This document shows, in pieces, positions 1-59,670 of a DNA stretch of 59,670 bases. The position numbers were made by a program, and so were the translations under genes. Origin of the DNA: an uncultured Acidimicrobium sp. (lineage in GTDB: Bacteria; Actinomycetota; Acidimicrobiia; Acidimicrobiales; Ilumatobacteraceae); the NCBI GenBank assembly GCA_964532575.1, contig CAZHIN010000001.1, positions 21,294 through 80,963 of the forward strand. Reading direction: 5' to 3'. How positions within the stretch are numbered: the stretch's first letter is position 1; each line of letters starts with the position of its first letter. The notes beneath the pieces were generated by a model. It ran no database searches and had not been told where the DNA came from. It was given only the letters and a program-made list of their open reading frames with translations.

Positions 1-1
1 C

Positions 2-1297
2 AAAGGAAAAGAACGCAACGGTAAGGCGGTTGGTCGTTACCTGATGTGTGTACAAGTGCGGCCAGACTTTACGCAAGTTGCGATGCTTGAGGGCAGAAGC
101 TTGATTGAGCATTATGTATCGCGTCCTGCAGACGATGACTCGCAGATTCATGGAAATATTTATTTAGGTCGAGTGCAAAACGTATTGCCTGGCATGGAAG
201 CGGCATTTGTCGATATCGGTACTCCAAAAAATGCAGTGTTGTACCGAGGCGATGTGCAGTTTGATAAGGAAGATGTTGTTGAGCAGGGAGCAGATCCTCG
301 CATCGAGCAAGTGCTCAAAGCGCGCCAGTTGATTTTGTGTCAGGTGACAAAGAATCCGATTGCAGCAAAGGGTGGTCGACTGACACAAGAAGTGTCGCTA
401 CCTGGCCGCTTTGTCGTTCTTATTCCAGACTCGCGCACGTACGGAATTTCGAAGCGATTGCCAGAAGGCGAGCGTCGGCGATTGCGCGGCATTCTTGATC
501 GAATCAAGCCAGAACAGCACGGAATTATTGTGCGTACAGCCGCAGAAAATGCAACCGAACACGAACTCACTACAGACATGACCAGGTTGCTTGCGCAGTG
601 GGATGCCATTCGTAGTGCTGCAGAAAAAGCCAACTCGCCAACACTGTTGTATCGCGAGCCGCCATTAGCCGTGCGCGTAATTCGTGAAGAATTTACAAGC
701 GAATATCGCGGAGTTGTGATTGACGACCCCGTGTTGTTTGCTGAAGTGCGAGATTACATTCAGGCGTTTAACCCAGAGTTCGCTGATCGCGTGGAGTTGT
801 ATAACCCTGCCGCCGACGAGCTTGCGCTCTTCGAGCAATATCGTGTCCACGAGCAGTTGCTCAAGGCGCTTGACAAAAAAGTGTGGCTACCGTCTGGTGG
901 CTCGTTGATTATTGAGCACACCGAAGCGCTGACAGTGATTGACGTGAACACAGGTAAAAACGTGGGTAAGTCAAACTTGGAAGAGACCGTTTTTTACAAC
1001 AACCTGGAAGCAGCAGAAGAGATTGCGCGACAATTGCGTCTGCGGGACATCGGCGGCATCATCGTCATTGACTTCATCGACATGGAGATCAGGGAAAACC
1101 GTCGCAAGGTGCTCGAATCGTTTAAAGACGCGCTTGCTCGTGATAAGACACGCACGCAGGTTTTTGAGATTTCCGAACTTGGGCTTGTAGAGATGACCCG
1201 CAAGCGCATTGGAGAAGGATTGTTGACGAGTTTCGCCGATGCCTGTGCTGTCTGTGACAGCCGTGGATTCACGCTCGATCTCAGCATGCTCGATTAA
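2..1297 (+). CDS. rne: Ribonuclease E/G family endoribonuclease (5' end lies outside the window)
   Basis: The frame is open from nt 2, so the track Met at 44 is internal. S1-like segment GNIYLGRVQNVLPGMEAAFVDIG, catalytic-core motifs TVIDVNTG and IIVIDFIDM, Zn-link-like CAVCDSRG near the C-terminus. rne-rplU-rpmA-obg synteny is the usual actinobacterial arrangement. Confidence 0.9.
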   Translation, partial: KGKERNGKAVGRYLMCVQVRPDFTQVAMLEGRSLIEHYVSRPADDDSQIHGNIYLGRVQNVLPGMEAAFVDIGTPKNAVLYRGDVQFDKEDVVEQGADPRIEQVLKARQLILCQVTKNPIAAKGGRLTQEVSLPGRFVVLIPDSRTYGISKRLPEGERRRLRGILDRIKPEQHGIIVRTAAENATEHELTTDMTRLLAQWDAIRSAAEKANSPTLLYREPPLAVRVIREEFTSEYRGVVIDDPVLFAEVRDYIQAFNPEFADRVELYNPAADELALFEQYRVHEQLLKALDKKVWLPSGGSLIIEHTEALTVIDVNTGKNVGKSNLEETVFYNNLEAAEEIARQLRLRDIGGIIVIDFIDMEIRENRRKVLESFKDALARDKTRTQVFEISELGLVEMTRKRIGEGLLTSFADACAVCDSRGFTLDLSMLD

Positions 1298-1355
1298 TAA
1301 AGCCCAATCGGTGGTTGGGTTACTGGTAACCAAAGGGATAGAGTAGGGACTTCTT

Positions 1356-1667
1356 ATGTACGCAATTATCGCAACCGGAGGCAAGCAAGAGAAGGTCGCC
1401 AAGGGCCAACAGGTCCATGTCGAACTGCTCAATGCTCAAGAGGGCCAAGAGGTGAAATTCACCCCGATCATGCTCGTTGACGGATCAACTGTCTTGGCTA
1501 CTCCTGCACAACTCGCAAAGTCATCGGTAACTGCAAAGGTCATGGGCATTGCTGCCGGACCAAAGATCGACGGCTTTACCTACAAGCGTCGTACTAATCA
1601 GCGTCGTCGTTTTGGTCATCGCCAAAAGTATTCGGTGATTGAAATCACCAGCATTCAGAAAGGCTAA
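1356..1667 (+). CDS. rplU: 50S ribosomal protein bL21
   Basis: 103 aa with the canonical N-terminus [14 protein letters not shown]; directly upstream of rpmA. Confidence 0.97.
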
Positions 1668-1672
1668 CTCTC

Positions 1673-1927
1673 ATGTCGAAAACCAAGGGTGGCGGTTCAA
1701 CCCGCAACGGTCGCGATTCGAACGCGCAACGACTCGGCGTCAAAGTATTTGACGGCACGAAGATCACAGCAGGAACAATTTTGATTCGTCAGCGCGGCAC
1801 CAAAGTGCACCCAGGCAACAACGTGGGCATTGGCAAAGACGACACACTGTTTGCGCTCGCGCATGGCAGTGTCAAGTTTGGTGAGCGTCGTGGCCGCAAG
1901 GTCGTCGACGTTATTCCAAACATTTAA
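1673..1927 (+). CDS. rpmA: 50S ribosomal protein bL27
   Basis: 84 aa with the signature [20 protein letters not shown]; 5 nt after rplU. Confidence 0.97.
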
Positions 1928-3087
1928 TTCGTATCGATTCCCTGAGGGAGTCTGCTCGCGTCCCAACCAAGAAGTGCTGTGCCTTGTCGGCATGCAAATC
2001 TGTCTGTCATACCTCCAACGTATGCAACAGCATTGTGCAATGCCTCGGTTGAATGCGCGGGGGCAATGTGGTGAGCGGTGTGGTGAGCAATGTTGGCGCC
2101 TTGATCACTGTCGGCGAGCATGAGATGCGGGTGACTTGCATAATGCTCGACAAGTGCTTGTAGTAAATCGATCACCGACTTGGCTTGATTGCGAGATGCA
2201 TCGCGCATGTAGATGTTGTCGTAGTTGAAGCGACGAAACTCGGCAAGAGCATCGGCTTGTGCTGGTTGCATGCCAATGCGACCTGTTGCTGCTGTTGCAG
2301 CAATCATGGACGAAATGAATGAGCGCAGTTGTTGTGAGCGCGCAGTGCCGCAATAGGTGCGTACCTGATCGGGCAACTGATCGACAGTGACGATGCCCGC
2401 AGCAGCGGCATCTTCAAAATCGTGACACACATAAGCGATGCGGTCTGCCCACGAAACGACTTCACCCTCGGGTGTCATTGGTGCTGGTCGAGACCACGAA
2501 TGATTGCGGATGCCGTCGAGAGTCTCGATGCACAAGTTGAGTGGGACCAGCGTGACGTCGGCACCCCAGACCGCGTGGTCGAAACCCTGGGGAACAAATG
2601 GACTCAAAGCATCTTCGGACGCGTGGCCACCAGGACCATGACCACAGTCGTGACCAAGCGCGATTGCTTCGGTGAGCGCAACATTGAGCGCGAGTGCACG
2701 GGCAACCGATGTAGCGACTTGCGCAACTTCGAGTGCGTGCGTGAGGCGTGTGCGTTGATGGTCTTGCGGAAAAACAAACACCTGTGTCTTGCCTGCAAGA
2801 CGACGAAACGCTGAAGCGTGCAAGATGCGGTCACGATCGCGCTCGAAGCAGGTGCGAAATGGATCTGCTTCTACAGCCTGAGCACGATTGCCAGCACCGA
2901 ATGCACGTGTGGCAAGCGGAGCAAGAGCAGAGTCTTCGCGCGACTCACGTTCGGTGCGATCAATGATGTGCCGCGCACCTGGGCCAGACCACGAGTCTTT
3001 GTGTGCGAAACGAATCTGATCGTCTGACGCAAAGCCATCCATTGTTTGAGCCCATGCGACACTTCGCGATAGTGGTTCAGATGTCAT
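1924..3087 (-). CDS. dgt: dGTP triphosphohydrolase-like HD-domain protein
   Basis: 387 aa. [26 protein letters not shown] region [25 protein letters not shown]. These are typical of dGTPase-like triphosphohydrolases. Confidence 0.88.
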
Positions 3088-3135
3088 ATATCTACACGAT
3101 ACGTGGAGGGTGTACTAGTAGGATTGACAGCCCCT

Positions 3136-4386
3136 ATGAGTGCATTTGTCGACGAAGCCCAATTAAACGTTCGCGGTGGCGACGGTGGTGCTGGCTGCGT
3201 CAGTTTTAGGCGTGAAGGTCCTGTTGCATTTGGTGGCCCAAACGGTGGCGATGGCGGCGATGGCGGATCGGTATGGCTGGTGGCGGATCACAACGTTGCT
3301 TCGTTGTTGGCTTTTCGTGATCATCCCCACAGGCGTGCGGGCGACGGTGTGCACGGAATGGGCAAGGACTTGCACGGTCGCCGTGGCGAAGACATGATCA
3401 TCAAGGTTCCTGAAGGCACTGTGGTGCGCGATATGTACACCGGCGAAATTTTGGCAGACCTGGCAGTCAATGGCACTCGCTGGCAATCTGCAAAAGGTGG
3501 TCAGGGCGGACGAGGCAATGCACGCTTTTTGTCGAACCGCAGGCGTGCACCAAAGTTTGCTGAGCAGGGCGAACACGGTAAAGACCGTTGGCTAAAACTT
3601 GAACTCAAATTGATGGCCGATGTGGCGCTTGTTGGTTTTCCAAACGCCGGCAAGTCAACATTTATTAGCTCGGTCAGTGCAGCCAAACCAAAAATTGCTA
3701 ACTATCCATTTACCACACTCGAGCCACACCTTGGCGTTGTGCGCATGGGCGGGTCAAGCGAATTTATTATCGCCGACATTCCAGGAATTATTGAAGGTGC
3801 TAGTGAAGGGCGCGGCCTCGGTCACCAGTTTTTGCGCCACATCGAGCGTGCTCGAGTGTTGTGTGTGCTCGTTGATCTTGCGCCAATGGACGAAGTGTCT
3901 GCTGTTGAGCAAGAACGAATTTTGTTGCAAGAGTTGCAGGCGTATCAACCAGAGTTGCTCGAGCGACCACGACTCGTTGTTGGCACCAAGACCGATGCCG
4001 CAACAGAGCAAGTGCTTGAGGAGTGGAAGGGTCAGCGAATGTCGGCGGTGACAGGCGACGGCGTGCGACCAATCTTGGGAGCGCTCGCAGAGTTGGTGCA
4101 ACGTGCACGCACGCTCGCACCGTCTCAAGAATCGTCAGTGGTGATTCGCCCAGAACCAGAAGGCACACATATTGAGCGCATGGGTGACAACGAATTTAGA
4201 TTGATCGGTCGTGATGTTGAACGGTCGGTTGCCTTAAGTGATGTGTCAACACCCGACGCACTTAACTACATTGATGAGCGACTCAAACGACTGGGCGTGG
4301 CACGTCTGTTGTCGCGAGCGGGAGCAAGTGATGGAGCAGTTGTACATATTGGGGCCTTTAGTTTCGAGTACACACCGGAGACGTAG
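3136..4386 (+). CDS. obgE: GTPase Obg/CgtA
   Basis: Gly-rich Obg fold (VRGGDGGAGCVSFRRE, GGDGGDGGSV), G1 GFPNAGKST, G3 DIPGIIEGA, C-terminal extension. The track start is GTG 3103, but ATG 3136 (MSAFVDEAQL) matches the family N-terminus better. Confidence 0.94.
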   Translation: MSAFVDEAQLNVRGGDGGAGCVSFRREGPVAFGGPNGGDGGDGGSVWLVADHNVASLLAFRDHPHRRAGDGVHGMGKDLHGRRGEDMIIKVPEGTVVRDMYTGEILADLAVNGTRWQSAKGGQGGRGNARFLSNRRRAPKFAEQGEHGKDRWLKLELKLMADVALVGFPNAGKSTFISSVSAAKPKIANYPFTTLEPHLGVVRMGGSSEFIIADIPGIIEGASEGRGLGHQFLRHIERARVLCVLVDLAPMDEVSAVEQERILLQELQAYQPELLERPRLVVGTKTDAATEQVLEEWKGQRMSAVTGDGVRPILGALAELVQRARTLAPSQESSVVIRPEPEGTHIERMGDNEFRLIGRDVERSVALSDVSTPDALNYIDERLKRLGVARLLSRAGASDGAVVHIGAFSFEYTPET

Positions 4387-4388
4387 AG

Positions 4389-5483
4389 ATGCGCATAGTT
4401 GTAAAAATAGGAACATCATCAGTAACTGATGAGCATGGCGCAATCAAGAACGAAGCGATTCGTGCATTGTGCGAACAAGTGGCGCGCGTACGCAGCGAGG
4501 GCAACGAAGTGATTGTCGTTACCTCTGGGGCAATTGCAGGTGGCGTAGGAGCACTTGGTCTGGCGCATCGCCCAACCGATACGCAGACACTGCAGGCGCT
4601 TGCCGCAGTTGGACAAAGTCAGTTGATGAACAAATACAACGAGCATCTGGCAGCGCACGGATTAGTGGGTGCGCAAGTGTTATTGGTGCCAAACGATTTC
4701 ATCGATCGCACCCAGTATTTACATGCACGACAAACCCTTGGGCGTTTGCTGGAACTGGGGTGTGTACCGATTATTAACGAGAACGACGCGATTGCTAGCG
4801 ACGAGATTCGCTTTGGCGACAATGATCGCATCGCTGCGCTGGTGGCACACAGCGTGAGTGCCGATGTGTTGGTGTTGTTGACCGACATTGCAGGACTGTT
4901 TACCGCGGACCCAAGTGTTGATCCTGCGGCAACGTTTATCGAACAAGTTGCAGCAGATGATCCGTTGCTGTCAGTGCGAGCAAGTACGAGTGGCACTGTG
5001 CGAGGCAGTGGAGGAATGTCGTCCAAGTTGTCGGCTGCACGCATTGCGTCGTGGTCTGGTGTGCGAACAGTGATCGCTGATGCAACAAAGACCGATGTTG
5101 TTGTGCACGCGCTTGCTCAAACCCCAGGTGCTGGCACGCAGTTTTTACCACACAATCGCAACCTCTCGGCGCGCAAATTGTGGATTGCATTTGCCGCTCA
5201 GCAAAGTGGCGTAATAGTTGTTGATGCGGGCGCGAAGCAAGCATTGATTGAGCGCAATACATCGTTGTTGCATGCAGGCGTTGCAGAGGTGCACGGAGAT
5301 TTCTCCGAAGGTGACACCGTTGAGATTCAGGACATGAGTGGCGCGGTGTTTGCTCGTGGCATGGTCAGTGTGAGTGCCGTGCACGCAAGTGCGGCCGCTG
5401 GACGCAAGAGTGCCGAACTACCTGATGGTGTAGGTGCCGAGCTTGTTCACCGCGACGACTTGGTAGTTCTCGTCAACCAATAG
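4389..5483 (+). CDS. proB: Glutamate 5-kinase (with C-terminal PUA domain)
   Basis: 364 aa. Amino-acid-kinase fold (VVKIGTSSVT, VVTSGAIAGG, INENDA) plus a PUA-like C-terminus. obg-proB synteny. Confidence 0.94.
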   Translation: MRIVVKIGTSSVTDEHGAIKNEAIRALCEQVARVRSEGNEVIVVTSGAIAGGVGALGLAHRPTDTQTLQALAAVGQSQLMNKYNEHLAAHGLVGAQVLLVPNDFIDRTQYLHARQTLGRLLELGCVPIINENDAIASDEIRFGDNDRIAALVAHSVSADVLVLLTDIAGLFTADPSVDPAATFIEQVAADDPLLSVRASTSGTVRGSGGMSSKLSAARIASWSGVRTVIADATKTDVVVHALAQTPGAGTQFLPHNRNLSARKLWIAFAAQQSGVIVVDAGAKQALIERNTSLLHAGVAEVHGDFSEGDTVEIQDMSGAVFARGMVSVSAVHASAAAGRKSAELPDGVGAELVHRDDLVVLVNQ

Positions 5484-7033
5484 TTGCGCAGATGTGGCTC
5501 GCCAAAGAGTGCGAGTGCAACAACGTAGGTTGCAGCGCCAACAACGATGCCCACAAGCACGCGAGACAAAGCGCCTACTCCGGCCGTGGATCCAACAGAT
5601 TTACAACTGAACCACACTGCAACAGCCATAACAAGACCGGCCACGATAATGCGCAACATATCAAGCACAAGGCCATCAAGATGCATCGAATGGTTGCTTG
5701 ACGCGAGAACAATTGTGGCAATGATTGCGCTCACGACATAGGCAATAGCGAATGCAATGCCAAGACCCAAGACATCGAAACGATCGACAAGCACGATGGC
5801 AAGAACAATGTTGATTGCGTTTTCGACCAAGTTAATAAAGAACGGCGTGCGCGTGTTGTGTTGGGCGTAGAAACCTCGCAGCACAAAAAGATAGACAGAA
5901 AATCCGGTAAGTCCGAGCGCAAGACCACTGAGTGCTCGTGCAGTGTTGACCGTGGCTTGTGCCGAAAAGTTTCCGTGTTGCAACACGAGGCCGATGATGG
6001 GCTGCGAAAGAACGAACAACCCCAACGAGGCAGGAATCGTAAAGAGTGCGGTGAGCGTGATGCCGCGGTTCATGCGTTGGGCGAACGCGGCGTGATCATT
6101 GGTGGCTGCAAGTCGGGCAAGATCGGGAAGGAATGTGGTGGCAATAGAAACGGCAAGCAAACCATGGGGAAGCTGAAACAAAATAAATGCCTTGGAGTAC
6201 GCATCCACTAAACCACTGCCAGGCGACGCGAGGTTTTTGATGACGACTAAGGCGATTTGGTTGGCAACCACATAGCCAAGCGTCCATAGTGAGAGTTGGA
6301 TGAGTTTGCGCACGGCAGGATGCGAAAACTGGGGATGAAAGTGGAAGGTGATGCCACTATTGCGCACTGCAACTATCTGAATCAACGCCATAACTGCGAT
6401 GCCGATGGTTGTGCTGAGTCCGAGTTGCCACATCAGCGTCGATCCACCGAGCACATCGGTGATGACTGGCTGGGTGTTGAAGCCGATTGACAAGAGAAAA
6501 CAGATGGCGATGATGTTGGCTGCCGCAGGTGACCAGGCGGCGGCAAAAAAGCGGCGTCGTGCATTGAGGAGCGCCGAGCACAATGCGCTCAATCCGTAGA
6601 AAAAAATTTGCACAACGAAGATGCGTGTCAGTGCGGTGCCAGCGCGGCGAAAGTTTTGGGCATCGACGCCAGGGGCGGGGTGCAGTGAGAACAGGTGAAA
6701 GATCGCAGGAGCGGCGAGGATAGAGAGAAGAGTGATTGCACTAAGAATGATCAGCGAGATACTGATGATGGCGTCGGTTCCATGTTGTGCACCTCGCGAT
6801 TGCGTATTGTCACTGAGCAATGAAGTGAACAAGGGCACAAGACTGGCAGCCAGTACCCCGCCGATGAGGAGTTCGTAAATCGAATTTGGTGCATTGTTGC
6901 CCGCATCGAAAGCGTCGGCAAGCGCCGTCTGGCCGATGATCACTCCAAAAATGATGATTCGGGCAAGTCCGGTAATGCGAGACAGGGCGGTGCCTGTGGC
7001 AACAACGAGATTGGATCGACCAAGACCAGGCAT
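5447..7033 (-). CDS. murJ: Lipid II flippase MurJ/MviN
   Basis: Polytopic membrane protein with the N-terminus MPGLGRSNLVVATGTALSRITGLARI typical of MurJ. The track ORF extends to 7078, but ATG at 7033 fits the family and leaves a promoter gap. The 3' end overlaps proB by 37 nt in convergent orientation. Confidence 0.85.
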   Translation of the reverse strand: MPGLGRSNLVVATGTALSRITGLARIIIFGVIIGQTALADAFDAGNNAPNSIYELLIGGVLAASLVPLFTSLLSDNTQSRGAQHGTDAIISISLIILSAITLLSILAAPAIFHLFSLHPAPGVDAQNFRRAGTALTRIFVVQIFFYGLSALCSALLNARRRFFAAAWSPAAANIIAICFLLSIGFNTQPVITDVLGGSTLMWQLGLSTTIGIAVMALIQIVAVRNSGITFHFHPQFSHPAVRKLIQLSLWTLGYVVANQIALVVIKNLASPGSGLVDAYSKAFILFQLPHGLLAVSIATTFLPDLARLAATNDHAAFAQRMNRGITLTALFTIPASLGLFVLSQPIIGLVLQHGNFSAQATVNTARALSGLALGLTGFSVYLFVLRGFYAQHNTRTPFFINLVENAINIVLAIVLVDRFDVLGLGIAFAIAYVVSAIIATIVLASSNHSMHLDGLVLDMLRIIVAGLVMAVAVWFSCKSVGSTAGVGALSRVLVGIVVGAATYVVALALFGEPHLRNYWLTRTTKSSR

Positions 7034-7095
7034 GTGTACACATCGTAGATCGTCTGGCAGGAATGCAGTAGCGACCAAACGCTAGGGTTGCTCAA

Positions 7096-7962
7096 ATGGA
7101 AAATCGATTTGAGTCAGTTGAACACGTTCGCGATGGACTAAAAAAGGTCCACTATCTGGCAGATGACGGCATTGCCGGCGTGGTGTTTCTTGCACAGCGA
7201 CTGGGCAAGCCGATTTTGGTTGAAGGCCCTGCAGGAACAGGAAAAACTCAGTTAGCAAAGAGTGTTGCCGAGATGCTCAACGCTCGCCTCATTCGGTTGC
7301 AGTGTTACGAAGGCCTGGACGAGTCGAAGGCACTGTACGAATGGAACTACAAGAAGCAGTTGCTCCGCATTCAGGCCGACAAGACAAGCGACTCGTGGTC
7401 GCAAGTTCACGATGACATTTTTAGTGAAGAGTTTTTGTTGACTCGTCCATTGCTCGAAGCCATCAGTAGTCCAGACCCTGTAGTGCTGTTGATCGACGAA
7501 GTAGACCGTGTCGAAATAGAAACCGAGGCATTGTTGCTCGAGATTCTTTCTGAGTATCAGGTTTCAATTCCAGAGTTGGGCACCATTACTGCGAAGCAAA
7601 TTCCGATGGTGTTTTTGACATCGAACAACACGCGTGAACTTTCGGAAGCACTCAAGCGCCGCTGTTTGTTCTTGCACGTCGACTATCCAGACATGGAGCG
7701 CGAGAAAGAAATTGTGCTGACCAAGGTTCCCGACATCACACAAAACTTGGCAGACCAGATTGCTCGCATTGTGCGCAGTATTCGTCAACTGGATTTGAAG
7801 AAGGCACCATCAGTGAGCGAGACCCTGGACTGGGCGCGCACATTGATGTTGATGGGAATTGAAAACATCGACGCTCAAGAAGCGAAGGACACCTTGCACA
7901 TTTTGCTCAAATACCAGACCGATATTACGAAGGCAGCCAAGGAACTGTCGGTCGACAAGTAA
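7096..7962 (+). CDS. MoxR/CoxD-like AAA+ ATPase
   Basis: 288 aa. Walker A GPAGTGKT, Walker B LLIDEVDR. Size and motifs match MoxR-class AAA_5 ATPases that pair with VWA proteins. Confidence 0.85.
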   Translation: MENRFESVEHVRDGLKKVHYLADDGIAGVVFLAQRLGKPILVEGPAGTGKTQLAKSVAEMLNARLIRLQCYEGLDESKALYEWNYKKQLLRIQADKTSDSWSQVHDDIFSEEFLLTRPLLEAISSPDPVVLLIDEVDRVEIETEALLLEILSEYQVSIPELGTITAKQIPMVFLTSNNTRELSEALKRRCLFLHVDYPDMEREKEIVLTKVPDITQNLADQIARIVRSIRQLDLKKAPSVSETLDWARTLMLMGIENIDAQEAKDTLHILLKYQTDITKAAKELSVDK

Positions 7963-7974
7963 GGCAAAACCATT

Positions 7975-9420
7975 ATGACCGTGCTCGATTTGATGTCGGG
8001 TTTTATCGTTGAATTGCGAAAAGCTGGTTTGCCTGTCAGTTTGACGGAGAACCTAGATGCGATGGAAGCCGTCAAGGAGATCCCCATTGAGGATCGGCAG
8101 GCTTTTAAATATGCATTGGCTGCGACTCTTGTAAAAAGCAATTCGCATTGGCGCGCATTTGAGACCATCTTCGAGGTCTACTTTTCGCTGCGCGGGCCAG
8201 AACATCAAATTCCGAGTGACATGACCGACGCCGAAGCAGAGTTGTGGCGCGAAGAACAAGAGATGCAACTCCAAGGTGATGGCGCGGCGGGAAGTGGCGG
8301 CGGCATGGACTCGCTTACTCCCGAAGAGATTGCACAGATGTTGATGCAGGCGTTGATGAATGGCGATCAGGCAATGATGCGTGCACTTGCTCGCCAGTCG
8401 GTGCAACGTTTTGCGGGGATGGAACCTGGCCGACCAGTTGGTGGCACCTATTACTTGTATCGCACACTGCGCAATCTGGATCTGGACAACATGCTTGACA
8501 AATTGATGGAAGCAAATCGCGATCAGGCCGCGCAAGAGTTGACGAAACTTGAAGAGCGTCTTGAAAAAGATGAGTTTGAGAGCAGGATCGAGCAATTTAA
8601 ACAAGAGGTAGAAGCAGAAATTCGCAGACGGCTTGTGGCGGACCGAGGCGCCGAGGCAATGGCTAAGACTTTGCGCAAACCACTGCCCGAAGATGTTGAA
8701 TTTATGCACGCCAACAAAGAGGAAATGCAGAGTCTGAAAAAGGCCTTGCAGCCGCTCACTCGCAAGTTGGCAGCAAAACTCGCGCGCAAGCGCCGACACG
8801 GCCGACGCGGTCCACTGGATTTTCGCTCAACAGTGCGACACTCACTGAGTTATGGGGGAGTGCCAGCAGATCCGAAGTTTAAGTATCCGCGCCCATCCAA
8901 ACCCGAATTGATGGTTGTCGCCGACATCTCGGGCAGCGTCGCGGCATTTGCACGATTTACGTTGATGCTGGTCTATGCGATTCAGGGACAGTTTTCTAAG
9001 GTGCGGTCGTTTGTGTTTATTGATGGCATCGACGAAGTAACGGATTACTTTAAATCCAATGTTGATATCAGCGACGCCATTCATCGTGTAAACACCGAAG
9101 CCGACGTGGTGTGGGTGGACGGGCACAGCGACTATGGCCATGCATTCGAAGTGTTTTGGGAGCGCTATGGAAAAGACATCAATCCGAAGACAACAATTTT
9201 GTTGTTGGGCGATGCCCGCAATAACTATCACGCAGCATCTTCGTGGGTGATTAAAGAGATGCAAAAGCGCGGGCGCCACGTGTACTGGCTCAACCCAGAA
9301 CCTCGAAGCTATTGGAATACTGGTGACTCAATAGTGGGTGAATATGGAAGTTTTACGGATGGCGTGTATGAATGTCGCAACCTGCGACAACTTGAAGCAT
9401 TTGTTGAAAAACTCGCGTGA
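7975..9420 (+). CDS. VWA domain protein, CoxE-like
   Basis: 481 aa. Acidic coiled-coil middle region and a C-terminal VWA with a MIDAS-like DxSxS (VVADISGSV). Immediately downstream of the MoxR ATPase. Confidence 0.8.
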   Translation: MTVLDLMSGFIVELRKAGLPVSLTENLDAMEAVKEIPIEDRQAFKYALAATLVKSNSHWRAFETIFEVYFSLRGPEHQIPSDMTDAEAELWREEQEMQLQGDGAAGSGGGMDSLTPEEIAQMLMQALMNGDQAMMRALARQSVQRFAGMEPGRPVGGTYYLYRTLRNLDLDNMLDKLMEANRDQAAQELTKLEERLEKDEFESRIEQFKQEVEAEIRRRLVADRGAEAMAKTLRKPLPEDVEFMHANKEEMQSLKKALQPLTRKLAAKLARKRRHGRRGPLDFRSTVRHSLSYGGVPADPKFKYPRPSKPELMVVADISGSVAAFARFTLMLVYAIQGQFSKVRSFVFIDGIDEVTDYFKSNVDISDAIHRVNTEADVVWVDGHSDYGHAFEVFWERYGKDINPKTTILLLGDARNNYHAASSWVIKEMQKRGRHVYWLNPEPRSYWNTGDSIVGEYGSFTDGVYECRNLRQLEAFVEKLA

Positions 9421-10070
9421 GCCTGACTCGAATTATTTTGGTGCGCCACGGTGAATCGGTGGTCACTGTAAACCGAGTGCTGGGAGGACCGCGTTCATGC
9501 ACCGGTTTGTCGCCACTTGGTGAGCGTCAAGCAGCAGCATTGCGCGCTCGGCTTGTATCAACTCGAGAAGTAGTTCCCGACGTGCTGTATTCGAGTGCCT
9601 ATCCACGCGCTCTGCAAACTGCCCAAATTATTGCGCCGGCATTTGAGGGTCTCGAGATCAATGTTGAAGCAGGATTTGGCGAACACGATCCTGGTCCGCA
9701 ATGTGACGGAATGACGTACGTGGATTTTATGGCTAAGTATGGGAAGCCCAATTGGAGCGGCGACCCCGACGCAGTCTTTTTCCCTGGTGGAGAAACTATT
9801 GCGCAATTTCATTCGCGAGTAGCAACGGCGTTTGACAAAGTGGTGCAAGAGCATTATGAAAAGACAATCGTTGTTGCATGTCACGGTGGAGTGGTGGACG
9901 CGGTGATAAGGCGACACCTGAAGACTCCACAAACTGGGGCGTTTGAGATGCATACCAAGAACTGCTCACTCACCGAGTTGGTAGAGATTCGAGCCGATCA
10001 CTGGGCGTTGATGCGCTACAACGACCATGCTCATCTGCAGGGACTGCCTGTAGCAACAAATATTGATTAA
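9417..10070 (+). CDS. Histidine phosphatase family protein (phosphoglycerate mutase-like)
   Basis: 217 aa. RHGE motif (LVRHGESV) and distal His (VACHGGV). The GTG start overlaps the VWA stop (GTGA). Confidence 0.85.
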   Translation: MSLTRIILVRHGESVVTVNRVLGGPRSCTGLSPLGERQAAALRARLVSTREVVPDVLYSSAYPRALQTAQIIAPAFEGLEINVEAGFGEHDPGPQCDGMTYVDFMAKYGKPNWSGDPDAVFFPGGETIAQFHSRVATAFDKVVQEHYEKTIVVACHGGVVDAVIRRHLKTPQTGAFEMHTKNCSLTELVEIRADHWALMRYNDHAHLQGLPVATNID

Positions 10071-10093
10071 GTGTTTGCGTTATACAGTGGGAT

Positions 10094-11617
10094 ATGGCAA
10101 CGGTGAGCCACAACCAACGTGACAAAAAGCGAATACGAGTTGTTGTCGTGGGGGCTGGGTCGGCCGGAGCGGTAATCGCGGCGCGATTGTCGCAACACTC
10201 AACTGTCGATGTGTTGTTATTGGAATCTGGGCCAGATGTGTCGAGCGCACATCAAGAGATGGGAATACAGAGCACTGATTTTGTCGACGCTCTCGAAGTT
10301 GAAAAAAGCAATGTGCGTATACCTGTGCGTCGAAGTGCTGCGCAGGGTGTATCTGAGTATGTGCGCGGAACGGGTACGGGTGGAAGCTCGTTGGTAAACG
10401 CGATGGTTGGTATGTGGGGGATGGCAAGTGATTACGACAGGTGGGAGCGCGACTTGGGTTGTGTCGGTTGGTCGTGGCGAGATGTTGCACCCGTGTTTGC
10501 ACACCTGCCAATACCTCTGCACACCACGCTGCGACATGAGTGGGGAAATGTAGACCGTGCACTTGTGCGAGCAGCGACTGATCTGGGTTATGAGCAACGC
10601 GATGATTTGAGCATGGCTCCACGTTGCGCTCGCGGTGTTGGTTCGGTGTCGTTGACCTGTGCTGATGGTCGGCGTGCGTCAGTGAACGATGTCTATTTGG
10701 AGCCAGCGAGGTCGAGGCTCAATCTAGAGATTCGTGGAAACTCGGCTGTAGATCGACTGAATTTGAATGGAACTGATGTCGTGGGTGTGCATTTGGTGAG
10801 TGGTCAAGACATCGATGCCGATGTGGTGGTGGTGTGTGCTGGGGCCATAGCGTCTCCCCAGATTTTGCTCCGCACCAAGATTCAGCGAAGAGGAATTGGT
10901 AGGGGTGTGAAGGATCATCCTGCTGTTGCATTTACACTTCGGTTGAAAGACTCGAGTGCTGCCCAATTTGCTGTGTCGACACTGTTGAGGGCAACATCTC
11001 GACCACAGACCAAGAACGTCAAAGACGGCGCACTGTACGACGGCAATATTCATTTGCTACCGCTCAATCACACTGCATCAAAAGACAGATCGCATGGAGC
11101 GATGTTTGCGGCCGTGATGCGGGTGCATTCAATGGGCAGCATTACCCTTGCTCGATCTGAACAAAATAGTGAACAAAGTAGTGAACAAAATAGTGCCGAG
11201 GTTTTTCTCAATTTGCTCAGCGATGAACGCGATCTGCACACAATGGTTGAAGCGACTTCAATGCTGGCGTCCATGGTTGATGCTCGCTCATTTGCCGAAA
11301 TATCCGATGCGGTGATGTGCGATGACGATGGAACCCCGGTGTCGATGCTGCATGGTTTGACCGCCGATCAAATGCAGACATGGTTGTTGGGCAATGTCGG
11401 TTCGTATTCACACATTGGGTGCTCGAACAAAATGGGTGCGCTCACGGACGATGACGCCGTAGTTGACACACGTGGGAAAGTGATCGGATATAACAATGCG
11501 TGGGTGTGTGATGCTTCAATATTTCCCGACTTGCCAACGGGCAACACGCATTTGCCAGTGGTAATGATGGCCGAGCGAATCTCGCAGCGAATTAGTGAGA
11601 CTCTGCAGTCCACGTAA
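10094..11617 (+). CDS. GMC family FAD-dependent oxidoreductase
   Basis: 507 aa. N-terminal Rossmann VVVGAGSAGAVIAARLS. Overall GMC layout, with the C-terminal active-site region ending IFPDLPTGNTHLPVVMMAERI. Confidence 0.85.
   Translation: MATVSHNQRDKKRIRVVVVGAGSAGAVIAARLSQHSTVDVLLLESGPDVSSAHQEMGIQSTDFVDALEVEKSNVRIPVRRSAAQGVSEYVRGTGTGGSSLVNAMVGMWGMASDYDRWERDLGCVGWSWRDVAPVFAHLPIPLHTTLRHEWGNVDRALVRAATDLGYEQRDDLSMAPRCARGVGSVSLTCADGRRASVNDVYLEPARSRLNLEIRGNSAVDRLNLNGTDVVGVHLVSGQDIDADVVVVCAGAIASPQILLRTKIQRRGIGRGVKDHPAVAFTLRLKDSSAAQFAVSTLLRATSRPQTKNVKDGALYDGNIHLLPLNHTASKDRSHGAMFAAVMRVHSMGSITLARSEQNSEQSSEQNSAEVFLNLLSDERDLHTMVEATSMLASMVDARSFAEISDAVMCDDDGTPVSMLHGLTADQMQTWLLGNVGSYSHIGCSNKMGALTDDDAVVDTRGKVIGYNNAWVCDASIFPDLPTGNTHLPVVMMAERISQRISETLQST
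11159..11194. repeat. 12-bp tandem repeat x3 (GAACAAARTAGT) inside the GMC oxidoreductase gene
   Basis: Read directly: gaacaaaatagt gaacaaagtagt gaacaaaatagt, encoding EQNS-EQSS-EQNS in frame. Confidence 0.8.
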
Positions 11618-13112
11618 AACTGCGCTGCACAGCGCGGGTCCACTGTGCGTACTCGCTTGCTACCGATGAAGCGGCGGAGGCGGTTGTATCGGGTGTGAAT
11701 GTGCGGTCGAGTTGCCACGACTCGGTGATGGATTGCAGAGATGGCCACACGCCTTCTGCCAACCCAGCCAGGTATGCAGCACCAAGTGCTGTTGTTTCTA
11801 AATCTTTTGGTCGCACCACGGTGACCCCAAGTTGGTCTGCTTGCATTTGCAACATGATGTCCATCACTGCTGCGCCTCCGTCGACTCGCATGTCAACAAG
11901 GGGAACCCCCGTTGCTCTCACCATTGCCTCAACCACGTCGCGAGTTTGGAATGTCATTGATTGAACAACAGCGCGCGCGATGTGCGCTCGATTTGTGCCG
12001 CGCGTGATTCCGCAGATGACACCGCGTGCATGTGGGTCCCACCACGGGCTGCCAAGACCAGTAAATGCCGGCACCACAACAACTCCACCGCTGTTGTCGA
12101 CCGATGCTGCAAGTGGTCCGATTTGCGCTGCATTGTCGATGATGTTGAGTCCGTCGCGAAGCCATTGAATTGCGCTTCCTGTGACGAAGATTGAACCCTC
12201 GAGCGCGTAGGTGGGTGTGCCTGAACCAAGATCCCACGCAACGGTGGTGAGCATGCCAGCGGTTGGAGGCGGACACGTGGTGCCCACATTCATCAGTACG
12301 AAGCTGCCGGTGCCGTAGGTGTTTTTGCTACTGCCAACATCGAAACACGCTTGACCAAACAGCGCTGCTTGTTGGTCGCCTGCGATGCCCGAAATTGGTA
12401 TGTCGCCGGGAATAGTGATGTTGTAATGAGTGTCGGTCGCAGTAAAGCGCTGTGTCACCCCGCACCGACCACTTGACGGCACAACAGTTGGTAATGCGTC
12501 GAGCGGCACGTTGAAGGTGTTGCACAACTGTTCGCTCCAATGCAAGGTGTTGATGTCGAACAACATGGTGCGACTTGCATTGGTGGCATCAGTGACAAAA
12601 GATTTTGCGCCCGTGAGATTCCAGATGATCCATGTGTCGATGGTGCCCACGGCCAAGTTTGCCGAAAGTGGAGCTTGGCCTGAATCGATCATCCATTGCA
12701 CTTTGGATCCAGAAAAATATGGATCGAGGACGAGACCAGTTGTGGCGCGAACTGTCGCGAGCATCGGATGTAACTCGGCGCACCTGTCGGCAGTACGACG
12801 GTCTTGCCAAACAATGGCGCGACCAAATGGAATACCTGTCGACTTGTCCCATGCGACGATGGTTTCGCGCTGATTGGTGATGCCGATCGTGACGATGCGG
12901 GCATCACGATGGGTGGCGAGTTGAGCAATCACATCACTGAGTGTTTGACGAACGGCAGACAAGATCTCGAGAGCATCGTGCTCAACCCACCCAGGCTGCG
13001 GAAAGTATTGGGGAAACTCGCGGTAACTCGAGAGAGATGCGCGACCATCTGCGAATACGGCGCGCGAGCGCACACCGGTGGTGCCAGCGTCAATGGCGAT
13101 GACGACACTCAT
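11592..13112 (-). CDS. glpK: Glycerol kinase
   Basis: 506 aa. FGGY kinase with IAIDAGTTGVRS and GITNQRETIVAWDKSTG, typical GlpK motifs. The 3' end overlaps the GMC gene by 26 nt in convergent orientation. Confidence 0.94.
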   Translation of the reverse strand: MSVVIAIDAGTTGVRSRAVFADGRASLSSYREFPQYFPQPGWVEHDALEILSAVRQTLSDVIAQLATHRDARIVTIGITNQRETIVAWDKSTGIPFGRAIVWQDRRTADRCAELHPMLATVRATTGLVLDPYFSGSKVQWMIDSGQAPLSANLAVGTIDTWIIWNLTGAKSFVTDATNASRTMLFDINTLHWSEQLCNTFNVPLDALPTVVPSSGRCGVTQRFTATDTHYNITIPGDIPISGIAGDQQAALFGQACFDVGSSKNTYGTGSFVLMNVGTTCPPPTAGMLTTVAWDLGSGTPTYALEGSIFVTGSAIQWLRDGLNIIDNAAQIGPLAASVDNSGGVVVVPAFTGLGSPWWDPHARGVICGITRGTNRAHIARAVVQSMTFQTRDVVEAMVRATGVPLVDMRVDGGAAVMDIMLQMQADQLGVTVVRPKDLETTALGAAYLAGLAEGVWPSLQSITESWQLDRTFTPDTTASAASSVASEYAQWTRAVQRSFTWTAESH

Positions 13113-13117
13113 GTGAG

Positions 13118-13258
13118 TTACTTGCCGTTCAATTCGGATTGACGCGCTGGATCAATATCGCGAGGGAATTGATCCATGTTCACTCCGCAGGATGTAAGCG
13201 CAAACGAAATGACTGCGATCACGAGACCACCAAGAAAGCGTCTCAATTGCGGTTTCAT
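13118..13258 (-). CDS. Putative 46-aa lipoprotein (not in the ORF track, which stops at 60 aa)
   Basis: My own translation of the minus strand: MKPQLRRFLGGLVIAVISFALTSCGVNMDQFPRDIDPARQSELNGK. It has a basic n-region, a hydrophobic h-region and a lipobox L-T-S-C. The ATG overlaps the kinase stop (TAATG). An SD-like GAGGTG lies 5 nt upstream. The stop is 5 nt before the glpK start. Confidence 0.55.
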   Translation of the reverse strand: MKPQLRRFLGGLVIAVISFALTSCGVNMDQFPRDIDPARQSELNGK

Positions 13259-14772
13259 TAATGCACCTCGGAGGTTGGCTGGTCGTCTGGTGTTGGCAGG
13301 GCTTGACCGAATATTTCAAGTTCAACAATAAATCTCGCGCCACGAATACCGTCGCGCCTATTTTCGGCCCAGATACTCCCCGAGTGCAAGGCGACATGTT
13401 CGGCTGCAAGTGCAAGACCGAGTCCTGCACCTTCAGACCCAGCACGTTGCCCCGCAGTTCCTCCGCGTGAAAATCGTTCAAAGATCTTTTCTTCTTCGCC
13501 ATCGATCAAGCCGCTTCCGTCGTCTTCGACGATCACCCACGCGCGCGATTTGGTTGGGTCATCGTCTGCAAACTGAATCACGATCTTTGGTTTACCTCCA
13601 CTGTGAATGCGAGCATTGTCGATGAGGTTGGCAAACACGCGCGCAAGTCTTCGTTTATCACCTTGCACCAAAATCTGATCGGTGCCTGCTGCGAAGATGA
13701 CGTCGGTGCGGGGCAGTGAACTGACCGAGATTGCCTGGCGAACAAACTCGAGGAGTGCAAGTGGTTCGTTGATGAGTCGAATTGCGCCGGCGTCGAAGCG
13801 TGAGATTTCGAGTAAGTCTTCAACCAAACCTTGAAATCGAGCGACATCGCCAATCAGTAGGTCGAGAGCCGCTTGGGATCTTTCGGGAAGCTCATCACGC
13901 CGTGAAAACATCACCTGCGCCGAGGCGGCGAGTGTCATGAGTGGTGATCTCAATTCGTGGCTGACATCGGATGTAAATCGCGTATCGCGCTCGACTCGCT
14001 GTTGCAGTGTGGCAACCATGTCATTGAACGCCGTGGTCAGTGCTTGTAGATCGCGATCTTGTGTTGTTTCGAGCCTGGTGTCAAAGCGTCCTTGAGCGAT
14101 TGCGCTGGCGGCTTGGGCTGCTTGCACAAGTGGTCGAACGGTGCGCCCGGAAACCAACAAACCAAGTCCGATACCAACGGCTGTAGTGATGGCGCCCGAC
14201 AGCATGAGGGCAATGAAGACGCTGCGCAGTGCATCTTGGGTTTCGCGAAGACTTTCGAGCTCAAAGTAAAACGCATTGACCTTCTCGAGAGGAATACCAA
14301 CAACCAGCGCTGCGTTTGTGCCGTGATTGACGATCATGTCGGCAGCCTTGATGTCGGTGATCACCCGAGTCTTGAGTGAGGTTGGAATATCTGCTTGTGT
14401 AAAACCCTTTGAGTTGCTTGTCCACACGCCGTTGGCGTAGAGCAAACGCTGTGCTGAACCAAATTGTTCGAGAGCCGAAAGAACATCGGCTGGGTTTGTG
14501 AGTAGATCGGTCTGTACGCGCTTGGCGTTGGCAAACGCTTGGTTGATCTCGGCTGTCTCGCGTTGTTGTACGAAACTGCTGCGCGTAAAACCGTATGTCG
14601 TGATGGCGAGTACTGCAGAGAGAATCATCGCGCCTGCACCGAAGGCGATGAGGATGCGGTGGCGTAAGCCAATGCGACGAGGTAGTAGTGCTCGTGCTGT
14701 GTTGCGAATGATTCTGCGTGCTCGTGTGCGCCGGTAGCGGGGCGGTCGTGTTGTTGGTTGCGTGAATGTCAC
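13258..14772 (-). CDS. Sensor histidine kinase (HAMP-HisKA-HATPase), MtrB-like
   Basis: 504 aa. Two TM segments, HAMP, H-box SDVSHELRSPL, N-box NLIDNARIH, G-boxes DDGSGL and GAGLGLA. The GTG start overlaps the regulator stop (GTGA). Confidence 0.9.
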   Translation of the reverse strand: MTFTQPTTRPPRYRRTRARRIIRNTARALLPRRIGLRHRILIAFGAGAMILSAVLAITTYGFTRSSFVQQRETAEINQAFANAKRVQTDLLTNPADVLSALEQFGSAQRLLYANGVWTSNSKGFTQADIPTSLKTRVITDIKAADMIVNHGTNAALVVGIPLEKVNAFYFELESLRETQDALRSVFIALMLSGAITTAVGIGLGLLVSGRTVRPLVQAAQAASAIAQGRFDTRLETTQDRDLQALTTAFNDMVATLQQRVERDTRFTSDVSHELRSPLMTLAASAQVMFSRRDELPERSQAALDLLIGDVARFQGLVEDLLEISRFDAGAIRLINEPLALLEFVRQAISVSSLPRTDVIFAAGTDQILVQGDKRRLARVFANLIDNARIHSGGKPKIVIQFADDDPTKSRAWVIVEDDGSGLIDGEEEKIFERFSRGGTAGQRAGSEGAGLGLALAAEHVALHSGSIWAENRRDGIRGARFIVELEIFGQALPTPDDQPTSEVH

Positions 14773-15449
14773 GATTGCAGGCGATAGCCGAGTCCGCGAA
14801 CTGTCACCACATGTGTTGGTTCGGCTGGATCTACTTCAACTTTCATTCGCAGGCGGCGAATGTGTACGTCAACGAGTCGCCCGTCGCCAAAATATCCGTG
14901 ACCCCACACTTTGTCGAGCAACACCTCGCGGCTAAATACACCGTTTGGATCATGGGCTAGTTCGCACAGCAAGCGAAACTCGGTTTTGGTGAGGGGCACG
15001 TCTTTACCACCAAGAGTGACTTTGCCCTCGTCGGGAATAATTTCAAGATTTCCGAAAACAAGTTTGGAATGTCCTGGCGCTGACGGACGCACGCGGCGCA
15101 ACAGTGCGCGAATGCGTGCCGAGAGTTCTTTTGGGGCAAAAGGTTTAGTCAGGTAATCATCGGCGCCGGCCTCGAGACCTGCGACAACATCGTGTGTGTC
15201 AACGCGCGCAGTGACCATGACAATTGGAACGTCACTGATTTTGCGAATGGTGCGACACAACTCAAAACCATCGATGCCCGGAAGCATGATGTCAATCAGT
15301 ACGACATCGGCGGGGGTGGATTGAAAGATCGCAATGGCGTCTTCACCCGTTGGTGCCTCGTCAACAATCCAACCTTCGTCTTCGAGTGCAAGTTTTACCG
15401 AGGCTCTGATGCGCTCGTCATCTTCAACTGTTAAGACACGAATCGCCAT
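14769..15449 (-). CDS. OmpR/PhoB-family response regulator, MtrA-like
   Basis: 226 aa. Receiver domain (VEDDERI, VLIDIMLPGIDG, TKPF) plus a winged-helix C-terminus (VWGHGYFGDGRLVDVHIRRLRMKV). Confidence 0.93.
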   Translation of the reverse strand: MAIRVLTVEDDERIRASVKLALEDEGWIVDEAPTGEDAIAIFQSTPADVVLIDIMLPGIDGFELCRTIRKISDVPIVMVTARVDTHDVVAGLEAGADDYLTKPFAPKELSARIRALLRRVRPSAPGHSKLVFGNLEIIPDEGKVTLGGKDVPLTKTEFRLLCELAHDPNGVFSREVLLDKVWGHGYFGDGRLVDVHIRRLRMKVEVDPAEPTHVVTVRGLGYRLQS

Positions 15450-15460
15450 AGACCTAATAC

Positions 15461-16291
15461 TTACCGATCGCGGGTGCTGGAAGCCAAAATGAGGGCGCCG
15501 AGTTGGCTAAAAATTTGCGGATTGGAGACCAAGACCTGGGCGGGTCGTAGTGCGTTGCCCTCGAAGTCGCCTGTTTTGCAACCCGCCTCACGGGCGATGA
15601 GATCACCAGCAGCGATATCCCAAGAGTGGAGGTTTTCTTCGAAGTATGCGTCAAATCGGCCACAGGCAACAAAACACATGTCGATTGATGCTGCGCCGAA
15701 TCGTCGAATGTCACGAACCTGATGAATGAACTTTGAAACTCTGGTGGCCTGCATCGTGCGCTGCTCGGCTGCATAACTGAAACCAGTGCAAACAAGTGCT
15801 GCAGAAATATCGTCGAGCGGATTGCAACGGATGGGTGCACCGTTGCAAAATGCGCCACCATTGCGAACTGCAGTAAACATCTCGTTCAGTGCGGGAATGT
15901 AGACCGCGCCAGCCAGTGAACCATGTTCGTCAACTGCGCCGATTGACACTGCCCATGTTGGTAAGTCATAAAAGAAATTGGTTGTGCCGTCAATTGGGTC
16001 GATGTGCCAGGTGATGCCGGATGTACCCGAATGGCTAGCGCCTTCCTCTCCGATGATTGCATCGTCGGGTCGCATGAGGGCAAGTCCTTGCACGATGAGC
16101 GCTTCGGATGCTTTGTCAAATTCGGTGACCATGTCGGTAGCAGTTGATTTTGTCTGCACATTGTTCAGACCATTTCGGCGCCCGTTGAGCGCCATGTCAC
16201 CCGCTTGTTTAGCCAACGTTGTTGCAATGTGAACAAGCTGAGATGCGAGGTTGTTAGTTGTCGTCAAGTTCGCGCCACTCTCCGACAGCAC
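15461..16291 (-). CDS. Inositol monophosphatase family protein (SuhB/ImpA/HisN-like)
   Basis: 276 aa. IMPase motifs WHIDPIDGTTNF and SWDIAAG. Confidence 0.85.
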   Translation of the reverse strand: MLSESGANLTTTNNLASQLVHIATTLAKQAGDMALNGRRNGLNNVQTKSTATDMVTEFDKASEALIVQGLALMRPDDAIIGEEGASHSGTSGITWHIDPIDGTTNFFYDLPTWAVSIGAVDEHGSLAGAVYIPALNEMFTAVRNGGAFCNGAPIRCNPLDDISAALVCTGFSYAAEQRTMQATRVSKFIHQVRDIRRFGAASIDMCFVACGRFDAYFEENLHSWDIAAGDLIAREAGCKTGDFEGNALRPAQVLVSNPQIFSQLGALILASSTRDR

Positions 16292-16523
16292 GCAATACCA
16301 ACACGCTCACAACTGCCATGCCGAGCGCGCCAACAATTGCGCCGAGCAACAGGCCTATGCCCGTGCCAACCGAACATTGGCCAGCACACTGCAAATCGAC
16401 AAGCGCGAATCCGATCGCAGCACCTGCAGCACCTGCCACGAGCACGCCGACGAACGCGACAACACGAGCGAGCGGCGATGGTAAAGCGGACAGGGCGCGC
16501 TTGTCGTTCGGGGTTTGGCGCAC
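16254..16523 (-). CDS. Small predicted two-TM membrane protein (hypothetical)
   Basis: Two hydrophobic helices (VVAFVGVLVAGAAGAAIGFALV and GIGLLLGAIVGALGMAVVSVLVL) flank a CAGQC loop. A GTG start at 16523 is more plausible than the track ATG at 16571. The opposite-strand ORFs here look like shadow frames. Confidence 0.4.
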   Translation of the reverse strand: MRQTPNDKRALSALPSPLARVVAFVGVLVAGAAGAAIGFALVDLQCAGQCSVGTGIGLLLGAIVGALGMAVVSVLVLRAVGEWRELDDN

Positions 16524-17798
16524 CCGATTAGCGTAGTTGTTGTTGTGAAACCGGCCCGAACAATTCTGCATGTTGACATGGACATGTTTTATGTAGCCGT
16601 TGAGTTACGTCGCCGACCCGAACTGAAGGGAAAGCCGGTTGTTGTTGGGGGTGATGGCAAGCGGGGCGTTGTTGCTGCTGCATCGTATGAAGCGCGGCGG
16701 TACGGCGTGTTTTCGGCGATGCCGTCGGTGCGAGCGCGCAGGCTGTGTCCAGACGCAGTTTTTTTACCCGGCGACATGGATCTCTATGTGCAGGTCAGTT
16801 CGCAGGTGTTTGATATTTTTCGCGACTTCACGCCGCAAGTCGAAGGCCTTTCACTTGACGAAGCATTTTTGGATGTGACGGGTGCACAGCGTTTGCTTGG
16901 CGATGGGGTAGCAATAGCCGAAGCGATTCGCAAACGAGTTCTGGATGAAGTGGGGCTGGTCTGCAGCGTTGGAGTTGCAACAAGCAAATTAGTTGCCAAG
17001 TTGGCATCGAAAACTGCAAAACCGATTGCTGACCACGACAGTGTGCGACCAGGGCGTGGAGTGGTGCAGATTGAAGATGGCACCGAGCGAGAATTTATTC
17101 ACGGTCTCAAGGTTGAATCTCTGTGGGGTGTTGGCCCTGCCACGCTTGCAAAATTGCAAAGTCTGAGTATTAGAACGGTTGCAGAATTGGCGGTTATAGA
17201 TGTGCGGATTTTGCAACAGCTGTTGGGCGACGCCCATGCCACGCACCTCCATCAACTTGCAAATGGCATCGATCATTCTGAAGTGGAGCCAAACTCGGAC
17301 TCAAAATCAATTGGCCATGAAGAAACGTTGGGAAACGACGTCTTTGATAGTGAGACCGTGCGAAAACATTTGGTGCGGCTGTCAGATCTGGTTGCCAGGA
17401 GATGCCGTGACGAAGGACTTGCACCGCGAACCTGCACTGTCAAAATTAAGTACTCGGATTTTGTATCAATCACGCGTTCAAATACCGCAGCAACTCCGAT
17501 AACGAGCGCACAAGCGATGATGCAGTTGGTGGATGGTTTGCTCGTCGATATTGAAGTCGGCAGAGGCGTGCGATTAATTGGAATCTCGACTCGCAACTTT
17601 GCTTTGCCTGAAACGCAACTCAGTTTGTTTGACGAAGGGACCAATACGCAGAATGCCACATCGCTAGACGAAGTGTGGGCGCCGGCAACCGCTGCCATTG
17701 ACGATATCCGCGAGCGATTTGGTGACGACGCAATTGGCTTAGCAAGTACGCTCAATTCTAAACGGCGACCGGGTTCATCAAAATGGGGTCCTGAGTAA
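16515..17798 (+). CDS. dinB: DNA polymerase IV (Y-family)
   Basis: ILHVDMDMFYVAVE, SLDEAFLDVTG, and a little-finger C-terminal region. The start is either TTG 16515 or GTG 16545. Confidence 0.93.
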   Translation: MAHPISVVVVVKPARTILHVDMDMFYVAVELRRRPELKGKPVVVGGDGKRGVVAAASYEARRYGVFSAMPSVRARRLCPDAVFLPGDMDLYVQVSSQVFDIFRDFTPQVEGLSLDEAFLDVTGAQRLLGDGVAIAEAIRKRVLDEVGLVCSVGVATSKLVAKLASKTAKPIADHDSVRPGRGVVQIEDGTEREFIHGLKVESLWGVGPATLAKLQSLSIRTVAELAVIDVRILQQLLGDAHATHLHQLANGIDHSEVEPNSDSKSIGHEETLGNDVFDSETVRKHLVRLSDLVARRCRDEGLAPRTCTVKIKYSDFVSITRSNTAATPITSAQAMMQLVDGLLVDIEVGRGVRLIGISTRNFALPETQLSLFDEGTNTQNATSLDEVWAPATAAIDDIRERFGDDAIGLASTLNSKRRPGSSKWGPE

Positions 17799-17807
17799 TA
17801 AGATGAG

Positions 17808-18167
17808 GTGACTATGCCACTGTCAGCAGAAGAACAACGGATCTTGCAGCAGATCGAGCAATCGCTCGAGACCGACGAGCGCTTCGCGAATTCGGTAAAA
17901 CCGTCTGGCATCTATGCCCACTCGGCGCGCAAAGCATGGTGGGCTGGTCTTGGCGCAATCGCTTCACTGGTGTTCACCGTCGTTACATTGCAGGTGCATT
18001 TTCTGGTTGCGTTTGCCGGATTTTTGGCGATGCTCGGATGTGTATTGATTATTGAAAAGCAACTGCGTGCGATGAGCAAGGTGGGCCTCAAAGATGTTGC
18101 CGCATCATTGCGCAAAGCGCGCACGAATGCTGCTTCGAGCCGAATCAAATTTGGCAAAGACATCTAG
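17808..18167 (+). CDS. DUF3040-type membrane protein
   Basis: 119 aa. N-terminus MPLSAEEQRILQQIEQSLETDERFA followed by two TM helices, a pattern typical of actinobacterial DUF3040 proteins. Confidence 0.75.
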   Translation: MTMPLSAEEQRILQQIEQSLETDERFANSVKPSGIYAHSARKAWWAGLGAIASLVFTVVTLQVHFLVAFAGFLAMLGCVLIIEKQLRAMSKVGLKDVAASLRKARTNAASSRIKFGKDI

Positions 18168-19014
18168 CACCTCGGGTTTTCTCGCCATTGATATTGGCGG
18201 AACAAAACTTGCAGTTGGTGTGGTGTCAACTGACGGTGTGCTGTTGTCGCGAATGCAGGCACCAACCCCCGCAACCGATGTGTGGGGAGTGCTCAAAAAA
18301 CTGATCGATGCGCAGATGCAAGAAACACCTGTGCATCTGTTGGCATGTGGCGTGGGGTGTGGTGGGCCGATGACCTTGGGTGGAGAAAGTGTCTCGCCCT
18401 TGAACATTGCAGAGTGGCGCGGTTTTGGTTTGCGTTCGGCAGTCGAGCAAGCAACAGGGTTGACTACATACATCGCCAACGATGCTCAGGCATTGGTGCT
18501 TGGAGAAGTGTGGTGCGGCAGTGCCGTTGGAGTTGCCGATGTGATCGGCATGGTGGTGTCGACAGGTGTTGGTGGCGGCATCGTTTCTCAGAACAAACTG
18601 GTTACTGGTCGACAAGGAAACGCTGGACACATTGGACACGTGATTGTGGTGCCCGATGGCAGACTGTGTGAGTGTGGCGCTCACGGATGTTTGGAAGCGC
18701 ACGTTTCTGGCAGGTCAATTCAAGCCATCACTGGACGACCAAGCCAAGAAGCCACCGTTGATGTCAAAATCACGGCAGGAAAACTTGTTGGGCGAGCACT
18801 CGCAACGGTTGGTGCGCTTCTTGACTTGCAACTGTGCGTCATCGGCGGTTCGGTTGCGCTTGGCTTTGGTGCGCCATTTTTTGGGGCCATCCAGCACGAG
18901 CTCGATCGCTCGGCGCGCCTCGAATTTATTCGGGGAATGAAGGTCGTGCCCGCAGGTTTGGGCGACTCGGCGCCATTGATCGGCGCTGCGAGTCTGGCAA
19001 GGTCTTCGTACTAG
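18151..19014 (+). CDS. ROK family sugar kinase (glucokinase-like)
   Basis: LAIDIGGTKLAVGVV ATP-binding start; ROK Zn motif GHIGHVIVVPDGRLCECGAHGCLEA. The track ORF starts at 18094 inside the DUF3040 gene; the in-frame TTG at 18151 gives a family-typical N-terminus. Confidence 0.85.
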   Translation: MAKTSSTSGFLAIDIGGTKLAVGVVSTDGVLLSRMQAPTPATDVWGVLKKLIDAQMQETPVHLLACGVGCGGPMTLGGESVSPLNIAEWRGFGLRSAVEQATGLTTYIANDAQALVLGEVWCGSAVGVADVIGMVVSTGVGGGIVSQNKLVTGRQGNAGHIGHVIVVPDGRLCECGAHGCLEAHVSGRSIQAITGRPSQEATVDVKITAGKLVGRALATVGALLDLQLCVIGGSVALGFGAPFFGAIQHELDRSARLEFIRGMKVVPAGLGDSAPLIGAASLARSSY

Positions 19015-19025
19015 CGTTAAGACCC

Positions 19026-20246
19026 ATGAACCCGACATACAGCGCAGCGGCGGAAGAGTATCGCGAAAAAGTGCAGGCGTTTTTGGCCGAAAAGTTGCCT
19101 CCAAATTGGAAGGGAACTGGAGCACTCACTGGTGATGCGCTTGAGCATTTCATCACCGAATGGCGCGCAACGTTGTTCTCGTCTGGGTACCTTGCTCCTG
19201 GTTGGCCTGTCGAATTTGGTGGCGGTGGATTGTCTGAACTTGAACAAGTCATCATCGCTGAAGAGTTTGCGCGCGCTGGCGTACCCACCGGTGGTCACAA
19301 CGATGTGTTCAGTATTCAGATGCTCGGCAACACCTTGTTGTTGTTTGGTACCGAGGAACAAAAGCGTTACTACTTGCCGCGGTTGCTTGCAGGCGAAGAT
19401 ACATGGTGTCAGGGCTATAGCGAACCAAATGCGGGCAGTGACTTGTCAAACGTTGGATTGCGCGCAGAGTTAGATGGCGATCAATGGATATTGAACGGAC
19501 AAAAGATTTGGACTTCGGCCGGACATCTTGCCGATCATATTTTTACGCTGGCACGAACAGACCCCGATGCTCCTAAACACAAGGGCATCTCGTTTTTGCT
19601 CGTCGATATGAGACAACCAGGGGTCTTAGTACGACCAATCAAGATGCTGTCGGGTGAGAGCGAATTTAACGAAGTGTTTTACACCGACGCAGTGGTGCCA
19701 AAAGAAAATGTTGTTGGCGGTGTCAATAATGGTTGGGCAGTTGCAATGGGACTGCTTGGTTTTGAGCGCGGTGCTGCAGCATCAATTGCGCCGATTGCAT
19801 TTGAAGCCGAGTTTGATCGGTTGTTGCAACTGGCAAAAGATCGCGGTGTCAACAATGACCCACGTATTCGCCAAAAGTTGGCATGGTGCTTTTCAAAAGT
19901 GCAAGTAATGCGTTATCTAGGAATGCGCACGCTGACAAAGTTTTTGGCCGGACATCACCCTGGGCCTGACGGTGCAATCTTTAAGTTGTACTGGAGCGAA
20001 TACCACAAGATCGTTACTGAATTGGGCGTAGATATTTTAGGAATGGATGCGATGGCTCCGACTGGGCGCAAACCTTCAAGTTCGTTTTCAACCGACGATG
20101 CTGGTGCGCCAAACGATTCGATGAGTTGGGCAATGACATTTTTGAATGCACGCGCCGGAACAATTTACGCGGGCTCGTCTCAGGTACAGCGCAATATCAT
20201 CGGCGAGATGGTGTTGGGTCTACCCAAGGAACCAAAGCCAGGCTGA
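19026..20246 (+). CDS. Acyl-CoA dehydrogenase family protein
   Basis: ACAD layout (GYSEPNAGSDL, FERG, IYAGSSQVQRNIIGE). ATG 19026 (MNPTYSAAAEEY) lies just after the ROK stop; the upstream part of the track ORF overlaps ROK. Confidence 0.9.
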   Translation: MNPTYSAAAEEYREKVQAFLAEKLPPNWKGTGALTGDALEHFITEWRATLFSSGYLAPGWPVEFGGGGLSELEQVIIAEEFARAGVPTGGHNDVFSIQMLGNTLLLFGTEEQKRYYLPRLLAGEDTWCQGYSEPNAGSDLSNVGLRAELDGDQWILNGQKIWTSAGHLADHIFTLARTDPDAPKHKGISFLLVDMRQPGVLVRPIKMLSGESEFNEVFYTDAVVPKENVVGGVNNGWAVAMGLLGFERGAAASIAPIAFEAEFDRLLQLAKDRGVNNDPRIRQKLAWCFSKVQVMRYLGMRTLTKFLAGHHPGPDGAIFKLYWSEYHKIVTELGVDILGMDAMAPTGRKPSSSFSTDDAGAPNDSMSWAMTFLNARAGTIYAGSSQVQRNIIGEMVLGLPKEPKPG

Positions 20247-20250
20247 TCTG

Positions 20251-20538
20251 ATGTTGGTTGGCCGCACATACATAAAGCTTGTTGGCGCTGTGGTCGTGCG
20301 GCCCAGCCTGTGGGTGAGTGCACTTCGCTCGGCCAAGCATTTGGTGCCACGACAGTGGTGGCGCAGTGGATCGCATCTGCCTATGCCTCCTCGCGCATAT
20401 ATCGATTTTCGAATGAGCACCCAATATGGTTACGGCGCAGACCAGCCAGAGATTGCCGACATTATTGATTATTTGGAGTGGTCAAAAGATTGGCACAGTA
20501 CCGGCACGTCGATGCGTCGACGACTTCGAAAGATTTAA
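20251..20538 (+). CDS. Hypothetical protein (95 aa, basic, Trp-rich)
   Basis: ATG 20251 lies 5 nt after the acyl-CoA dehydrogenase stop, and the stop lies 3 nt before the HNH gene. I recognise no family. Confidence 0.4.
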   Translation: MLVGRTYIKLVGAVVVRPSLWVSALRSAKHLVPRQWWRSGSHLPMPPRAYIDFRMSTQYGYGADQPEIADIIDYLEWSKDWHSTGTSMRRRLRKI

Positions 20539-20541
20539 CTG

Positions 20542-21039
20542 ATGCGAAGCGCGCTGGTATTAAATGCAACATACGAGCCGCTGAGTGTTGTCTCAGCGCG
20601 ACGCGCTGTGTGTTTAGTGTTGTCGGAGAAAGCCGAGATCATTGAAGACGATGGAACGCAAATCCATTCGGAGACAATGAGTATTCCTGGTCCGCTCGTG
20701 ATTCGACTGCGCTACATGGTCAAGGTTCCGTATCATCGTCGCACAGCGCTCTCTCGCCGTGCGGTGTTTGCTCGAGATGATCACCGCTGTCAATATTGCG
20801 GCGGAGTCGCTGACTCGATTGATCATGTGATGCCACGCTCGCGCGGGGGTATGCATATTTGGGAAAATGTGACGGCTGCATGTCGCCCGTGCAACTTGCG
20901 CAAGCGCGACAGAACTCCTGAAGAGGCAGGAATGCTGCTGGAGTCACAGCCTCTTGCACCGCGCGAATTGGCGTGGATCACTGTGTCGGTGGGACGTGTG
21001 CCCGACGAGTGGAAGCAGTATCTTGCCGCTGCATCCTGA
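20542..21039 (+). CDS. HNH endonuclease family protein
   Basis: 165 aa. CQYCGG...IDHVMPRSRGG...WENVTAACRPCNLRK (HNH/Zn motif). Confidence 0.85.
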   Translation: MRSALVLNATYEPLSVVSARRAVCLVLSEKAEIIEDDGTQIHSETMSIPGPLVIRLRYMVKVPYHRRTALSRRAVFARDDHRCQYCGGVADSIDHVMPRSRGGMHIWENVTAACRPCNLRKRDRTPEEAGMLLESQPLAPRELAWITVSVGRVPDEWKQYLAAAS

Positions 21040-21061
21040 GTCAACTTGGAATGTTGTACAT

Positions 21062-21751
21062 GTGCGCACGACAGCGTCAGAGCAACACAGTCGCACTCTT
21101 GTCGCAGAACGAAGCGTCTGGAATGTGGACATCACCGGCACGGCGATTGTGTTGGGATCACGCCAAACTGAAGCCGAATTACATCTAGATGCGTGCGCAT
21201 CGGCGAACGTAGAAATAGTGCGTCGTCGCAGTGGTGGCGCAATGGTGTTCCTTGTGCCCGGCAAGCAGGTGTGGCTAGATGTGGTGATTCCCAAAGGTGA
21301 TCCTCTTTGGATTGACGATGTTGGGCGAGCGTCGTGGTGGTTAGGTGATGTGTGGCTCGCGACGATCGAGTCACTCGCGCCTGGTCGAAACATATCGGCA
21401 CATGTGCATCGACAAGATCTGGTGCGGGGTGAGTATGGCGACTTGGTGTGTTTTTCTGGCGCTGGTCCGGGAGAAGTGCTGGCGGGCGAGAGCGCTAATA
21501 ACGCTGCGAAGATCGTAGGCATTAGCCAAAGACGCACCCAAGACCTAGCGCGTTTTCAATGCACGATGTATTTGCAGTGGGGACCTGAGATGGCGCTGCA
21601 GTTTGGACAATTGTTACGTGACCCCAAAGCGGCGCGTGCTGAAATGCAAGCAAATCTCGAGCACAGCGTGATGCCACTCAGCCAGATCGCGAGCGGCATG
21701 ACCGCAAGCGACGTACTGACTGCTTTCATGGCTCAAATAGCTCGCGTTTAA
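21062..21751 (+). CDS. Biotin/lipoate A/B protein ligase family protein (LplA-like)
   Basis: VRRRSGGAMVF and KIVGISQRR resemble BPL_LplA_LipB core motifs. GTG 21062 is the first plausible start after the HNH stop; the track ORF begins inside HNH. Confidence 0.7.
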   Translation: MRTTASEQHSRTLVAERSVWNVDITGTAIVLGSRQTEAELHLDACASANVEIVRRRSGGAMVFLVPGKQVWLDVVIPKGDPLWIDDVGRASWWLGDVWLATIESLAPGRNISAHVHRQDLVRGEYGDLVCFSGAGPGEVLAGESANNAAKIVGISQRRTQDLARFQCTMYLQWGPEMALQFGQLLRDPKAARAEMQANLEHSVMPLSQIASGMTASDVLTAFMAQIARV

Positions 21752-21813
21752 CACAGCGTCTACCGCGCACTCAGCTACTTCTCCGAGCACAGCCTCGGCT
21801 TGATACTCAGAAA

Positions 21814-21840
21814 CATGGCTGCCCTGCCGTGGCTTTTTTT
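21814..21840 (+). terminator. Weak candidate intrinsic terminator after the LplA-like gene
   Basis: CAUGGC-UGCCCU-GCCGUG forms a 6-bp stem (one G-U), followed by GC and then a T7 run (21834-21840). Confidence 0.3.
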
Positions 21841-21865
21841 GCCCTTCGTGAGGCCTCCTAAAAAA

Positions 21866-21916
21866 GTGGAGAAAAGTGGGGGATAATGCTTGTAAGTGGG
21901 GGAAAGTGGGGATAAT
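21866..21916 (+). promoter_or_regulatory. Putative MraZ operator array overlapping a candidate dcw promoter
   Basis: Direct repeats GTGGAG (21866), GTGGGG (21876), GTGGGG (21896) and GTGGGG (21906) are phased at 10, 20 and 10 bp. GATAAT -10-like hexamers sit at 21882 and 21911. About 95-140 nt upstream of mraZ. Confidence 0.55.
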
Positions 21917-22008
21917 CTAAAGCCACTTGGTTGGAGCGATGGCTCAAACCCAGTGGCAGCAAGGAAAGCAAGAAAAGCAAGAAGTACAAAGCGGCAGCGG
22001 AGGCCACA

Positions 22009-22425
22009 GTGTTTGTAGGGGTGCATGAGCGTCAGTTGGACCCAAAGGGTCGGCTTGGATTGCCTGCTTCATTTCGTCCCCGTTTAGAACCCCGTTGTTA
22101 CCTTTCGATTGGGCGCGACAAGTGCGTTGACATCTTGACGGCAGAGGCATTTGAGGCAGTCGCCAAGGACGCAGTCGAGAAAGTGCGCTCGGGCGAGATG
22201 GATCGCAATCAGCAGCGTGCGCTTGCGAGTAACACCTTTGAAGTTGTTGTGGATGCGCAAGGCCGCATCAATATCGATGAAATTTTGCGCGAATACGCAG
22301 GCCTCACTCTTAATTCGCGAGTCGTTGTCAGCGGCTCATTCGATCGTGCAGAAATTTGGGATCCAACGCGCCATCAGCGCATCAGCGACGAAGGCCTGCA
22401 GCAAATTGCGGGCACTGGTCAATAG
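22009..22425 (+). CDS. mraZ: Transcriptional regulator MraZ
   Basis: Two SpoVT/AbrB-like halves with DxxGR motifs (LDPKGRLGLP, VDAQGRINI). GTG 22009 (VFVGVHERQLDPKGR) with GGAGG 6 nt upstream fits the family N-terminus. The track start at 21931 adds a Lys-rich extension not seen in the family. Confidence 0.9.
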   Translation: MFVGVHERQLDPKGRLGLPASFRPRLEPRCYLSIGRDKCVDILTAEAFEAVAKDAVEKVRSGEMDRNQQRALASNTFEVVVDAQGRINIDEILREYAGLTLNSRVVVSGSFDRAEIWDPTRHQRISDEGLQQIAGTGQ

Positions 22426-22495
22426 AGAAACCTCGCGAAGGGAGACAAGTCACGAACCAACGAAACGTGTAGCAAGTTCGAGACCACTCCACAAG

Positions 22496-22621
22496 GTTTC
22501 GCTCTTCAGCAGTCTTCCGGTGAGCAAGGTAGACAGCATCAACTCCGCCCGCTTCTATCTCGTACGCGCGGGGAGACATCCCGGCGGCACCGCAAGCCGG
22601 GGGACTGCTGAAGAGCGAAGC
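22496..22621 (+). ncRNA. Candidate structured RNA element in the mraZ-rsmH spacer (long hairpin; position matches the mraW/rsmH leader motif)
   Basis: 22496-22520 pairs with 22621-22597 as 25 contiguous base pairs (22 Watson-Crick plus 3 G-U; the central 15 bp CGCTCTTCAGCAGTC/GACTGCTGAAGAGCG are perfect). It encloses a 76-nt GC-rich apical region with further stem potential (CCCGC 22548-52 / GCGGG 22568-72). Confidence 0.4.
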
Positions 22622-22671
22622 ACAGGTTTTGAAAAGTTGCGCACAGGTTTTTCACTCGTGAACAAACTCTT

Positions 22672-23652
22672 ATGCCAAAACTCGTAAACAATCCAGTAAA
22701 CAGTTTGACTTCGTTCGGTCACGCGCCAGTGATGGCTGCGGAAATCGTTGAAGTGTTTGCGCCGGTTCCACACGGCGTGGTTGTGGATGCAACATTGGGC
22801 GGTGCGGGTCACACAGTTCGCTTGCTCAATGCGTATCCGTGGATGCGAGTGCTTGGCATCGATCAAGATCCAGTTGCAATTGAGCATGGCCGCAAATTGA
22901 CGAAGCAAGATGCACAAGTTGGCGAACGCTTGCTGATCGAGCAGGGGCGTTTCGACGAGATGGCTGCGATGCTTGAGCGCAACAGCATTACCGAAATTGC
23001 TGGAGCGCTGTTTGATCTTGGTGTTTCGTCGCCGCAACTCGACATGGCTGAGCGTGGTTTTTCGTATCGCAATGCAGGACCACTTGATATGCGAATGGAC
23101 ACATTGCAGCAGCTCACCGCATCGGATGTTGTTAATTCGTACGACGTCGAACAACTGACGCATGTGCTGCGCAACAATGCCGATGAGCGATTTGCGTATC
23201 GAATTAGCAAGGCGATTATTGCTGCGCGACCAATTACCGACACGGTGCAATTGGCCGAGATTATTGCGGGGGCAATACCTGCACCAGCACGACGCACCGG
23301 CGGGCATCCGGCAAAGCGCAGTTTTCAAGCCATTCGCATTGAGGTAAATAAGGAGCTCGATATTTTGCCCCACGCTCTCAATCAAGCGATTCGAGCAACG
23401 AGTCCTGGTGGGCGCATTGCTGTGTTGTCGTATCACTCAGGAGAAGATCGCATCGTTAAGCAGGCCTTTAAGGACGCTGAGTCAAACCCGATGGTGCAGA
23501 TAGTGGCATCGCCGTATCACCACCACGCATCGCCATTGCACAAACTCGTGCGCAAAGTGCGAGTGAGCGAGCGTCCGAGTGCACAAGAGATCGAACAAAA
23601 CCCACGAGCTGCTTCGGCACGGTTGCGGGTTATAGAGAAAGTGAGTAGTTGA
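22672..23652 (+). CDS. rsmH: 16S rRNA (cytosine1402-N4)-methyltransferase
   Basis: GHAPVM, DATLGGAGH, DLGVSSPQLD, SYHSGEDRIVK are canonical RsmH/MraW motifs. Confidence 0.95.
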   Translation: MPKLVNNPVNSLTSFGHAPVMAAEIVEVFAPVPHGVVVDATLGGAGHTVRLLNAYPWMRVLGIDQDPVAIEHGRKLTKQDAQVGERLLIEQGRFDEMAAMLERNSITEIAGALFDLGVSSPQLDMAERGFSYRNAGPLDMRMDTLQQLTASDVVNSYDVEQLTHVLRNNADERFAYRISKAIIAARPITDTVQLAEIIAGAIPAPARRTGGHPAKRSFQAIRIEVNKELDILPHALNQAIRATSPGGRIAVLSYHSGEDRIVKQAFKDAESNPMVQIVASPYHHHASPLHKLVRKVRVSERPSAQEIEQNPRAASARLRVIEKVSS

Positions 23653-23653
23653 G

Positions 23654-24145
23654 ATGGCGCTAGCGATTGCAGTTGAGCGGAGGCCACAACCTGGTCGACG
23701 TCGAGTTCAGTCGACACCCCCTGAGCGCCATCTCACTCTCGTTCCTCAGGCCACGCGCCGAACGCTTCGACTTTTTGCGGCAGGTGCTGTTGGCCTGTTT
23801 CTTTTGATGAGTATCGCTATCGGGTTTCAAGCAGTGATTGCCGAACAACAGTTGAAGTTGGATCATGTGTCGAGCGAACTGCGCTTGGCAAAGTTGTATC
23901 AGGATCAACTTCGCCAGCAGCGAGCAGGATTGCTCGCACCAGAGTATTTGCGCACGCAAGCCGGATTGCAAGGCATGTCGCAAGGTCTCGGATCACGCTT
24001 TGTTGAGGTTCCACAAGATGTCGTTGCACAGGTTGTGATTGCAACAGGGTTGATGGATCCGCAGATTGCTGAACCATCTGCGTTGTCGCGTGTTGATCTG
24101 CTTGCGCCACTCGCGAAGATGCAACAGGTGCAGGTCAAACCATGA
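23654..24145 (+). CDS. ftsL: Cell division protein FtsL-like (bitopic, coiled coil)
   Basis: 163 aa. Basic N-terminus, a single TM (LFAAGAVGLFLLMSIAIGFQAVI), then a heptad-like region. The rsmH-ftsI position is the conserved ftsL slot. Confidence 0.65.
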   Translation: MALAIAVERRPQPGRRRVQSTPPERHLTLVPQATRRTLRLFAAGAVGLFLLMSIAIGFQAVIAEQQLKLDHVSSELRLAKLYQDQLRQQRAGLLAPEYLRTQAGLQGMSQGLGSRFVEVPQDVVAQVVIATGLMDPQIAEPSALSRVDLLAPLAKMQQVQVKP

Positions 24146-26073
24146 GCGTCGTAGCCGGCGGTCGCGGTGGGCGAGTGCCTACGACACGTGTGCAGCCACG
24201 ACAAAAATCTCGACAAAACTCTCGACAGCAAGCACGAAAAAGCCACACTGCTGCCGATGTGGTGCGGGAGCGCGCTCGAACTTCGGTCACTTCCTTCTAC
24301 ACCAATCTGCAAGGTGGCAAAATTCGCTTTCGACTTGTTGCCATGTATGTGTTCGTTTCGCTGTTGTTGATCACGATGCTTGTTCGCGTTTCGTACCTGC
24401 AAACAGTTGGTGCAAGTGGATATCGCGACGCAAGCGTGAGTCAACGAACTCGAATTTCAACTGACTTCGCAGAGCGTGGTTCGATCCTCGATCGAAACGG
24501 ACTCGAGCTGGCGCTTCCAGTGCCTACACGCACCGTTTTCGCTGATCCTCGAATTATTGTTGACCCAGTCGCGACTGCACATGCCATCGCTGGTGTGTTG
24601 GGATTGTCGCCTGAAGATGAGTTGGTGTTGGCGAGCAAATTGCAAAATACGGCTTCAAGTTTTGTCTATATCGCACGACAGGCAAGCAAAGAAGTTTCGG
24701 ATGCTCTGACCGGGCTCGGTCTTGCTGGAATCTCGTCGTATGCCGAGCAAAGCCGAACGCTCACGTCCGATGGCTTGCGTGCTCTTGTTGGCCGCACCGA
24801 TATTGACGGGGTGGGTATCTCTGGTCTGGAAGAGCAGTTTGATGAGTTGCTGGGCGGTGTTGATGGCCGAACCGTGCGCGAAGTCAATAGCAAGGGGCAA
24901 TCGATACCGACTGGGGATGATGCCAGTCAGGTTGCAGTACCGGGTCAAGATTTAGTGACAACGATTGATCGCAACATTCAGTTTCAGGTAGATGCAATTG
25001 TTACCCAACAGATCACCCGTCTCAATGCTCGCGGAGGTGCTGCGATCGTGATGGACTCGACGACTGGCGAAATTTATGCGATGTCAACTATTCGCAAAAA
25101 TACCGATGGCACGTATACCGCAGACTCTGGCAACTTCGCAGCAGTTGATGCGTATGAGCCAGGATCGGTAGCAAAAGTATTCAGTATCTCTGCTGCACTC
25201 AACGAAGGGACGGTTGAACCCAACTCGGTATTCAAGGTTCCAGGTAAGCAGTCATTCAACGAAGGAACTCAATGGGTGCACTCGATTACCGATGCGTTTC
25301 CACACGGACTTGAAGCAATGACCGTGCGCAAGATCATCGTCGATTCGTCAAACCTTGGCACCGTGCAAATTGCACAAACGATGCCGGCCGAGACGCTCTA
25401 TAACTATCTGCACGAGTATGGGTTCGGTACCAAGACTGACGTCAATTACCCGGGCGAGAGCAAAGGGTTATTGAAACCGTTTGATCAGTTGCGAGGAACT
25501 GAAAAAATTACGACAGCCTATGGCTATGGTTATTCGGCAAGTGCACTGCAGTTAATTGCAGGTGTCAATGTGGTTGCCAATAATGGTGTCTATGTAGCGC
25601 CTCGTCTTGTAAATTCGGTAATCGACCTAAACGGCATCAATCAGCCAACTGCGCCTTCTGCCACCCATACGGTGATCAAACCAGAAGTGGCGGCAACAAT
25701 GCGCTCGCTGATGAGTGACGTCGTGTGTTTTGGAACTGCGTCGCTCGCAAAGGTGAATGGAATGACCGTGGCCGGTAAAACTGGCACGGGGTACAAGCGC
25801 CAAGACAACGGCACATATGTGAAGGACGATGGATCTCGCGCATACTTCGCATCATTTGTTGGATTCTTGCCAGCAGAAAATCCACGCTTCACCGTGTTGG
25901 TGTCGATCGACGAACCAGATCCTGCATCGCGCGATCGCTTCGGTGGCACGGCGGCTGCGCCAGTGTTTGCAAATATCGCTCAAGTACTGATCAATGAACT
26001 TGATATTCGTCCCGCAGCAACAGACATGGGTTGTCCAAAACAACGCCCTGCCGAGTTGGGGCCAGCGCACTAG
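24142..26073 (+). CDS. ftsI: Penicillin-binding protein (class B transpeptidase, FtsI/PBP3-like)
   Basis: 643 aa. N-terminal TM, PBP dimerisation region, SxxK (GSVAK), SxN (SSN), KTG (GKTGTG). Confidence 0.92.
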   Translation: MSVVAGGRGGRVPTTRVQPRQKSRQNSRQQARKSHTAADVVRERARTSVTSFYTNLQGGKIRFRLVAMYVFVSLLLITMLVRVSYLQTVGASGYRDASVSQRTRISTDFAERGSILDRNGLELALPVPTRTVFADPRIIVDPVATAHAIAGVLGLSPEDELVLASKLQNTASSFVYIARQASKEVSDALTGLGLAGISSYAEQSRTLTSDGLRALVGRTDIDGVGISGLEEQFDELLGGVDGRTVREVNSKGQSIPTGDDASQVAVPGQDLVTTIDRNIQFQVDAIVTQQITRLNARGGAAIVMDSTTGEIYAMSTIRKNTDGTYTADSGNFAAVDAYEPGSVAKVFSISAALNEGTVEPNSVFKVPGKQSFNEGTQWVHSITDAFPHGLEAMTVRKIIVDSSNLGTVQIAQTMPAETLYNYLHEYGFGTKTDVNYPGESKGLLKPFDQLRGTEKITTAYGYGYSASALQLIAGVNVVANNGVYVAPRLVNSVIDLNGINQPTAPSATHTVIKPEVAATMRSLMSDVVCFGTASLAKVNGMTVAGKTGTGYKRQDNGTYVKDDGSRAYFASFVGFLPAENPRFTVLVSIDEPDPASRDRFGGTAAAPVFANIAQVLINELDIRPAATDMGCPKQRPAELGPAH

Positions 26074-26075
26074 TG

Positions 26076-27533
26076 ATGAAGGCGACGACGAATACGGTCG
26101 CGCCTGTAGCGCTTGGCGCACTGCTCGAATCAACATTTGTCGGGCAGCTGCCGGGTGTGATGTACACCTCGGTTGGCTCGCTTGATGTATTGGTCAACGA
26201 CATCACCAATGATTCAAAACAAGTAGGGCGTGGCGCGTTGTATTGCTGTGTGGTGGGTGACAGCACCGACGGACATGATTTTGCTGAAGAGGCACTGAAT
26301 GCAGGTGCAGTCGCATTGTTGGTAGAGCGTGCATTGTCCATCGATTGCCCACAGGTAATCGTGAGTGATAGTCGTCGCGCAATGGGCGAGATTGCGGCGG
26401 CTTTTTACGATTATCCAAGTACAAAGATGCGTGTTGTGGGTATTACAGGCACAAACGGCAAAACGACAACTGCGCATCTGTTGGGCGCGATCTTTCGTCA
26501 GCAGGGTATAAAAACTGAAGTATTCGGAACTCTCTCGGGAGCGAGAACGACACCAGAATCGTGCGATTTGCAAAGAAATTTGTGGCTAGCAGCCAACGCC
26601 GGAGTTGGGGCTGTGGTGATGGAAGTGACTTCGCATGCACTTGCTTTGCAACGCATTGTGGGGACGCAATTTGCTGCTGTGGTGTTTCTTAATCTTTCGC
26701 CCGAGCATTTGGATTTTCATAAAACGCTTGAACAATATTTTGCGGCAAAGGCAACACTGTTTGACCGACGGTTTGCAAACTTGGCAATCGTGAATCGTGA
26801 TGATGTGCATGGGCAATTGCTGCTGGATGCAGTGGAAATTGACACCGTAAGTTTTGGGTTGAGCGATGTAGACAAGGTTGAGGTAACTCCCACTAGTCAT
26901 TCGTATGTTTGGCACAACAAGACCGTGCAGGTTGCCCTTGGTGGAAAATTTAATGTTGCAAATTCGCTTGCTGCCGCCACTGTGGCAGCCAGTCTTGGAG
27001 TCGACGTTGTCGACATCATTGCAGGACTGGCTGCTGCAGGAACGGTTGCTGGTCGGTATCAATCGGTATCTACCAACATTCCGTTTGATGTGATTGTTGA
27101 CTACGCACACACTCCGGATGCGCTCAGTCGTGTGTTGGAGAGCACGAGAGAAGTGATCTCGCAAGGAGGAAAAATAATTTTGGTGTTTGGCTGTGGTGGC
27201 GATCGCGACACAACAAAGCGTGCGATGATGGGCAAGGTCGCAGCACTTGGTGCCGACCGTGTCATTGTTACATCAGACAATCCTCGGTCAGAAGAACCCT
27301 CTGACATCGCTCAGCAGATTACTTCTGGGATCGATAATGAAGTGGGCCGATCGCATGTAAGTGTCGAGTTGGATCGACGATCTGCAATAGAATTGGCATT
27401 AATGACAGCCAGAAAGGGTGATGTCGTGATCATCGCTGGCAAGGGTCATGAAACAACCCAAACCATTGGCAATCAGGTGCTGCCATTTAATGATGCACAA
27501 GTTGCCAACGAACTGATAGGTGCGCTCTCGTGA
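26076..27533 (+). CDS. murE: UDP-MurNAc-L-Ala-D-Glu:meso-diaminopimelate ligase
   Basis: Mur ligase P-loop GITGTNGKTTT and a DNPR motif (TSDNPRSE) typical of DAP-adding MurE. ATG 26076 (or GTG 26073) lies right at the ftsI stop. Confidence 0.93.
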   Translation: MKATTNTVAPVALGALLESTFVGQLPGVMYTSVGSLDVLVNDITNDSKQVGRGALYCCVVGDSTDGHDFAEEALNAGAVALLVERALSIDCPQVIVSDSRRAMGEIAAAFYDYPSTKMRVVGITGTNGKTTTAHLLGAIFRQQGIKTEVFGTLSGARTTPESCDLQRNLWLAANAGVGAVVMEVTSHALALQRIVGTQFAAVVFLNLSPEHLDFHKTLEQYFAAKATLFDRRFANLAIVNRDDVHGQLLLDAVEIDTVSFGLSDVDKVEVTPTSHSYVWHNKTVQVALGGKFNVANSLAAATVAASLGVDVVDIIAGLAAAGTVAGRYQSVSTNIPFDVIVDYAHTPDALSRVLESTREVISQGGKIILVFGCGGDRDTTKRAMMGKVAALGADRVIVTSDNPRSEEPSDIAQQITSGIDNEVGRSHVSVELDRRSAIELALMTARKGDVVIIAGKGHETTQTIGNQVLPFNDAQVANELIGALS

Positions 27534-28579
27534 TTCCAATTTTCATTGCAGGTTCAATCGGCATGATCGTGTCACTGATAGGCACGCGAGCGTTGATGGT
27601 GGTCTTTGCTCGACTGGGCAAAGGTCAGCCAATTCTTGGCGCAGAGGATCACGGGCCAGTGCATCAGATGGGCAAGCAGGGCACCCCAACTATGGGCGGT
27701 ATCGCCATATTGTTTGCGGGAGCGATTGGTTGGACCGTCGCGCATGTGCGGGCGGGTCTGCCATTTTCTGATCAGGCCGCAATTATCTGGCTCACCGTTT
27801 TTGTGCTTGGTGCGATTGGGTTTCTTGATGACTTCTTGAAAGTGCGTCGCCAACATAATCGTGGAATTTTTTGGAAGAAAAAAGGTTGGATCACATTTGG
27901 TATCACGCTGTTGTTGCTGTGGCTGTTGTCGAGCACAACCGGTGTTGTCGAAACTATTTCGTTCACGCGAGCAACGAGCCCTGGTTGGGATATCACTGGA
28001 CCTATCTTTATTGTGTGGACTGCCGTCATGGTGTGGAGCACGACAAACGCTGTCAACGTGACAGATGGTTTAGACGGGTTGGCCGCGGGTTCTGCACTGT
28101 TTGGTTTCTTGGCGTTTACCGTGATTGCCTATTGGGCGTTTCGTAACCCGCGTATTTACGACATTGTCAACCCGCTCGATCTGGCAGTGTTGTCGGCTGC
28201 ACTAGCAGGTGCGTGCGCAGGATTTTTGTGGTGGAATGCAGCGCCAGCCAGAATCTTTATGGGAGACGTTGGTGCGCTTGGCCTCGGTGCAGCATTGGGC
28301 ATGCTCGCGGTCACAACCAACACTCATTTGCTGTTACCAATCGTGTGTGGAATCAACGTGATTGAGGCTGGTTCGGTTGCCGTACAGATGGGTGTGTTCA
28401 AGGCCTCTGGTCGCAAGCGTCGTTTGTTCAAGATGTCGCCGATCCATCATCATTTTGAGTTAAGTGGTTGGCCTGAAACAACGGTGATTATTCGTTTTTG
28501 GATTATTTCCGGAATATGTGTGGCAACTGCAGTTGCGATTTTCATTGCCGACTTTACGCGTCAGGCTGGTTTGCGTTGA
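27530..28579 (+). CDS. mraY: Phospho-N-acetylmuramoyl-pentapeptide transferase
   Basis: 349 aa, polytopic. NAVNVTDGLDGLAAG, MGDVGALGLG, HHHFE motifs. The GTG start overlaps the murE stop. Confidence 0.95.
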   Translation: MIPIFIAGSIGMIVSLIGTRALMVVFARLGKGQPILGAEDHGPVHQMGKQGTPTMGGIAILFAGAIGWTVAHVRAGLPFSDQAAIIWLTVFVLGAIGFLDDFLKVRRQHNRGIFWKKKGWITFGITLLLLWLLSSTTGVVETISFTRATSPGWDITGPIFIVWTAVMVWSTTNAVNVTDGLDGLAAGSALFGFLAFTVIAYWAFRNPRIYDIVNPLDLAVLSAALAGACAGFLWWNAAPARIFMGDVGALGLGAALGMLAVTTNTHLLLPIVCGINVIEAGSVAVQMGVFKASGRKRRLFKMSPIHHHFELSGWPETTVIIRFWIISGICVATAVAIFIADFTRQAGLR

Positions 28580-29934
28580 CGGTGCAACAAACAACGTTGG
28601 TGTTTGGTCTTGGTGTAGCAGGAATGGCCGTTGCACAAGCACTACACGAACGAGGATTGACAGTGATTCTTGCCGACGATCAAACCACAGAAGAGCATCG
28701 AGCCTTTGCGCGGCTGCTGCATTGCGAACTGTTGGAAACTGCACATGAGGCTGCGATTAAGAGTGCACTGCAGCGCGTCAGTCGCCTTGCGCCAGCGCCT
28801 GGTGTTGCAGAAAATCATTATGTGATCGCGGCGGCGAGGCAAATGGGAATCACGATCTCATCTGAACTTGAGTTGGCCTACAACTTTGAAGAACAGCGCA
28901 CTGGTGGCCCACGTCCGATGCTCGGAATTACGGGCACCGACGGTAAGACAACCACCACGTTGATGACGGCAGCAATGTTGTATGCAGCAGGTCACAAGAG
29001 CATGGCGGTCGGCAACACCGAGACGCCGCTAATTGCAGCGCTCAATACCGACACTCAGGTGTTTGCCGTTGAGTGTTCAAGTTTTCGGCTGGCAAATATC
29101 GAAAACTTCCGAACCCGTGCGTCGGTGTGGCTTAATTTTGCACCAGATCATCTCGACTGGCACTCCGACATGCACAGTTATGCATCTGCAAAAGCACAAT
29201 TGTGGGCGCATACAAGGGCCGGCGACGTAGCGGTTGCGCCAGTTGATGATGCGCAAATTTTGCTAGTTGCGCAACAGAGCACGGCACGCACGGTCACATT
29301 TGGTGCAACTCACGGTGATTATCACGCACAAGATGGACGGCTCAATTCACCGCACGGTTCGATCATGAACATTGCCGACATGAAGCGCGCGATGCCACAT
29401 GACATCACTAATGCGCTTGCCGCGGCAGCAATTGCAATCGAGAGTGGATTGGTTGAACCAAGCCATGTTGCGCACGCGCTTGGCGAGTTTGAAAATGCGC
29501 CGCACCGAATTGAGTTTGTTGAAACGATTGCTGGAGTGAGGTGGTTTAACGATTCGAAAGCGACAAGTCCACATGCTTCGGCCGTAGCGATTAATTCGTT
29601 TGACAACATTGTGTTAATCGCGGGGGGCCGTAACAAGGGTCTTGATCTCGCGCTTCTTGCTGCTCAGCCTCAACGCATCAAAGCGGTGGTGGCAATAGGG
29701 GATGATGCGATGGAAATCGAAAAAGCATTTACTGATGTGTGTCGAGTGATGCATGCAACATCGATGAAGGAAGCGGTGGCGCATGCACACAAACTTGCAA
29801 CGAGTGGAGACGTTGTCTTGCTATCACCTGCGTGCACTAGCTACGACTGGTATAACAATTACATGGAACGTGGCGATGACTTCAGGCGATGTGTGCGTGA
29901 AATGACGAAGTTCAATCAACTACAAGGCAACTAG
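28576..29934 (+). CDS. murD: UDP-MurNAc-L-alanine:D-glutamate ligase
   Basis: N-terminal Rossmann VFGLGVAGMAVA, P-loop GITGTDGKTTT. TTG 28576 overlaps the mraY stop (TTGA); the track ORF start at 28498 lies inside mraY. Confidence 0.92.
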   Translation: MTVQQTTLVFGLGVAGMAVAQALHERGLTVILADDQTTEEHRAFARLLHCELLETAHEAAIKSALQRVSRLAPAPGVAENHYVIAAARQMGITISSELELAYNFEEQRTGGPRPMLGITGTDGKTTTTLMTAAMLYAAGHKSMAVGNTETPLIAALNTDTQVFAVECSSFRLANIENFRTRASVWLNFAPDHLDWHSDMHSYASAKAQLWAHTRAGDVAVAPVDDAQILLVAQQSTARTVTFGATHGDYHAQDGRLNSPHGSIMNIADMKRAMPHDITNALAAAAIAIESGLVEPSHVAHALGEFENAPHRIEFVETIAGVRWFNDSKATSPHASAVAINSFDNIVLIAGGRNKGLDLALLAAQPQRIKAVVAIGDDAMEIEKAFTDVCRVMHATSMKEAVAHAHKLATSGDVVLLSPACTSYDWYNNYMERGDDFRRCVREMTKFNQLQGN

Positions 29935-29945
29935 GCGAGGTACAT

Positions 29946-31133
29946 ATGGCAACGATCCCTGCAGATACGCAACTCACCCCAGCCGAGAGACGCCGCGCTG
30001 TACTCAACAAATCTGGAAAGGCTCAGGCAAGTCGACTTGCGACCGATGCTCCGAGTCGGGTGTATTACGGAATTGTGGCAGTGATCACGGTGCTCGTTGT
30101 ATTTGGTCTGATCATGGTGTTGTCGTCCTCTTCAATCGTGTCGATTAACAATGGTGGATCGGCGTGGTACATGTTTCGCAAGCAACTGGCCTGGTCTGTT
30201 TGTGGATTCTTTGCATTGTTGGTTACCTACCGAATGCCGTATCACATCTGGCACATGATGGTGAAGTATGTGCTTGCTGCCTCAGTTTTTTTGATGATGT
30301 TGCCGTTTTCTCCTATTGGTGTAACGATCAACGGAGCACGTGCTTGGGCCGAGATTGGACCTGTTCGTTTTCAGCCATCAGAAATTTTGAAGGTAGCAGT
30401 GTTGCTGTATTGCGCAAGTGTTCTTGGGCGTCGTCGCAAAGAGATTGAAAATGTGCAGAGAACATTCGTGCCGATTGTGACGGTGTGGTGTGTATCAGTG
30501 CTGCTGTGCATGATTCAAAAAGACTTCGGTGCCGCAATTGTGTTTACTTGCGTGATCTTGTCAACCATGTTTATCGCCGGCACGCCGATGCGGTTGATTG
30601 GCTCGATAGGCGCACTCACAGTGTTGGGTTCAGTTGTTGCTATTTCTGCGAGCTCGCGGATGCAACAACGCTTCTTGTCTTTTCTTGATCTAGAGGCAAA
30701 TAAGGGTCACTCTGCGTATCAGGTATGGCAATCCATTTTGAGCATCTCTAATGGTGGCATTACCGGCGTAGGTGCAGGTCGAGGAACTGGAAAATGGGGT
30801 TATGTTCCGCTAGCGCACAGCGATTTTATTTTTGCAATTGTTGCTGAAGAATTTGGACTGATCGGATCGACAATGGTCATTGGACTATTTTTGGCTCTTG
30901 CATTGCTTGGTATTCAGGTTGCATTACGCGCGCGAGATCCGTTTGGTGCAGTGCTTGCAGGCGGCATCACAACGTGGTTGTGCATTCAGGCGACGATCAA
31001 TATTGGTGGGGTCATCGGGGCGCTTCCTGTTACAGGTTTGACATTGCCATTTATTTCGTACGGAGGAAGCTCTCTGTTTATGGTGATGGCAGCCTCTGGG
31101 CTTTTGCTCAACGTTGCACGTAATATGAAGTAG
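29946..31133 (+). CDS. ftsW: SEDS-family peptidoglycan glycosyltransferase FtsW
   Basis: 395 aa, polytopic. FtsW/RodA/SpoVE signature regions (QPSEILKV, HSDFIFA, PLPFISYGGSS). Sits in the dcw position between murD and murG. Confidence 0.9.
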   Translation: MATIPADTQLTPAERRRAVLNKSGKAQASRLATDAPSRVYYGIVAVITVLVVFGLIMVLSSSSIVSINNGGSAWYMFRKQLAWSVCGFFALLVTYRMPYHIWHMMVKYVLAASVFLMMLPFSPIGVTINGARAWAEIGPVRFQPSEILKVAVLLYCASVLGRRRKEIENVQRTFVPIVTVWCVSVLLCMIQKDFGAAIVFTCVILSTMFIAGTPMRLIGSIGALTVLGSVVAISASSRMQQRFLSFLDLEANKGHSAYQVWQSILSISNGGITGVGAGRGTGKWGYVPLAHSDFIFAIVAEEFGLIGSTMVIGLFLALALLGIQVALRARDPFGAVLAGGITTWLCIQATINIGGVIGALPVTGLTLPFISYGGSSLFMVMAASGLLLNVARNMK

Positions 31134-31137
31134 AGCC

Positions 31138-32289
31138 ATGGTTGCCCCTGCCCCTACGACTTATGCCGTTATTACGGGGGGCGCAACAAGTGGTCACGTA
31201 ATTCCCGCCCTGGCGATTGTTGAACTGTTGATCGAAGCAGGACACGGCTCTGAAACACTCGTTTTCGTTGGCTCTGATCGCGGTGTTGAAACATCGTTAG
31301 TTCCGCCGACTGGCATTGCGTGTGTATTTTTGAGCGTTGACGGATTTCAACGCGGTGTGAGTTTTGCCAAGATCAAGCGCAATCTGCGAATGCTGCCCAC
31401 CATGATGCGCGCGACTCAAATGGCAACACAGTTTTTAGTTCAAAACAGACCGCGAGTAGTTGTTTCGGTGGGCGGCTATGTGAGTGTTCCTATTTGTCGT
31501 GCGGCTCGCCATCTCAACATTCCGGTTGTCACGTGTTCGTATGACAGCAAGCCCGGTTTGGCTACAAAGATGCAGGCCAGGTATGCATCGGCAGTTGCGG
31601 TGGCCCACATGCCAAGCACGTTGCGCCGTGCACAACTCACCGGTGCTCCAGTGCGCTCCGAGTTGCGAATGCTCAATCGAGATGCTGGTCGTGTTGCTGC
31701 TCGAACTCGCCTCGGATTTGGCGCTGACGTAAAACTTGTAGTCGTGATGGGCGGATCGCTTGGATCTGCGGTGTTAAACAGCGCAACCGAGAGTCTTGTT
31801 CTGCAGTTGGAGACTGCGAGGCTTGCAAATGTTGCGGTGCTACACATTGCCGGATCTCGGTATATGGATGATCAGCGTTTGCCGAGTGTGCTCAAACGAA
31901 ATGACGGCGCGATGATCTACAAACGCATTGCCTATAGCGACCAAATGTGCGATGTCTATGCAGCAGCAGATTTGGTGGTGGCGCGGGCTGGGGCGTCAAC
32001 AGTGGCCGAAATTGCGACTGTGGGAATTGCTTCGATATTGGTGCCATGGAAAGATGCGGCGGAAAATCATCAGCTCATCAACGCGAGGTCGTTGAGTGAC
32101 ACCGGCGGTGCAGTGTTGCATGAAGAAGCGCAACTGAGCAATGAAGGCTTTTTGCAACTGATCGGCGATTTGCTGAGCGATGATGCAAAACGCGAACAGA
32201 TTGCGCGCGAAGCGAGAAACCTTGGTGATGTGCATCGCAAGTGTTCTCTCGCATCAGTGGTTGATGCAGTAGCAAGGGCATCAGTGTGA
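31138..32289 (+). CDS. murG: UDP-GlcNAc:lipid I GlcNAc transferase
   Basis: GGATSGHVIPALA N-terminal motif; GT28 C-terminal domain (ARAGASTVAEI). Confidence 0.92.
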   Translation: MVAPAPTTYAVITGGATSGHVIPALAIVELLIEAGHGSETLVFVGSDRGVETSLVPPTGIACVFLSVDGFQRGVSFAKIKRNLRMLPTMMRATQMATQFLVQNRPRVVVSVGGYVSVPICRAARHLNIPVVTCSYDSKPGLATKMQARYASAVAVAHMPSTLRRAQLTGAPVRSELRMLNRDAGRVAARTRLGFGADVKLVVVMGGSLGSAVLNSATESLVLQLETARLANVAVLHIAGSRYMDDQRLPSVLKRNDGAMIYKRIAYSDQMCDVYAAADLVVARAGASTVAEIATVGIASILVPWKDAAENHQLINARSLSDTGGAVLHEEAQLSNEGFLQLIGDLLSDDAKREQIAREARNLGDVHRKCSLASVVDAVARASV

Positions 32290-33722
32290 TGGGTGTCGGT
32301 CCATTTTTTGATCTGAGCAGGCCGCGCCGTATTCATGTCGTTGGCATCGGCGGGCCTGGCATGAATGCCATCGCTCAGGTGTTGTGCGAAATGGGTCATC
32401 AGGTATCGGGAAGCGACATTCATGAATCTGGCGTGCTCGATCGTTTGCGCGCACTTGGCGTCAGTATTTTTGTCGGACACGACGCTGCCGCCGTCACAAA
32501 CTGTGAAGCAGTGACTGCCTCAACAGCTATTCCCGCGAACAATATTGAACTCGTTGCCGCAACAGCGCAGTCGATACCTGTACTGAGCCGAGCCAACATG
32601 CTGAGCGCAATTTGTGCTCTCAAGCAGTCGGTTGCGGTGGCTGGCACCCATGGCAAGACAACAACTTCAGCAATGTTGATGCACATCTTGGCTGTTGCCG
32701 GACAACACCCAAGTTTTGTGATTGGCGGTGACGTACATGGTCTCGAGTTAGGTGCTGGCTGGCGCAATGGAAAGATACTTGTGGTTGAAGCAGACGAAAG
32801 CGATTCGACGCACTTGGCGTTGCCGCTGCACGCAACTATTTTGACCAATATTGATGTTGATCACCTTGATCATTTTGAAACTTTTGACAAAATTGTTGCG
32901 AGCTTTGAAGAGTATTTGCACAAGATTGCTGGGCCAAAGGTGCTGTGCGCCGATGACGCAGTGTGCGAACGAATTGCGGCGTCTCTTGCGTGTTGCACCT
33001 ATGGCATGGGCGATAATTGCGATGTACGCGCAATCAATGTGGTGCTCGCAGATGGCGCAAGTCATTTTGATATTGAGTTGCGACCTGCTGGTTCAGTACG
33101 TGATCGTGTTGCTGCAGGGTCAGTCACGGTTCCATTGCGGGGCGAGCACAACGTGCTCAATGCCACGGCGGCTCTTGCAATGGCAATGGAGTTGGGTGTT
33201 GCTTTTGGGGTTGCCTCTCAAGCGTTGAGTAGTTTTCGCGGTGTCGCTCGACGCTTCGATGTGCGGGGTGTTGATGATGGAGTGACATTTGTAGATGACT
33301 ATGCGCATCTGCCAAACGAGATTATTGCGGTGTTGCGTGGGGCGCGTGATGCAACTGATACTTGGCGTCGGGTGGTCGCTGTCTTTCAACCCAATCGTTT
33401 TAATCGGATGAGCGTGATGTCTGCTGCTTATGCAGATGCTTTTGCGGATGCGGATGTGGTTGTAGTTACTGACATCTATTCGTCGGGTACCACTCCCATA
33501 CCTGGCGTAACTGGCAAACTTGTTGTCGATGCAGTCAAGATCAATCATCCAGACAAGAACATTGAATGGATCGCGCAACGGAAAGAACTTGTGAGTTTCC
33601 TGGCTACGTCACTGATCAGCGGCGACCTGTGTATTTCGATGGGCTGTGGTGACGTTGCTCAACTTCCGAACGAAGTGATGTTGATGCGACAGAACAATCG
33701 CACCAGCAAAGTGCGCAAGTAA
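32286..33722 (+). CDS. murC: UDP-N-acetylmuramate:L-alanine ligase
   Basis: HVVGIGGPGMNAIAQVL and GTHGKTTTSAM motifs. The start overlaps the murG stop. Confidence 0.93.
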   Translation: MMGVGPFFDLSRPRRIHVVGIGGPGMNAIAQVLCEMGHQVSGSDIHESGVLDRLRALGVSIFVGHDAAAVTNCEAVTASTAIPANNIELVAATAQSIPVLSRANMLSAICALKQSVAVAGTHGKTTTSAMLMHILAVAGQHPSFVIGGDVHGLELGAGWRNGKILVVEADESDSTHLALPLHATILTNIDVDHLDHFETFDKIVASFEEYLHKIAGPKVLCADDAVCERIAASLACCTYGMGDNCDVRAINVVLADGASHFDIELRPAGSVRDRVAAGSVTVPLRGEHNVLNATAALAMAMELGVAFGVASQALSSFRGVARRFDVRGVDDGVTFVDDYAHLPNEIIAVLRGARDATDTWRRVVAVFQPNRFNRMSVMSAAYADAFADADVVVVTDIYSSGTTPIPGVTGKLVVDAVKINHPDKNIEWIAQRKELVSFLATSLISGDLCISMGCGDVAQLPNEVMLMRQNNRTSKVRK

Positions 33723-33729
33723 TAGCGCG

Positions 33730-35970
33730 ATGAACACTCCTCGATTATCCAAGCGTCCTGCAACCGCTGCAGAGGTGCAACTTGCAACAGAATTGTTGGC
33801 AAAACGTGCCCGCACCAATGTGTCGCTCGCACAATTTACGACTTACCGGGTGGGCGGCAACGCTGCGCTACACGTGCATGTTGAATCGTTGGATGATCTC
33901 GAGGCGATCAGCGCAGTGTTGGCACAGGTTGATCTGCCGCTCTTGGTTATTGGGCGAGGAAGCAACATGTTGATTGCCGACACTGGGTTTCAAGGTTTGG
34001 CAATTACTTTTGGCAGCTTTTTGGAATACATCGATCTGCCCGACCCGCACGACGACGATCAGGACGGAATTGTTGTTGAGCCAATTGCGCTGTTTGGTGG
34101 ATCGGTACCGTTGCCCGTAGCCGCTCGCCAAAGTGTTCACCGCGGATTGACAGGTTTTGAATGGGGCGTTGGTGTTCCGGGCACGATTGGCGGTGCAGTG
34201 CGCATGAATGCTGGCGGTCATGGCTCGGACATGGCTTCGTCACTTGTTTCGGCCCGAATTTTTCATCTGTTGCGGGGTGTTGAAGCTCATGTGGATGCCG
34301 TGGATCTTGGTCTGAGGTTTAGAGGTTCGGCAATCGCCGATCATCACGTGGTCTTGTCGGCGACACTCAATTTGGCTTGGGCGTCCGATCGCCAGGCTGC
34401 AGAAAATCAGTTGTCAGAGATCGTCAAGTGGCGCAGAGAAAATCAACCCGGTGGTCAAAATGCTGGATCGGTGTTCGTTAATCCAGTGCCTGGCGAGGTT
34501 TCTGCAGGTGCATTGATCGATCAGATTGGGATGCGTGGATTTCGCATTGGATCGGCACATGTCTCGGAGAAGCATGCCAACTTTATTCAAGCAGATGAAG
34601 GCGGTTTGGCATCGGATGTAGTGCAGGTAATGGCAGAAATTCGTCGTCGGGTCAAAGACTCAACGGGGTACGACTTGCGAAGCGAGATTCGACTTGCAGG
34701 TTTTGATGCTGCGATGGATCCAACGCTGATCGATGTACTGACCAGCGAATCGGATACAAGCGTGGCAACAGTGCGGCTCGAACATATTTTTGATCGCAAC
34801 TCAAGTACATCGATTGTTTCAGACACATCAATTCCAATCTCGATCTTGTCGTCTCCCGATTTTCAAGACCCGCTAGATGTGCCAACAGAAGTGCTTGATG
34901 AGTTGAGCGCGGTGTTCAGTGATGAGACATCTACAACACAAGAGCAACCGGTGATTGCTTCAGTAACCGACATAAAAACCAGAGAAGTAATGATGCCACT
35001 CGAGACGTCAGACAAGACGCACGCGGGCACGTCAACGAGCGCACCTAGTCGTGTAGTGATTATTGACGAGGACTTTCGTAATCCATCGGAAAGTGATTTT
35101 CCATCGGACACTGCTTCGCAATCGGTTCATCAAGCCCCGACTTCGGTGCGCGTTCTGATCACTGATGATGATGTAGCACAAGATCAGGATGCCGAAATTA
35201 TCGTTGGTACGCGATGGAGTGATGGAAGTAAATCGCGCAAAATACAAAATTTGCTCAAGGGCAAGCTGGTGGGTGGCAATAAGCGCAAGCGTTTTGTACT
35301 GGCAGTTTTGGGTTTCGTTGTTTTTGTTGGTGTTGTACTCGTTGTTTTGGCGTCGCCACTCGTTGCAGTAAGAACCGTGCAAGTTGAGGGCGCGAAATAT
35401 GCAGATGCTGCATTGGTGCGAAGTGTTTCCGACTCGCTCAAGGGCAAGTCGGTATTGACAGTTGATACGAATACTGCTCGCGAGAGATTGGAGAGCGACC
35501 CGTGGGTAAAGTCGGCGCGGATCTCGACAAGTTTGCCAAGTCGGGTATTGATCCAGATCAACGAGCGCATTCCTGTGGCGTGGTTTCTTGGCGTCGACAA
35601 TCGGGCACGCGTGATTGATGAAGATGGACTGGTGCTCAGTGTTGTTGAAGGTCGACCAACCCAGTACATGTGGATTGAGGGGACAGGACCCAATTTGACG
35701 GCGGGGGCGAGCTCGGCTGCTGGCTACCGGGCGGCTGGCCAACTGGCGATGTCATTGCCAAGCGAACTTGCGCCAATGGTCAAACATCTTGGAGTGGCAG
35801 GGTCTGAGCAGATTACGATGACCCTCAAAAATGGCACTGTTATCAACTTTGGGGCTCCTGTTGATATGCGCAACAAACTCGTCAATGTGGTGGTTTTACT
35901 GCGCCGTCAAGATGTCAATTCAATCATCAGCATCGATGTCTCTACGGGGACCCCAGTGGTGCAGTCATAA
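33730..35970 (+). CDS. murB: Fusion protein: UDP-N-acetylenolpyruvoylglucosamine reductase (MurB) - long disordered linker - TM - FtsQ/DivIB (POTRA) domain
   Basis: A single uninterrupted 746-codon ORF. aa ~20-325 is MurB (YRVGGNA, VIGRGSNML, GTIGGAVRMNAG, NAGSVFVNP, SAGALIDQIGMRGFRIGSAHVSEKHANF). aa ~326-520 is acidic and Ser/Thr-rich. aa ~521-545 is a TM helix. aa ~546-746 is a POTRA/FtsQ-like domain in the slot just before ftsZ. Confidence 0.85.
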   Translation: MNTPRLSKRPATAAEVQLATELLAKRARTNVSLAQFTTYRVGGNAALHVHVESLDDLEAISAVLAQVDLPLLVIGRGSNMLIADTGFQGLAITFGSFLEYIDLPDPHDDDQDGIVVEPIALFGGSVPLPVAARQSVHRGLTGFEWGVGVPGTIGGAVRMNAGGHGSDMASSLVSARIFHLLRGVEAHVDAVDLGLRFRGSAIADHHVVLSATLNLAWASDRQAAENQLSEIVKWRRENQPGGQNAGSVFVNPVPGEVSAGALIDQIGMRGFRIGSAHVSEKHANFIQADEGGLASDVVQVMAEIRRRVKDSTGYDLRSEIRLAGFDAAMDPTLIDVLTSESDTSVATVRLEHIFDRNSSTSIVSDTSIPISILSSPDFQDPLDVPTEVLDELSAVFSDETSTTQEQPVIASVTDIKTREVMMPLETSDKTHAGTSTSAPSRVVIIDEDFRNPSESDFPSDTASQSVHQAPTSVRVLITDDDVAQDQDAEIIVGTRWSDGSKSRKIQNLLKGKLVGGNKRKRFVLAVLGFVVFVGVVLVVLASPLVAVRTVQVEGAKYADAALVRSVSDSLKGKSVLTVDTNTARERLESDPWVKSARISTSLPSRVLIQINERIPVAWFLGVDNRARVIDEDGLVLSVVEGRPTQYMWIEGTGPNLTAGASSAAGYRAAGQLAMSLPSELAPMVKHLGVAGSEQITMTLKNGTVINFGAPVDMRNKLVNVVVLLRRQDVNSIISIDVSTGTPVVQS

Positions 35971-36103
35971 CTGTGTAGTCCGGGCTGACAGGTCTTGATC
36001 ACAGCCAGCCTGAACGATCAACTAGCCTGTACCCAACATAGGAACTGGCGTTTGTGATGCAGCAGTTATCGTTGTCACCAACGCTTCGTAGGAGGAGTTC
36101 ACA

Positions 36104-37204
36104 ATGGCTGGTGCACCACAAAACTTTTTGGCGGTTATCAAAGTAATTGGAGTGGGCGGGGCTGGCGTTAACGCCATTAATCGCATGATCGACTCCAATT
36201 TGCGAGGCGTCGAATTTGTGGCGGTAAACACCGATGCACAGGCATTGTTGATGAGCGATGCCGATTTCAAGATCGATATTGGTCGCGAAATTACACGCGG
36301 TCTCGGAGCAGGTAGTGACCCAGCAATTGGTCAAGATGCCGCAGAGGCAAGTCGCAGCGACATTGAAGAGATCGTCAGTGGCGCAGACATGGTATTCATT
36401 ACCGCTGGCGAAGGTGGTGGTACCGGAACTGGTGCAGCGCCAATCATTGCCGAGATCGCTCGCGCTGCTGGTGCTTTAACTGTTGGCATCGTCACACGCC
36501 CATTTGGTTTTGAAGGTCGTCGGCGTGCCATGCAAGCCGAAGCCGGTATCGCTAAGTTGCGCGACAAAGTTGACACTCTGATCATTATTCCGAACGAAAG
36601 ATTGTTGTCAGTTGCCACTGAAAAGACGAGTTTGCTCGATGCCTTTAAGCGCGCCGACGAGGTGCTGTTGCAAGGCGTTGCGGGTATTACCAACTTGATC
36701 ACGACGCCAGGACTGATCAATACCGACTTTGCAGACGTCAAAATGATCTTGACAAATGCTGGTACTGCCCTGATGGGAACAGGCAAAGCCAAGGGCGACA
36801 ACCGTGCAATTGCGGCCGCTACTGCTGCAATCAACTCGCCATTGCTCGAGTCGTCCATTGAGGGAGCGCGTGGAATTTTGCTCAACATCACTGGCCCATC
36901 CGACATGGGCTTGTTCGAACTCAATGCCGCAGCCGAGATCGTGCACGCTGTTGCTCATCAGGATGCAAACATTATTTTTGGCACGGTGATCAACGACGAA
37001 CTTGAAGACGAAGTACAAGTGACAGTGATCGCAGCCGGTTTTGATCGCTCCGATTTGGGAGCGACACGATCTACTGTTCGTGGTGACGGTCGTGATGCGC
37101 GGGGCGAACAGCGCGGTAGCCGAATCAAAGAGTTGTTCGGCTCGGGTGAAGACCCATTGCGCGATTCATCCGACGGCTTTGACGTACCAGACTTTTTAAA
37201 GTAG
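36104..37204 (+). CDS. ftsZ: Cell division GTPase FtsZ
   Basis: [13 protein letters not shown], tubulin signature [11 protein letters not shown]-terminal peptide DVPDFLK. An AGGAGG SD lies upstream. Confidence 0.98.
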
Positions 37205-37241
37205 CAATCGCTGTGGTTGGCACGCTTGCCAGCGAAGTCTT

Positions 37242-37913
37242 GTGAACCAGATACAAATTGCGGCGCGTGTTGCCGAGTTGCGCGAACGAATTGCGCGTGC
37301 TGGGGGTATCGATGTTGGCATTGTGGCTGTTACAAAAAACTTCGGCGTTGATGCGTGGAACGATGCAAAATTTGCGGGGTGTGAGGCCGTCGGCGAAAAC
37401 TACGCGCAGGAACTGATTGCCAAATCGCACTTGGTTGCACGACCAGACAGATTGCCTGTGCATTTCATTGGGCAATTGCAAACCAACAAAATTAAGTCGT
37501 TGTTTGAGATTGTTGATGTGTGGCAGTCGGTGGATCGGGCTTCGGTTGTGACCGAACTGGCCAAACGCCAACAGGCACGCAACTCTGGCGGTCGATGCGA
37601 AATACTGTTGCAAGTCAATACCACCAGAGAAAATGGGAAGGGTGGATGTGATCCGACCGAGGTAGAGGCTCTGGCTCGTCAAGCCCGTGAGGGGGGACTC
37701 ACAGTGAGCGGATTGATGACGGTTGGCCCAACTGATATGGATCCAATAAAGACACGTATTGCATTTCGTTTGCTCAAGCAGATGGCGACCGACCTTGGGG
37801 TCGCCCAATTGTCAATGGGGATGACGGCAGACGTGGAAATTGCGATTGAAGAGGGGTCGACCTTGGTGAGGGTGGGAACAGCGCTATTTGGCCAACGTCC
37901 ACAATCGAACTAG
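37242..37913 (+). CDS. YggS/YlmE family pyridoxal-phosphate homeostasis protein
   Basis: 223 aa. Alanine-racemase-N fold with VAVTKNF (PLP Lys), HFIGQLQTNK, LSMGMT. Sits in the conserved slot downstream of ftsZ. Confidence 0.88.
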   Translation: MNQIQIAARVAELRERIARAGGIDVGIVAVTKNFGVDAWNDAKFAGCEAVGENYAQELIAKSHLVARPDRLPVHFIGQLQTNKIKSLFEIVDVWQSVDRASVVTELAKRQQARNSGGRCEILLQVNTTRENGKGGCDPTEVEALARQAREGGLTVSGLMTVGPTDMDPIKTRIAFRLLKQMATDLGVAQLSMGMTADVEIAIEEGSTLVRVGTALFGQRPQSN

Positions 37914-37936
37914 TCAGTTGTTGTAACCTTTATCTG

Positions 37937-38494
37937 ATGTCAATGTTTCGACGCGCAATGGACTATCTCGGTCTCGGACCAGATGACGCCTATGACGACT
38001 ACGACGCTTCCATTGCGGTAGAGCGTCCGGCTGCTCGCGGTCCACGTGGTGCGTCAACTGTGCGGCGTCCACAACCACAGCAATTTGATGATGACTACGA
38101 AGACGAAGTGGATGATGATTACGAAGAGGCACCACGTCCTCGTCCAACCCGTGCAACATCGCAGCGCGCCCAAGCCCAACGCGATGACTCAAGCGTGCAA
38201 CTGCGACCAAGCACTGGCGCAAGCACCGGGGGCACTGTGCGCAAATTGACACAGACAACTGCTGAACCAGTTGCTATTCGTCCGACTCGCTACGACCAAG
38301 CAAAAGATATTGCAGATTTGCTCAGGTCTGGACAGCCTGTTGCGATGAATATCGGCGCAGCAGATTCGGAAATCGCGCGACGTTTAATTGATTTTGCAAG
38401 TGGAATGACGTATGGCATCGAAGGCAAAATGGAAAAGATTGCACCAGGTGTATTTTTGCTCACACCTCGTGGCACGCGCGTTATTCGTGACTGA
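37937..38494 (+). CDS. sepF: Cell division protein SepF
   Basis: N-terminal amphipathic MSMFRRAMDYLGL, an acidic linker, and a conserved C-terminal core (RPTRYDQAKDIADLLRSGQPVAMN...FLLTP). Confidence 0.88.
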   Translation: MSMFRRAMDYLGLGPDDAYDDYDASIAVERPAARGPRGASTVRRPQPQQFDDDYEDEVDDDYEEAPRPRPTRATSQRAQAQRDDSSVQLRPSTGASTGGTVRKLTQTTAEPVAIRPTRYDQAKDIADLLRSGQPVAMNIGAADSEIARRLIDFASGMTYGIEGKMEKIAPGVFLLTPRGTRVIRD

Positions 38495-38738
38495 AATTCT
38501 TTGCTCTCTTGTAGGTCTCTACACGTACCTGATTATCGGACGAGTGATTCTTTCGTGGTTTCCAGCCAACCCAAACGGGCCACTTGGTCAGGTTGTGCGA
38601 GTTGTGATGATGCTGACCGATCCGGTGCTACTGCCAGTTAGGCGAGCATTGCCCCTTGCTGGTCCACTTGATCTTTCGCCCCTTGTGGTGTTGCTGTTTT
38701 TACAGATCGTTGTGCAAGGCATGTTGCTTCGCTGCTAG
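38487..38738 (+). CDS. YggT/YlmG family membrane protein
   Basis: About 83 aa starting at GTG 38487 (overlaps the sepF end by 8 nt). YLIIGRVILSWFP is the typical YggT motif. Sits in the sepF-yggT slot. Confidence 0.75.
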   Translation: MTEILCSLVGLYTYLIIGRVILSWFPANPNGPLGQVVRVVMMLTDPVLLPVRRALPLAGPLDLSPLVVLLFLQIVVQGMLLRC

Positions 38739-38781
38739 GCATCAAGCCAGTAGCACGCATTTGCCTTTACAATGACGCACC

Positions 38782-39261
38782 GTGACATATCCAAAGGTTG
38801 ATCCTCAACCGAACTTTCCGGCACTCGAAAACGAGACGCTCGCTTTCTGGGCTGCTGACGGCACCTTTCAGGCGTCCATCGATCAACGTGACGCTGGCAA
38901 AAATGGTGAGAACGAATATGTCTTTTATGATGGGCCGCCGTTTGCCAACGGCTTGCCACACTATGGTCACTTGCTCACCGGGTTTGTTAAAGATGCGGTT
39001 CCCCGATATCAAACGATGCAGGGCAAGCGAGTCGAGCGTCGTTTCGGATGGGATTGCCACGGGTTGCCAGCCGAGGCAGAAGCAGAGCGTCAATTAGAAA
39101 TTTCTGGCCGACAAGCGATCACCGATTTTGGTATCGACAAATTTAATCAGTACTGCAAAGAGTCGGTGCTGCGCTACACCAGCGACTGGGAGCGATATGT
39201 AACGCGTCAGGCCAGGTGGGTTGACTTTGCTATGGATTACAAAACTCTCGAGGTGTCGTAA
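38782..39261 (+). CDS. ileS: Isoleucyl-tRNA synthetase, N-terminal fragment (159 codons, ends at an in-frame TAA)
   Basis: Type-2 IleS N-terminus with the HIGH motif ([13 protein letters not shown]). It is in the same reading frame as the next ORF, separated only by TAA at 39259-39261. Confidence 0.85.
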
Positions 39262-41880
39262 ATGGAAAGTGTGATGTGGGCATTTAAGACACTGTGGGAC
39301 AAGGGTTTGATTTACGAAGGGTTTCGTGTGTTGCCATATTCGTGGGCACTCGAGACGCCATTATCCAATACCGAAACGCGGATGGACGATGCCTACAAGC
39401 AGGTGCAAGACCCGGCATTGACCGTTGCATTTGTACTTGAAACTGGCGAATCGTTGTTGGCGTGGACGACGACGCCGTGGACATTGCCGAGCAACCTTGC
39501 ACTTGCGGTTGCTCCTGATGTGAGTTATGTGCGAGTGCGTCATAACGGAACTGTGTACCTGTTGGCCGAAGCACGACTTGGTGCATATGAAAAGGAATTA
39601 GAAGGCGCCGAGGTGCTTGACACCGTGCTTGGATCGGCATTAGTCGGTCGCACATACACGCCGATGTTCTCGTACTTTGCCGATCAGCCTGGCGCGTTTC
39701 GGGTGATCGCAGGAGATTTTGTAACAACCGAGGATGGCACTGGAGTTGTGCATCTTGCGCCGGGCTTTGGCGAAGACGACCAACGCGTGTGCAGTGAAAA
39801 CGGTATTGGGCTTGTGGTGCCGGTTGACAGTCGCGGATTATTTACGAGCGAAGTGCCCGACTTTCAAGGGATGTTGGTGTTTGATGCCAACCCGTTGATT
39901 ATTCGCGAACTGAAATCACGCGCAGTGGTGTTGCGTCACGAAACATACGACCACGCTTATCCACATTGTTGGCGTACCGGAAAGCCGCTGATCTATAAAG
40001 CGGTGAGCTCGTGGTTTGTCAATGTGACGGCTGTAAAAGAGCGCATGGTTGCATTGAATGAGCAGATCACGTGGGTGCCCGAGCACCTGCAACACGGAAG
40101 TTTTGGTAAGTGGCTCGAGAACGCGCGCGATTGGACAATTAGTCGCAACCGCTTTTGGGGTTCACCAATTCCGGTGTGGCGCAGCGATGACCCTGCCTAT
40201 CCGCGCATCGATGTGTATGGCAGTCTTGCCGAACTTGAGCGCGATTTTGGTGTCACGGTGACCGAACTGCATCGTCCTGTTGTTGATGACTTGGTGCGTG
40301 CGAACCCGGACGACCCAACAGGCAAGTCAATGATGCGCAGAGTGCCCGAAGTGCTCGACTGTTGGTTTGAGAGCGGATCAATGCCGTTTGCGCAAGTGCA
40401 TTATCCATTTGAAAATCAGGAATGGTTTGATCAGCACTATCCAGGCGACTTCATTGTTGAATACATCGGTCAGACGCGTGGCTGGTTCTACACGTTGCAC
40501 GTGTTGGCTACAGCGTTGTTTGATCGTCCCGCTTTTTCAACATGTGTCAGCCACGGAATTGTGTTAGGTGACGATGGTGCGAAGATGTCAAAGAGTCTGC
40601 GCAACTATCCAGACCCGATGAATGTGTTCGATACCTATGGCGCTGATGCAATGCGTTGGTATCTGCTTTCGTCTTCAATTTTGCGTGGATCAGATTTTGC
40701 AGTGACCGAAGAGGGTATTCGCGACACTGTGCGACAGGTGATGCTGCCATTGTGGAACAGCTGGTATTTTTTATCGCTCTATGCCAACGCAGAGTCAATG
40801 ACTGGAGAAGTGCGCTACGACTCGACAAACGTGATGGACAGATACGTGTTTTCGAAATTGAAGCGTTTGATTGAAGACACAACCGTGTCAATGGACCAAT
40901 ACGACATTTTTAGTGCGTGTCAGCAAGTGCGATCGTTTTTGGATGTGTTGACCAACTGGTACATACGTCGCAGTCGCGATCGTTTTTGGAAAGGCGACAA
41001 AGATGCGATTGACACATTGCACACGGTGTTGCACGTGCTTACGCGCATTGCCGCGCCGCTGCTGCCATTAACAACAGAAAAGATTTATAAAGAACTCACG
41101 GGCGAGAGAAGCGTGCACCTTGAGGATTGGCCTGACGCGAGCATCGTGCCATCTGACAACCAACTAGAAGTGGTGATGGATCAAGTGCGCGATGTATGTT
41201 CGACAACGTTGTCGTTGCGCAAAGTGCACTCGCGCCGTGTGCGTCTGCCACTTGCCGAACTTACTGTTGCTTCGCCACTGGCCAATGCATTGCAATCTTT
41301 CGTCTCAATCATCACCGATGAAGTCAACGTGCATCACGTGACGCTGACAACCGAACTTGGAAAAGTAGCCAAGCATGAATTGCAATTAATTCCTGCTGCG
41401 CTCGGGCCTCGCCTTGGCGCAAACACGCAAAAAGTGATTGTGGCGGTGAAGAAAGGTGATTGGTCGATAAATGGTGACGAGGTGATCGCCGGCGGCGTTG
41501 CACTCGAGCCACATGAGTTTCAGGTGAAATTGGTGGCCGCTGTTGGTGACACCGACTCGGTAGCAAGTGCAGCCTTGGCTGACGGTCAGGGAATTGTGTT
41601 GCTCGATATTGAATTGACCGAAGCATTGTTGGCCGAGGGCGCTGCTCGAGACATTGTGCGAATGGTGCAACAGGCTCGGCGAGAAGCAGGGTTGGCGGTT
41701 TCCGATCGCATTGTGCTCACTCTGGGATTGTCGGCGTTGCTGCAGTCGCAAGTTTCCCAATTTGAGACATATATCGCTTCTGAGACCCTGGCACAGCGGA
41801 TTGAGTGGGTTTCAGGCCTCGAGCCAACTGGAGATTTGGACGGGAATCCCGTCCATATAGGTGTCGATCAAGTACGGTAA
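39262..41880 (+). CDS. ileS: Isoleucyl-tRNA synthetase, remainder (872 codons: CP1 editing, KMSKS, anticodon-binding domains)
   Basis: Begins MESVMWAFKTLWDKGLIYEGFRVLPYSW, contains KMSKS (GAKMSKSL). Together with the upstream fragment it gives about 1032 aa, the normal type-2 IleS length. Confidence 0.9.
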   Translation: MESVMWAFKTLWDKGLIYEGFRVLPYSWALETPLSNTETRMDDAYKQVQDPALTVAFVLETGESLLAWTTTPWTLPSNLALAVAPDVSYVRVRHNGTVYLLAEARLGAYEKELEGAEVLDTVLGSALVGRTYTPMFSYFADQPGAFRVIAGDFVTTEDGTGVVHLAPGFGEDDQRVCSENGIGLVVPVDSRGLFTSEVPDFQGMLVFDANPLIIRELKSRAVVLRHETYDHAYPHCWRTGKPLIYKAVSSWFVNVTAVKERMVALNEQITWVPEHLQHGSFGKWLENARDWTISRNRFWGSPIPVWRSDDPAYPRIDVYGSLAELERDFGVTVTELHRPVVDDLVRANPDDPTGKSMMRRVPEVLDCWFESGSMPFAQVHYPFENQEWFDQHYPGDFIVEYIGQTRGWFYTLHVLATALFDRPAFSTCVSHGIVLGDDGAKMSKSLRNYPDPMNVFDTYGADAMRWYLLSSSILRGSDFAVTEEGIRDTVRQVMLPLWNSWYFLSLYANAESMTGEVRYDSTNVMDRYVFSKLKRLIEDTTVSMDQYDIFSACQQVRSFLDVLTNWYIRRSRDRFWKGDKDAIDTLHTVLHVLTRIAAPLLPLTTEKIYKELTGERSVHLEDWPDASIVPSDNQLEVVMDQVRDVCSTTLSLRKVHSRRVRLPLAELTVASPLANALQSFVSIITDEVNVHHVTLTTELGKVAKHELQLIPAALGPRLGANTQKVIVAVKKGDWSINGDEVIAGGVALEPHEFQVKLVAAVGDTDSVASAALADGQGIVLLDIELTEALLAEGAARDIVRMVQQARREAGLAVSDRIVLTLGLSALLQSQVSQFETYIASETLAQRIEWVSGLEPTGDLDGNPVHIGVDQVR

Positions 41881-41903
41881 AGCGCCAAGTTCGAGAGGGA
41901 AAT

Positions 41904-42932
41904 ATGCCATCAGCATCAGCAAAGAAAAAGGCTCTAGCCAAGAAGAAAGCCGATCTGGCTAAGAAAAAGGCTCTAGCCATGAAAAAGGCTCAAGCCAAGA
42001 AGAAATCCGCACAAAAGGCTCTAGCCAAGAAGAAAGCCGATCTGGCTAAAAAAAATGCAGCCGCCAAAAAGATCGCTGCACAAAAGGCTCTAGCCAAGAA
42101 GAAAGCTGAACTGGCAAAGAAAACTGCCGCGCAGAAAAAACTAGCAGCGCAGAAAGCACAAGCACTGAAGAAGGCCGAGTTGGCAAAGAAGCTTGCTGCC
42201 AAAAAAGCCGCTGATGCGGCACGCAAGAAGGCGATGCGAGAAAAAGAAATTGAGCGCAAAAAAATTGCTGCTCAACGCAAAAAAGATTTGGCATTACAGC
42301 AAAAGATGAAGGCCATTGCAGCCAAAGAGGCTGCTAAGGAAAAGGCGCGTGTCGCTGCAGAAAAGTTGGCTCTCAAACTTGCCAAAGAAGCCGAGAAGAT
42401 TCGTCTCCGAGAAGAAAAAGAAGCTGCTCGACTTGCGTTGATCGCAGAAAAAGAGGCAGCACGCGAGGCCGCTCTGCGCGCTAAGCGCAAACCAGAGCCT
42501 CCACCACGTCCACCGATCATCAAGACCGAATTTGCCGACGGTATTCAGGCGACAAAAGATTTTGATCTGAAGTTCCTGGCTGGTCAACGCGAGATGATGC
42601 TGGAAAAGAAGGCTGTGCTCTTGCGCCAGGCTCTGCGACTTGACGACGAGGCCAACTCGCTCATTCAAGACGTGGAAATGGGCGATGTGCAATTTGACGA
42701 AGAGGGCGGCGAAGGCGACACCATGGTTGTTGAGCGCTCTCGCGATCTGATGCTCTCGGCACAGGCGAGGCAGATTGTTGAAGAATTGGATGCCGCACTC
42801 GAGCGAATCAAGACAGGTGAGTACGGCTATTCGGTGCACAGCGGTCTGGCGATTCCGCGCGAGCGTCTCAAGGCGATTCCGGAAACCACCGAGTCGGTTC
42901 TTGAGCGTGTCGGTGGCATCGGCCGTCGATGA
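41904..42932 (+). CDS. Histone H1-like Lys/Ala-repeat domain fused to a DksA/TraR-like C-terminal domain (DdbA-like)
   Basis: ATG 41904 is preceded by GAGAGGGA. About 200 aa of AKKKA/LAKK repeats are followed by a coiled coil and the DksA/TraR-type tail IKTGEYGYSVHSGLAIPRERLKAIPETTESV. ileS-X-lspA-rluD synteny matches what I recall for Streptomyces. Confidence 0.7.
   Translation: MPSASAKKKALAKKKADLAKKKALAMKKAQAKKKSAQKALAKKKADLAKKNAAAKKIAAQKALAKKKAELAKKTAAQKKLAAQKAQALKKAELAKKLAAKKAADAARKKAMREKEIERKKIAAQRKKDLALQQKMKAIAAKEAAKEKARVAAEKLALKLAKEAEKIRLREEKEAARLALIAEKEAAREAALRAKRKPEPPPRPPIIKTEFADGIQATKDFDLKFLAGQREMMLEKKAVLLRQALRLDDEANSLIQDVEMGDVQFDEEGGEGDTMVVERSRDLMLSAQARQIVEELDAALERIKTGEYGYSVHSGLAIPRERLKAIPETTESVLERVGGIGRR
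41910..42480. repeat. In-frame low-complexity coding repeats (Lys/Ala/Glu codons)
   Basis: An exact 35-bp duplicate aaggctctagccaagaagaaagccgatctggctaa occurs at 41928-41962 and 42015-42049, with a partial third copy from 42083. The long antisense shadow ORFs here are artefacts of this composition. Confidence 0.7.
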
Positions 42933-43465
42933 TCGACGCCAATCCAGAACCAATTCATGACCCGCAGTCGGGCAGCCGATTTATGGTGAGAGCAACGCGC
43001 TTGAGTCTGTTGATATCGGCATTCGTCGTGTTGTTAGATCAGTCGCTCAAGGCTTGGGCACTTCGAGATCTTGCCGATGGTCGCGTGATTCATGTGGTTT
43101 GGACGATGCAGTTCAATCTGACATACAACCGAGGAATGGCGTTTTCACGAGGCACTGGCATCGGTCCGATAATTGGAGTCATCGGCTTGGTCGTTGTGGT
43201 GTTGTTGCTGCTCTCGTTGCGCAGAGCCGACAATGCCCTCACACGCGTGGCAACGGGTTTGATTATTGGTGGGGCAATCGGAAACATTGTCGATCGCCTG
43301 TTTCGTGGGTCGGGTTGGATGCGTGGGGCTGTTATCGACTTCATAGATTTTCAATGGTGGCCAGTTTTTAACGTTGCTGACATGGCAATCATGATCGGAG
43401 CCGCGACAATGATTGTGGCAATGATGAAGTACAACTCTCAAGTCAATCGAACGGATGTCCACTAG
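42929..43465 (+). CDS. lspA: Lipoprotein signal peptidase (signal peptidase II)
   Basis: 178 aa, four TM segments, NRGMAFS and FNVADMAIMIGA motifs. The start overlaps the upstream stop (ATGA). Confidence 0.9.
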   Translation: MIDANPEPIHDPQSGSRFMVRATRLSLLISAFVVLLDQSLKAWALRDLADGRVIHVVWTMQFNLTYNRGMAFSRGTGIGPIIGVIGLVVVVLLLLSLRRADNALTRVATGLIIGGAIGNIVDRLFRGSGWMRGAVIDFIDFQWWPVFNVADMAIMIGAATMIVAMMKYNSQVNRTDVH

Positions 43466-44379
43466 TGCTGAACGAAATTATTCCTGCAGCGCTCAATGAC
43501 CAACGTTTGGATCGCATCGTTGCATTGATTGCCGATGTCAGTCGTGCCTCTGCGGCGTCGCTCATCGTGGCCGGTGGAGTGGTGGTCGACGGCGTGCGTG
43601 CCGAGACGGGCAAGACCAAGATTGCTGAAGGTCAGTCAATCGTGATTGACACTGCATTGCTGCCAAAAAAAGAGTTGCCAACTGCCGATGCAACCGTGAT
43701 CTTGGATGTTGTCTACGAAGACGCTGATGTCGTGGTGATCAACAAGCGCGCGGGCCTCGTTGTTCATCCGGGTGCTGGCAATCCCACCGGCACCATGGTC
43801 AACGGCGCACTTGCTCTGTTTCCCGAAATGGCATCTGCTGGCGATCCACTGCGTCCTGGCGTTGTGCATCGGTTGGATGCTGGCACTACAGGGCTGATGG
43901 TGATGGCAAAAACGCAGGTGGCCTACGAGGCGTTGGTCGAGGCGTTGTCGAAGCGCGAAGTCAAGCGCACGTATTTGGCACTTGTGTGGGGGCACCCAAC
44001 TGTTTTGTCGGGAACTATCGATGCTCCCATCGGTCGAGATCAGAAAGATCCGACGCGCATGGGTGTTGTTGTTGATGGCAAGGCTGCGCGAACGCGTTTT
44101 GAAGTGAAGAAGAAGTTTGATCTGCCGTTGCCGAGCTCATTGGTCGAATGCAATCTAGAAACTGGCAGAACGCACCAAATCAGAGTTCATCTCGAATCGA
44201 TTGGCCATCCTGTCGTCGGTGACTCAACATACGGTGGTGCGCGCAGTTCGCTGTCGGCACCACGCCCAATGCTGCACGCTGCGCAATTAGCATTCGTGCA
44301 TCCGGTGAGCGCACAATCAATGTCGTTTGAAGCCGACATGCCCGACGACATGAAAGCATTGCTTGCACGTTGTAGCTAA
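43465..44379 (+). CDS. rluD: RluA-family 23S rRNA pseudouridine synthase (RluD-like)
   Basis: S4-like N-terminus and the catalytic motif HRLDAGTTGLMVMAK. lspA-rluD synteny. Confidence 0.9.
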   Translation: MLNEIIPAALNDQRLDRIVALIADVSRASAASLIVAGGVVVDGVRAETGKTKIAEGQSIVIDTALLPKKELPTADATVILDVVYEDADVVVINKRAGLVVHPGAGNPTGTMVNGALALFPEMASAGDPLRPGVVHRLDAGTTGLMVMAKTQVAYEALVEALSKREVKRTYLALVWGHPTVLSGTIDAPIGRDQKDPTRMGVVVDGKAARTRFEVKKKFDLPLPSSLVECNLETGRTHQIRVHLESIGHPVVGDSTYGGARSSLSAPRPMLHAAQLAFVHPVSAQSMSFEADMPDDMKALLARCS

Positions 44380-44399
44380 ATGCACTATCAGCAATTGAT

Positions 44400-44846
44400 T
44401 TAGTGATGTAGCTGTGGCCAAGGCGATGTGCCTTTTGCAGCCGAAGCGATTTTGGCCAACGTGTAATCGTCGAGGTGTTCACGCATATGTTCGCCGGCAA
44501 CATTCCAAATAGCCAGCAACACACAATGACCTTCGTGGTCGCAAGAACCGTCTTGGTGTGGTTTTCCAAAATCGCCAAGACTGATCGGTCCGTCTGCAGC
44601 AGCAATTATTTGTGAGAGCAAAATTTCTTCTGGTGGTCGAGCAAGCGTGTATCCACCACCAACACCGCGTTTGGATTTGACGAGTCCTGCACCCTTGAGC
44701 ACTAAAAGAATCTGCTCAAGGTAAGGCTGTGGAAGTGCGGTGCGCGTAGCAATGTCACGCACCGAAGTTGGGCCTGGCTCACCTTCGTGGAGGGCAAGAG
44801 ACAATAGAGCGCGACATGCGTAGTCGCCCCGAGTAGATACACGCAC
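44400..44846 (-). CDS. Rrf2 family transcriptional regulator
   Basis: 148 aa. MRVSTRGDYACRALLSLA and a winged HTH (LVKSKRGVGGGYTLARP). Confidence 0.88.
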   Translation of the reverse strand: MRVSTRGDYACRALLSLALHEGEPGPTSVRDIATRTALPQPYLEQILLVLKGAGLVKSKRGVGGGYTLARPPEEILLSQIIAAADGPISLGDFGKPHQDGSCDHEGHCVLLAIWNVAGEHMREHLDDYTLAKIASAAKGTSPWPQLHH

Positions 44847-44864
44847 GGTTGTAGTGTAGATCGC

Positions 44865-45974
44865 GTGTCAGATCCAACGCTTCCTCAGTATTCGAGAGGT
44901 TGCATCTCCAGCATTATTCCAAGCCTGCTCGGGCCGCGGGGTACTGACACGGTGCCTGCGTGGATGCCTCAGGTAGTGCAGGGTGCAAACCAAGTTGTAT
45001 TGCTTGTTATCGATGGTCTTGGCTGGCATCAGTTACAAAGCAACATTGTGCATGCACCAACTCTCGCGTCAATGCAGGGTGGAATGATCACGACCGTTGC
45101 TCCATCAACAACAGTGACGGCGTTGACGTCAATCGCAACGGGTTTGACACCAGGTGAACACGGTCTCATGGGGTATCGCATGGACATGGGGCGCCATGTG
45201 ATGCAGATGTTGCGTTGGGGCGATGAGAAGGGTGATCTGCGCACGACCTATCCACCAGAGATGGTGCAACCGTGCCCTCCGTTTATGGGAGCGTCAGTGC
45301 CAGTGTTGAGCAAAGCAGAACTTGAAGGTTCTGCATTTACTGAAGCGCACCTTCGGGGCTCACGACCGATGGGATGGCGATCGTCGTCGAGTATTGCAGT
45401 GCAGGTGGGGCAGTTGTTGCGCGCAGATCAAAAATTTATTTACGCCTATTACGACGGTGTTGACAAAATTGCTCACGAGCGTGGCTTTGGCGAGTACTAC
45501 AACGCAGAACTTCGTCAGGCAGACCGCTTGGTGGCAGATGTGCAGAACCAACTCACGCCTGGGAGTGTGTTGATCGTGACTGCCGATCACGGTCAGGTGC
45601 ACATTGGTGATGCATCGATCACGCCACCGCGAGAATTATTAGATCACGTGGCCTATCAGTCGGGCGAGGGCAGGTTTCGTTGGCTACACGCGCGCAATGG
45701 TGCAACGCAGTCGCTGTTTGCAACTGCCAAGGATCTTTACGGCGATGTCGCATGGGTCGTCACTCGCGACGAGACGATTGACAACGGCTGGTTTGGTCCG
45801 CGTGTGACAGACGTTGCGCGCAAGCGACTCGGCGATGTTGCTCTGGTGCCGTTTGAAGACGTGAGTTTTCATGAGCCAAATGACACTGGCCCGTATCAAC
45901 TGGTTTGTCGACATGGTTCGCTGACAGCAGCAGAAATGCATGTTCCGCTGTTGGCAACTGCATGTCAAGCGTGA
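44865..45974 (+). CDS. Alkaline phosphatase superfamily protein (type I phosphodiesterase/nucleotide pyrophosphatase-like)
   Basis: VLLVIDGLGWHQL, APSTTVTALTSIATGLTPGEHG, TADHGQ are metal-ligand motifs of the AP superfamily. The start is uncertain: GTG 44865 lies only 18 nt from the divergent Rrf2 start, and ATG 44964 is an alternative. Confidence 0.75.
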   Translation: MSDPTLPQYSRGCISSIIPSLLGPRGTDTVPAWMPQVVQGANQVVLLVIDGLGWHQLQSNIVHAPTLASMQGGMITTVAPSTTVTALTSIATGLTPGEHGLMGYRMDMGRHVMQMLRWGDEKGDLRTTYPPEMVQPCPPFMGASVPVLSKAELEGSAFTEAHLRGSRPMGWRSSSSIAVQVGQLLRADQKFIYAYYDGVDKIAHERGFGEYYNAELRQADRLVADVQNQLTPGSVLIVTADHGQVHIGDASITPPRELLDHVAYQSGEGRFRWLHARNGATQSLFATAKDLYGDVAWVVTRDETIDNGWFGPRVTDVARKRLGDVALVPFEDVSFHEPNDTGPYQLVCRHGSLTAAEMHVPLLATACQA

Positions 45975-45986
45975 GATAATGCAATC

Positions 45987-46463
45987 ATGACTGAAGTAAT
46001 AGATGACGGACCGGGCGAACTACCAGGAGTAAATCCGGAAGCAATACCGAATGAAACAGTGACTGCGCCAGCGAAGGTGATGCGCATCGGGTCGATGATC
46101 AAACAGTTGCTCGATGAAGTGCATTCGATGACAATGGATGGACCAGCGCGAGAGCGTCTCGCCGAGATTTATGAGCGGTCAATTGTTGAATTGACGGAAG
46201 CCCTCTCTCCCGACTTGGCTGAAGAGTTGCGGATGCTGTCGCTGCCATTTCGCGATGGAGTAACTCCATCCGACAGTGAATTGCGTGTTGCCAAAGCCCA
46301 ACTTGTTGGTTGGCTCGAAGGTCTGTTTCACGGAATTCAGGCCACATTGTTTGCACAGCAATTGGCTGCAAATCAGCAACTCAATCAAATGCGCCAATTG
46401 CCCAGTGGTCCTGGTGGATCCACCTCCCCAGAAATAGCGGACCGCCCGGGCACGTATCTCTAG
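45987..46463 (+). CDS. bpa: Bacterial proteasome activator (Bpa/PafE, DUF2587) family
   Basis: 158 aa, helical. KVMRIGSMIKQLLDEV...AQLVGWLEGLFHGIQ, with a C-terminal GTYL resembling the GQYL 20S-docking motif. Confidence 0.72.
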   Translation: MTEVIDDGPGELPGVNPEAIPNETVTAPAKVMRIGSMIKQLLDEVHSMTMDGPARERLAEIYERSIVELTEALSPDLAEELRMLSLPFRDGVTPSDSELRVAKAQLVGWLEGLFHGIQATLFAQQLAANQQLNQMRQLPSGPGGSTSPEIADRPGTYL

Positions 46464-46521
46464 CCAGTCGTACTTGAGGTTGGCGAAAATCACGAGTAAG
46501 CACCACGGGCAAACACCCCAC

Positions 46522-46528
46522 TGATAAT
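46522..46528 (+). promoter_or_regulatory. Possible extended -10 element (TGATAAT) upstream of dnaE
   Basis: TGATAATCT lies 63 nt upstream of the dnaE GTG. The same GATAATCT octamer occurs in the putative mraZ promoter (21911-21918). No clear -35. Confidence 0.25.
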
Positions 46529-46590
46529 CTCTCCTCTCCAACGCGGCTTTTTGGCCACAATCATCGGACGAAACACGAAAGGGGATTCCA

Positions 46591-49500
46591 GTGGGAGACT
46601 CGTTTACCCACTTGCATGTCCACACCGAGTTTTCGATGTTGGACGGCGCGTCGCGACTTGACGAATTAGTAGCGGCGGCAGTTGCCGACGGTCAACCTGC
46701 CTTGGGTATGACCGATCACGGCAACATGTATGGAACTCTCGATTTTTATCGGCAGTGCAAAGAGCAAGGTATCAAGCCGATTATTGGCACAGAGGCATAC
46801 ATGGCTCACGAGCACCGCTCCGAGCGTCCATCTCGGCGGGGCAGAATTGATGACTCGGGTGGCGAAACAGAGTCGGGTGGCAAGGTGTACTACCACCTCA
46901 CGCTGCTGGCAGAAAACAATGTTGGCTATAAAAATTTAATTCAGTTGTCGAGCCGTGCATTTTTGGAGGGTTACTACTACCAACCGCGCATTGACTGGGA
47001 ATTGCTGCACGAACACCACGAAGGTTTGATTGCGACAAGCGGATGTCTAGGCGGACACGTGTTGCAGCGGTTGATGAAGGGCGACATTGCGGGAGCGCAC
47101 GAATGCGCGGGCAGACTGCAAGACATTTTCGGCAAAGATAATTTTTTTATTGAAGTGCAAGATCACGGACTTGCGGAACAAAAGCGCACCAATCCACTCC
47201 TGATTGAACTGTCGCGCAAGATTGGTGCTCCTTTGCTTGCTACAAACGACACCCACTACACGCATCGCGAAGACCATGCGGCCCATGACGCATTGTTGTG
47301 TGTGCAAACGGGCTGCACAATGTCAGACCCAAACCGGTTCAAGTTCGAAGGTGCCGAACATTATTTGAAGAGCGCACAAGAAATGCAATGGCTATTTCGT
47401 GATATTCCCGAGTCATGCAGCAACACACTGTGGATCGCCGAGCGCGCCAATATCGAAATCGAGTTTGGAAACCCCGTGCTTCCAAACTTTGAGTTGCCAG
47501 CCGGGTTTACAACAGACGGTGAATATCTCCATCACCTAGCGCTTCAAGGGGCCAAAGAGCGATGGGGTGAAAAGCTTCCATCGGCAGTGACTGAGCGCCT
47601 CAATTTCGAACTACAAACGATTGAGCAAATGGGTTTCAGTTCTTATTTTTTGATCGTGTGGGACATGATTCGCTATGCGCGCCACAATTCAATCCGCGTG
47701 GGCCCTGGTCGTGGCTCGGCTGCAGGTTGTGCCGTGGCGTATTGCCTTCGCATCACCGATCTAGACCCGATCAAGTATGACTTGTTGTTTGAAAGATTTC
47801 TCAATCCAAGTCGCGTCACGATGCCCGACATTGACATGGACTTCGATTCGCGTTATCGCGACCAGATGATTCGATATGCCTCGGATAAATATGGTCGTGA
47901 TCACGTTGCTCAGATCATCACATTTGGCACCATCAAAGCACGCAACGCTGTTCGCGATGCAGCACGCGTGCTGGGTAAGCCGTATCTCGTAGGCGACAAG
48001 ATTGCCAAACTGATGCCACCTGTGATCATGGGCCGCGACACTCCTCTCAAGTTTTGTCTAGAGCCAGATCCGAAAGACGAACACAAAGATGGATATCGCG
48101 CTGCCGCCGAACTGCGAGCGTTGTATGAATCGGACAGCGAAGTGAAAGAAGTTGTTGACGTCGCTCGAGGTCTCGAGGGGCTTAAGCGCAATGTGGGCAT
48201 TCATGCTGCTGCTGTAGTGATCACAAAAGAGAAGTTGACCGAGTATTTGCCGATTCAGCGCAAACCTGAGCAGGGTCAAAACCCGCAAGATGCACCGGTG
48301 GTGACGCAGTTTGAAATGCACGGAGTTGAGGCACTTGGACTACTCAAAATGGACATCTTGGGCTTGCGCAACCTTGATGTGCTCAGCGATGCAATGGCCA
48401 TGATCCGCCAATTTCGTGAGAGCAACTTTGATGTTGACAAACTGCCTATTGACGACAAAGCAACGTTTGAGTTGCTTGCGCGCGGCGACACTATTGGTGT
48501 TTTTCAACTCGAGAGCACCCCGATGCGTGCCTTGCTGCGGTCATTGATGCCAGAGACATTTGAGCATCTTTCTGCAGTGCTTGCCTTGTATCGCCCAGGA
48601 CCAATGGGCGAAAACATGCACAACGACTTTGCTGACTACAAAAACAAGCGCAAAGAAAACCAATATTTCCATCCCGATGCTGCCGAACTCTTGGGCGATA
48701 CCTATGGGTTGATGATCTACCAAGAGAGCGTGATGCGCGTGGCGCAAAAGTTTGCTGGGTATTCGCTCGCCGAGGCAGACACATTGCGAAAAGCGTGTGG
48801 CAAAAAAGACAAAGTTGCTATGGCCGAACAGCGCGCCGGGTTTGAGGCGGGTTGTATCAAGTTGGGCTACGGCGAGGAATTGGGTACAACTATTTTTGAC
48901 ATGATCGAAAAGTTTGCCGACTATGCGTTTGCAAAAAGTCATGCATATGGTTACGGCCTGATCTCGTATCAGACTGCATATTTGAAAACCCATTTTCCAG
49001 TTGAGTACCTTGCGTGTTTGCTCACCAGCGTCAAGACCAATTACGACAAAGCGGCCGTCTATTTATCTGATGCGCGCATGAACAACATTGTTGTGCTGAC
49101 CCCCGATATCAATCTTTCTGGTGTCAACTTTGAGCCAGTGCTCGATGGTGATGTTCGCAAAATTACGTTTGGCCTCTCGGCTATTCGCAATGTGGGTGAA
49201 GGTCTCGCGACAAAAGTCGTTGAGCACCGCAACACGCATGGACCATTTGAGTCTTTTTATGACTTTGCCGAACGAGTGCCAACAGACGTGCTCAACAAGC
49301 GAGCAATTGAGTCGCTCATCAAGGCTGGAGCATTTGACAAACTTGGTCACCCACGCAAAGGATTACTCGCGTCGTTCATGGTGATCATCGATACAACATT
49401 GCAGCGTCGCGCAGAAAAAGACCAAGGTGTGATGAGCCTCTTTGGTGAACTGGAGGGCACGGAAGGCGGGTTTAGCGAGCGCCAGTCGATTCCGGATTTG

Positions 49501-50124
49501 CACTTTGAAAAATCAGAGCAACTGAAATTTGAAAAAGAAATGCTCGGTTTGTATGTATCAGATCATCCGCTCATGGGAATAGAGGGAGCCCTTCGCCGAC
49601 GAGTTGATTGTTCTATCCCAGAGGCACTCGAATCTGCTGATGGCGCGTTTATGACAATCGGGGGCATTGTCAATCAGGTCAATCGGCGTTACACCAAAAA
49701 AGGTGACCAGATGGCAACATTTATGTTGGAGGATTTACAGGGCGTTATTGAAGTCACTGTTTTTCCTAAGACGCTCGAGAAATATGGCCATCAACTTGCC
49801 GACGACATGCTGATCTCGGTGCGAGGCAGAATGGACGCGCGCGATGAAACAAAAATTGGATTTATGGCCACCGAAATAATTGTTTTGGAGGGTTTGCGAT
49901 CTTCGCAGGACTCATTGCACCTGAGATTCAATGCCCACGCGATCACCGAGACACTGATTGCCGATTTGCAGGCAGTGTTGAAAGAACATCCTGGCGATGC
50001 ACCTGTATTTCTGCATCTATCAGATGACAAAGCAGTAAGCCTTGGCGCGCAATACACGGTCAACCTTGATCGAGTTATGGGCCAACTACGAGCATCATTT
50101 GGGGACGCCGCAACGATTGCATAG
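46591..50124 (+). CDS. dnaE: DNA polymerase III alpha subunit
   Basis: 1177 aa. PHP domain (FTHLHVHTEFSMLDG), polymerase core (PDIDMDF), OB fold at the C-terminus. Confidence 0.98.
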   Translation: MGDSFTHLHVHTEFSMLDGASRLDELVAAAVADGQPALGMTDHGNMYGTLDFYRQCKEQGIKPIIGTEAYMAHEHRSERPSRRGRIDDSGGETESGGKVYYHLTLLAENNVGYKNLIQLSSRAFLEGYYYQPRIDWELLHEHHEGLIATSGCLGGHVLQRLMKGDIAGAHECAGRLQDIFGKDNFFIEVQDHGLAEQKRTNPLLIELSRKIGAPLLATNDTHYTHREDHAAHDALLCVQTGCTMSDPNRFKFEGAEHYLKSAQEMQWLFRDIPESCSNTLWIAERANIEIEFGNPVLPNFELPAGFTTDGEYLHHLALQGAKERWGEKLPSAVTERLNFELQTIEQMGFSSYFLIVWDMIRYARHNSIRVGPGRGSAAGCAVAYCLRITDLDPIKYDLLFERFLNPSRVTMPDIDMDFDSRYRDQMIRYASDKYGRDHVAQIITFGTIKARNAVRDAARVLGKPYLVGDKIAKLMPPVIMGRDTPLKFCLEPDPKDEHKDGYRAAAELRALYESDSEVKEVVDVARGLEGLKRNVGIHAAAVVITKEKLTEYLPIQRKPEQGQNPQDAPVVTQFEMHGVEALGLLKMDILGLRNLDVLSDAMAMIRQFRESNFDVDKLPIDDKATFELLARGDTIGVFQLESTPMRALLRSLMPETFEHLSAVLALYRPGPMGENMHNDFADYKNKRKENQYFHPDAAELLGDTYGLMIYQESVMRVAQKFAGYSLAEADTLRKACGKKDKVAMAEQRAGFEAGCIKLGYGEELGTTIFDMIEKFADYAFAKSHAYGYGLISYQTAYLKTHFPVEYLACLLTSVKTNYDKAAVYLSDARMNNIVVLTPDINLSGVNFEPVLDGDVRKITFGLSAIRNVGEGLATKVVEHRNTHGPFESFYDFAERVPTDVLNKRAIESLIKAGAFDKLGHPRKGLLASFMVIIDTTLQRRAEKDQGVMSLFGELEGTEGGFSERQSIPDLHFEKSEQLKFEKEMLGLYVSDHPLMGIEGALRRRVDCSIPEALESADGAFMTIGGIVNQVNRRYTKKGDQMATFMLEDLQGVIEVTVFPKTLEKYGHQLADDMLISVRGRMDARDETKIGFMATEIIVLEGLRSSQDSLHLRFNAHAITETLIADLQAVLKEHPGDAPVFLHLSDDKAVSLGAQYTVNLDRVMGQLRASFGDAATIA

Positions 50125-50167
50125 ATGACCCCTGCCGAAACCGAAGTTTTGCTGGCAGACTGTAGGT

Positions 50168-50822
50168 ATGTCAGTTGTAGTCGAGACGCGTGATTGTGGG
50201 TCTCTGACCGATGCCGAACTTGATGAGTTGGCAGCAATGGGTGGGGCCTTCGGTATCGGCCCAGTTTCGAAAGCCAAAGACGAGTGGGTGTTGTTTACAA
50301 GCGCTCGAATTGACGGCAAGATTCACGGTTTTACCTTCTCCACACTGGAGCGCATTGGCGGCACGCCTTGCGTGTTGTTGGGGATGATGAGCGTCAAAGT
50401 CTGGAAAGCTCGACATGGTTCTCAAGGGTCTGATGGGCGAGGCATATCACCGCGCACTGATGGCGTTTCCCGACGAAGACGTTGTTGTCGGCTCACGATT
50501 TGCGTCGGCAAGTGGTCTCGAAGCTTTTAAGTCGCTGACTGAAATGATTCCTCGGCCAGACCACCGCGCCGTTGGTGAAGAGCGCGCGTGGGGTAAGCGT
50601 TTGGCTCGTCGCTTTGGTGTCGAGGCATCGTATGACGACCAGAGTTTTACCGTCAAGGTCAATGGTCAAAGTGGTTTTCTTGATCACGAGACGTTGAAGC
50701 CAGAAAAAATTGATGCCGATGTTGCTGCACAGTTTGCAACAGCAACCAAGGCCAAGAGTGGCGTCGTAATTGTGCATGGTTGGACAATGGCCGAGTCGCT
50801 GGCCAAACTCGGCAAACACTAA
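50168..50822 (+). pseudogene. Hypothetical gene apparently disrupted by a +1 frameshift near 50390-50400
   Basis: The ORF 50168-50530 reads plausibly up to ...TPCVLLGMMSVK, then turns Arg/Cys-rich and junk-like. The +1 frame is open from 50391 and reads plausibly to 50822 (MVLKGLMGEAYHRALMAFPDEDVVVGSRF...). The two halves join to about 215 aa. Confidence 0.5.
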
Positions 50823-50832
50823 GCAGATAATT

Positions 50833-51444
50833 TTGCAGTTCGCCGACGTTGTACGCGGTCGGCGCATGACTCGCGCCTTTTCAAAACAGCCAGTCGACTC
50901 GGCGTTGATCACACAGATTGTTGATCTTGCATCTCGTGCGCCGTCGGCAGGCAAAACGCAAGGCTGGCATGTGGTGATCATTACCTCAAGCGACACAGCA
51001 AAGTTTTGGGATGACACGCTTGCAACTGAAAAGCGAGAAGGATTTCGTTGGAAGCAGTTGCTGGACGCGCCAGTAATTGCATTGGTATTTGCTGATCCCT
51101 TGGCATATGTAGAGCGCTATGCCGAGAACGATAAAGCGCACACAGGTTTGGGTACGAGTGCCGATGCATGGCCAACCCCGTATTGGACGGTGGACGCTTC
51201 GTTTGCAGCAATGACGATGTTGCTTGCCGCTGAGGACGCAGGGTTGGGGGCATTATTTTTTGCGGTATTTAATGGCGAGCAACAGTTGCGAAAGAGGCTG
51301 CTCGTTCCTGAAACGTTGCAATTGATTGGCGCGATAGCGCTCGGTTGGCCTGATGACGGCGAGCAGGTGCAACAACATCGAGGCGTGAGCGCTGATCGGG
51401 CTCGTCGCAATGCCGAACAGATTATTCACCTCAACGGATGGTGA
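50833..51444 (+). CDS. Nitroreductase family protein
   Basis: FADVVRGRRMTRAF, SRAPSAGKTQGW and GALFFAV are nitroreductase-fold motifs. TTG 50833 is the first plausible start after the upstream stop. Confidence 0.8.
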   Translation: MQFADVVRGRRMTRAFSKQPVDSALITQIVDLASRAPSAGKTQGWHVVIITSSDTAKFWDDTLATEKREGFRWKQLLDAPVIALVFADPLAYVERYAENDKAHTGLGTSADAWPTPYWTVDASFAAMTMLLAAEDAGLGALFFAVFNGEQQLRKRLLVPETLQLIGAIALGWPDDGEQVQQHRGVSADRARRNAEQIIHLNGW

Positions 51445-51459
51445 AGTATTGGGTTCTCG

Positions 51460-53496
51460 CTACAAAGCGGACTGTAACGCCTGAGCAAATGTTTTGGCAT
51501 CATGTGCTGGGGCCATACACGCGTATTGCCGACAGACATAGGCGAGATCATCGTTGCGGTCTTGCCAAATGGGCGAGTCATAACGCTCGCCCCACGCACA
51601 CACCACGGTAGGCAACCATTGGGTGTGTACTTGCGTCACCAAATCGGGGCGATTTCCGGTGATAACCACCTCAATCACGCCCTTGTGTTGAAGGTGAGCA
51701 GCGTTCAGTAAATTGCCAAATGCAGTCGGTGCGCTGTTGACGATGTTTGAGAGCAACTGCAAAATCTGATTGGCATGTTGCGCATAGCGCTCATCGCCAG
51801 TCAGTGCACCAAGTCGATATAGCGAGAGTGCTGCTGTCGAGTTGGCTGACGGCGTTGCGTTGTCCATCAAGTCTTTTTGTCGGACAATTAATTGCTCTCC
51901 GTTGTGCGGGGTGGTGAAGACACCGCCATGCTCTGTGTCCCAGTAGTCGGCGAGCAAGGTGTCGGCAACGGATCGCGCACGATCAATCCATTTGGCCTGA
52001 CCAGTTGCTTCGGCAAGCCGTGTAAAACCATCGATGAGTTGTGCGAGATCACTGGCAAGTGCTGCATGCTGTGCGCGAGGGCTTCCGTCTTGGTGCCAAC
52101 TGCGATGAAAGCCCGTTGATGGTGATGTCAGTTCAGCACCTGGGCACAGTTGGTCAATCAGAAATTCTCCGTTTTTTACGGCGGCAGCAAGCCAGTCGGG
52201 TCGTTGCAACAATGCAGCAGCCTCGGCGAGTGTTGCCAGCATCATTCCGTTCCACTCGGTGAGAACCTTGTCGTCTAATCCTGGCCACGGGCGCGTGTTG
52301 CGTGCTGCAAGCAACAATTCTCGTGCGCGCTCAACCTGCGGGCTCCTCAATAGATCACCGCGATGATGCAGTCTGCTGAGGATGTTTGTTCCTTCGAAAT
52401 TGCCGCTGTCCGTTACTTCGTACCAGTCAAGCGCAACATCATGGAGGTCGCTGGGTAGAACATGTTCAATCTGTTGTTTTGACCAGACATAAAAATGCCC
52501 CTCAATCGAATGGCCATGCTCATCCATTGAGTCTGCGTCTTGTGCACAATAAAAGCCGCCGTTCGGGTGGCGCAGATCGCGCAAGACGTAGTCAAGAGTT
52601 TCGGAAGCAACCTGAATCCAACGTGGCTCATTCAGTGCGATGCCAGCGTGCAAATAGATGCGAGCCAACAACGCTTGGTCGTACAACATTTTTTCAAAGT
52701 GCGGCACCAACCACTTGGCGTCAACGCTGTATCGAGCAAAACCTCCGCCTAGGTGGTCATACATACCTCCAGAAGCCATCGCATCGAGCGAGGTGGTGAG
52801 TATCTGCAGTGTTTGTGGCTCGGGGTTGTCGAGATACTTGCGCAAGAGCAAATCAAGATTCATCGTGCTCGGAAACTTTGGTGCAGAACCAAAACCACCC
52901 CAGTCGGCATCAAAGGTTTGATGCATCTGAGCAACTGCGGCGTCAATATGTTGTGGTCCAATGAATTTGCGAGTCGCATCATGTGTATCGCCATCAGGGC
53001 TATTGGTAATTCGACTTGTGCGACTCAGGCTTTCCATTAGCGCTGCAACATTGCTCTCAATGTCGTCGCGGCGGTTGTGCCACGCGTCAATAATGGCATT
53101 CATCAGTTGAATAAATGTTGGCTTGGGAAAATACGTGCCACCATAAAATGGCTTGGCGTCTGGCGTTAAAAATACGGTCATCGGCCAACCGCCACGACCC
53201 GTCATGGCTTGCACTGCGTCCATGTAAATTGCATCGACATCGGGTCGCTCTTCGCGATCAACCTTGATGTTTACGAACAATTCGTTCATCATCGACGCTG
53301 TTTCGGCGTCTTCAAAACACTCGTGTGCCATGACATGGCACCAGTGACATGCCGAGTAGCCGACCGAAAGCAGTATTGGCTTGCCGGTAGAGCGGGCGAG
53401 TGCAAATGCCTCGTCGCCCCACGGAAACCAATCAACAGGATTGTTCTGATGTTGGCGAAGATAGGGACTGATCTGCGAACTGAGACGATTTGGCAT
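51460..53496 (-). CDS. Thioredoxin-domain protein, DUF255/YyaL family (thioredoxin fold plus six-hairpin glycosidase-like domain)
   Basis: SPYLRQHQNNPVDWFPWGDEAF...GYSACHWCHVM is the family hallmark. ATG 53496 lies 1 nt after the S8 stop; the longer track ORF overlaps the S8 gene. Confidence 0.88.
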   Translation of the reverse strand: MPNRLSSQISPYLRQHQNNPVDWFPWGDEAFALARSTGKPILLSVGYSACHWCHVMAHECFEDAETASMMNELFVNIKVDREERPDVDAIYMDAVQAMTGRGGWPMTVFLTPDAKPFYGGTYFPKPTFIQLMNAIIDAWHNRRDDIESNVAALMESLSRTSRITNSPDGDTHDATRKFIGPQHIDAAVAQMHQTFDADWGGFGSAPKFPSTMNLDLLLRKYLDNPEPQTLQILTTSLDAMASGGMYDHLGGGFARYSVDAKWLVPHFEKMLYDQALLARIYLHAGIALNEPRWIQVASETLDYVLRDLRHPNGGFYCAQDADSMDEHGHSIEGHFYVWSKQQIEHVLPSDLHDVALDWYEVTDSGNFEGTNILSRLHHRGDLLRSPQVERARELLLAARNTRPWPGLDDKVLTEWNGMMLATLAEAAALLQRPDWLAAAVKNGEFLIDQLCPGAELTSPSTGFHRSWHQDGSPRAQHAALASDLAQLIDGFTRLAEATGQAKWIDRARSVADTLLADYWDTEHGGVFTTPHNGEQLIVRQKDLMDNATPSANSTAALSLYRLGALTGDERYAQHANQILQLLSNIVNSAPTAFGNLLNAAHLQHKGVIEVVITGNRPDLVTQVHTQWLPTVVCAWGERYDSPIWQDRNDDLAYVCRQYACMAPAHDAKTFAQALQSAL

Positions 53497-53497
53497 A

Positions 53498-55009
53498 TTA
53501 CGAAACAGTGATGATGGTGGTGAATCCCAAAGTAGGGAAGGGTGCTTTTGCAGCAATTGAAATTTTGAGAGTGCATGCACCGGGCACTGCAGATGCAACG
53601 AACGCAGAATGTTGCACCTTGCACGAACCATGAACGATCGTAAATGTTCGCTTGCCTTGTGAAGGGCTCTTAACTAACTCGCTGAGCGGGGTTTTTGTCT
53701 TGGATGAAATTGTTGAAGTTGTAATCCATGCACCAGATTCTGGGAGAGTCGTTGCCGAAAATATTGTGCTCAGGATTGAATTGTTGGCACCACTCGTCAT
53801 GGTTACTGAGTAGCGAAGAAACTTGCGCAAGTCTTTGATTGTTGATTGGTATGTCGTGCCAACTGCGTTGGTGATCGCAGTGCAGTTTTCTGGTTTGGTG
53901 TTTGTTGCTTCGCCAGGTGCAGTGCATCGATACCATTGACTTGTGGCAGTAGTTGACGAAGTAGACGTGGCGCCTACTGCAAGCGCACCTACATGACCCT
54001 CGGTGATGAGTGATGCGGTGATTGTTTTTGGAAACATCACGTCAAGTTCGGCAAATGCCCCAACCAAGTTGATCAGGCCATAACCAAATGTTGTATCGCG
54101 ACCAGTACTACCGATGTCGGTGGCCGTGCGTTGCAAAATATCGCGCACTTGGGCGGCGCTCAGAGAGGGTTGTGCCGCAAAAAGCAATGCTGCAGCACCA
54201 GTAACGAAGGCTGCTGCCATACTCGTGCCGCTCTGAAACTTGTAGTCGTTGCCGGCAGTGGAAAGGATAGAAGTGCCAGGGGCGGCAAGGTCGATGTAGT
54301 CACCCCGTTGATCAAATGAAGTGACACTGTTGTTGCGATCAACTGCAGTCACTGCCAATGTGAGATCACTAGCGGCAGGCCATTTAGGTGTCGAATCTGC
54401 GGCGCCGTTTCCTGCAGCTGCCACCACGAGCACATTGCGATCAACTGCATATTGAATCGCAGCAGTGAGCGTGCTGCTCTCGGTTGTGCCACCAAGTGAA
54501 AGATTGATCACCTTTGCACCGTTATCCGCAGCAAAGCGAACTGCTTTTGAAACATCTTTGGAATCACCAGATCCCTGAGCGTCGAGAACTCTGATCGGCA
54601 TGATGCGAGATTGTGGAGCAACACCAGACCCTCCGATTGCATTGTCGGCAACTGCGGCGATAATTCCTGCTACGTGTGATCCGTGGCCTGCACTGTCGAC
54701 GTCGGTGACGCCAACACTGTCAATCGACCCAAACATCGTGCGGCCTGCATCGAGGTTGGCGTCGAGGTCGGGGTGTGGCCCACTGCCGCTGTCAATTACC
54801 GCAACGATGATTCCAGCACCGCGAGTGATGCCCCAAACCGATGGCGCACCAATTGCACTCAACCCCCATTGTTGATCGAGTAACGGGTCGTTGGTAGCGG
54901 CAGCAAATGCTGTGCTCGAGTGAGAAGTTACGAGAAGCGCAGTTGCCGAAATTGCAACAAGTGTGAGTACCAATACATGCGCGGCGATGCGCCTTGCAAA
55001 GTTGCGCAT
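53498..55009 (-). CDS. Secreted S8 (subtilisin-like) serine peptidase
   Basis: Signal peptide MRNFARRIAAHVLVLTLVAISATALLV...AFA. Catalytic triad contexts VAVIDSG, HGSHVAG, SGTSMAAA. A C-terminal domain of about 170 aa is unassigned. Confidence 0.9.
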   Translation of the reverse strand: MRNFARRIAAHVLVLTLVAISATALLVTSHSSTAFAAATNDPLLDQQWGLSAIGAPSVWGITRGAGIIVAVIDSGSGPHPDLDANLDAGRTMFGSIDSVGVTDVDSAGHGSHVAGIIAAVADNAIGGSGVAPQSRIMPIRVLDAQGSGDSKDVSKAVRFAADNGAKVINLSLGGTTESSTLTAAIQYAVDRNVLVVAAAGNGAADSTPKWPAASDLTLAVTAVDRNNSVTSFDQRGDYIDLAAPGTSILSTAGNDYKFQSGTSMAAAFVTGAAALLFAAQPSLSAAQVRDILQRTATDIGSTGRDTTFGYGLINLVGAFAELDVMFPKTITASLITEGHVGALAVGATSTSSTTATSQWYRCTAPGEATNTKPENCTAITNAVGTTYQSTIKDLRKFLRYSVTMTSGANNSILSTIFSATTLPESGAWITTSTISSKTKTPLSELVKSPSQGKRTFTIVHGSCKVQHSAFVASAVPGACTLKISIAAKAPFPTLGFTTIITVS

Positions 55010-55777
55010 CTACACGCCCATTGCGTGATAGCCACCATCCACATGAATCACTTCTGCGGTAGTGGCCGGAAACCAATCCGAGAGCAGTGCGACGCACGCG
55101 CGTGCAACAGCAGTCGAGTCGTTGACACCCCATCCGAGTGGTGCGCGGTCACTCCACACATCCTCAAATGTTTGAAATCCGGGAATCGATTTTGCGGCCA
55201 TCGTTTTGATTGGTCCAGCAGCCACGAGGTTGCAGCGAATATTCTTACCACCCAATTCCTTGGCAAGGTAACGACTTGTGGATTCAAGAGCGGCTTTGGC
55301 GACTCCCATCCAGTTGTAGGCAGGCCATGCAACAGTGTTGTCGAAATCAAGTCCAACAAAACTTCCGCCTGTCGACATCAGCGGTACAAAAGCATCGGCA
55401 AGTGTTTTCAATGAGTAGGCAGATATTTGCATGGCAACGGCAACATCGTTCCACTTTGCAGCCATGAAGTCATCGCCTAGGCACACAGCAGGTGCAAACC
55501 CGATGGCGTGGAGTACGCCGTCAACACTTCCGAGGTGTTTCTTTGCGCCGGCACGTGCAGTCTCGACGTGTTCATCGACTGTCACATCAAACTCAATGAC
55601 TTCAGCAGGAGTATCGAGTTTGCGAGCGGTGCGTTCGGTGATGGAAAGTCCGCGGCCTGCGCCGGTCAAGAGCACGGTGGCTCCTTCGCGCTGAGCCAAC
55701 TGTGCGACCCCAAAGGCCAAAGACGCGTCAGTAAGAACCCCTGTGACCACTATTTTCTTGCCAGTCAAAATTCCCAT
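55010..55777 (-). CDS. fabI: Enoyl-ACP reductase (NADH), FabI/InhA-like
   Basis: 255 aa. SDR fold KKIVVTGVLTDASLAFGVAQ, with Y-x6-K context (NWMGVAKAALES). Confidence 0.9.
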   Translation of the reverse strand: MGILTGKKIVVTGVLTDASLAFGVAQLAQREGATVLLTGAGRGLSITERTARKLDTPAEVIEFDVTVDEHVETARAGAKKHLGSVDGVLHAIGFAPAVCLGDDFMAAKWNDVAVAMQISAYSLKTLADAFVPLMSTGGSFVGLDFDNTVAWPAYNWMGVAKAALESTSRYLAKELGGKNIRCNLVAAGPIKTMAAKSIPGFQTFEDVWSDRAPLGWGVNDSTAVARACVALLSDWFPATTAEVIHVDGGYHAMGV

Positions 55778-55823
55778 GCTGTCAACGGTAGTTGTTGGGG
55801 GGTGTTTGTGGCAGGCTCGTTAC

Positions 55824-56516
55824 ATGAAAATTGGAATCATTGGTGGTACCGGGCCTGCAGGTAGTGGGTTGGCACTGCGCCTCAATGTGGCTGGGTATGA
55901 CGTCGTGATTGGATCACGCGACAAGTCACGGTCAATCGAGAAGGTCAAAGAGCTACAGACTCTGTGGCCAAGCCACAAACTGACCATTGAGGGCGGTGAC
56001 AACACCGACGCAGTGAAGTGCGATCTAGTGGTAGTCGCAACGCCATGGGATTCGACCGCCACAATTGTTGGAGAGTATGCACAACAACTTGCGGGCAAGA
56101 TCGTGATCACGATGGCAAATGCACTGGTCAAGGTTGGCAAAGAATTTCAGCCACTTGTTCCTCCTCGTGGAAGCATCGCCGCACACGTTCAGGCCGAAAT
56201 TCCGCTGAGCAAAGTGGTTGCAGCATTGCAGCACTTGCCAGCAAAAGAACTTGGCAACCTCAATCATCACGTCGATAGCGATGTGTTGATTTGTTCCGAC
56301 CATCCAGAAGCAATCGAAATCGTGAGTGACATTGTTGAAAAGATTCCTGGCTGTCGACCGCTGAACACTGGGCGGTTGTCTAATGCGCTTGCACTCGAAG
56401 CGTTTACTGCCGTGATGTTGCAGATGAATGTGCGCTACAAGACGCGCGTTGCTCCCCGCATGACCGGACTTCCCGATGTTGATCCGGTGAGTGGCCGAAA
56501 TTTGAAAATTTTGTAA
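55824..56516 (+). CDS. NADPH-dependent F420 reductase (Fno/NpdG-like)
   Basis: MKIGIIGGTGPAGSGLALRL Rossmann start; about 230 aa as is typical. The track ORF start at 55743 overlaps fabI. Confidence 0.8.
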   Translation: MKIGIIGGTGPAGSGLALRLNVAGYDVVIGSRDKSRSIEKVKELQTLWPSHKLTIEGGDNTDAVKCDLVVVATPWDSTATIVGEYAQQLAGKIVITMANALVKVGKEFQPLVPPRGSIAAHVQAEIPLSKVVAALQHLPAKELGNLNHHVDSDVLICSDHPEAIEIVSDIVEKIPGCRPLNTGRLSNALALEAFTAVMLQMNVRYKTRVAPRMTGLPDVDPVSGRNLKIL

Positions 56517-57652
56517 TGCGCCTGTACGACACCGCTCAACAAACCGTTGTTCCGTTTGTGCCAGGGCCAACAGTATTGATGTATACCTGCGGCATCACCC
56601 CATATGACGCAACTCATCTTGGTCATGCGTTTACTTTTGTCAGCTACGACATCTTGATCCGACGGTTGATTGATTTGGGACACGAAGTGAAATGCGTGCG
56701 CAATGTGACCGACGTGGATGACCCACTCTTTGCGAAGGCTCGCGAGTTGGGTGTGCATTATCTGGATTTGGCTGCAGGTGAAGAAGCGCGCTTCACGGCA
56801 GATATGGAAGCACTCGGAGTGTTGCCGATGTATTCAACCCCGCGCGCATCGTCGGCCATTTCCGATATCCGTGGCTTTATCGGCATGGTGATCGACAAGG
56901 GCTTTGCGTATCAGTCTGGTGGTTCTGTGTATTTCGACGTCACACAGTCGAAAACGTTTGGCGAGATCTCGCATTATTCGCACGACATGATGATTGACCT
57001 AGCTCGTGAACGCGGCGGCAATATTGAAGACCCGCATAAACGTCATCCGCTCGATTTTGTTTTGTGGCACCCCTCGGCGGTGGACGAACCATCATGGGAA
57101 ACACTGTGGGGACCGGGCAGGCCAGGTTGGCACATTGAATGTTCTGCACTTGCAATGCGCGAGTTGGGGACAACGATTGACCTGCACGGTGGCGGAAGTG
57201 ATCTGATTTTTCCGCATCACGAATGCGAACGTGCTCAATCAGAGGCTGCAACGGGCGAGCTCTTTGTCAAGCATTGGATGCATGTCGCAATGGTGTCAAT
57301 GGATGGCCACAAGATGTCGAAGAGTCGGGGAAACCTTGTGTTCGTTGACAAACTTCGAACCCGTTTCGATCCACGAGTAATTCGTCTTGGCCTGATTGAG
57401 CACCATTACCGATTTGAATGGGAATGGGATGAGCAGATGTTTGCACGCAACAATGAGCGACTTGCAAACTGGGCTCGTGGAACAACAAATGATGCAGGTG
57501 AGTTGCTTGGACTTGTGCGCGATGCCCTTGACGACGACCTTGATACGCCTCGCGCCATAGCGCACATAGATGCTGCAGCATTAAACGGTGTCAACGTATC
57601 CGACGCAGCAAACCTTCTTGGAGTCAATCTCTTCGTTAGATCAATAATTTGA
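56516..57652 (+). CDS. mshC: L-cysteine:1D-myo-inositol 2-amino-2-deoxy-alpha-D-glucopyranoside ligase (mycothiol ligase)
   Basis: CysRS-like class I core without an anticodon domain. CGITPYDATHLGHA, NVTDVDDPLF, GRPGWHIECSA, GGGSDLIFPHHE and KMSKSRGNLV closely follow the MshC pattern as I recall it. Confidence 0.85.
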   Translation: MRLYDTAQQTVVPFVPGPTVLMYTCGITPYDATHLGHAFTFVSYDILIRRLIDLGHEVKCVRNVTDVDDPLFAKARELGVHYLDLAAGEEARFTADMEALGVLPMYSTPRASSAISDIRGFIGMVIDKGFAYQSGGSVYFDVTQSKTFGEISHYSHDMMIDLARERGGNIEDPHKRHPLDFVLWHPSAVDEPSWETLWGPGRPGWHIECSALAMRELGTTIDLHGGGSDLIFPHHECERAQSEAATGELFVKHWMHVAMVSMDGHKMSKSRGNLVFVDKLRTRFDPRVIRLGLIEHHYRFEWEWDEQMFARNNERLANWARGTTNDAGELLGLVRDALDDDLDTPRAIAHIDAAALNGVNVSDAANLLGVNLFVRSII

Positions 57653-57684
57653 GGCGTTTCAAGCAGGCTTGAGAAACTAGACTG

Positions 57685-59670
57685 ATGGGCACGATGAGTG
57701 CTGTAGAAACTATTGAAGTCAGCCTTCCTGACGGCACTCGCAAATCGTTGCCCGTCGGTGCAACCTCGGCTGATCTTGCACAGGGGATTGGTTCTCGCTT
57801 GGCCAAGGCTGCGGTTGCTGCGGTCGTTGACGGTGCAGAGACCGATCTGACTGTTGCATTGCAGGCTGGCGCAAAGGTTTCAATTATTACGGCAGAGAGT
57901 GACGCCGGACGCCATGTGTTGCGACACTCAACAGCCCACGTCATGGCTCAAGCAGTCGTGCAACTGTTTGCGGGCGCCAAATTTACTATTGGTCCCGCAA
58001 TTGAAGACGGGTTTTACTACGACTTCGAATTGCCTGGTGGCAAAACTTTTAGTGACACCGATCTTGTTGCAATTACCGAAAAGATGCGCGAGATCATCAA
58101 GGCTGATCAAGCCTTCACTCGTGCCGAGATGTCGGCCAAGGCTGCACTCGAGTTGTTCGCTGATCAGCCATACAAGTGCGAAATCATTACGCGTGTTACA
58201 AGCGGTTCTGCCGATGGCGCGGACGCCTCTGAAGTGCAGGGTGGCGACATTGTGAGTGTGTACCGCAACACCGATTCGTTTGTGGATTTGTGTCGTGGGC
58301 CTCACGTGCCATCAACGGGCAAACTGGGACACTTTGCCTTAATGAAGGTTGCCGGCGCATATTGGCGTGGCAATGAAAAGGGTCCCATGCTGCAACGTAT
58401 CTACGGCACTGCATGGGAATCTAAGGCTGCTCTCGAAGAACACATCACACGATTGGCAGAAGCAGAAAAGCGCGATCACCGTCGACTCGCGGTCGAAATG
58501 GATTTGCTGTCGTTTCCATCCGAACTTGGTGGTGGACTTGCTGTGTGGCATCCGAAGGGTGGCATTGTGCGCAAGTTGATGGAGGATTACAGCCGTCACC
58601 GCCATCAAACTGGTGGTTACCAGTTTGTGTTTACGCCGCATCTCGCCAATGCAGAGCTGTTCGAGACGTCTGGTCACTTGCACTTTTATAAAGACGGCAT
58701 GTATCCGCCGATGGAGATGGACAACGGCACGTACTATCCGAAGCCAATGAACTGCCCGATGCATTGTTTGATCTATCGAGATCGACAACGCAGTTATCGC
58801 GAACTACCACTACGACTTTTTGAACTGGGCACTGTGTACCGCTACGAGCGTGCCGGAACATTGCACGGGTTGTTAAGAATCCGCGGTTTCACTCAGGACG
58901 ATAGTCACATTTTTTGTACCGAAGATCAGATGGCAGACGAGATCACTTCGCTGCTCGATTTCGTTATTTCGGTGTTGCGTAAGTTTGGTTTTGAAGATTT
59001 TGAATTCAAACTCTCAACACGTGACCCAGAAAAATCAGTCGGCAGCGACGAGATTTGGGAAAAGGCAACAACCGCATTGCGCGAAGCATTGCATCGACAC
59101 GGAGTTGACTATTCGGTCAAAGAGGGTGACGCTGCTTTTTATGGTCCAAAGATTGACATCGATGTACGCGATGCGATTGGTCGCAAATGGCAATTGAGCA
59201 CAATTCAATGTGACTTCAATCTTCCCGAGCGCTTCAAGTTGGAGTACATCGGTTCGGACAACGGTCGTCATCAACCGATCATGTTGCACCGCGCATTGTT
59301 TGGGTCGGTGGAGCGCTTCTTTGGTGTACTGCTCGAGCATTACGGCGGGGCATTTCCAACGTGGCTTGCGCCGGTGCAGGTGCGAGTGCTTCCTGTAACG
59401 AGTGGTCATGAGCCGTACGCAACAAAACTTGTTGCACAATTGCTGCGAGCGGGGTTCAGGGTTGACACGAGCGTTGCCGATGAGCAGTTGGGCAAACGAA
59501 TTCGTTCAGCAAAACTAGAGCGCATTCCTTATGTGTTGGTTGTTGGAGACGACGATGTTGCACACGAAACAGTTGGAGTGAATCCTCGCGGTGGCGAAGT
59601 ACTGCGCGATGTGAAATTTGCCGACTTTGTAAAACAGCTGCAAGACGAGACTGCCGACGCAACTACTGAC
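57685..59670 (+). CDS. thrS: Threonyl-tRNA synthetase (3' end runs off the window)
   Basis: Not in the ORF track because no stop is reached. My translation from ATG 57685 is open for 662 codons. It shows a TGS domain, the editing motif HSTAHVMAQAV...IGPAIEDGFYYDF, class II motifs (FRYERAGTLHGLLRIRGFTQDD, GPKIDI, HRALFGSVERF) and an anticodon domain. Confidence 0.95.
   Translation, partial: MGTMSAVETIEVSLPDGTRKSLPVGATSADLAQGIGSRLAKAAVAAVVDGAETDLTVALQAGAKVSIITAESDAGRHVLRHSTAHVMAQAVVQLFAGAKFTIGPAIEDGFYYDFELPGGKTFSDTDLVAITEKMREIIKADQAFTRAEMSAKAALELFADQPYKCEIITRVTSGSADGADASEVQGGDIVSVYRNTDSFVDLCRGPHVPSTGKLGHFALMKVAGAYWRGNEKGPMLQRIYGTAWESKAALEEHITRLAEAEKRDHRRLAVEMDLLSFPSELGGGLAVWHPKGGIVRKLMEDYSRHRHQTGGYQFVFTPHLANAELFETSGHLHFYKDGMYPPMEMDNGTYYPKPMNCPMHCLIYRDRQRSYRELPLRLFELGTVYRYERAGTLHGLLRIRGFTQDDSHIFCTEDQMADEITSLLDFVISVLRKFGFEDFEFKLSTRDPEKSVGSDEIWEKATTALREALHRHGVDYSVKEGDAAFYGPKIDIDVRDAIGRKWQLSTIQCDFNLPERFKLEYIGSDNGRHQPIMLHRALFGSVERFFGVLLEHYGGAFPTWLAPVQVRVLPVTSGHEPYATKLVAQLLRAGFRVDTSVADEQLGKRIRSAKLERIPYVLVVGDDDVAHETVGVNPRGGEVLRDVKFADFVKQLQDETADATTD

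Follow-up and report, generated by a model that had tools for sequence, protein, structure and literature searches.

A conserved MurB-FtsQ fusion that would anchor a soluble enzyme of cell-wall precursor synthesis at the division machinery

The fused reading frame and its genomic context

In one Ilumatobacteraceae clade (acIV, common freshwater Actinobacteria), murB and ftsQ form a single gene, and this MurB-FtsQ fusion is genuine and conserved. The encoded protein would tie MurB, a soluble enzyme of cell-wall precursor synthesis, to the division apparatus. In the window, i.e. the whole 59.7-kb stretch of DNA that was analysed, the fused ORF spans positions 33730..35970 (746 codons plus stop, ATG start; this and all features below lie on the + strand), and the ORF list shows no in-frame stop inside it. 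The ORF is located within a full dcw cluster, between murC and ftsZ. The murC gene (32286..33722), which also served as a marker in our tree, lies directly upstream across a 7-nt gap, and ftsZ (36104..37204), with an AGGAGG Shine-Dalgarno sequence, directly downstream across a 133-nt gap. Most genes of the cluster have no Shine-Dalgarno sequence. The FtsQ part occupies the place by which FtsQ/DivIB genes are recognised, in the dcw cluster just 5' of ftsZ; to our knowledge, Actinobacteria have no ftsA. A sequence-only reading of this DNA had described a continuous 746-codon ORF leading from MurB to FtsQ and ending before ftsZ, and each element of that description was recovered by the ORF list, Pfam, NCBIfam and hydropathy. 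Elsewhere in the window, ileS carries a private in-frame TAA where 54 relatives without exception have a Tyr codon.

The MurB module

The MurB module (UDP-N-acetylenolpyruvoylglucosamine reductase, EC 1.3.1.98) covers aa 20-325 (33787..34704), as delimited by Pfam, TIGR00179 and structure alignment. The FAD_binding_4 domain (PF01565) was found at aa 47-175 (33868..34254; 47.3 bits, cut-off 26.4) and the MurB_C domain (PF02873) at aa 225-322 (34402..34695; 89.9 bits, cut-off 27). Among the NCBIfam models, the murB equivalog TIGR00179 passed its threshold over aa 33-322 (164.4 bits, cut-off 144.5), and PRK13905 aligned over aa 20-325 with a score of 233.6, under its cut-off of 259. With FAD_binding_4, MurB_C and TIGR00179 all above their cut-offs, the MurB domain is complete, as had been claimed for aa ~20-325. 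Residues 21-324 aligned with the solved type II MurB structures 4pyt, 3tx1 and 1hsk. The alignment to 4pyt and 3tx1 placed the Arg, Ser and Glu of MurB in the motifs YR.S, AGS.F and E.R. The corresponding R198, S247 and E319 are the catalytic residues according to the established MurB literature. These three and H282 do not vary among 28 fused proteins, and dN/dS of the module was 0.02-0.05. The invariance of the catalytic residues and the low dN/dS indicate that the MurB of the fusion is functional.

Transmembrane helix, FtsQ module and topology

A basic juxtamembrane stretch on the cytoplasmic side (aa 500-521, 35227..35292), containing nine K/R and no D/E, leads into a single transmembrane helix, FVLAVLGFVVFVGVVLVVLASPLV (aa 522-545, 35293..35364). 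Kyte-Doolittle hydropathy (window 19) reached its maximum of 3.28 in the helix, and no second window of transmembrane strength was found by this measure in the 746-aa protein. The alignment of fused proteins showed VLASP[LI]VAV to be conserved in this region. The extracytoplasmic FtsQ module (35365..35967) was defined by Pfam and by matches to FtsQ structures. It comprises POTRA_1 (PF08478; aa 546-613, 35365..35568; 57.2 bits, cut-off 23) and FtsQ_DivIB_C (PF03799; aa 624-736, 35599..35937), the latter a marginal match with 23 bits against a cut-off of 21. The FtsQ chains 8bh1, 2vh1, 6h9n and 5z2w matched aa 84-228 of the C-terminal fragment, and the NCBIfam FtsQ equivalog PRK05529 scored 69.9 against its cut-off of 353. 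The module had a dN/dS of 0.02-0.05.

The protein is predicted to be bitopic (type II, N-in) with MurB and the linker in the cytoplasm, which fits the positive-inside rule. One transmembrane helix followed by a POTRA/FtsQ-type domain had been noted before, and hydropathy and Pfam bear this out. The same applies, at the level of sequence prediction, to the earlier remark that the topology is self-consistent with cytoplasmic MurB and linker, given nine K/R and no D/E ahead of the helix.

The linker

The two modules are joined by a cytoplasmic, acidic and Ser/Thr-rich segment of 194 aa (aa 326-519, 34705..35286), identified by composition, with a pI of 4.29, 34 D+E vs 16 K+R, and 24.7% Ser+Thr. 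Its length varies between 159 and 215 aa within the fused clade, every indel being in frame, and its dN/dS was 0.05-0.2. These values indicate that the linker is translated and under purifying selection.

Three conserved elements were located in the alignment of the 28 fused proteins. Motif 1, VATVRLEHIF (aa 345-354, 34762..34791), is invariant in close relatives and reads LExxF / LDxxFG across the clade. Motif 2, LDVPTEVLDELSAVF (aa 382-396, 34873..34917), contains DVPxxVL[DE]ELxxAF, which also occurs near the N-terminus of unfused FtsQ (loci L043, L046, L059, L063, L077, L078 and others). Block 3, RVVIIDEDFRNPSESDFPSDTASQSVHQAPTSVRV (aa 441-475, 35050..35154), has the consensus R+VI+D..+R....+P.D...+V+.APTS, common to both fused subclades, and falls in the part of the linker HMM that aligns with the tails of unfused FtsQ. 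When the linker HMM was run against 3358 control fragments, it matched only the N-terminal tails of stand-alone FtsQ. This sequence evidence identifies the linker as what was originally the cytoplasmic tail at the N-terminus of FtsQ, now in an inter-domain position. The earlier description of the ~195-aa linker as acidic and Ser/Thr-rich held for its composition. The segment is not a new spacer, its motifs being common to unfused FtsQ tails. The linker is probably disordered. AlphaFold2 prediction of the full protein was uninformative on this point (mean pLDDT 29.4, pTM 0.21), the input alignment of sequences 86-100% identical having no depth.

Conservation of the fusion

The fusion was found in at least 120 metagenome protein clusters of 741-762 aa from ENA, JGI, NCBI and Logan, all with MurB and POTRA; one cluster protein (P0001) is identical to that of the window. 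All 30 species-representative genomes of the fused clade in which both domains are present have them in one continuous frame, and the fusion is kept among them down to 59% MurB identity, whereas 39 relatives at a greater distance have murB and ftsQ as two genes. Isolates of acIV obtained by dilution to extinction have been described (PMC8353197). Conservation within a clade, which the sequence-only reading had named as a check, is therefore borne out. The features that characterise a dcw chimera are present here: the neighbouring genes form one uninterrupted ORF across genomes, and dN/dS places both halves and the join under purifying selection.

In a five-marker neighbour-joining tree, with murC among the markers, the fused clade was monophyletic (bootstrap 100/100), with the unfused locus L077 as sister. 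An FtsZ tree was also used to place the clade and counted as support for a single origin. A neighbour-joining tree of murC only did not recover the fused clade and was superseded by these two trees. From this we place the fusion in one Ilumatobacteraceae clade (freshwater acIV), to which it is confined and in which it arose once.

That the fused ORF of the window is an assembly or sequencing artefact, produced when a stop was missed or a frameshift error ran two genes together, has next to no probability in our estimate. Base-level oddities are present, as the TAA in ileS illustrates, and a distant apparent fusion is best explained by indel errors. That protein, P0149 (691 aa, 42% identical, MurB+POTRA), was considered as an independent fusion in a high-GC actinobacterium and rejected, since indel error suffices to explain it: on its only contig (L081, 75% GC), murD, ftsW, murG and murC are each split over two to three frames, and none of the frames has a stop at the murB-ftsQ junction. 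Against such an error in the window stand the identical architecture in the independent clusters of four data sources and in genomes so diverged in MurB, the linker indels that are always in frame, and the purifying selection on the linker. The original claim of a genuine fusion with no missed stop is thus upheld by the 30 related genomes and the clusters alike.

Origin of the fusion

In B. subtilis, the adjacency of murB and divIB reportedly matters for growth and sporulation, according to work by Real and Henriques from 2006. Co-transcription of murB and ftsQ has been described for B. mycoides and B. anthracis (PMC3762067). The unfused Ilumatobacteraceae and the Bacillus dcw cluster have the same murB-ftsQ order 5' of ftsZ, but they encode two polypeptides where the fused-clade ORF encodes one. 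In 33 of the 39 unfused loci, murB ends no more than 5 nt from a start codon (ATGA/GTGA in 18, ATGnnTGA-type in 13, TGATG in 2), and further dcw genes of the window also overlap by 4 nt. The FtsQ tails of these unfused relatives are ~60-260 aa long and contain the DVPxxVLDELxxAF motif. The fusion junction, DAAMDPTLID (aa 326-335, 34705..34734), corresponds to the place where the murB TGA and the ftsQ start overlap in unfused relatives.

Because the fused clade is monophyletic and stop and start overlap in unfused relatives, the fusion is best read as a single ancestral frame merge at a coupled junction. In the ancestor, murB and ftsQ would have been adjacent and translationally coupled, with overlapping stop and start of the ATGA type. 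A frame change of 1-2 nt in the common ancestor of the freshwater Ilumatobacteraceae (acIV) clade would have removed the murB stop; which base was gained or lost is obscured by the divergence of the junctions in the fused clade and in its sister L077. Translation of murB would thereafter have continued into the long cytoplasmic tail that FtsQ already had at its N-terminus. The resulting protein would be bifunctional and bitopic, with a catalytically intact cytoplasmic MurB, a largely disordered tail of ~190 aa that bears the short conserved FtsQ motifs, a transmembrane helix and an outer POTRA/beta domain. MurB would be made 1:1 with FtsQ, would stay at the membrane and would reach the division site whenever FtsQ joins the divisome; such stoichiometry and anchoring follow from MurB and FtsQ being a single polypeptide.

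One polypeptide or two

A single ORF might nevertheless yield two proteins, if internal initiation in the linker, leaderless or otherwise non-canonical starts included, or proteolysis of the linker freed MurB from its tether. We regard this as unlikely, although it deserves weighing: the long, acidic and probably disordered linker is a protease-accessible kind of segment, ATG codons are present at aa 329 and 421-422 of the window's ORF, and the genes of the cluster mostly lack a Shine-Dalgarno sequence, so that non-canonical initiation is common in this organism. However, the 28 fused sequences share no conserved ATG/GTG/TTG column in the linker, and relatives have I/T/A/N in place of Met329 and Met421/422. 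The search for a conserved internal start in the linker reached at best 18 of 28 sequences, in a column of Val/Leu codons within the VLDEL motif without a Shine-Dalgarno sequence, a test that is weak for internal initiation because most cluster genes lack one as well. The promoter/terminator scan inside the fused ORF gave nothing above chance, and a promoter-like site is absent. Had separate proteins been needed, a stop/start restored under selection would be expected, but the frame stays open in 30 of 30 genomes. Met329 (AAMDPTL, in the junction region) was also considered as a retained ftsQ start and was rejected, as it is not conserved in fused relatives. Still less probable, in our view, is that the MurB module is not the housekeeping enzyme and that a second murB, perhaps with a second ftsQ, lies elsewhere, the fused copy being redundant, regulatory or decaying. 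The PRK13905 score below its cut-off would suit such a copy. The TIGR00179 score above cut-off and the invariant catalytic residues argue against it, as do a dN/dS of MurB as low as that of FtsQ and the canonical murC-murB-ftsQ-ftsZ position, the same as that of the only murB seen in unfused relatives. Moreover, the genomes are small (one of the fused clade is a single 2.02-Mb contig, DAIODP010000001.1), and no second murB or ftsQ was found within the window.

A fixed, single-origin fusion that gives one bifunctional, membrane-tethered MurB-FtsQ polypeptide is therefore the most likely reading, and one that we hold with reasonable, if not full, confidence on the genomic data. We infer that the polypeptide stays intact, that the tethered MurB is active and that its septal enrichment matters. 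The tether may couple UDP-MurNAc synthesis to the septum or bring some benefit. It fits the data just as well that the fusion is neutral, a one-way step taken in compact genomes with overlapping stop and start. Reversion needs a new stop plus a new start, so retention is expected even where there is no benefit, and conservation is no proof of advantage.

Comparison with known systems

In the openly searchable literature, we found no characterised MurB-FtsQ fusion, in line with the earlier statement that none was known. A survey of Mur chimeras (PNAS 2023; PMC10214165) reported MurE-MurF, MurC-Ddl, MurC-MurB, MurG-MurC, MurD-FtsW and MraY-MurG; MurB-FtsQ is not among them, and sequences from unidentified species were left out of that survey (PMC10214165). 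The closest likeness is to MurD-FtsW, in which adjacent dcw genes in one ORF also join a soluble precursor enzyme to an integral-membrane divisome protein. In both, the membrane partner does not catalyse the next step, and the arguments from stoichiometry and complex assembly also apply (PMC10214165). Unlike in the surveyed chimeras, the partner of MurB is the non-enzymatic bitopic scaffold FtsQ, and the join is a conserved tail of ~190 aa, where theirs is a short or absent linker. Verrucomicrobium spinosum has a MurB/MurC fusion enzyme (Front Microbiol 2016; PMC4803751), which, as far as the available part of that report describes it, is likewise a natural fusion of MurB with a dcw neighbour. 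Other Ilumatobacteraceae encode MurC-MurB (P0130, about 800 aa) and MurG-MurC-MurB (P0127, 1187 aa; locus L077). In all three, again within the available part of the V. spinosum report, the N-terminus of MurB is where the soluble partner enzymes are attached, whereas here the C-terminus of MurB joins a membrane protein. The fused protein resembles actinobacterial FtsQ in having a long acidic tail followed by a transmembrane helix, POTRA and the C-terminal domain; in actinobacterial FtsQ the tail starts the protein, whereas in the fused clade a 325-aa enzyme precedes it.

Implications

It is debated whether the soluble Mur enzymes are free in the cytoplasm or belong to membrane- or divisome-associated assemblies. 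Evidence for such assemblies has so far come from co-localisation in Caulobacter, where MurB co-localises with MurG, from pairwise interactions and from natural chimeras. Retention of the fusion in a diverse, ecologically dominant clade suggests that MurB remains able to fulfil its essential role while permanently anchored via FtsQ and produced in equal numbers with it. With MurB-FtsQ, the known dcw chimeras come to include one in which an enzyme is paired with a non-enzymatic scaffold, and the fusion offers a ready design for tests of tethered MurB in model bacteria. Attention is also drawn to the cytoplasmic tail of actinobacterial FtsQ, whose conserved motifs still call for an explanation.

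It is conceivable, though we would not favour it at present, that MurB is a stoichiometric, covalent divisome subunit in the fused clade, with tail motifs that recruit partners, and forms the core of a peptidoglycan-precursor metabolon bound to membrane and septum. LExxF, DVPxxVLDELxxAF and RVVIVDEDLR...APTS would then recruit other Mur enzymes, FtsZ or SepF. If true, the fusion would supply a naturally occurring genetic argument for the physical coupling of cytoplasmic Mur enzymes to the division machinery that has long been proposed.

We must also note that automatic annotation labels the fused proteins 'MurB' only; anyone unaware of the fusion would therefore take these genomes to lack FtsQ.

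Architecture and topology of the MurB-FtsQ fusion

The murB-ftsQ ORF (33730..35970, + strand; 746 codons with an ATG start in the ORF list) ran without a stop from MurB through FtsQ. Its ATG lay 7 nt past the murC stop, and it ended 133 nt 5' of ftsZ. The host is a complete actinobacterial-type dcw cluster, with the order mraZ, rsmH, ftsL-like, ftsI, murE, mraY, murD, ftsW, murG, murC, murB-ftsQ, ftsZ, ylmE, sepF and ileS, and with 4-nt overlaps at ftsL/ftsI, murE/mraY and murG/murC.

Pfam located FAD_binding_4 (aa 47-175) and MurB_C (aa 225-322) in the N-terminal part. The NCBIfam murB model TIGR00179 scored 164.4, above its curated cut-off of 144.5, the NCBIfam PRK13905 alignment covered aa 20-325, and the solved type II MurB structures 4pyt, 3tx1 and 1hsk aligned end-to-end with the N-terminal 332 aa. 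Moreover, MurB residues R198, S247, E319 and H282 were invariant in the alignment of 28 fused proteins. The linker (aa 326-519) had a pI of 4.29, 34 acidic versus 16 basic residues and 24.7% Ser+Thr. It was followed by the only TM-strength segment of the protein (aa 522-545) and by the Pfam domains FtsQ-type POTRA (aa 546-613) and FtsQ_DivIB_C (aa 624-736), and the solved FtsQ chains 8bh1, 2vh1 and 6h9n matched the C-terminal 256 aa. The 22 positions N-terminal of the TM helix held nine Lys/Arg and no acidic residue, so a cytoplasmic N-terminus is predicted. Everything that the sequence-only reading had described was present, namely a single uninterrupted ORF, a complete MurB domain, an acidic Ser/Thr-rich linker, and one TM helix with a POTRA/FtsQ-type domain before ftsZ, and the observation is thus confirmed. 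Its interpretation is supported in part: the architecture and topology hold, and the functional coupling that it proposes is putative.

Conservation and single origin

The window fusion had an identical counterpart among 5.8 billion proteins searched, and the best 120 clusters, drawn from ENA, JGI, NCBI and Logan assemblies, were all 741-762 aa long and 86-100% identical, with both MurB and POTRA domains. Among 69 fetched loci holding both domains, the MurB-to-FtsQ frame was uninterrupted in 30 (MurB 59-92% identical to that of the window); in the other 39, murB had its own stop and ftsQ was read separately (MurB 51-58% identical), in a different frame from murB in every unfused locus but L062. 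The identical protein, the 120 clusters from four sources and the 30 continuous loci rule out an assembly artefact. When each GTDB species was represented by one genome and scanned, relatives occurred only in Acidimicrobiia/Ilumatobacteraceae MAGs from lakes, rivers and brackish water, several of them labelled acIV. Further contigs of the fused group ended within the linker with the frame still open (L006, L008, L018, L029 and L032) or started there (L036 and L037). These breaks fell at aa 380-513 (window numbering), and near-identical fusion clusters also varied in length, suggesting that strains differ by indels in the linker and that these disturb short-read assembly.

In a five-marker NJ tree (MurG, MurC, MurB domain, FtsQ domain and FtsZ; 60 taxa, 1635 columns), the fused loci formed one clade with bootstrap 100/100, as they also did in the FtsZ tree; the sister was the unfused locus L077. 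The fusion of this clade has a single origin. The murB stop was TGA in 38 of the 39 unfused relatives, and in 33 of 39 the ftsQ start codon overlapped or abutted it, as ATGA/GTGA (18), ATGnnTGA-type (13) or TGATG (2). Such junctions are the usual signature of translational coupling. Since the stop overlaps the start, a shift by one or two bases suffices to merge the frames, and such a shift would be a trivial mechanism for the merger.

When 1.84 billion representative proteins were scanned exhaustively with HMMER, only three full-length MurB-FtsQ clusters, P0121-P0123, stood at the top of the 150 best matches. A lower-scoring cluster, P0149, was rejected as an independent fusion: its sole contig, L081 (ENA ERZ25039504 contig_39674; 215 kb, actinobacterial, 75% GC), is full of frameshifts, with murD, ftsW, murG and murC split across frames, a pattern typical of long reads whose indel errors were left uncorrected, and the apparent MurB-FtsQ fusion on it should not be trusted. 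MurB-FtsQ fusions that arose independently in remote phyla may lie further down the ranking than the 150 best matches.

Origin of the linker

The cytoplasmic N-terminal tail was already long in unfused FtsQ (~60-260 aa), and an acidic motif, DVPxxVL[DE]ELxxAF, was conserved near its start (in L043, L046, L059, L063, L077 and L078). The window protein carried the same motif at aa 382-396 (34873-34917; LDVPTEVLDELSAVF). Against 3358 six-frame control fragments, the fused-linker profile matched only stand-alone FtsQ N-terminal tails. The linker is thus the former FtsQ tail rather than a new spacer. Blocks kept in both fused subclades were LExxF, DxS[IL]P, VLxELxxAF, the basic juxtamembrane stretch and a ~35-residue block, R[VI]VI[VI]D[ED]xLRxPxxxxFPxDxxSQSV[HN]xAPTS (aa 441-475, 35050-35154; RVVIIDEDFRNPSESDFPSDTASQSVHQAPTSVRV), which the fused clade kept throughout and which could also be recognised in some of the unfused FtsQ tails. 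Pairwise dN/dS was 0.02-0.05 for MurB and for FtsQ and 0.05-0.2 for the linker, whose length (159-215 aa) changed only in frame; selection acts on the entire ORF as a coding sequence. The DVP core of the acidic motif bore a loose resemblance to the C-terminal peptide of the window's FtsZ; a role of the motif in docking a divisome partner is speculation.

Functional implications and alternatives

The best-supported reading of the sequence is a single bitopic protein with a putatively active cytoplasmic MurB. A separate FtsQ might still be produced from the fused ORF, and several observations argue against this. No ATG/GTG/TTG column was conserved in the linker (the best, 18/28, comprised Val/Leu codons within the VLDEL motif and had no Shine-Dalgarno-like sequence), Met329 and Met421/422 of the window were not conserved among fused relatives, and no promoter-like site was found within the ORF. 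The test is weak, as most genes of the cluster have no Shine-Dalgarno. Proteolysis of the linker might also separate MurB from FtsQ.

As a single bitopic protein, the product would tether MurB to the membrane and divisome by FtsQ's own tail. From this architecture, MurB would be synthesised 1:1 with FtsQ, UDP-MurNAc would form permanently near the membrane, and MurB would be enriched at the septum upon FtsQ recruitment. A neutral ratchet, acting in compact genomes, would explain the fusion adequately too, since reversal requires a new stop plus a new start, and conservation alone is therefore no proof of benefit; GC averaged 52% in fused and 64% in unfused loci, and a contig of 2.02 Mb makes up one of the fused genomes.

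Tethering of MurB has precedent and is plausible. The fusion belongs with the dcw-cluster chimeras, its closest analogue being MurD-FtsW. A 2023 survey of Mur chimeras (PMC10214165) lists MurE-MurF, MurC-Ddl, MurC-MurB, MurG-MurC, MurD-FtsW and MraY-MurG; MurB-FtsQ is absent, and the survey excluded unidentified species, from which all the present sequences come. A full-text literature search found no description of the fusion, and public records label the protein simply MurB. The sequences are already deposited, and the fusion itself is unrecognised and uncharacterised. With precedent in kind, it offers a clean, conserved natural experiment on how the Mur complex relates to the divisome.

Other fusions and features of the window

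Other long matches in the scan were MurC-MurB (~800 aa, P0130 and others) and MurG-MurC-MurB (~1190 aa). In L077 (3077-6640), MurG-MurC-MurB formed one ORF (P0127, 1187 aa; GT28 N and C, three Mur-ligase domains, FAD_binding_4 and MurB_C), with ftsQ after it as a gene of its own; P0148 (1198 aa) was a further example. This triple fusion is absent from the chimera list in PMC10214165. Ilumatobacteraceae are evidently prone to dcw fusions.

In the window, murE (NCBIfam MurE, 487 bits) directly preceded mraY with their 4-nt overlap and no murF between them (26031-28579), in contrast to the canonical order. In ileS, an in-frame TAA (39259-39261) split ORFs 38782..39261 and 39262..41880 of the same frame. 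Tyr was invariant at this position in 54/54 related loci (DYKTLD..Y*MESVMWAF), so the TAA is a private TAY-to-TAA change, either a base error of this assembly or a true nonsense variant, ileS being an essential gene. A 165-aa ORF immediately upstream of the dcw cluster (20542-21039) contained an HNH-nuclease region. In NCBIfam it matched best the HNH portions of IscB (47 bits) and Cas9d (38 bits), both far under the cut-offs, and it probably encodes an HNH endonuclease that stands alone.

Follow-up and report, generated by a model that had tools for sequence, protein, structure and literature searches.

A stop codon within an essential aminoacyl-tRNA synthetase gene raises the question of whether the enzyme is naturally made in two pieces, whether the gene has ceased to function, or whether the sequence itself is at fault. 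Such a stop interrupts ileS in a 59,670-nt stretch of DNA from an uncultured Acidimicrobium sp. (GCA_964532575.1 CAZHIN010000001.1:21294-80963), which we refer to as the window. A first-pass annotation of this DNA had listed a sequencing or assembly error, a nonsense pseudogene with a second ileS elsewhere, and a naturally split IleS produced by termination-reinitiation, without choosing among them; our comparison with conspecific and related sequences favors the first of these options and speaks against the last. We conclude that the patch of changes containing the stop is most likely a local artefact of sequencing or assembly rather than the mark of a naturally split enzyme.

The interrupted type-2 ileS spans 38782-41880 (3,099 nt) and is laid out as follows.

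38782-39261, + strand: 5′ piece of a type-2 ileS; 159 codons plus TAA, GTG start, HIGH-type motif HYGH at 38959-38970
39262-41880, + strand: 3′ piece of ileS; 872 codons, ATG start that is the native Met161 codon, KMSKS at 40582-40596
39259-39261, + strand: in-frame TAA, replacing the invariant Tyr160 codon
39250-39255, + strand: SD-like GAGGTG, 6 nt before the ATG, created by a private C>G change at 39252

This layout agrees with the first-pass description, which had the two ORFs in a single frame with the TAA as their sole separator, the HIGH motif in the 159-aa piece and KMSKS in the 872-aa piece. Around the junction, positions 39229-39267 read gct atg gat tac aaa act ctc gag gtg tcg TAA ATG gaa. 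When the stop is read as Tyr, the product is a 1032-aa type-2 (eukaryote-like) isoleucyl-tRNA synthetase: the 5′ piece equals residues 1-159 of the intact 1032-aa IleS of a conspecific (P0001), save for the substitutions N151M and D157E, and the 3′ piece is 100% identical (rounded) to residues 161-1032 of the same protein. The window protein shows greater full-length similarity to IleRS2 and eukaryotic cytoplasmic IleRS than to IleRS1. Its best matches among solved structures are human cytoplasmic IleRS (E value 2.6e-246), P. megaterium IleRS2 (8c8u, 5.6e-226) and T. thermophilus IleRS (1ile, 3.1e-199), with type-1 chains far weaker, in the range of 1e-74 to 1e-104 (1.3e-103 for 8c9e and 1.5e-97 for 1ffy of S. 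aureus). The class I signature is likewise present, as HYGH and KMSKS in the two window pieces, and the domains are seen on P0001, for which precomputed Pfam matches are PF00133 (tRNA-synt_1), PF08264 (Anticodon_1) and PF19302 (DUF5915).

The gene comes after ftsZ-ylmE-sepF-yggT, at the end of the dcw cluster, and the names of its relatives in public records assign the window to the freshwater acIV Ilumatobacteraceae (Acidimicrobiia). IleRS proteins of the acIV clade are without the two cysteines of the CP1 zinc knuckle, reading SWALETP instead of CWRCETP. Searches of the window for Rfam families, T-box included, and for tRNAs found none.

If the split were inherited, it should be shared with close relatives. 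Three independent conspecific assemblies cover the locus, namely Logan SRR22372529 (contig L001, the source of P0001), which matches the window at 99.62% identity along 5.5 kb, ENA ERZ27280321 (99.05%) and ENA ERZ925109 (99.62%). All three read AAC, GAC and TAC at the altered codons and carry an intact 1032-aa ORF. Likewise, Tyr160 and Asp157 are kept at 80 of 80 species-level loci (GTDB representatives), where position 151 is N, D or H; the consensus given in the first-pass annotation, DYKTLD..YMESV, proved right, as all 80 related species read ...[N/D/H]DYKTLD..YMESV.... Among JGI metagenome contigs, a pattern specific for the TAA allele had zero matches, and once its four altered positions were allowed to vary it retrieved seven contigs, every one of them AAY/GAC/TAY. 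The split was thus absent from each of these sets (0/3 conspecific assemblies, 0/80 species loci and 0/7 JGI contigs).

Protein searches gave the same picture. A full-length search returned hundreds of intact 1032-aa IleS orthologues, P0001 being 100% identical (rounded), and a search with the 159-aa piece returned no database protein ending at ...EVS. Some candidates resembled one half of a split enzyme, and each had another origin: proteins of 155-170 aa were partial sequences at contig ends that run past the Tyr, and two 872-aa proteins (P0243 and P0244) were gene calls at contig starts, in which the DNA reads ...GACGTGTCGTACATGG with the TAC intact. Genuine 159-aa or 872-aa IleS fragments were not found in a collection of 5.8 billion proteins. 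The proposal of a naturally split IleS therefore fails the orthologue comparison, since the stop occurs in no relative and in no conspecific at 99.1-99.6% identity.

The stop does not stand alone. Comparison with conspecifics, species loci and JGI contigs places it in a short patch of changes found only in the window.

39233-39261 (29 nt), + strand: lesion 1, four window-private transversions

Two of these changes, 39233 A>T and 39234 C>G, together turn Asn AAC into Met ATG (N151M); 39252 C>G turns Asp GAC into Glu GAG (D157E); and 39261 C>A turns Tyr TAC into the TAA, which bears out the earlier proposal that the stop replaces a Tyr codon by a single base change. The SD-like GAGGTG, also correctly noted 6 nt before the ATG, is itself a product of the change at 39252, as all conspecifics have GACGTG there. 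All four changes are non-synonymous and fall at conserved residues. Over the whole of ileS, the window differs from L001 at seven positions, comprising these four clustered transversions and three scattered transitions. Selection along the gene does not appear to have been relaxed, in that the three transitions, one of them a Lys/Arg change, are all that separates the remaining 3,070 nt from the conspecific.

We considered several biological routes by which such a patch could arise or be favored. One was a template-switch (quasi-palindrome) event, but k-mer and repeat searches turned up no sequence nearby, direct or inverted, that could have templated the four changes. An inverted repeat formed by 39253-64 and 39281-92 does improve from 10/12 to 11/12 matches with A at 39261, but it predicts A, and not G, at 39252. 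A new RNA hairpin over the start codon was suggested by folding 57 nt (-17 vs -11.5 kcal/mol), a gain that vanishes in an 89-nt context, in which the mutant reaches -18.2 kcal/mol vs -17.8 and 29% of random four-substitution sets do equally well or better. Import of the patch by recombination from a divergent lineage was rejected because the three altered residues are each absent from all 88 relatives.

The arrangement of start signals at the junction deserves separate attention. The native ATG abuts the TAA, and a GAGG core lies 8 nt upstream of it. This adjacency is uncommon by position, as only 12 of the 404 single substitutions in ileS that would create a stop (3%) are directly followed by ATG. 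Similarly, of the 48 substitutions possible across the 16 nt upstream, just one yields a core SD tetramer at a distance that would work, and the window carries exactly that change. Core SD motifs, however, precede only 6 of the 49 genes in the window, approximately the level expected by chance, so that GAGGTG is weak evidence of a functional start. Abutting or overlapping stop-start pairs, in turn, are common in the window (9417/9420, 24142/24145, 27530/27533 and 42929/42932), and translational coupling would therefore be routine there.

To judge the patch against natural variation, we took a census of private differences, defined as window positions that differ from all conspecific contigs. 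Thirty-three such contigs (98.7-99.9% identity) cover positions 1-56461, with 52,917 nt lying under at least two independent contigs, and the differences private to the window over these 52,917 nt amount to 89 substitutions and a single indel. The 83 substitutions outside the lesions comprise 57 transitions, 25 transversions and one site with two alternative bases; by coding effect, 60 are synonymous, 22 are non-synonymous and one is intergenic. This composition (69% transitions, 72% synonymous) is what strains diverging in the ordinary way under purifying selection would show. The ileS patch, with four of four changes both transversions and non-synonymous, departs from it sharply: in the background, a fraction of 0.084 combines both properties, and 0.084^4 = 5e-5. 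Its clustering is also improbable, the chance that at least four of 89 uniformly placed substitutions fall in any 29-nt span being 0.0012. The census found no private difference between 37688 and 50405 other than the ileS patch, which makes the patch younger than every neutral change in these 12.7 kb. Nor has it ever passed through the filter of selection.

A second lesion of similar character lies 11 kb downstream.

50395-50410, + strand: lesion 2, AAAAA to AAA after ~50395 (a 2-nt deletion), plus 50405 C>A and 50410 G>T (Arg>Leu)

The deletion and both transversions fall within 16 nt and are private to the window, five conspecific contigs having AAAAA...GGC...CGC. They account for the frameshifted ORF that the first-pass annotation had pointed out at 50168-50822, which is real and results from the loss of two nucleotides in the A5 run. 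The affected gene, at ~50129-50822, encodes a protein of 218 aa as called in conspecifics (231 aa from stop to stop) that has no Pfam match and shows 94-100% identity across species. The other conspecific contigs (~290 kb), put through the same census, were free of private frameshifts and nonsense changes in coding sequence; what turned up there was limited to indels that were in-frame or intergenic and to recombination-like patches. The window is not error-ridden in general: the overlaps between ORFs noted at 17.8-22.7 kb, 42.9 kb and 44.8 kb reflect over-extended starts or conserved upstream regions, and no other disrupted gene was seen in the compared part of the window, which runs to 3 kb from its end. 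The window thus represents a genuine strain in sound sequence, with two exceptions, both of them local, destructive and multi-base lesions.

The ileS allele is private, clustered and unlike natural variation in composition, and it is accompanied by a second lesion. From these observations we infer a technical cause rather than a real, recent mutation: as would be expected of an artefact, the allele is confined to one assembly, has gone unfiltered by selection and has another such lesion alongside. The error option raised by the first-pass annotation is favored on the same grounds, which include four clustered non-synonymous transversions at conserved residues and a similar lesion nearby. On this reading, ileS would be the ordinary, single, housekeeping type-2 isoleucyl-tRNA synthetase gene of a freshwater acIV Ilumatobacteraceae bacterium, which would make a normal 1032-aa IleRS with Asn151, Asp157 and Tyr160. 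The error could have arisen in sequencing, assembly, polishing or later handling of the record, possibly where a stretch was supported by one poor read or where damage was fixed from a single template. Both lesions would then be technical, including the similar patch that puts a second conserved gene out of frame, and it would be by coincidence that stop, ATG and GAGGTG lie so close together. IleRS2 has been reported as the sole housekeeping IleRS in Actinobacteria (10.1101/2022.02.09.479832), so loss of ileS should be lethal. Two points weigh against an artefact, namely that the stop/ATG/SD layout is a notable coincidence for a random error, and that the accurate appearance of the rest of the window obliges us to assume an unusual, local error process.

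It is also possible, although rather unlikely, that the nonsense allele is real and non-functional. It could come from a minority, damaged or dying lineage, as might be captured in a single-cell genome or in a low-frequency strain path of an assembly graph, or it could be a fresh pseudogene backed by a second ileS elsewhere. In keeping with a real template, the sequence outside the lesions behaves as that of a genuine, distinct strain, with its 83 natural-looking private substitutions, and two destructive multi-hit lesions in 53 kb fit a single template that was damaged or mutagenised; a gene for a dinB-type translesion polymerase is present in the window, at 16515-17798. A lethal allele, however, should not become the consensus in a metagenome bin, and ileS shows no decay beyond the patch. 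A backup copy would also be out of keeping with the known distribution of the gene, since two ileS genes per genome have been reported only for Bacillaceae and one mupirocin producer, whereas Actinobacteria have ileS2 alone (10.1101/2022.02.09.479832).

We consider it very unlikely that the allele is both real and functional, a reading in which a very recent multi-nucleotide mutation would have made ileS into two cistrons. Ribosomes that terminate at the TAA would re-initiate at the native ATG beside it, with help from the newly formed GAGG. The two pieces would then be predicted to join non-covalently into an active IleRS, with the start of the Rossmann fold and HIGH on the 159-aa piece, and the remainder of the catalytic core, the CP1 editing domain, KMSKS and the anticodon-binding domain on the 872-aa piece. 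The attraction of this scenario is that selection for viability would explain the layout, provided that the mutation is real and the strain viable, as an essential gene hit by a single multi-nucleotide mutation could persist only in such a layout: the stop sits at one of the few possible nonsense sites directly followed by a Met codon, here the conserved Met161, and the sole SD-core-making change among the neighboring substitutions is present. Class I synthetases also tolerate some splits, Schimmel's laboratory having reportedly split E. coli IleRS and MetRS artificially. A natural split is seen in the LeuRS of Aquifex aeolicus (PMC3643597). The remaining evidence points the other way. SD motifs are at chance level in this genome, and neither N151M nor D157E, the latter at an invariant residue, has an obvious role in a split. 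The concentration of transversions in one patch is unlike the natural substitutions of the window, and the twin lesion destroys another conserved gene. The split is absent from every conspecific and relative compared, and, by homology, the break is predicted to fall inside the first half of the Rossmann fold and not in CP1 or a lineage-specific insert, where known splits lie. Moreover, in a planktonic population of very large size, a split that is harmful would hardly be expected to rise to the consensus.

The choice between these readings matters beyond this locus. If the patch is an error, as we favor, gene disruption is mimicked at least twice in 53 kb of this assembly by local lesions of several bases, and pseudogene or split-gene calls made from the assembly are untrustworthy without read support. 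Were the patch instead real, in a viable strain, we would be looking at the very beginning of a split in an essential class I synthetase, a rare natural case in which the break falls within the catalytic fold and expression relies on translational re-initiation, with a bearing on the origin of split and modular synthetases.

Comparison with known systems helps to place the locus. The gene matches bacterial IleRS2 enzymes (P. megaterium 8C8U, T. thermophilus 1ILE and Streptomyces griseus IleRS2) in full-length homology, motifs and domains, and differs from them in the TAA at codon 160 and in the CP1 zinc-knuckle cysteines missing from its clade. Translational coupling, or termination-reinitiation, at abutting or overlapping stop-start junctions is known from E. 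coli trpE-trpD and trpB-trpA. The ileS junction resembles these in its TAA-ATG abutment and in the purine-rich element upstream, and many ATGA/GTGA overlaps occur in the window genome; however, the known junctions separate distinct conserved genes, whereas this one cuts a single gene in one assembly only. The α-β LeuRS of Aquifex aeolicus, a class I editing synthetase, offers a parallel in that its HIGH and KMSKS motifs are likewise carried by different pieces of the enzyme; there, however, the two-piece state is fixed, each piece having a gene of its own. Its split is located in the large leucine-specific domain (PMC3643597), in contrast to the ileS break, which by homology would lie in the first half of the Rossmann fold, leaves pieces that abut in one frame and is shared by no relative. 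Finally, the locus can be compared with artefacts that mimic pseudogenes in draft genomes and MAGs. Errors more often take other forms than four transversions packed closely together, and the rest of the window is accurate; even so, the locus shares with such artefacts that its lesion is private, that the gene hit is essential and in all other respects perfectly conserved, that a neighboring gene has an error in the length of a homopolymer, and that filtering by selection has left no sign.

Beyond the ileS lesion (the four private transversions, TAA included, that split the type-2 gene), comparison of the window with its relatives and inspection of domain content and gene context single out the following features.

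About 50129-50822, lesion at 50395-50410, + strand: frameshifted conserved gene (comparison with conspecific contigs)
51024-51042, + strand: private substitution patch in a nitroreductase gene (comparison with relatives)
33730-35970, + strand: candidate murB-ftsQ fusion, 746 aa (domain content)
20542-21039, + strand: stand-alone HNH endonuclease ORF, 165 aa (gene context)
39340-39360: CP1 entry of ileS (sequence comparison with relatives)

The frameshifted gene, which has no Pfam match, is intact in five conspecific contigs, where it is called at 218 aa (231 aa from stop to stop). In the window, an A5 run has lost 2 nt, which shifts the frame; two private transversions, that is, bases differing from all conspecific contigs compared, follow within 16 nt. 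The lesion matches the one in ileS in style. The nitroreductase patch comprises five private substitutions in 19 nt, for the most part synonymous (Ala, Val>Thr, Glu, Gly); its allele is absent among the relatives sampled, and the patch has the appearance of natural variation or of a short tract of recombination. Conspecifics are also polymorphic in length: sepF has a 3-nt in-frame indel at 38142, and two assemblies carry an 18-nt insertion (GCGCAGAAAAAACT...) at 42128-42146, close to the 5' end of a 348-aa gene downstream of ileS.

The 746-aa ORF combines the MurB domains FAD_binding_4 and MurB_C with an FtsQ-type POTRA_1 domain, is found in all conspecific contigs, and appears to be a murB-ftsQ fusion. 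The HNH endonuclease ORF, shared by conspecifics, has an acyl-CoA dehydrogenase gene on one side and an LplA-like gene on the other, with mraZ and the dcw cluster following just downstream.

Between yggT and the GTG start of ileS lie only about 40 nt (38739-38781). Neither a T-box nor any other Rfam family was detected; ileS seems to share a transcript with the division-cluster genes and to lack its own leader. Across the window and three conspecific loci (L105, L113 and L089), ATGA/GTGA gene overlaps are numerous, and of the 49 called genes only 6 are preceded by a core Shine-Dalgarno tetramer (GGAG, GAGG or AGGA, 3-11 nt 5' of the start), roughly as many as chance would give.

In IleS itself, both cysteines of the CP1 zinc knuckle have been lost in the freshwater acIV clade, to which the window belongs: the CP1 entry reads SWALETP in this clade and CWRCETP in more distantly related Acidimicrobiia and in other Actinomycetota.
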